Shown here in pieces: positions 1-20,000 of a DNA stretch of 20,000 bases (the stretch's first letter is position 1; each line of letters begins with the position of its first letter). The position numbers were made by a program, and so were the translations under genes. Below the pieces are notes generated by a model, which made no database searches, was not told where the DNA came from, and saw nothing but the letters and a program-made list of their open reading frames with translations. This DNA is from an uncultured virus (IMG/VR IMGVR_UViG_3300036715_000208) (lineage: Duplodnaviria; Heunggongvirae; Uroviricota; Caudoviricetes): IMG/VR virus record IMGVR_UViG_3300036715_000208. One strand, given 5' to 3'.

Positions 1-1287
1 ACTTACTTTGAATTCCTCAACTGCAACCTTTCCACAGGAAGAATAGATCAGTGGTTTCAACAGGGATGAAAACATTCCATCTCCGTAGTTTGATTCCACT
101 AGGATCCGACGAACCTTGTAAGCATTTGCAAGCTTTGCAATTTGCATCAATGTTACGTTATCGTATCCTCCTTGAAGACCTGTCAGTGCGTGTACAACGA
201 GGTATCCATTCACAAAGGATACAACACAGGCAGCTGTTTCGTCAGCTCCTCTACCAGAGGGATCAATGAACATACAGGTTTCTGTATACTCTATCATAGT
301 GGGGGATACCCACATAGGACCATATAGAAAATCATTATTAAGACCATATGATGGAATCTTTAATGGTGTTCCTCTTGCCCATACTACCTTCTCTGGAAAC
401 AACTCTGCGGATGTGTCCATAATAATTAGATCTTCTAATCTTAGTGGAAACTTTCTGGCATCACTGAGGGTTGGATCAAGTAAATAGTGTAGAGCAAAGT
501 GACGTGGACCAATCTTAGCCATTCTTTCATCAAGAACATGCTGAGGGAATCTACCAGGATCTACTGTAGATCCTGGCTCTACCTCTAACTGTAGGATGTA
601 TTCATCTACATGAAGCATCTGTGACTCAATGTCTGGATCTGGCATTACTGCTGGAAACTTTACAATTGGATAGGGAAGACGAAGGTAGATAGAGTCAGTA
701 CTTTGGTATGTACCTAGGAAGATGATTCTTCCGTGGTCAACTGGGTTCCTGATCTGTTCTAGTTCTGTTAGCCTGTCCAATAACCTACCACGGGCGGAAG
801 GGGTATCTGAGTTCTTCTCGATCTCAATATCGTCCAGTAGAATGTAGTCGGCGTGTGAGCCTGTTAGCTGCCCCGTCACGCCCTTTGCGTAACAAGATAG
901 GTCTTGCCCCTTCTTTGTGCGGCAAGCCACGTTAAAGCCAAATGCGTTGTCCTTATCGAAGTCCCTGGGTACTATGTGTGCCATGTAGGGGGTAGAGGAT
1001 AGGATCTGTCTAACCTGTGAGATAAACTTAATTGCCTTATCGGCTCCTGCCGACACTACCATGATGGTTGCATCGGGATCTTTTAGTAACAGCCAGCTGG
1101 CATATGATGCCATGATTGTGGATTTACCAGCACCACGACCAGCCTGTAGCTGGAAGTCTCGTAGTCCTGTTTGAATCTTATTTGCGATTGCATATTGTAG
1201 GGGAGATGGTTCCCCAAGACCTAGATACTTAAAGGAAAAAAACAAATGGTTTCTAAAATCCTCTAGTACTTCTTCTGGTACATTCAT
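1..1287 (-). CDS. terL: Terminase large subunit, T7 gp19-like (3' end runs off the window)
   Basis: Not in the ORF track because its stop lies outside the window. Manual translation from ATG 1287 (SD GAAAGGAGGT at 1300-1291): MNVPEEVLEDFRNHLFF...; Walker A QAGRGAGKS (1146-1120); KGVTGQLTGSHADYILLDDIE (Walker B); IIFLGTYQ; HYLLDPTLSDARKFPLRL; nuclease motif MFIDPSGRGADETA. All are collinear with T7 gp19 motifs. Confidence 0.96.
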   Translation of the reverse strand, partial: MNVPEEVLEDFRNHLFFSFKYLGLGEPSPLQYAIANKIQTGLRDFQLQAGRGAGKSTIMASYASWLLLKDPDATIMVVSAGADKAIKFISQVRQILSSTPYMAHIVPRDFDKDNAFGFNVACRTKKGQDLSCYAKGVTGQLTGSHADYILLDDIEIEKNSDTPSARGRLLDRLTELEQIRNPVDHGRIIFLGTYQSTDSIYLRLPYPIVKFPAVMPDPDIESQMLHVDEYILQLEVEPGSTVDPGRFPQHVLDERMAKIGPRHFALHYLLDPTLSDARKFPLRLEDLIIMDTSAELFPEKVVWARGTPLKIPSYGLNNDFLYGPMWVSPTMIEYTETCMFIDPSGRGADETAACVVSFVNGYLVVHALTGLQGGYDNVTLMQIAKLANAYKVRRILVESNYGDGMFSSLLKPLIYSSCGKVAVEEFKVS

Positions 1288-1300
1288 AGTACCTCCTTTC

Positions 1301-1333
1301 AAAAACCCCCATCCCAGATCAAGGGACGGGGGC
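1301..1333 (-). terminator. Intrinsic terminator immediately upstream of the terL RBS
   Basis: Minus strand gCCCCCGTCCC-ttgatct-GGGATGGGGG-TTTTT: 10-bp GC-rich stem (one G-U), 7-nt loop and U5 tract, followed directly by GAAAGGAGGT. Confidence 0.8.
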
Positions 1334-1336
1334 GGT

Positions 1337-1510
1337 AGCGAGATATCCACACAGGGGATCGCCCTATGCGCATAGCCCGATGATGGCTCCCCAATAGACG
1401 GAGAGCCACAGGGCGACCGTTGCCATGCCCGTCAAGGCATAGCAGGTCGAATAGCGTAACCGCATCTGTCCCCTCGTTGCCAGCGTGGGGTCTATGTCAG
1501 ATGGATCGCT
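1337..1510 (-). ncRNA. Highly structured RNA element (structured small mRNA, leader or ncRNA) between terS and terL
   Basis: About 60% GC (125/210 counted over 1301-1510) in an AT-rich window. Minus-strand stems: CATCTG/CAGATG with CCCC/GGGG; CGACC-TGCTATGCC/GGCATGGCA-GGTCG (1449-1414); TCGCCCTGTG/CATAGGGCGA (1416-1407 with 1368-1359); end-to-end AGCGA-TCCAT/GTGGA-TCGCT. The non-Watson-Crick pairs within these stems are G-U on the minus strand. Confidence 0.65.
1364..1465 (-). CDS. 33-aa hydrophobic peptide MRLRYSTCYALTGMATVALWLSVYWEPIIGLCA (type I toxin-like or leader peptide candidate)
   Basis: ATG at 1465 preceded by GAGGGG (1475-1470), TAG at 1366-1364. Basic N-terminus followed by a TM-length hydrophobic stretch. 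Below the ORF-track length cutoff. Confidence 0.5.
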   Translation of the reverse strand: MRLRYSTCYALTGMATVALWLSVYWGAIIGLCA

Positions 1511-1518
1511 TGAATGCC

Positions 1519-1722
1519 TTAGCCTAATTTCTTAAGCCTGAATGGGATAAGGTTGTCCAAGGTTTCTGCACGAATATTCGCAGCGTCTTCCTTGGTTGGT
1601 TTGTTATCTGCGATTACACGGGCAACAACTTGGTATAGTCCAGGACCACGCTTCTCTGGATCCATAAGATCCTCTACTAAGCAGTCCACCAATAGTTCCT
1701 TCAGTGTATCAATGTTATTCAT
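1519..1722 (-). CDS. terS: Terminase small subunit, T7 gp18-like
   Basis: 67 aa; EDLMDPEKRGPGLYQVV resembles the gp18 'DL.D.E.R.PQLY.A' motif; lies upstream of terL. Confidence 0.75.
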   Translation of the reverse strand: MNNIDTLKELLVDCLVEDLMDPEKRGPGLYQVVARVIADNKPTKEDAANIRAETLDNLIPFRLKKLG

Positions 1723-1779
1723 TTAGCACTTGCAATTCTTATTGCCACACTTCTTGCATGGCTTCTTTGGAGTTTTCAT
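1723..1779 (-). CDS. 18-aa Lys/Cys-rich micropeptide MKTPKKPCKKCGNKNCKC
   Basis: Fills the gap between the 111-aa gene and terS (TAA-T-ATG upstream, TAA-ATG downstream); SD-like AAGGA upstream; CxxC...CxC pattern. Confidence 0.55.
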   Translation of the reverse strand: MKTPKKPCKKCGNKNCKC

Positions 1780-1780
1780 A

Positions 1781-2116
1781 TTACTTTCCTTTCTTTATAT
1801 TACCATAGCGTTGCAGCAAATTGCGGCCTTTCGCTACGGCTGATGCCTTGTCGCCTTTGTGATTCCAAGCTTCTAACGATAGCTTGAGCCTAGTCTTCTC
1901 GCCCTTCTCATCCTTGAGTGGACCAGCTGATGATCCCATGCGTACTAGGAATGAACCTTGTCTACGTATTTCCTCTGGAGTAGTGGGGGTACGCTTTACT
2001 GGGGCTTTTAGGTTTGATCCAGTAGCTCGATTGTACTTGTCACGACCCGCTTGAGACAATCCACCTTGTGGGTTCTTGTCTTTCTTATTCATATTAACGG
2101 ATGGTTTCTTTGGCAT
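1781..2116 (-). CDS. Basic phage protein of unknown function (recalled as DUF6321-like, unverified)
   Basis: 111 aa, K/R-rich; KNPQGGLSQAGR..YNRATGSNLKAPV, RRQGSFLVRM and TRLKLSLEAW match a motif set I recall from aquatic phage proteins. Confidence 0.75.
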   Translation of the reverse strand: MPKKPSVNMNKKDKNPQGGLSQAGRDKYNRATGSNLKAPVKRTPTTPEEIRRQGSFLVRMGSSAGPLKDEKGEKTRLKLSLEAWNHKGDKASAVAKGRNLLQRYGNIKKGK

Positions 2117-2118
2117 GT

Positions 2119-2208
2119 TTACTTCTTCTTTTTTGGTGCTGGCTTCTTAGCCTCAGGCTTTGCCCAAGGTGGGATCCACTTCTTACCTGCTGGTTTCTTA
2201 GCTGCCAT
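2119..2208 (-). CDS. 29-aa Lys/Pro/Ala-rich basic peptide MAAKKPAGKKWIPPWAKPEAKKPAPKKKK
   Basis: 2-nt gaps to both neighbours; GAGG upstream; internal AKKPA duplication. Confidence 0.65.
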   Translation of the reverse strand: MAAKKPAGKKWIPPWAKPEAKKPAPKKKK

Positions 2209-2210
2209 AA

Positions 2211-2315
2211 TTAGCCTCGCTTTAAAAGCTTAGAGATTGGGAAGATGTGACCACAGATGTAGCCACCAATTGCACAGAGTACGCAAAAGAAAGTTGTTCC
2301 TAGAAATTCTGACAT
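2211..2315 (-). CDS. 34-aa single-TM membrane peptide MSEFLGTTFFCVLCAIGGYICGHIFPISKLLKRG
   Basis: SD AAAGGA upstream; hydrophobic helix then basic C-terminal tail; tightly packed in the operon. Confidence 0.65.
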   Translation of the reverse strand: MSEFLGTTFFCVLCAIGGYICGHIFPISKLLKRG

Positions 2316-2325
2316 GTTATTTCCT

Positions 2326-3831
2326 TTATGCTGCAGGGTTTCCAGCTGGCCAGTAGCCAAGGTTCTGCATAATTTGTTTATGAATAGTTCTATTAATTAA
2401 ATACTCACCATAATATAGAACTGGGTGATATACATAACCACGATTAATAAAATTCATCCAGTAAGCAACACAATTGTTTATGATTGTTACCGTAGCTGGA
2501 TCAGTGATTGCTGCAGAAAGAGCAACTTGAGTTGCGTTGGTAGCGTCTGTATAAGGTGAACAGAGAATCTTATTAACTAATAAGTGTACTTCTGTTGATG
2601 ATTTATCAAACTGCCATCTATTATTAGGGTCTGCTCCATTGTATTGGTTGGTAGGATAAAAATAATTTCCATTTGTAAATGTTGTCATATTATCTACACC
2701 AACAATATAAGGACTATAGTGAAGCCAACTTCCCTCATATTCACTAGAGTTTGAATCTACCTTTGAACCCCATGTGTCAAAGAAAGCAAATGCTTCCTTA
2801 GTACCAGCGGTTGGAAAGGAATTCGATGTTGATCTATTGGTTATCTTATTTGGATCATTATCAAAAGGCATTGCTTCTTGGAAGTATGTAAACTTAGTTG
2901 AAGTTGAAAATCTTTGATTTGTTCCTTGTCCCTGAACAAGTTTGAAATATTGGTTTTCTAACCATCGTCTCATATTTGTTTTAGGGGTATTGTATCCAGA
3001 CTTTCTAGAAAGAAGATCAAGATAAATCCAAGATCCCTTCTTATAGTTCCAAGCAGCTGCTCCAACATCCGCACCAACACCACAAATACCTAACTCATAC
3101 CATCTATTTAATTCGTTGGTAAGAAACTCAGCATGTGCCGCATTGTTTTCTGGATCTGGAATATCGTATCCTGAGTTTTCACCAAGCCAGGTATAGTTTG
3201 CTGCATCTGTTGGGTACTTAACCCAGTTCTTTGTATTATCTGAAAGACCTTGATATGTCTTTGGAATAACAAAAGAAGTATACAATGCAATTTCTATATC
3301 TGTCTTGGGTGTAGACCCAGGCCAATATGTTGTGTTACCAGCTAACCACGTTCTAAGTAGAACATACCAATCGGTACTTCTACTGTAGTTATAAAAAGTA
3401 ATAGAACCGTTATCAATTCCTGCAGCATTAGGATCTGCAGGTACACCCCCAGGCCAACAACCCTCATAGGGATTAATAGACCTTGTTCCGTTATCTCTAA
3501 CTACATACTTTTGTAACTGTGGTGTCCATATGCCAGCATAAGCTATACCAGCACTAGATGATCCGTTAGCTGAAACTGTACCACACGGTGAGTTAATAAT
3601 GAATCTTCTAATTCCACGATCATAGTGATAAGCCATTGTATTAATGACTTGTTGTACTCCAATGTGACTGGTGGTAGTTACTCCAGCTCTTCTTAGTCCT
3701 GTTCCAGGAACATCTAAAACAGGTTTGCAGAAATCTAAACTAGATCCCCAATAGGAATCTGATCCACCAGATACGCCATATGCGATATGTACTGCTGGTC
3801 TTCTATCTACTGTAAAAATTGGATTTGACAT
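2326..3831 (-). CDS. Hypothetical 501-aa protein, possible glycoside-hydrolase-like TIM barrel (possibly virion-associated)
   Basis: Start reassigned to MSNPIF (GGAGG SD, TAATG overlap with the upstream stop). W/Y/N-rich; YHYDRGIRRFII and ELNRWYELGICGVGAD resemble helix-G-strand-D barrel units. Function is inferred. Confidence 0.75.
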   Translation of the reverse strand: MSNPIFTVDRRPAVHIAYGVSGGSDSYWGSSLDFCKPVLDVPGTGLRRAGVTTTSHIGVQQVINTMAYHYDRGIRRFIINSPCGTVSANGSSSAGIAYAGIWTPQLQKYVVRDNGTRSINPYEGCWPGGVPADPNAAGIDNGSITFYNYSRSTDWYVLLRTWLAGNTTYWPGSTPKTDIEIALYTSFVIPKTYQGLSDNTKNWVKYPTDAANYTWLGENSGYDIPDPENNAAHAEFLTNELNRWYELGICGVGADVGAAAWNYKKGSWIYLDLLSRKSGYNTPKTNMRRWLENQYFKLVQGQGTNQRFSTSTKFTYFQEAMPFDNDPNKITNRSTSNSFPTAGTKEAFAFFDTWGSKVDSNSSEYEGSWLHYSPYIVGVDNMTTFTNGNYFYPTNQYNGADPNNRWQFDKSSTEVHLLVNKILCSPYTDATNATQVALSAAITDPATVTIINNCVAYWMNFINRGYVYHPVLYYGEYLINRTIHKQIMQNLGYWPAGNPAA

Positions 3832-4988
3832 TAGACCTCCACGAAGTTGGCAACGCCAGAAATAGTCGTTGCGGTAGTACCTGTTGGAATACCCCAAGGA
3901 GTCAAGAAGCTATTTGGGAAGACCTTTACTGACTTGTAGTCTGAGATAGATGTGCAGTAGCCTGTGTTTGCAAGTAAGACTGGACCAAATACGGTTGGTC
4001 TTACAAGAACAAGATGAATAGTACCACTTACTAGTGAAGTACCGAGGGTTACGCTTTCAACGCTTCTACATCCAGTGTCACCAGCAGCAAGATTGAATAG
4101 AATCAAGGATCCAACTACGGCTGTAGCTGGAAAAGATGGCATTGTAGCTGTTTTACCAGCAGTACCGTCTTGATTTGTATAGGACAATGTCATGTTTGTA
4201 ATCGCACCACCGTTTGTTGTTGCTGTGCTTACATAGATTGCTGGAATGACACCTAGACCATTGGATGTGCCGTTGTTATCTCTAGCTGCTGCTGTAGCTG
4301 GAGTAATTGACTGAGCAGTAGTCGTGGTTACAACCAAACCGCTGTTCATCCATAGGATATCGAGTAGACCATACATTCCAGTCTGGTTTGCCGTTACGCT
4401 GAATGAGCTAAGGTACAGAGTACCAGAACCGATTGTAACTGGAATACCACCAGCCTTGGCGTTTGACCATGATTCTCCGTTGATACCAACGGAAGAAACG
4501 GTCATTGCACCAGGCATACCAGCATCCTTGGCAAATAGATAAGGAACACCAGCAGCCTCTGGAGCAGTACCAGTCTTGGTATAGAATGATGCATATCCAG
4601 TCTGGATACCCATCTTGCTTGCTGGTTCTGTGATTGGAGTACCGTTTGAATCAAATCTCTGCCAGCCACCATCAATGGAATATACGGCAGACTGACCAGC
4701 TTGTAGTACAGTCTTGTATAACGTAAAGACTGATGAAGTTGTCTTTACTATGGTGATTGAATTAGATGCAGTACCCGTATTGAGGACCGTGATTACCTTG
4801 ATCTGTCTTTGGGTACTTGCCGCGGGTGCATCGCAGATCTGAGTCGTGGTAGCCGTGATGATCTGCGAATCCTGTGCGGCTGGAGTAAGCGAGCTTGATG
4901 TTATATCCAGATATGAAACTGTAACATCAACCTCACTGGTTGAACTTGTCGTTAGATTTAATGTGTGTGTGTTTGATGATAGAATCAT
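3831..4988 (-). CDS. Hypothetical 385-aa Thr/Ser/Gly-rich beta protein, probably tail-fibre tip or associated structural protein
   Basis: Start reassigned to MILSSN (ATGA overlap with the fibre stop at 4985-4987); composition typical of virion beta proteins; directly follows the long fibre. Confidence 0.7.
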   Translation of the reverse strand: MILSSNTHTLNLTTSSTSEVDVTVSYLDITSSSLTPAAQDSQIITATTTQICDAPAASTQRQIKVITVLNTGTASNSITIVKTTSSVFTLYKTVLQAGQSAVYSIDGGWQRFDSNGTPITEPASKMGIQTGYASFYTKTGTAPEAAGVPYLFAKDAGMPGAMTVSSVGINGESWSNAKAGGIPVTIGSGTLYLSSFSVTANQTGMYGLLDILWMNSGLVVTTTTAQSITPATAAARDNNGTSNGLGVIPAIYVSTATTNGGAITNMTLSYTNQDGTAGKTATMPSFPATAVVGSLILFNLAAGDTGCRSVESVTLGTSLVSGTIHLVLVRPTVFGPVLLANTGYCTSISDYKSVKVFPNSFLTPWGIPTGTTATTISGVANFVEV

Positions 4989-7900
4989 AGTAGTGCCGCT
5001 ATTCTTAGTGATTGTTGGAAGGTCATGCCAGAGCCAGATACAGATTGCCAAGTACCATCTCCGCTTAGGAAGGTGGTATTATTCTGAGTACCAGTACCTA
5101 GTCTTGCTGTTGCAATTACACCAGTTGTTATATCTGATGCTGCGTGTGTGTGAGATGGAAGATTTGTGCAGTTACTTAGGTTACCCGATGTCGGGGTTCC
5201 CAAGATTGGTGTAACTAGGGTCGGTGTATCGGCAAAGACAGCTGCACCAGAACCTGTTTCATCACTAAGGGCTGTCTTTAGTTGTAGTGAGGTAAACGTA
5301 CCCAACGCAGTAGCGTTACCAGTAGAGGTAATGTGTCCCGTTAGGTTGGCGTTAGTGGTAACAGTAGCTGCGTTTCCAGTTACAGATCCCACAATGGCAG
5401 CGGAGACGGTTAGGGTTGCAAGCGTTCCAACCGATGTCAAACTAGAAGCAGTAACGCTAGCAGCCAGCGTTGTACCCGTAAGGGTTACCGCTGGTGCATT
5501 TGCTAGTGTTGCTAGTGCTCCAAGACCAAGTGTTGTACGCTGAGCTGATGCGTCAATATCATCTAGCAATGCACGGCCAGCGGCTGTACAAGGAATCTCT
5601 TCGACTACACCAGCACCAGCTGTAGACCTACCAAGCAACTTGTCGCTTGCTGATACGTTCTGCATCTTGGCGTAGGTTAGTGCGGCATCCTTGGGAGTAA
5701 TAATCTGTGGAGCCGCACCACCAACATCAAAGAAGGTAGTGCTAAATTCTCCACCTGTATTTGCAGTTCCAAGGTTATTTCCCATTGGAAACGAATTTGG
5801 TTCTAAAAGAGTAATCTTTGCAAGAGTAACAGCCCCATCTTGAATCTTTGCGGTTCTAACCGAATCGGATGCAAGTTTACTAGTAGTAATAGCATTAGCA
5901 TCAATAGTCCAAGTTGCACCTGAACCAGTGACGGTGATGTCTCCCTTGTCTGCGTCAGTAACTAGATAACCCGTTGTCCATGCGCCATCTCCCCGTAGGA
6001 AGTTAGTACTACCAGCTGTTCCAGTAGTCGTTAGATCTGAAAGAGCATGGGCGTGACTGGCTGGAACATTGACAACCATAGTATTGGCTGTTGTGTCTAG
6101 GGTAAGGGATGCAATACCAGTACCACTAGGTGTAATGGTTCTTGTTACCCCCATATCATCATTCCACCACACAAGCCTACTTGTACCCGTTTGGGCTGGT
6201 GGACATTGTAGAGCTGGGTAGAGCAATGTAAAGCCAGTCATAACGTCTGTTCTGGTTTTATTATACCACCCCGCAGATGGGGTATTTTGATAGTATAAAA
6301 TGTCACCAGTGGTTGCAGCTGTGATGGTTACATCGGTAAGGCCATCAAGCGTCGTAGCACCGCCACCGCCACCGCCACCACCCGATGGTGTAGCTGGTTG
6401 CCAAGCCAACGCTGTGTTGTTCCATGTTGGAACCTGTCCATCCGTAGCTGCACTTTGTGTAAGGTCAGCTAGCGTGTGGGTGTGGGCAATAGGGGCAAAC
6501 TGGGAATAACCGTAGTACTCAAGATACGTCATATCCTTGAAGTACAGTTTTTGACTAGACTTGTTTGTTCCTTCATTTCTCTGTCGAAGTTCAAGACCAA
6601 CATAACAGTGAGCATCAGCCCCAAATACGTCTTCAATTGGTCCAGTTAGAAGGTATGATCCTAAACTTGTTTCGAGATAATCTTTGTAATTTCCAGCCGA
6701 CCCAACTTCTTGAGGTACTTCTGAGTAGAAATAAATACCATCTAAGACTCCGCTTCCACCAGGAAGATATCCTGGATTTTCGTTCAGAACAATACGGATA
6801 CCGAGTCGGGTAAACTGATTTACTGGAATTCCAGTATCCATAAAGTAAACTACATTTTCGTAACTTCCAGGAATGCCTCTATCTGTTGGTGTTGCAGTAT
6901 AACCCATAACTACTCGCATCCACCAATTGGTTGTACCTAAACAATCAAAGCAAGCTAGTAGCTGTGACCTTGTACCGTGAGTAGCATGAAAACCGACAGA
7001 AGCTACTGTAGAGTTGTTTCCTGATCCATCATATTTTACATGTGCTTTAAACTCTTTAGGACAATCATCTAATTTCATGTCTGGGTTAATGCCAGTAAAG
7101 CCAGCATGGCAATGCCGCACTCTTCCAACAGAACCATACTGATTTTCCTCTGTTTGAATATACGAATGAGTATCAGTCTGAACCAGAGTAGCAATAGCTA
7201 GGGGGTCTACTGCTGAGTAAGTAGACCACACAAAATCACCAACGGAAGTACCGTCAGTGTGCATTGTTCTAATAATATTTCGGCCAGTGTTTGCCTTATC
7301 TCTTTCGGAATACTTTAGATTTCTTTTAGAAATACCAGCTACTGGCAGTGATGAAGCAGAGATTCGTTTATCTGAATCTAGCTTTGCAATGTAATTAGGA
7401 ACATCTAGGTGATCATCAATGTATGTTCCAATAGTTGGTCCACTATCTTCTCTAACATATGCCGTGGTTGCAATACCACCTACTTGATCTAGATCCTCCA
7501 GTATAGCAGCGGTTATTGCCATACCTACTGTAGAGTCGGTATAACCTTTTGTAGCTGCGTCATTTGGGTTAACTGGTGAAGTTAACTCAAACATGTTCTG
7601 TGTAATGACGTTATCTCTAATACGCCAATCAGTATCTAAAGAAACAACATTAATGTGATTCTTTGTTCCAGCTGTTATAGGCGGTTCTGTTACAGCTGGA
7701 TTAACGTTTACCCATGCCGTACCATTGTACTGTAGTAACTGTGTGTTTGCAGGAGATGTAATAGTAACATCTGATAAAGTATCAAGTGGAAATATGGGCG
7801 TAGGTATTGCTTGATTTGTCCACTGTGAAGTACCACTGTTATATAACAACGCCTGTTGAGAAGCTGGAGTACCAGTGATAGTTACATCGGTTAATGCATT

Positions 7901-8374
7901 AAGGTTGTTAACGCTAGCGGTTGCTCCAATGGTTGTTAGAGAACCCCAAGCTGTTACTCCATCTCCTACTTTTAGTTCACTAGTAGTAGTATCATAGCCG
8001 ATTTCTCCAGCTGATAAAACTACACCAGACCAGCTTCCAGTATTACCTCTTCTAATATTTAAAACTTGACCAGCTGTTCCTGGACTACCGCCATCAAGTG
8101 GTCCTTGTGTAATCTTGTTATTAATGATTGTCATTAATGCTGAGTCAAGACTAATGACTGTTCCGCCAGCGGATACAACTATGTCTCCATAGTCTCCGTT
8201 AGCAAGAGTTGAATTTCCTATTGCTTGAAGACTGCGCCACAATGTAGTACCGTCTCCAACTTTTATTTGTAAGCTTGTGAGATCATAGGAGATTTCTCCT
8301 AAAGCTAGTGTTGGGTTTTGTGCATACCAGTTAGCGTAACTATCTCTACGTATTCTAATGATGTCTTGCGGCAT
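4985..8374 (-). CDS. Long mosaic tail fibre protein (1129 aa)
   Basis: Two Mtd_N/hyaluronidase-N-like modules (IRRD..W...NP.LA.GEI.YD....IKVGDG.T.W..L, aa 1-50 and 104-146); repeated L..L.DVTIT....L.Y....W units; three HxH motifs; Gly8 linker; GGAGG SD. Confidence 0.85.
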   Translation of the reverse strand: MPQDIIRIRRDSYANWYAQNPTLALGEISYDLTSLQIKVGDGTTLWRSLQAIGNSTLANGDYGDIVVSAGGTVISLDSALMTIINNKITQGPLDGGSPGTAGQVLNIRRGNTGSWSGVVLSAGEIGYDTTTSELKVGDGVTAWGSLTTIGATASVNNLNALTDVTITGTPASQQALLYNSGTSQWTNQAIPTPIFPLDTLSDVTITSPANTQLLQYNGTAWVNVNPAVTEPPITAGTKNHINVVSLDTDWRIRDNVITQNMFELTSPVNPNDAATKGYTDSTVGMAITAAILEDLDQVGGIATTAYVREDSGPTIGTYIDDHLDVPNYIAKLDSDKRISASSLPVAGISKRNLKYSERDKANTGRNIIRTMHTDGTSVGDFVWSTYSAVDPLAIATLVQTDTHSYIQTEENQYGSVGRVRHCHAGFTGINPDMKLDDCPKEFKAHVKYDGSGNNSTVASVGFHATHGTRSQLLACFDCLGTTNWWMRVVMGYTATPTDRGIPGSYENVVYFMDTGIPVNQFTRLGIRIVLNENPGYLPGGSGVLDGIYFYSEVPQEVGSAGNYKDYLETSLGSYLLTGPIEDVFGADAHCYVGLELRQRNEGTNKSSQKLYFKDMTYLEYYGYSQFAPIAHTHTLADLTQSAATDGQVPTWNNTALAWQPATPSGGGGGGGGATTLDGLTDVTITAATTGDILYYQNTPSAGWYNKTRTDVMTGFTLLYPALQCPPAQTGTSRLVWWNDDMGVTRTITPSGTGIASLTLDTTANTMVVNVPASHAHALSDLTTTGTAGSTNFLRGDGAWTTGYLVTDADKGDITVTGSGATWTIDANAITTSKLASDSVRTAKIQDGAVTLAKITLLEPNSFPMGNNLGTANTGGEFSTTFFDVGGAAPQIITPKDAALTYAKMQNVSASDKLLGRSTAGAGVVEEIPCTAAGRALLDDIDASAQRTTLGLGALATLANAPAVTLTGTTLAASVTASSLTSVGTLATLTVSAAIVGSVTGNAATVTTNANLTGHITSTGNATALGTFTSLQLKTALSDETGSGAAVFADTPTLVTPILGTPTSGNLSNCTNLPSHTHAASDITTGVIATARLGTGTQNNTTFLSGDGTWQSVSGSGMTFQQSLRIAALL
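6359..6382 (-). repeat. Gly8 linker encoded by GGT/GGC trinucleotide run inside the fibre gene
   Basis: Plus strand acc gcc acc gcc acc gcc acc acc, in frame with the 1129-aa ORF. Confidence 0.85.
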
Positions 8375-8385
8375 CTAGCCTCCTA

Positions 8386-8664
8386 TTATAATGTGTTAAA
8401 AACTCCACCAGCGTCGATATCGACACCAGAGGAACCAAAAGCATCTCCACCGTCTTGATCATTTACTTGCGTAGGTGCAGAGGTTACGCCATCAAGTATA
8501 ATTTGTTTATTCTTACCACCTGTTCCTGCGCTGGTATCTAAAAGAATAATGTTTCCAGATGCATACTCAACGACTATATCTCCAACTGAATTTACATACA
8601 TCCTAGCGACACCCGTCCGAATTGGAGCGGGTGTGCTAGGAACGTTACGTTTATAATTTGGCAT
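8386..8664 (-). CDS. Hypothetical 92-aa protein, possible fibre adaptor (C-terminal DGG-type motifs)
   Basis: Start reassigned to MPNYKR (SD AGAGGAG); C-terminus IILDG...DQDGG...DIDAGG; precedes the long fibre. Confidence 0.65.
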   Translation of the reverse strand: MPNYKRNVPSTPAPIRTGVARMYVNSVGDIVVEYASGNIILLDTSAGTGGKNKQIILDGVTSAPTQVNDQDGGDAFGSSGVDIDAGGVFNTL

Positions 8665-9181
8665 TTTTTCTCCTCTTGAATTCGGCATCCAAGACTGGAT
8701 CCTTTGCTCTAAGGAATGCTATTGCTTCTCTAATATTGGTTTGTCCGTTAAGGGTTTCATCCAATAGTTTTGCCTCTTGTTTCTTTGCTTCTGGAATATA
8801 TCCAACTAACTTTTGCATCAGTCTTCCTAGTCCAGAGTACCACAGTAAGACAACGATACCCAATATGGAGATCGCTATCATTACTATTTGTATGGTGTTT
8901 GCCCACCAAGGCACGGTATCAACTACCCCCGAAGTCGCTTCGATAATTCCTTCGGTCTTCTCAATGATATCGGTCTGTTCCAATATCCCTTGATTGGATC
9001 TTTTCTGAATTTCTGAGAGTCTTGGGAGGATTGCTGTTGCGGCTTCGTTGATTTTTTCAAAGTTATTCTTTGAGTCCTGTGCAAGAGATCGTATAGAATT
9101 AGAACTCTTCTGTATCTTCTCTACTGAAGAGCATGAAATCAACGCTAAGAAACTAGTTAATAGGATCGTTCTTATCAACAT
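8651..9181 (-). CDS. Lipoprotein with a second, C-proximal TM helix; spanin-like
   Basis: Signal peptide MLIRTILLTSFLALIS-C with lipobox Cys17; helical/coiled-coil segment; TM WWANTIQIVMIAISILGIVVLLWY; SD AAGGAG; overlaps the upstream gene by 29 nt. Confidence 0.7.
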   Translation of the reverse strand: MLIRTILLTSFLALISCSSVEKIQKSSNSIRSLAQDSKNNFEKINEAATAILPRLSEIQKRSNQGILEQTDIIEKTEGIIEATSGVVDTVPWWANTIQIVMIAISILGIVVLLWYSGLGRLMQKLVGYIPEAKKQEAKLLDETLNGQTNIREAIAFLRAKDPVLDAEFKRRKNAKL

Positions 9182-9440
9182 GCAGACCGCTCCTTACCAT
9201 TGAGAAAGTCAATGTCTGTAATACGTTTCGTATTTCGTGAATGTTTTTTTCTAATCGTTCTACACGTGATATAATTGTATCGTATTCGATAGTCTTTATA
9301 TCTCGCATTGATTTAATTTCTGATTCTAGAGAAGTTATTTTACTTGCAAGCCAGTAGACGCATCCTCCAGCGGGGAGAAACAACACACTGATTACAAGCA
9401 GTAACTGCTCTACCGTTAATGGGTGTGTAACGGAATCCAT
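9153..9440 (-). CDS. Holin-like membrane protein (one N-terminal TM plus coiled coil)
   Basis: 95 aa; TM LLLVISVLFLPAGGCVYWLA followed by heptads (ITSLESEI, VERLEKNIHEI); sits after a fibre gene and before a lipoprotein. Confidence 0.55.
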   Translation of the reverse strand: MDSVTHPLTVEQLLLVISVLFLPAGGCVYWLASKITSLESEIKSMRDIKTIEYDTIISRVERLEKNIHEIRNVLQTLTFSMVRSGLHVDKNDPIN

Positions 9441-9441
9441 G

Positions 9442-10860
9442 TTATGTCTGAGCCAATGTAAAGGTCATTATAATGGGAGCATCAGTTGCTCCGTTTAATA
9501 GATAGGTAGTTGGGTAACCGCCTACAAGGACATTAGCGGCGGTTACCGATCCACTACCTAGTGATCCTGTAATTGATGGACAAACCGCAATACCACTTGG
9601 ACCCAAAGTAATTTTCCTGACTACAAAAGTATAAACTCCCGCAAGAATCTGTTCTCTGCGCCAGTAAAATGAAACTGATTTTGTAGTGGATGTGTTTGTT
9701 GCGGTAATATTATGATCTGTGTAATTACCACTAAGCCCTAAAGAAAACGTAAGGTTTCCAATTGGTGTTGGAGCCGTGTTTGTATTCTGTGCGGCTGTAC
9801 CTGAAGAAGACTTAAGACTACCAATGCTTACAGAGGCAGCTGATAATCCAACCGTTGTGTTTACAGTACCAGTAACAAACAGATCTCCAGTTATATTGGT
9901 TGACCCATTAACGTTTAAGCTTCCGTAATTTGCTGCATTCTTAGGTCTAATGGTTATTCCATTACTATCTGTAGTATCTGCATTATTAAAAAGCTTAATA
10001 GATCTACCAGAGGCAGACATGTTTGGTTGAATAATAATATTATCTGATGCAGCATTAGCTGTTGTATCATCTGTTGTTCTAATACTACCTGTACCTGTAA
10101 TTTTAAGACCATTTGCAAAAGTCTTAGCACCAGTTATAGTTTGTGTATCTGCTATGGTTGCTAGAACTGTTTTAGCTGTAGTACCAATAGCTGATAACTC
10201 AACTGGAACTGTAAAGGTAGCAGCTGTAGTAGCTACCGTAAGGCAATCTACTGGTGTACTTCCTGCATTTGTTGGAGCAATAACAATGGACTTGCTTGCG
10301 CCTTGTCCATTTAGTTTTGCACTTGAACTTAGGAAGATGTTGTTTGTAAAAGTCTTTGCTCCAGTAATGTCTTGGTTACCAGCCGTGGTTACGCCACCAC
10401 CAGATACAACCCAATTATTTCCATCCCAGATACGTAAAATACCTGTAACCGTATCATGCCACAGAAGACCTGTATCTGCTGCGTTGGGAGTTGGTTGTGA
10501 AGACTGATAGTAGATACGTCCTGCATTAAGCAAGACACCTCTTTTATTGAATGCGTTAATTAAAGTATCTGTACTTGTTCTAAACTCTAACATATTTTCT
10601 AGTTGAGTAGTAAGTGCATTTACTTTAAGTGTTTTGTTTTCTGGATGAAAACTAAGACCAACAGCAGGAACTTGTAAGTTCTGTGTTGATACTCTATTTA
10701 AACCAACAATAGTATTATCATAGTCGGTTGCGTTTTCAAGTCCAGTATTTCCTGTGGTAATCATTGTCCAGCTATTGTTTGCTGTACTAAATCTCCACTG
10801 TATAGCTCCGTCTGTATGGGTAGAATTATCTGCTGGTGCGTTTGGAAAATTAATTGGCAT
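9442..10860 (-). CDS. Tail fibre / fibre-associated protein (472 aa)
   Basis: N-terminal MPINFPNAP...W motif; GLLWHDTVTGILRIWDGNNW; two Q.ITGAKTF repeats; T/S/G/N-rich. Confidence 0.8.
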   Translation of the reverse strand: MPINFPNAPADNSTHTDGAIQWRFSTANNSWTMITTGNTGLENATDYDNTIVGLNRVSTQNLQVPAVGLSFHPENKTLKVNALTTQLENMLEFRTSTDTLINAFNKRGVLLNAGRIYYQSSQPTPNAADTGLLWHDTVTGILRIWDGNNWVVSGGGVTTAGNQDITGAKTFTNNIFLSSSAKLNGQGASKSIVIAPTNAGSTPVDCLTVATTAATFTVPVELSAIGTTAKTVLATIADTQTITGAKTFANGLKITGTGSIRTTDDTTANAASDNIIIQPNMSASGRSIKLFNNADTTDSNGITIRPKNAANYGSLNVNGSTNITGDLFVTGTVNTTVGLSAASVSIGSLKSSSGTAAQNTNTAPTPIGNLTFSLGLSGNYTDHNITATNTSTTKSVSFYWRREQILAGVYTFVVRKITLGPSGIAVCPSITGSLGSGSVTAANVLVGGYPTTYLLNGATDAPIIMTFTLAQT

Positions 10861-10868
10861 AGATTACC

Positions 10869-11777
10869 TTATTGTGCTGGGGCCGATACGTCTACCCAAT
10901 AACCAATTTCTCCGTTGGTGTTTGTTGGTAAACCAGTGTATCTATCGTCTGTTGCGTATACATATAGACGGCCATTTGTTGTATTAAACCATAGTGAACC
11001 CCACAAGAACAATCCGTTTCCAGATGCTTCTGATCTAGTTGGTGCTGTTGAAGTAGCAAAGAAGGAACCTGGAAGTACTCCACTTGATCCTGGTCTTTGT
11101 GAAGTAGTAAGTAGAGCAGCTCCATCTAGTGTTGCTATTCCACCCACAGCTGCAAGCTTTGCGGTTACATTGCTTGCAATTTGTGCGTCTACATAAGCCT
11201 TGGTAGCTACATCTTGTGCGCCTGTTGGGTCAGGTAGATTTGTAATTCCAAACCCAGCAGCATTCAAAGGAAACTCAAGTGGATTAAGTACAGCAAGATT
11301 ATCACTGAGGAGGATTGCTTTGTTGGCGGTGTTAGTTACCTCTTGAATTAAACCAAGAAGATGTGCGGTATTTAAGTTAAGTTGATCAGCCGTAATTCTT
11401 GAACCAGTGGTCCAAGATACATATGGTTCTGAAATAATATTAACTCTATTGATTGCAATACTTTCACCACTAACTAGAGCTGGATATGAAACAGATGTTC
11501 CATTGTCACGAATAAAGTTTGTTGATGGAGGAACTGTTATAGCTGTTATAGTTCTATTGGTTACATCAAGGGTAAGCCAAGCAGATGGAATCTGTCCCAT
11601 TCTCTTGACTTCATCTACAGATAGAGAAGAACCAAAGATTGATTCAATGCCCTCTCTAAATAAAAGTAGTTGTTCCTTGTGATCAACCTGATCTATCATT
11701 GTTAGTTGTGTATAATAAAGGGTTGATGGGTATATTCCATGTGCCGATATAGTAACTGTTGTTTGATTTGTTGCCAT
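10869..11777 (-). CDS. Tail fibre adaptor with T7 gp17 N-terminal-like domain (302 aa)
   Basis: GESIAINR...VSWTTGSRITADQLN....HLLGLIQE matches the gp17-N pattern (I.R...VDF.DGS.L.A.DLN...QE); ITNLPDP..AQDVATKAYVD; C-terminal GSLWFNTTNGRLYVY...WVD. Confidence 0.8.
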   Translation of the reverse strand: MATNQTTVTISAHGIYPSTLYYTQLTMIDQVDHKEQLLLFREGIESIFGSSLSVDEVKRMGQIPSAWLTLDVTNRTITAITVPPSTNFIRDNGTSVSYPALVSGESIAINRVNIISEPYVSWTTGSRITADQLNLNTAHLLGLIQEVTNTANKAILLSDNLAVLNPLEFPLNAAGFGITNLPDPTGAQDVATKAYVDAQIASNVTAKLAAVGGIATLDGAALLTTSQRPGSSGVLPGSFFATSTAPTRSEASGNGLFLWGSLWFNTTNGRLYVYATDDRYTGLPTNTNGEIGYWVDVSAPAQ

Positions 11778-11779
11778 AG

Positions 11780-14461
11780 TTAACTCAAAGATGTACTATT
11801 ACGATTGAAGATGGTTGCAAGTTCAATCTGTGTTATGTTTGTTGGTGACAGCTTGTCGTTAATGATCCGTATTTTTACATCGTCTGAGAATCCAAACACC
11901 TTTGAAATAAACGTTCCATTAACAGATTGGATATCAGTATTCTCTAGGTTTGTTGCGGAGAATTCAGAAACTAGTTTTGCTGTTCTTCCTCGCCGCGTTA
12001 CCTCAACACGATATGTTCCAGTCTGGCTGTGTCTGGTTGTCATTGTCTTGATATTGACAGCCCCTTCGACGATATTATTATTCTGATCTCTAACATATGC
12101 TGTAGATAATTCAATAAGCATTTGAAAGGATGATCCTACATAGATCTTCTTTCCAATGTGTTCTGTAAGATCCATTCCAGAAAATACTACAATTGTGTTT
12201 GATCCACTGATAGTACAACTAGAGGCTCTAAATGTTGTTCCTTGTTCTGTAAATCCATCAGCCAATACAATATAACAATCTTGCGATGGGATAATATATG
12301 GAACAGTAATGGATGTTTCTACAGCGCGAGCTGAAACATTAAGACTTGTTATAGTTAGCTTACTTAGTGAATCCATTCTTGGTATATCTTTATCTTCTGT
12401 TTCAAGATAGTTAGATAATAAATACCAAGCAGCGGAAGTGGGTGTTTCTCTTTTTACAATAGCGTATATGTAATTATCCCAAGTTTTTAAACTAAAGATT
12501 GAATCACTTGGGTCAATGATGTATCTCCAGAACGCTGATTGAATTAGTTGGTTACCATCAAACCTATTGCAATAAAGATAAATGTGATTCTTATTGTCAG
12601 CATCTACCGATAGTATATAGTTCTGTGCTACTGCGGTTGTAACATCTTGATAGTTCATTGGAAGATATCCACGAACTGTATTAGATAACTCAACAGCGGT
12701 ATTGAATTCACGGCTATCTTGATTAAGATAGATATACATTCTCTGCTTATCTAAGAAGTAGATCTGACTGCCTAGAGTCTGGGGATCAACTAGATCTGCT
12801 GTTGAATAGAATGTGGTACTTGATACTTCTGCTGTTAGAGGAGAGATAAGATTGTTCTGTCCCTTTAATTCAAATTGAACACCACCTCTTGTATTAATAA
12901 AGAGATATGTATTGAATGGAATCATTGCGGTTATCTCTGCATAGCTGTTGCTTGATGCACGAATATCAATAGGATCACCAACAGTTATGTTAGATGGATC
13001 CTTAATCCACAGGTCTTCAAGAACACCCATCTGAGATGAGAACAAGATATCTCCAGATGAAAAGAATAATCTATCTCTAAAATTAGATAGTGCTGAAAGC
13101 TGAACGTGTTGTGCTTCATTATCTATGGTCATAAAAGGAGAAGGTCCAGGATTAGTTATCCTGTCACCTACGGTTCTATTAGTCCAAGCAATTGGTTCAA
13201 ACTTAAAAGAACCATCAGAAAATACAAGACGTTGAGGCATTCTCTTAGCATCAATTACTGAACAGTAATCTGGTGAACGAACCTTTTGAGTATATGGTTT
13301 GCCCTTTCCATTTAATAACAGAGGTGCATAAAGATCAGACTCTTGAAAAGATACTATGCGGTAGAATCCTGCATCTAATGATAGATACGGAGCATCACAG
13401 TATATAATCTTTCCTCTACCATCAGCTGCTGATGTGTTAGTAGATGCGTTATAGAAAGTACTAAAGGGATCATATAGAATCTTAAGCATATCTCTTGCAG
13501 TTTGATCTAGAGGAACTGCTCCTTCCAGTGGACGAGAGTTATTAGCTATCCAGTCATTATTATCTGGTGGAAATCTAAGATCTCCAAAGTTTCTTACGGA
13601 TTGACCAAGCCAAGGCTTTTCAAAATCTCCATATACAAACTCTTCTACTGGAACAAACTGAGCATTCCAGTCAGCATTAAACTCTTCACCCTCTCTTAGT
13701 ACATAACCCTCATTATACATACGACCATCAGTTGTCTTTACAACTTTTGTTGTTGTATAATAAGTAACCTTACTACCGATTGTATCTACAGTTTGAGCTT
13801 CGTGTCCGTCAAGTCCAACTTCCATTCCAGAAGTACCGCTAGTAAATCCAGCGTATACTTTTGTATTTAAATAAATTGTGTTGGTTCCAAGTTGTAATGA
13901 CTTGAGTACTTCTCTAGTGTTTCCAGTACCGTAAGTAAGGTATCGTCTTGTGTGAGAATTAATTATTCCCTTACTTAAGATAGTGTTATACTTAGAACCA
14001 ATACTACCTGATCCACCTAGCTGTAAAGCTAGTTGGTAAATAATATATCTTGGATCTTGTACGTCTATGGTAGAAGAACCATCCCAAACTAACAATAAAT
14101 CCTTTGGATCCCATTGTGATTCGGGTGTCTTATTTGTCCAACCAGTTTCTGTTATCTGCATTGCATATAGAATGTTTTGGGTAGGAGACACGGCGTTTCT
14201 ATCAATAATAATAAGAAACCTGTTGCTTCTATCCAATTGAAACCAAGTGAAATGTGGGTTAGCACTAACTGGAAGGAATGATAAATCGTATGTTCCAGCC
14301 CCAGGAAGAATCGAAAATCCTGGTCTTTTTTCTACTGATCTTTCTAACGATACCATGCAGTTATCTAGATTCTCTGCTTGATATGGTGTTCTCTTTGTAG
14401 CTGGTTGTCTACTGACACCGCCACTTAATGTTAGGATTCTAATTGTCCGTGGTTCAGCCAT
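11780..14461 (-). CDS. Tail tubular protein B (nozzle), T7 gp12-like, 893 aa
   Basis: Start reassigned to MAEPRT (GGAGG SD, TGATG overlap); TLSGGVSRQP, N-terminal KRPG, W..R.VGD..TNP.PSF, FRDRLFF, DPID, QSAFWRY motifs of gp12. Confidence 0.93.
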   Translation of the reverse strand: MAEPRTIRILTLSGGVSRQPATKRTPYQAENLDNCMVSLERSVEKRPGFSILPGAGTYDLSFLPVSANPHFTWFQLDRSNRFLIIIDRNAVSPTQNILYAMQITETGWTNKTPESQWDPKDLLLVWDGSSTIDVQDPRYIIYQLALQLGGSGSIGSKYNTILSKGIINSHTRRYLTYGTGNTREVLKSLQLGTNTIYLNTKVYAGFTSGTSGMEVGLDGHEAQTVDTIGSKVTYYTTTKVVKTTDGRMYNEGYVLREGEEFNADWNAQFVPVEEFVYGDFEKPWLGQSVRNFGDLRFPPDNNDWIANNSRPLEGAVPLDQTARDMLKILYDPFSTFYNASTNTSAADGRGKIIYCDAPYLSLDAGFYRIVSFQESDLYAPLLLNGKGKPYTQKVRSPDYCSVIDAKRMPQRLVFSDGSFKFEPIAWTNRTVGDRITNPGPSPFMTIDNEAQHVQLSALSNFRDRLFFSSGDILFSSQMGVLEDLWIKDPSNITVGDPIDIRASSNSYAEITAMIPFNTYLFINTRGGVQFELKGQNNLISPLTAEVSSTTFYSTADLVDPQTLGSQIYFLDKQRMYIYLNQDSREFNTAVELSNTVRGYLPMNYQDVTTAVAQNYILSVDADNKNHIYLYCNRFDGNQLIQSAFWRYIIDPSDSIFSLKTWDNYIYAIVKRETPTSAAWYLLSNYLETEDKDIPRMDSLSKLTITSLNVSARAVETSITVPYIIPSQDCYIVLADGFTEQGTTFRASSCTISGSNTIVVFSGMDLTEHIGKKIYVGSSFQMLIELSTAYVRDQNNNIVEGAVNIKTMTTRHSQTGTYRVEVTRRGRTAKLVSEFSATNLENTDIQSVNGTFISKVFGFSDDVKIRIINDKLSPTNITQIELATIFNRNSTSLS

Positions 14462-15114
14462 CAGTATCCTCCGTTCCAAAATCTCCTAGTATTATAGTAT
14501 GATCTTGGATATCTTTGCATTGCCTCTGCGTTGTTTAGGATGTTCTGCTTTTTATCCGTGATATTATCTGCACGTGCTTTAATTCTAGTAAGCATTTCTT
14601 CTTGTGCTAGTACCTGATCTAGCATCTTATCACCTTGTGTGATGATCTGATATCTACGCATTGCACTGCTTAGGATTGCTCGTTGTGTAACGGTATCCAA
14701 GTGTTCCCACTTAAGTAATGCCGTGATGGTAACATAGTAATCCGTATCGGCTTTCCATATGCTTGTCTCATCCGTCATGTTATATAGGCATGGAGGATTT
14801 GTCTCTGTTACTCTAGCTCTAATCAATATTCTTTCGTCATTGAAGTGAGCTGAAGCAAGTGATGCCTCAAGTACTCCAAGATAATCGTTGTTAGGATAAC
14901 CTAGTAAAATCTTTCCATCTGCGTCAAGAGTAAACTTCTTGACAAACTTATTCTCTGCGATTCCACGGAGCTGATGCTCCATGCTATACTGGTCTAGCAG
15001 AAACTCTGCAATACCTGTATCTATTCCAGATGCTTCCTCTAGGTCGGCTACTAAGCTTTCCCCTGCTGATAGCATCATCATATTAACTGCGTCTAACTTT
15101 GATAAATATCCCAT
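14461..15114 (-). CDS. Tail tubular protein A (gatekeeper), T7 gp11-like
   Basis: 217 aa; KLDAVNMMMLSAGESLV resembles gp11 'EL.AVN..L..IGE.PV'; lies between capsid and gp12. Confidence 0.9.
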   Translation of the reverse strand: MGYLSKLDAVNMMMLSAGESLVADLEEASGIDTGIAEFLLDQYSMEHQLRGIAENKFVKKFTLDADGKILLGYPNNDYLGVLEASLASAHFNDERILIRARVTETNPPCLYNMTDETSIWKADTDYYVTITALLKWEHLDTVTQRAILSSAMRRYQIITQGDKMLDQVLAQEEMLTRIKARADNITDKKQNILNNAEAMQRYPRSYYNTRRFWNGGY

Positions 15115-15142
15115 AGATGATTCCTTTCTGTTGGGGATAATG

Positions 15143-15175
15143 AAAAACCTACGCCCCCATTTAAGGGGGCATAGG
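15143..15175 (-). terminator. Intrinsic terminator after the major capsid gene (T7 Tphi position)
   Basis: Minus strand CCTATGCCCCC-ttaaat-GGGGGCGTAGG-TTTTT: 11-bp stem with one U-G pair and a U5 tract. Confidence 0.9.
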
Positions 15176-15184
15176 CGTATGCAA

Positions 15185-15279
15185 CTACATACCGATGTAT
15201 GTAGAGGAGATGTCTGATCACCGCAACCCTTCTGGCTAAAGTCTTTGCAAAACTAAAACAAAGAATTACGATCCCAAAC
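15185..15279 (-). promoter_or_regulatory. Structured capsid 3' UTR: long imperfect hairpin plus perfect 8-bp hairpin
   Basis: 15279-15212: GTTTGG/TCAGAC and ATCGTAATTCTT/AAGGGTTGCGGT with apical AGTTTT/AAGACT; 15204-15185: CTACATAC-atcg-GTATGTAG. Confidence 0.55.
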
Positions 15280-15282
15280 CTA

Positions 15283-16683
15283 TTAGGCGTATGGGAATGA
15301 ACCAGAAGCGGTATTGAGAACTTCGCGGCTGAAGTTTGCACCAAGGTTGCAACGTATACCGTGACGTGCCTTAGCAGCGGTTACACCACCAGAACCAGCA
15401 CCAACTAGCCACGCGCTAAGAGTCATACCAGTAGTAGTACCAAATGAAGTTGGACCGTTAAATAGGTTTGCTAGAGCGGGACTTGATGGAGTTGCTGCTG
15501 CATAGTTAGCCTCAGTATCAATGCTAGCTGTGATAATCCAGTTTGCAGCGGTTGGCTTGACAAGCACTGCAGCACACTCTGGACGAAGAACACCAGTACC
15601 AGCCATCATGCTTGCAACGGTAAAGGTGGTGTTACGACGAATGTCATCAACAGTATCGACCTTTAGACCCTGAAACTTGAGAGAGGCAACCGCACTCTTC
15701 TGAAAGAGAAGACCACAGACACCACAATCACCGAAGGCAAGGTTGTAACGTGCTTCACCAATACCAGTGAAGTTTGAAGTTGGAAGGTGATTGCTCTTCA
15801 TGATCTTGACACCCATGTACTCAAGAGAATCAGTGATCTTATTAAGACCCTGAGTTAGGGCTGCACCAAGACCACCAGCCATTGCAACGCCACCAAACAT
15901 TGGTTGCATATTTGCAGCAACGGTATCTGTACGAGCAACACCAAGAGCACGAATGTCTTGGAATGCGCGTGGTTCTACTGCAAGGTAAACCCCATCGGAT
16001 GGAGCATTGATGGTCTGGAGGTATACAACAAAATCCTCGCAAGCCTTGAGTGCTAAAAGAGCCGCTGATGATCTATCTGCAATACTTGCAGATGATAGAC
16101 CAAGGTTGTAGAACATTGGTTCAAGGTATACTGGACCACACGGAATTGCGCGTGGATCGGCGGTTCCAACTGGAGAAATAGAGCCATTGTATGCAGTATT
16201 AAAGTTAAGATCCTCAGCAGCAGCACGTGCAATGTAAGCAGAGATCTGCTTGTCACGTGCGTTGCCAAGAGTCATACCAGCCTGACGCGCAAGCTCTGAT
16301 CGGAACTCCCACTGGGTCTGCATGAGGTCAACATTATCAATTTCAAAGTGAGCAGCGATTGGACGCTTGTCTAACTTGATTGCAATGGTTGCGGAAGTTG
16401 AGTCGGTGGTTGAACCAAGAAGCTCAACACCAGCGTTCCATGCAGCATTGAGGTTAACGGTTCCAGTAACTGGGAATTCCATAGCAACGCCGTTGCTGAT
16501 GGTCTTAGAGTCAACAAGTGACTCGAACATATTGTACTCATCGTAAGCGTGAATGGTTTCACCGCTCCAGATGGATAACCAGAGTTTGTTAGCTCCTGCG
16601 ATTGGTCCTGCTAGACCCAATGTTACGTCTGATCTGTACGGGAACTCTGCTGCTGTAATATTGTCGGCTGAATTAATAGCCAT
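15283..16683 (-). CDS. Major capsid protein, T7 gp10-like, with ~90-aa C-terminal extension
   Basis: LWLSIWSGETIHAY...KTISNG...EFPVTG, RSELARQAG..L....D, GVKIMKSNHLP and GTGVLRPECA align with gp10 motifs. Confidence 0.95.
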   Translation of the reverse strand: MAINSADNITAAEFPYRSDVTLGLAGPIAGANKLWLSIWSGETIHAYDEYNMFESLVDSKTISNGVAMEFPVTGTVNLNAAWNAGVELLGSTTDSTSATIAIKLDKRPIAAHFEIDNVDLMQTQWEFRSELARQAGMTLGNARDKQISAYIARAAAEDLNFNTAYNGSISPVGTADPRAIPCGPVYLEPMFYNLGLSSASIADRSSAALLALKACEDFVVYLQTINAPSDGVYLAVEPRAFQDIRALGVARTDTVAANMQPMFGGVAMAGGLGAALTQGLNKITDSLEYMGVKIMKSNHLPTSNFTGIGEARYNLAFGDCGVCGLLFQKSAVASLKFQGLKVDTVDDIRRNTTFTVASMMAGTGVLRPECAAVLVKPTAANWIITASIDTEANYAAATPSSPALANLFNGPTSFGTTTGMTLSAWLVGAGSGGVTAAKARHGIRCNLGANFSREVLNTASGSFPYA

Positions 16684-16695
16684 GTTCTATATCCT

Positions 16696-17583
16696 TTATC
16701 TGAGATTATTAAAATTAGTTCTAGACATCCGTAACTCTACGGCTTGTCTATATTTTGGATCTGTTGCAAAGCGTGGATCCGAACGCTGTGAGTAGAACTC
16801 AGCCTTACTGCCAAAGGGTAGGTTGTTGACATTAGTTGCCGAACCTTGTCCTACCTTGTTTGCAATTTGTTTTGCTGGTTCCTGAGATGTTACCTTACTA
16901 GCCTGAGCCGAATCATATTTCGACTTAAGACCAAGCAACGTAACTTCCCATGAAGGTGTTGCTAATGCGGTATTGATGGTGATCTGATCCTGCTGCGACA
17001 GGTTCTTACTAGCCCAATCAAATACACGGGCAAGGTTATCCCTGCCACCTACCGTATTAGCTGCCTCTGAATAGGCATTTTGCAAGCGGGCCTTCTGTCC
17101 CTGCATGAAGTCATCAATCACAAAGTCTGGGACATTTAGCTTCGACTTAATCTTGGAACGAGAATCTTCTGATAGATTGCCGTTCACGGTAAATTCAGTT
17201 GAATACTTTGCCCACTCTTCCTGAGTGAGTACATTCTCTACTGCTTGCGTAGATTGCTCCACTTCCTTTGGCTTGTCTGGGATCCGTAGTTCCTCTGGAA
17301 TCTTTGGAACTGATTGCTCCTGAGCTACGGGTTCAGCTGCTACTGGCTGTGGAATCTGTTGTTTAAGTTGTGAGATCTCCTGTCTTGCCTTGGTGTATTC
17401 ACCTTGAGCAGACTTGAGGGCTGTAAACCAATCACCAACAGACTTGAAATTGTCTGGTACTGGTACATTGTTTGCGTTTACGTGTATCTCAAAAGCCTGT
17501 GCCTCACGGGCAATGACGGGATCGGTATGAACCTCTGATTGTTCCACGTTCTGTGGAGTCGTTGGTTGTTGTTGTTCAGACAT
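16696..17583 (-). CDS. Capsid assembly scaffolding protein, T7 gp9-like
   Basis: Q/E/P-rich N-terminus; VGG.DN....DWA..NL; C-terminal DPRFATDPKYRQAVE matches gp9 'DPRY..D..YR..VE'; directly upstream of the capsid gene. Confidence 0.9.
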   Translation of the reverse strand: MSEQQQPTTPQNVEQSEVHTDPVIAREAQAFEIHVNANNVPVPDNFKSVGDWFTALKSAQGEYTKARQEISQLKQQIPQPVAAEPVAQEQSVPKIPEELRIPDKPKEVEQSTQAVENVLTQEEWAKYSTEFTVNGNLSEDSRSKIKSKLNVPDFVIDDFMQGQKARLQNAYSEAANTVGGRDNLARVFDWASKNLSQQDQITINTALATPSWEVTLLGLKSKYDSAQASKVTSQEPAKQIANKVGQGSATNVNNLPFGSKAEFYSQRSDPRFATDPKYRQAVELRMSRTNFNNLR

Positions 17584-17586
17584 TTA

Positions 17587-19296
17587 TTATCCTGTTGTTG
17601 TTATAATTACGGGAGCTGTATCGTTAAGATACCAGAACCCGCGAGTTGTTGCGGATACTGTTTGTGTTTCGTTTACACCATTAACCTGAAGAGTTACTGT
17701 TGTTACTCCGCTACCATTTACAAGATGCGGAGGAACAGTAACTCGCCATAGTTTCTGTCCTCTTAGTTGTCCACTTTGAATTTCACCACCACTAACACAA
17801 CCCTTCTCGTAGTTATCCTTTAGTTTAATTCTATCGGATATCTCTAATGAACTTGAGTTAGCATTTGAACATGGTTTAAATGTTCCGTTCTTTGAAATTC
17901 CCTTGATCTCTTTGAGACAAGCATGTAATGGTGCTGTATCAGTCTTTGCTGATTGAAAATATAAGAATGGGTTTGCACCACTCAATGCTGAGTGATAGAT
18001 CATCTCATTCCAGTATCTACTATCATATGCGTACTGACAAGCATCACCAGTATCAAGAGGGTGTCTTACCCACGGTCTAAAGCCATTCTCATTTTCTCGA
18101 ATGATTGATCTTATATTCTGCATATCCATAGTAAAAACCATATAGGTATTATTATTGTATGCGGTTACTCCAGATCCTGGTGCTTTGAATGAATATAAAT
18201 CTACATCTGTTGTGGGTGTAGTTACATATCCCCAAGTATATAAAGCAGCAAGAACACCGTATTGAACGGGTGATGGCACAACTTTAGGATCTCTGTGACA
18301 CAATCCACCAAGAAGTCCATAGTGAGTGTTATAATCTCGTAGATATTTCCACTCTTTGTATGTATTGTTTAGTGTATCATAGTTGGAATACTTACCAGTA
18401 AACCACGGCTTTGTAAATACTTGCTTATAGATATGCTCAACACGGTGTGTTTCAGCAACCTGTCTCATTGTTTTATCCCAAGAGTAATATGAGTTGGGAA
18501 CATTATAAGGAGAACCGCTTGCGTAATCTGTTGATGTTGTTCGTCCAATCCAGTTTGCCATGATTGTTGAAACAGTAGCAACTGTACCTGTTAAGTTGAA
18601 ATAAGTATCTGTTAGGATTTTACTCCATGACTTAGAACGTGTAAGATCTCCATGCGCGGTATCAGTAAACCTAGCATCTGCGGTAATAATTCCAATAAGA
18701 CGAGCATCTCCAGCTGTTTGCCATGCAGCTACAGTTCCTCCAGTTAATCGAACACCACCAAGACTCCAAGCAGACCATGACTCATAGTCATCTACAATGT
18801 TGCTGAACTGTGCGTTGGTCTTTTCAGCTTCTTCTATATAAGCCTTGAAATATTTCTTTGCATCTAGTGTTTGAGATGATGATGCATTATATTGGAATAC
18901 AGAATCCCAGTTAACACCAGAAATTTGAACATTAGTATTAGTATTGTTCTTATAATATGAGGAGTTATCTAGGTCGTTTCCACCAATGCCATCGTCTTGT
19001 AAGAAGTTAGGAAACAAAACACGCCTTGATTGTGGGATTCCGCGTAGTACTGCGAGGGAGTCGCTAATAGAAGTTGGTAGGGTAGGCAGTGTTGCATTGT
19101 CTGTGTATCTACGCCTTGTTCCAGCCAAGCTAGTGTCTTCTTTATAGAACATTCTAACTACTGGAACTATAGATTTATCGTTTGATGAAATTCCTCTGCC
19201 ATCCCATGCTGTACCCCATACTGCGTATGATGTAGAATCTTCTGGAAAGGAACTAGAATTCTGATGTGTTGTTGGTACGTATGTAATTCTTGGCAT
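17587..19296 (-). CDS. Hypothetical 569-aa protein, possible glycoside-hydrolase-like barrel with C-terminal beta domain
   Basis: Long ORF with AAGGA SD; W/Y/T-rich; NIVDDYESW, FRPWV, YWNEMIYHSALSGANPFLYF; no signal peptide. Function is inferred. Confidence 0.75.
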   Translation of the reverse strand: MPRITYVPTTHQNSSSFPEDSTSYAVWGTAWDGRGISSNDKSIVPVVRMFYKEDTSLAGTRRRYTDNATLPTLPTSISDSLAVLRGIPQSRRVLFPNFLQDDGIGGNDLDNSSYYKNNTNTNVQISGVNWDSVFQYNASSSQTLDAKKYFKAYIEEAEKTNAQFSNIVDDYESWSAWSLGGVRLTGGTVAAWQTAGDARLIGIITADARFTDTAHGDLTRSKSWSKILTDTYFNLTGTVATVSTIMANWIGRTTSTDYASGSPYNVPNSYYSWDKTMRQVAETHRVEHIYKQVFTKPWFTGKYSNYDTLNNTYKEWKYLRDYNTHYGLLGGLCHRDPKVVPSPVQYGVLAALYTWGYVTTPTTDVDLYSFKAPGSGVTAYNNNTYMVFTMDMQNIRSIIRENENGFRPWVRHPLDTGDACQYAYDSRYWNEMIYHSALSGANPFLYFQSAKTDTAPLHACLKEIKGISKNGTFKPCSNANSSSLEISDRIKLKDNYEKGCVSGGEIQSGQLRGQKLWRVTVPPHLVNGSGVTTVTLQVNGVNETQTVSATTRGFWYLNDTAPVIITTTG

Positions 19297-19304
19297 GTAG
19301 TTCC

Positions 19305-19958
19305 TTAGACTAAGATACTGTAGTTCATATTAAATGTATCTACAGGAGACCCGTTATTACTTAGGTTTGTTATTGTTACTAACTCTAAAGCACTGGCAAC
19401 TGTTGGGTATGGTGCTGTGTAACTATGATCACATTTAAATCTAACGTACTCACTAGGACTAACAATTAGATATGCTGGAAATAGATTTATTTTTGTATAT
19501 TGTTCTAGGACTGGACTAACTGTGGTTGCGGTAATAGGAGAAAAACTTCTCTTTACATATAAAGAAACAGCTTTAGATGTTCCAGATAGTTGTAATACAA
19601 TTGCATTACCCTGTAGTGTCATTCTTTGTGATGCTGAAATATATCCAAATCCTGGAGTAACTTGATCATACTCAACAGTAATATCTATCCAGTTTGGTGT
19701 AGTTATTGTTCTTAATCCAGGGGTTATAATTTCCTGAGGAACATTTAATATTCTTTCGTCTGGTCTTGAACAACCACACTTTGTTAATAGACCTTGTGCT
19801 GCAAGTTGTGCATCATCAATAGATGAATACCGTCCAGCATACTGTGACTTATTAACATACAGAATAACATTTGTTGCTGGTGAATTATCCATGACATAGG
19901 TTAGCCGCTGAACCTGTTTAATGTGGTTCATCGTACCTGAGATTCCTTGAATACTCAT
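19305..19958 (-). CDS. Hypothetical 217-aa protein (beta-rich C-terminal domain, possibly structural)
   Basis: GGAGG SD and ATGA overlap with the upstream stop; alternating hydrophobic strand pattern in the C-terminal half. Confidence 0.7.
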   Translation of the reverse strand: MSIQGISGTMNHIKQVQRLTYVMDNSPATNVILYVNKSQYAGRYSSIDDAQLAAQGLLTKCGCSRPDERILNVPQEIITPGLRTITTPNWIDITVEYDQVTPGFGYISASQRMTLQGNAIVLQLSGTSKAVSLYVKRSFSPITATTVSPVLEQYTKINLFPAYLIVSPSEYVRFKCDHSYTAPYPTVASALELVTITNLSNNGSPVDTFNMNYSILV

Positions 19959-19999
19959 TGTTGCATTCCTCCAGTTATCTGAGATAGGTCAATACCCTG
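19955..19999 (-). CDS. C-terminal end of upstream gene (...QGIDLSQITGGMQQ*), probably the portal (gp8-like)
   Basis: Open frame ending in TGA at 19957-19955 overlapping the next ATG. Portal identity rests only on synteny and the Q-rich tail. Confidence 0.35.
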   Translation of the reverse strand, partial: QGIDLSQITGGMQQ

Positions 20000-20000
20000 T

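Follow-up and report, generated by a model that had tools for sequence, protein, structure and literature searches.

Between a terS-like gene and the gene for the large terminase subunit (terL) of a freshwater phage lies a conserved structured RNA that is under selection on the coding strand. Fixed words within this element are complementary to the functional core of 23S rRNA and, judging from the sequence comparisons, it is probable that the RNA pairs with 23S rRNA. If the RNA binds, it would represent a new layer of phage translation control and a natural access to a site that is essential for subunit joining.

Genomic setting of the element

The window, which is the whole stretch of 20,000 nucleotides that was analyzed, lies at the end of a contig of 66.9 kb, terminally redundant and from a T7-like freshwater phage, with the genes on the minus strand. 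This contig encodes a T7-type RNA polymerase, a DNA polymerase, a portal protein, a capsid protein and four tRNA genes. The element itself was delimited by a covariance model match at positions 1299–1510 of the minus strand, directly behind the stop codon of a 67-aa open reading frame (1519–1722, minus strand). The latter likely encodes TerS, as indicated by its position upstream of terL, which is kept in relatives. It had no match in Pfam or PHROG, and its Atlas neighbours, which carry PF11123 (DNA_Packaging_2) on 14% of their members at scores of 0.88–0.89, provide a lead only. On the other side of the element, the Shine-Dalgarno sequence AGGAGG (1292–1297, minus strand) precedes the 5′ part of terL (1–1287, minus strand; phrog_38, E 3e-75; PF22530), which runs off the window. 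A search of GTDB with TerL returned a single match that was 34% identical. A weak hint at a host among the Planctomycetota came from a cohesin/dockerin-like gene (G000:C1:19726-20445), of which the top Atlas cluster leans toward this phylum; the phylum is known for five members, and other phyla appear in the next rows.

Several further features of these genomes were recorded. The tRNA cluster (G000:C1:13652-14002) was resolved by ARAGORN into Arg-TCT, Lys-TTT, Leu-TAA and Ile-TAT; it is followed by a strong Shine-Dalgarno context as at terL, and similar sets are present in relatives. An open reading frame of 4443 aa (G000:C1:26937-40268) likely encodes an unusually large internal virion protein. 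In the marine relatives L147, L214 and L234, the genes before terL end in a tail with basic residues, which we take to be of the PAPG/PGPG type.

Fold of the element

The original prediction had described positions 1301–1510 as a GC-rich structured stretch, and this description held. The GC content was 59.5%, compared with 41.6% for the window, and the minus (coding) strand folded with −106.6 kcal/mol (z −6.0), an energy that none of 200 shuffled controls reached, whereas the plus strand had a z of −3.3. When the 3′ hairpin was left out, these values were −4.6 for the coding strand and −1.9 for the opposite strand. In all 20 elements tested, the coding strand folded better than the opposite strand which, together with the covariation described below, bears out the claim that selection acts on RNA from the coding strand. 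Since a z of −6 or lower was also found for 2 of 159 further 210-nt windows across the genome, the folding z alone is not decisive, and it is the homologues that settle the structure. Other low values on the coding strand were found near G000:C1 55675 (window ∼8590–8800), 25015 and 51895, with z of −8.1, −6.5 and −5.4, respectively (20 shuffles each).

The copy in the window adopts a multibranch fold of 72 pairs, 8 of them G-U, in which the longest uninterrupted helix is 11 bp. All of the stems named in the original prediction (1503–1463, 1449–1414, 1416–1359 and the closing stem 1510/1337) do form, but they take up 69% of the letters rather than almost all of them and, by inspection, the closing stem and the long 1416–1359 stem are not common to all homologues. 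Switching between mutually exclusive stems is suggested by competing short pairings that recur across the homologues and not by the near-optimal folds of the window copy, which differ only locally. What the original prediction had missed is that the hairpin at 1333–1301 resembles a terminator, with its U run, and that the conserved words are antisense to 23S rRNA.

Read from 5′ to 3′, the element has first a stem that presents CAUAG, followed by UACGCUA and a hairpin whose base is fixed. A short GCC/GGGC stem, AUGCG and an optional hairpin come next, and after the word UUUCGCUAC there is a hairpin of 11–13 bp, with a brief stretch of U ahead of the terL Shine-Dalgarno sequence. All coordinates that follow are on the minus strand. 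The first stem, P1/P2 (1463–1503), holds CAUAG in a bulge (1496–1492), a candidate anti-H69-loop word and pseudoknot strand, which was invariant in 18 of 18 aligned rows; in every row with letters at these positions its UAG is able to pair with block E, with no two-sided changes. Block E (1448–1460) makes 13 contiguous pairs to 23S positions 1967–1979. The P3/P3a hairpin (1412–1449) provides block B in its 3′ strand (1420–1412), antisense to 23S 1903–1911; two-sided changes were found at seven of the eight P3a pairs, and the sequence of basal P3 was retained. The next stem, P4 (GCCC/GGGC; 1374–1414), encloses a lineage-specific hairpin (1407–1385), and its loop can pair with the bases that immediately precede block C (the mean run was 4.7, against 4.0 across clades and 3.4 when shuffled). 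Positions 1349–1373 comprise AUGCG, referred to as block D, and the optional P5 hairpin; block D fits 23S 1963–1967 only if the host 23S rRNA has U1967. Block C (1334–1348) is antisense to 23S 1929–1942 (H70, loop 70).

The 3′ hairpin (1301–1333), with 11 bp and U5, directly precedes the terL Shine-Dalgarno sequence. In all 19 long forms of the element it has 11–13 bp and lies 0–1 nt from block C, whereas in the short forms it has 13–18 bp and lies 2–4 nt away. Two-sided changes occurred in 10 of its 12 pairs, with 100% of the cells paired. As in intrinsic terminators or class I terminators of phage RNA polymerases, a GC-rich hairpin is here followed by a U run (U5 in the window). This terminator-like hairpin is probably leaky, because many homologues have a run of only three U. 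An antiterminator pairing was sought by eye; no matching upstream strand was seen, and the sequence of the 3′ hairpin turns over completely.

Conservation and distribution of the element

Homologues were collected by TerL-based and pattern searches, and 22 distinct elements were analyzed, namely 19 long and 3 short representatives. Upon alignment of 15 homologues, RNAalifold revealed two-sided changes in 20 of 31 pairs. A hand-drawn structure had 91% of its cells paired and two-sided changes in 24 of 44 pairs, above all slid controls, although it was derived from the same sequences on which it was scored and P1/P2 was partly misaligned. The covariance model, for which 15 homologues but not the window had been used, matched the genome at a single site, 1299–1510, with 30.9 bits and an E of 1.3e-7. 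Across these homologues the distal stems vary freely while the conserved words are fixed. Both the folding energy and the covariation thus came out in favour of the proposed RNA, as did a check for novelty, since Rfam 15 at E ≤ 1 in the window had no match at the element. When five homologue loci and the phage's own genome were compared with Rfam, only tRNAs were detected, and ARAGORN and a BLAST search of annotated phages yielded nothing at the element.

The proposed independence from the encoded peptide was likewise upheld. A 33-aa open reading frame lies within the element (1364–1465, minus strand), but an equivalent was present in none of the other 21 elements, so that a conserved peptide was rejected, and no conserved small open reading frame of the leader-peptide kind was seen. 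A phage promoter was rejected as well, as TCGCTAC occurs just once on the coding strand of the genome.

Among 83 distinct TerL loci, 23 had the long form, 8 had a short form that retains only block C, 51 had no element and 1 was unknown, where the long forms were counted by pattern label and L001, L036 and L126 were assigned to them by hand. In a quick TerL tree, absence of the element was nested among carriers. Five related records without the element were searched whole, two of them at least 90% complete, and all five had neither the 9-nt word nor a match to the model; this word occurred exactly once in each of five carriers. Loose pattern scans gave mostly chance matches, and the true ones, among the matches listed, were all located between terS and terL. 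In the relatives L132, L138, L145, L211 and L215, which do not have the element, different, CCTAGG-rich hairpins are found between terS and terL. A search for partner genes detected no co-occurring enzyme that acts on RNA, and several small open reading frames track the long form, but they also track relatedness and are missing from the short-form genome.

Assembled contigs from three RNA runs (X1–X3), from which transcript ends, strand and level are not readable, cover the 5′ part of the element, are continuous with the upstream genes and break near block C. In runs X1 and X2 a close strain was observed with a different P5 and a different 3′ hairpin, both of which are still paired.

Complementarity to 23S rRNA

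The starting point was a resemblance of the 3′ word to the complement of 23S rRNA near helix 70, and all tests came afterwards, with 23S rRNA of E. coli rrnB as the reference. The conserved words are complementary to 23S 1903–1913 (block B), 1929–1946 (block C) and 1967–1979 (block E), in helices 67–71. These three target strands build H67, the base of H68/H69, and H70. Block C pairs with 23S from 1929/1930 to 1942, with up to 18 contiguous pairs in L032, and the complementarity is extended in a lineage-specific manner: to 1946 in L032, to 1927 in L205, and by 13 pairs at 1967–1979 in the clade of the window. Over the family, block C had 251 Watson-Crick, 11 G-U and 24 mismatched positions (286 in total), block B had 146, 20 and 5 (171), and block E, at 23S 1971–1977, had 98, 32 and 3 (133), counts that represent cells of related sequences and not independent events. 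As each block has an internal partner, the wobble pattern of B, C and E is not independent evidence.

An unweighted score for the three blocks was computed over eight clade representatives. The best 90-nt rRNA window was found at 23S ∼1889–1990, with a score of 24.5, whereas the maximum for shuffled rRNAs was 19.9 ± 1.3, and 2 of 1282 of them came up to 24.5. This score was attained neither by any of 50 natural chunks of 4.45 kb nor by any window of the phage's own genome. In cofolding, 23S 1890–1990 ranked first of 27 fragments for five of the eight representatives and third to fourth for the other three. By comparison, single rRNA matches of 12–14 nt are common: a scan of 11 genomes gave 11–37 of them in each.

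Blocks B and C have targets that were identical in all seven bacterial 23S rRNAs fetched. Because of this identity, E. coli ribosomes can be used for a direct test even though the phage is uncultured. CAUAG makes four to five pairs with 23S 1914–1917 and is mismatched at A1918; this mismatch, and that of block D at C1967, were seen in 7 of 7 fetched 23S rRNAs. For the 23S rRNA of the host, G1918 and U1967 are predicted, and possibly A1972. In the window, block C is among the weakest of the family: it has eight contiguous pairs plus three, with a C-A mismatch, at −17.8 kcal/mol compared with −16 to −29 in the family, and there are longer runs at other rRNA sites. The P3a hairpin of L007 and L009 contains an extra run of 13 pairs to 23S 1938–1950, inside the variable hairpin.

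Two further explanations for the rRNA match were tried and rejected. A sense mimic of domain IV would agree with the H69-like stem P3 but leaves block C unexplained, and the model had no match in the rRNA operon. Captured rDNA and an integration site were set aside on account of the order of the blocks, which is not collinear.

Related antisense words in other phages

A 14-nt antisense word was present in about 290 viral stretches, compared with about 190 for the reversed control. Of these stretches 120 were fetched, and 83 of them were distinct and not rDNA. In 14 of the 83 the match extended by at least four further pairs (18 or more perfect pairs), whereas 1.3 were expected under a null of equal base frequencies (P 5e-11). 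Downstream of these 14 extended matches, a hairpin with a U run was found in 9 cases on the antisense strand and in 1 case on the other strand. Second blocks of at least eight pairs were in modest excess, with 18 observed and 11.5 expected. The 10-nt block C word was absent from both phages inspected for it, PA5oct and Paride.

In L525, L549 and L568, block E, a looped CAUAG and block C with an adjoining 13-bp hairpin were recognized. The model scored L568 with 31.5 bits and L525 with 25.3 bits, in sources that had been preselected for block C. In L559, D and E form one contiguous antisense word, and in L500, L528, L575 and L608 CAUAG is located opposite the H69 loop. The contigs of L559 and L575 carry a T4 gp23 capsid gene and no related TerL. 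It is somewhat more likely than not that at least two unrelated phage groups, T7-like and T4-like, encode RNAs that would pair with the intersubunit core of 23S rRNA and, in a snoRNA-like manner, would open H67–H71 so as to sequester or remodel 50S subunits or mark them for cutting; the element behind the terS-like gene would be the multi-block form of the T7-like phages.

Some of these loci deserve separate mention. L525, L549 and L568 form a separate family of RNAs of about 150 nt (about 60–230 of each locus) on small fragments of large phages. A hairpin loop and stem in L517, L554 and L562 (around 151–164) makes 18–23 perfect pairs to 23S 1926–1948; these hairpins lie in AT-rich intergenic DNA, two of them before a strong Shine-Dalgarno sequence. 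Intergenic elements antisense to 23S 1924–1946 and followed by terminator-like hairpins were seen in L547, L548, L528, L566, L575, L608, L583 and L592, some with a second block to 1965–1977 or 1899–1910; that of L583 adjoins a tRNA gene.

A proposed model for action on the 50S subunit

We propose that the RNA would form the 3′ terminus of a segment transcribed late, with its end set at the 3′ hairpin through partial termination or through trimming. Until block C has nucleated on loop 70, short internal pairings would leave the antisense words only partly open. According to PMC5408214, loop 70 is cut by MazF-mt6 in 50S subunits and not in 70S ribosomes, and it is needed for subunit association. 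Helices H68–H71 are described as undocked or flexible in pre-50S particles in PMC11260487, and U1915 in the H69 loop is converted to N3-methylpseudouridine (PMC7694415). In our view, this modification would block pairing there on mature subunits. Given the accessibility of loop 70 and H68–H71 and the modification of U1915, we prefer free or immature 50S subunits as the place where block C would nucleate. Blocks B and E would then pair, and the paired RNA would hold H67–71, including H69–H71, open, such that the 50S subunit neither completes its assembly nor joins the 30S subunit. As a result, part of the host 50S pool might be removed.

Pairing with 23S rRNA is surer than this specific sequestering outcome. 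Whether the RNA pairs with free or maturing 50S subunits, holds helices 67–71 open and prevents their assembly from finishing or the 30S subunit from joining is, in our estimate, evenly balanced. A point against it is that the phage might itself suffer if 50S subunits were blocked while its late genes are expressed.

In the literature and in Rfam, with most subscription papers lying outside the search, we found no natural bacterial or phage RNA that acts through pairing to the functional core of 23S rRNA. Viral action on ribosomes by an RNA that would grip the host's large subunit has apparently not been described. Fremin et al. 2023 (PMC10690425) report RNA candidates that precede terminases, and the motif of the element may be among those left unnamed.

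Alternative explanations

Pairing with 23S rRNA could also be protective: the RNA would shield or splint the rRNA where a defence ribonuclease of the host cleaves it, in the region of H69–H71. Such a target exists, since the UUCCU of loop 70 is cut by MazF-mt3 and MazF-mt6 (PMC5408214) and is covered by the longest C blocks, and the patchy gain and loss of the element would fit an arms race. Yet the invariant core of block C covers 23S 1930–1938 and not 1940–1943, and the L048 clade is mismatched at 1940 and 1942. Moreover, unfolding of H69 would itself disable the subunit, and a scan of 38 proteins revealed no RNA ligase. We consider protection unlikely.

A TURBS-like tether in cis, which would hold the 50S subunit released at the terS stop codon for restarting translation at terL, would explain why the element always starts at or over the terS stop codon. 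It would also suit the distance of 49–60 nt between block C and the next AUG in 15 of the 22 elements; in the other seven, however, this distance is 87–127 nt. In addition, a terminator-like hairpin intervenes, terL has a strong Shine-Dalgarno sequence of its own, related words occur before terminators in other contexts, and pairing to H69 should block joining, all of which makes a tether doubtful.

There is also a small chance that the element is purely intramolecular and acts in cis, by attenuation, stability or processing, to set the TerS:TerL ratio, in which case the rRNA match would be fortuitous. The location of the terminator-like hairpin next to the terL Shine-Dalgarno sequence and the internal partners of the conserved words speak for this. 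It conflicts with the shuffled-rRNA, natural-chunk, cofolding and other-phage results; internal pairing requires no fixed sequence, as illustrated by the other stems, which vary freely, and the U runs often measure just 3 nt.

Rather improbable, in our opinion, is an external guide, in which the duplex of block C with 23S rRNA would stack on the 11–13-bp hairpin to give about two helical turns, so that an RNase III-type host enzyme cuts 23S rRNA near 1930. For cutting by RNase III, about 11 bp counted from the distal box are necessary and 22 bp are ideal (PMC3867540). The length and the 0–1-nt spacing of the hairpin are kept despite sequence turnover, and block C adjoins a hairpin in the same way in L525, L549 and L568. 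This geometry is nevertheless not shared by the short forms, with hairpins of 13–18 bp at 2–4 nt, and long stems are also typical of phage-polymerase terminators.

A φ29-type packaging RNA or an RNase III site like T7 R18.5, both raised in the original prediction, is highly improbable: a location between the terminase genes and a length of 150–210 nt would suit a packaging RNA, but the element is missing at 51 of the 83 distinct TerL loci, in a nested pattern that argues against this function, and in 5 of 5 related records searched whole, it had no Rfam match, and its multibranch fold, without a helix beyond 11 bp, differs from the single extended hairpin of ∼22 bp expected of an R18.5-type site by the substrate rule of PMC3867540. 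The riboswitch that had also been suggested was not supported.

Comparison with known systems

Box C/D and H/ACA snoRNAs are eukaryotic and archaeal guides and rRNA-folding chaperones. Like these, the element bears, on a scaffold that varies, short single-stranded stretches that complement conserved large-subunit rRNA in the region of H69, and such rRNA-complementary guide blocks are indeed present; it differs in being phage-encoded and in its bacterial target, and it has no conserved C, D or ACA boxes in the two alignments inspected (A2 and A3), no Rfam match and no partner enzyme. The trans-acting, loop-presenting bacterial antisense sRNAs of the CopA/CopT and OxyS type resemble the element in that they expose several short blocks, pass from a closed to an open fold and have a terminator-like hairpin at the 3′ end. 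Their target is an mRNA or primer RNA, whereas the predicted target of the element is the 23S functional core. The TURBS of caliciviruses, which are termination-reinitiation elements, are likewise viral rRNA-complementary RNAs near a stop/start junction, but they pair with small-subunit rRNA in eukaryotes, while the element matches 23S rRNA and has a hairpin and a separate Shine-Dalgarno sequence in between.

Every phage with a φ29-type motor depends on its pRNA, which attaches to proheads and oligomerizes by loop-loop pairs. The pRNA that forms the scaffold of φ29-type motors (PMC13595956) is similar in size and in its packaging-gene neighbourhood, but the phage studied here has a T7-type terminase and many of its relatives are devoid of the element. 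The cabRNA of staphylococcal phages derives from the terminase genes themselves and triggers CBASS (PMC10686824), in contrast to the intergenic and rRNA-complementary element. Our comparison thus places the element outside every known family tested, and it would be expected to work like a snoRNA-type or a loop-presenting antisense RNA.
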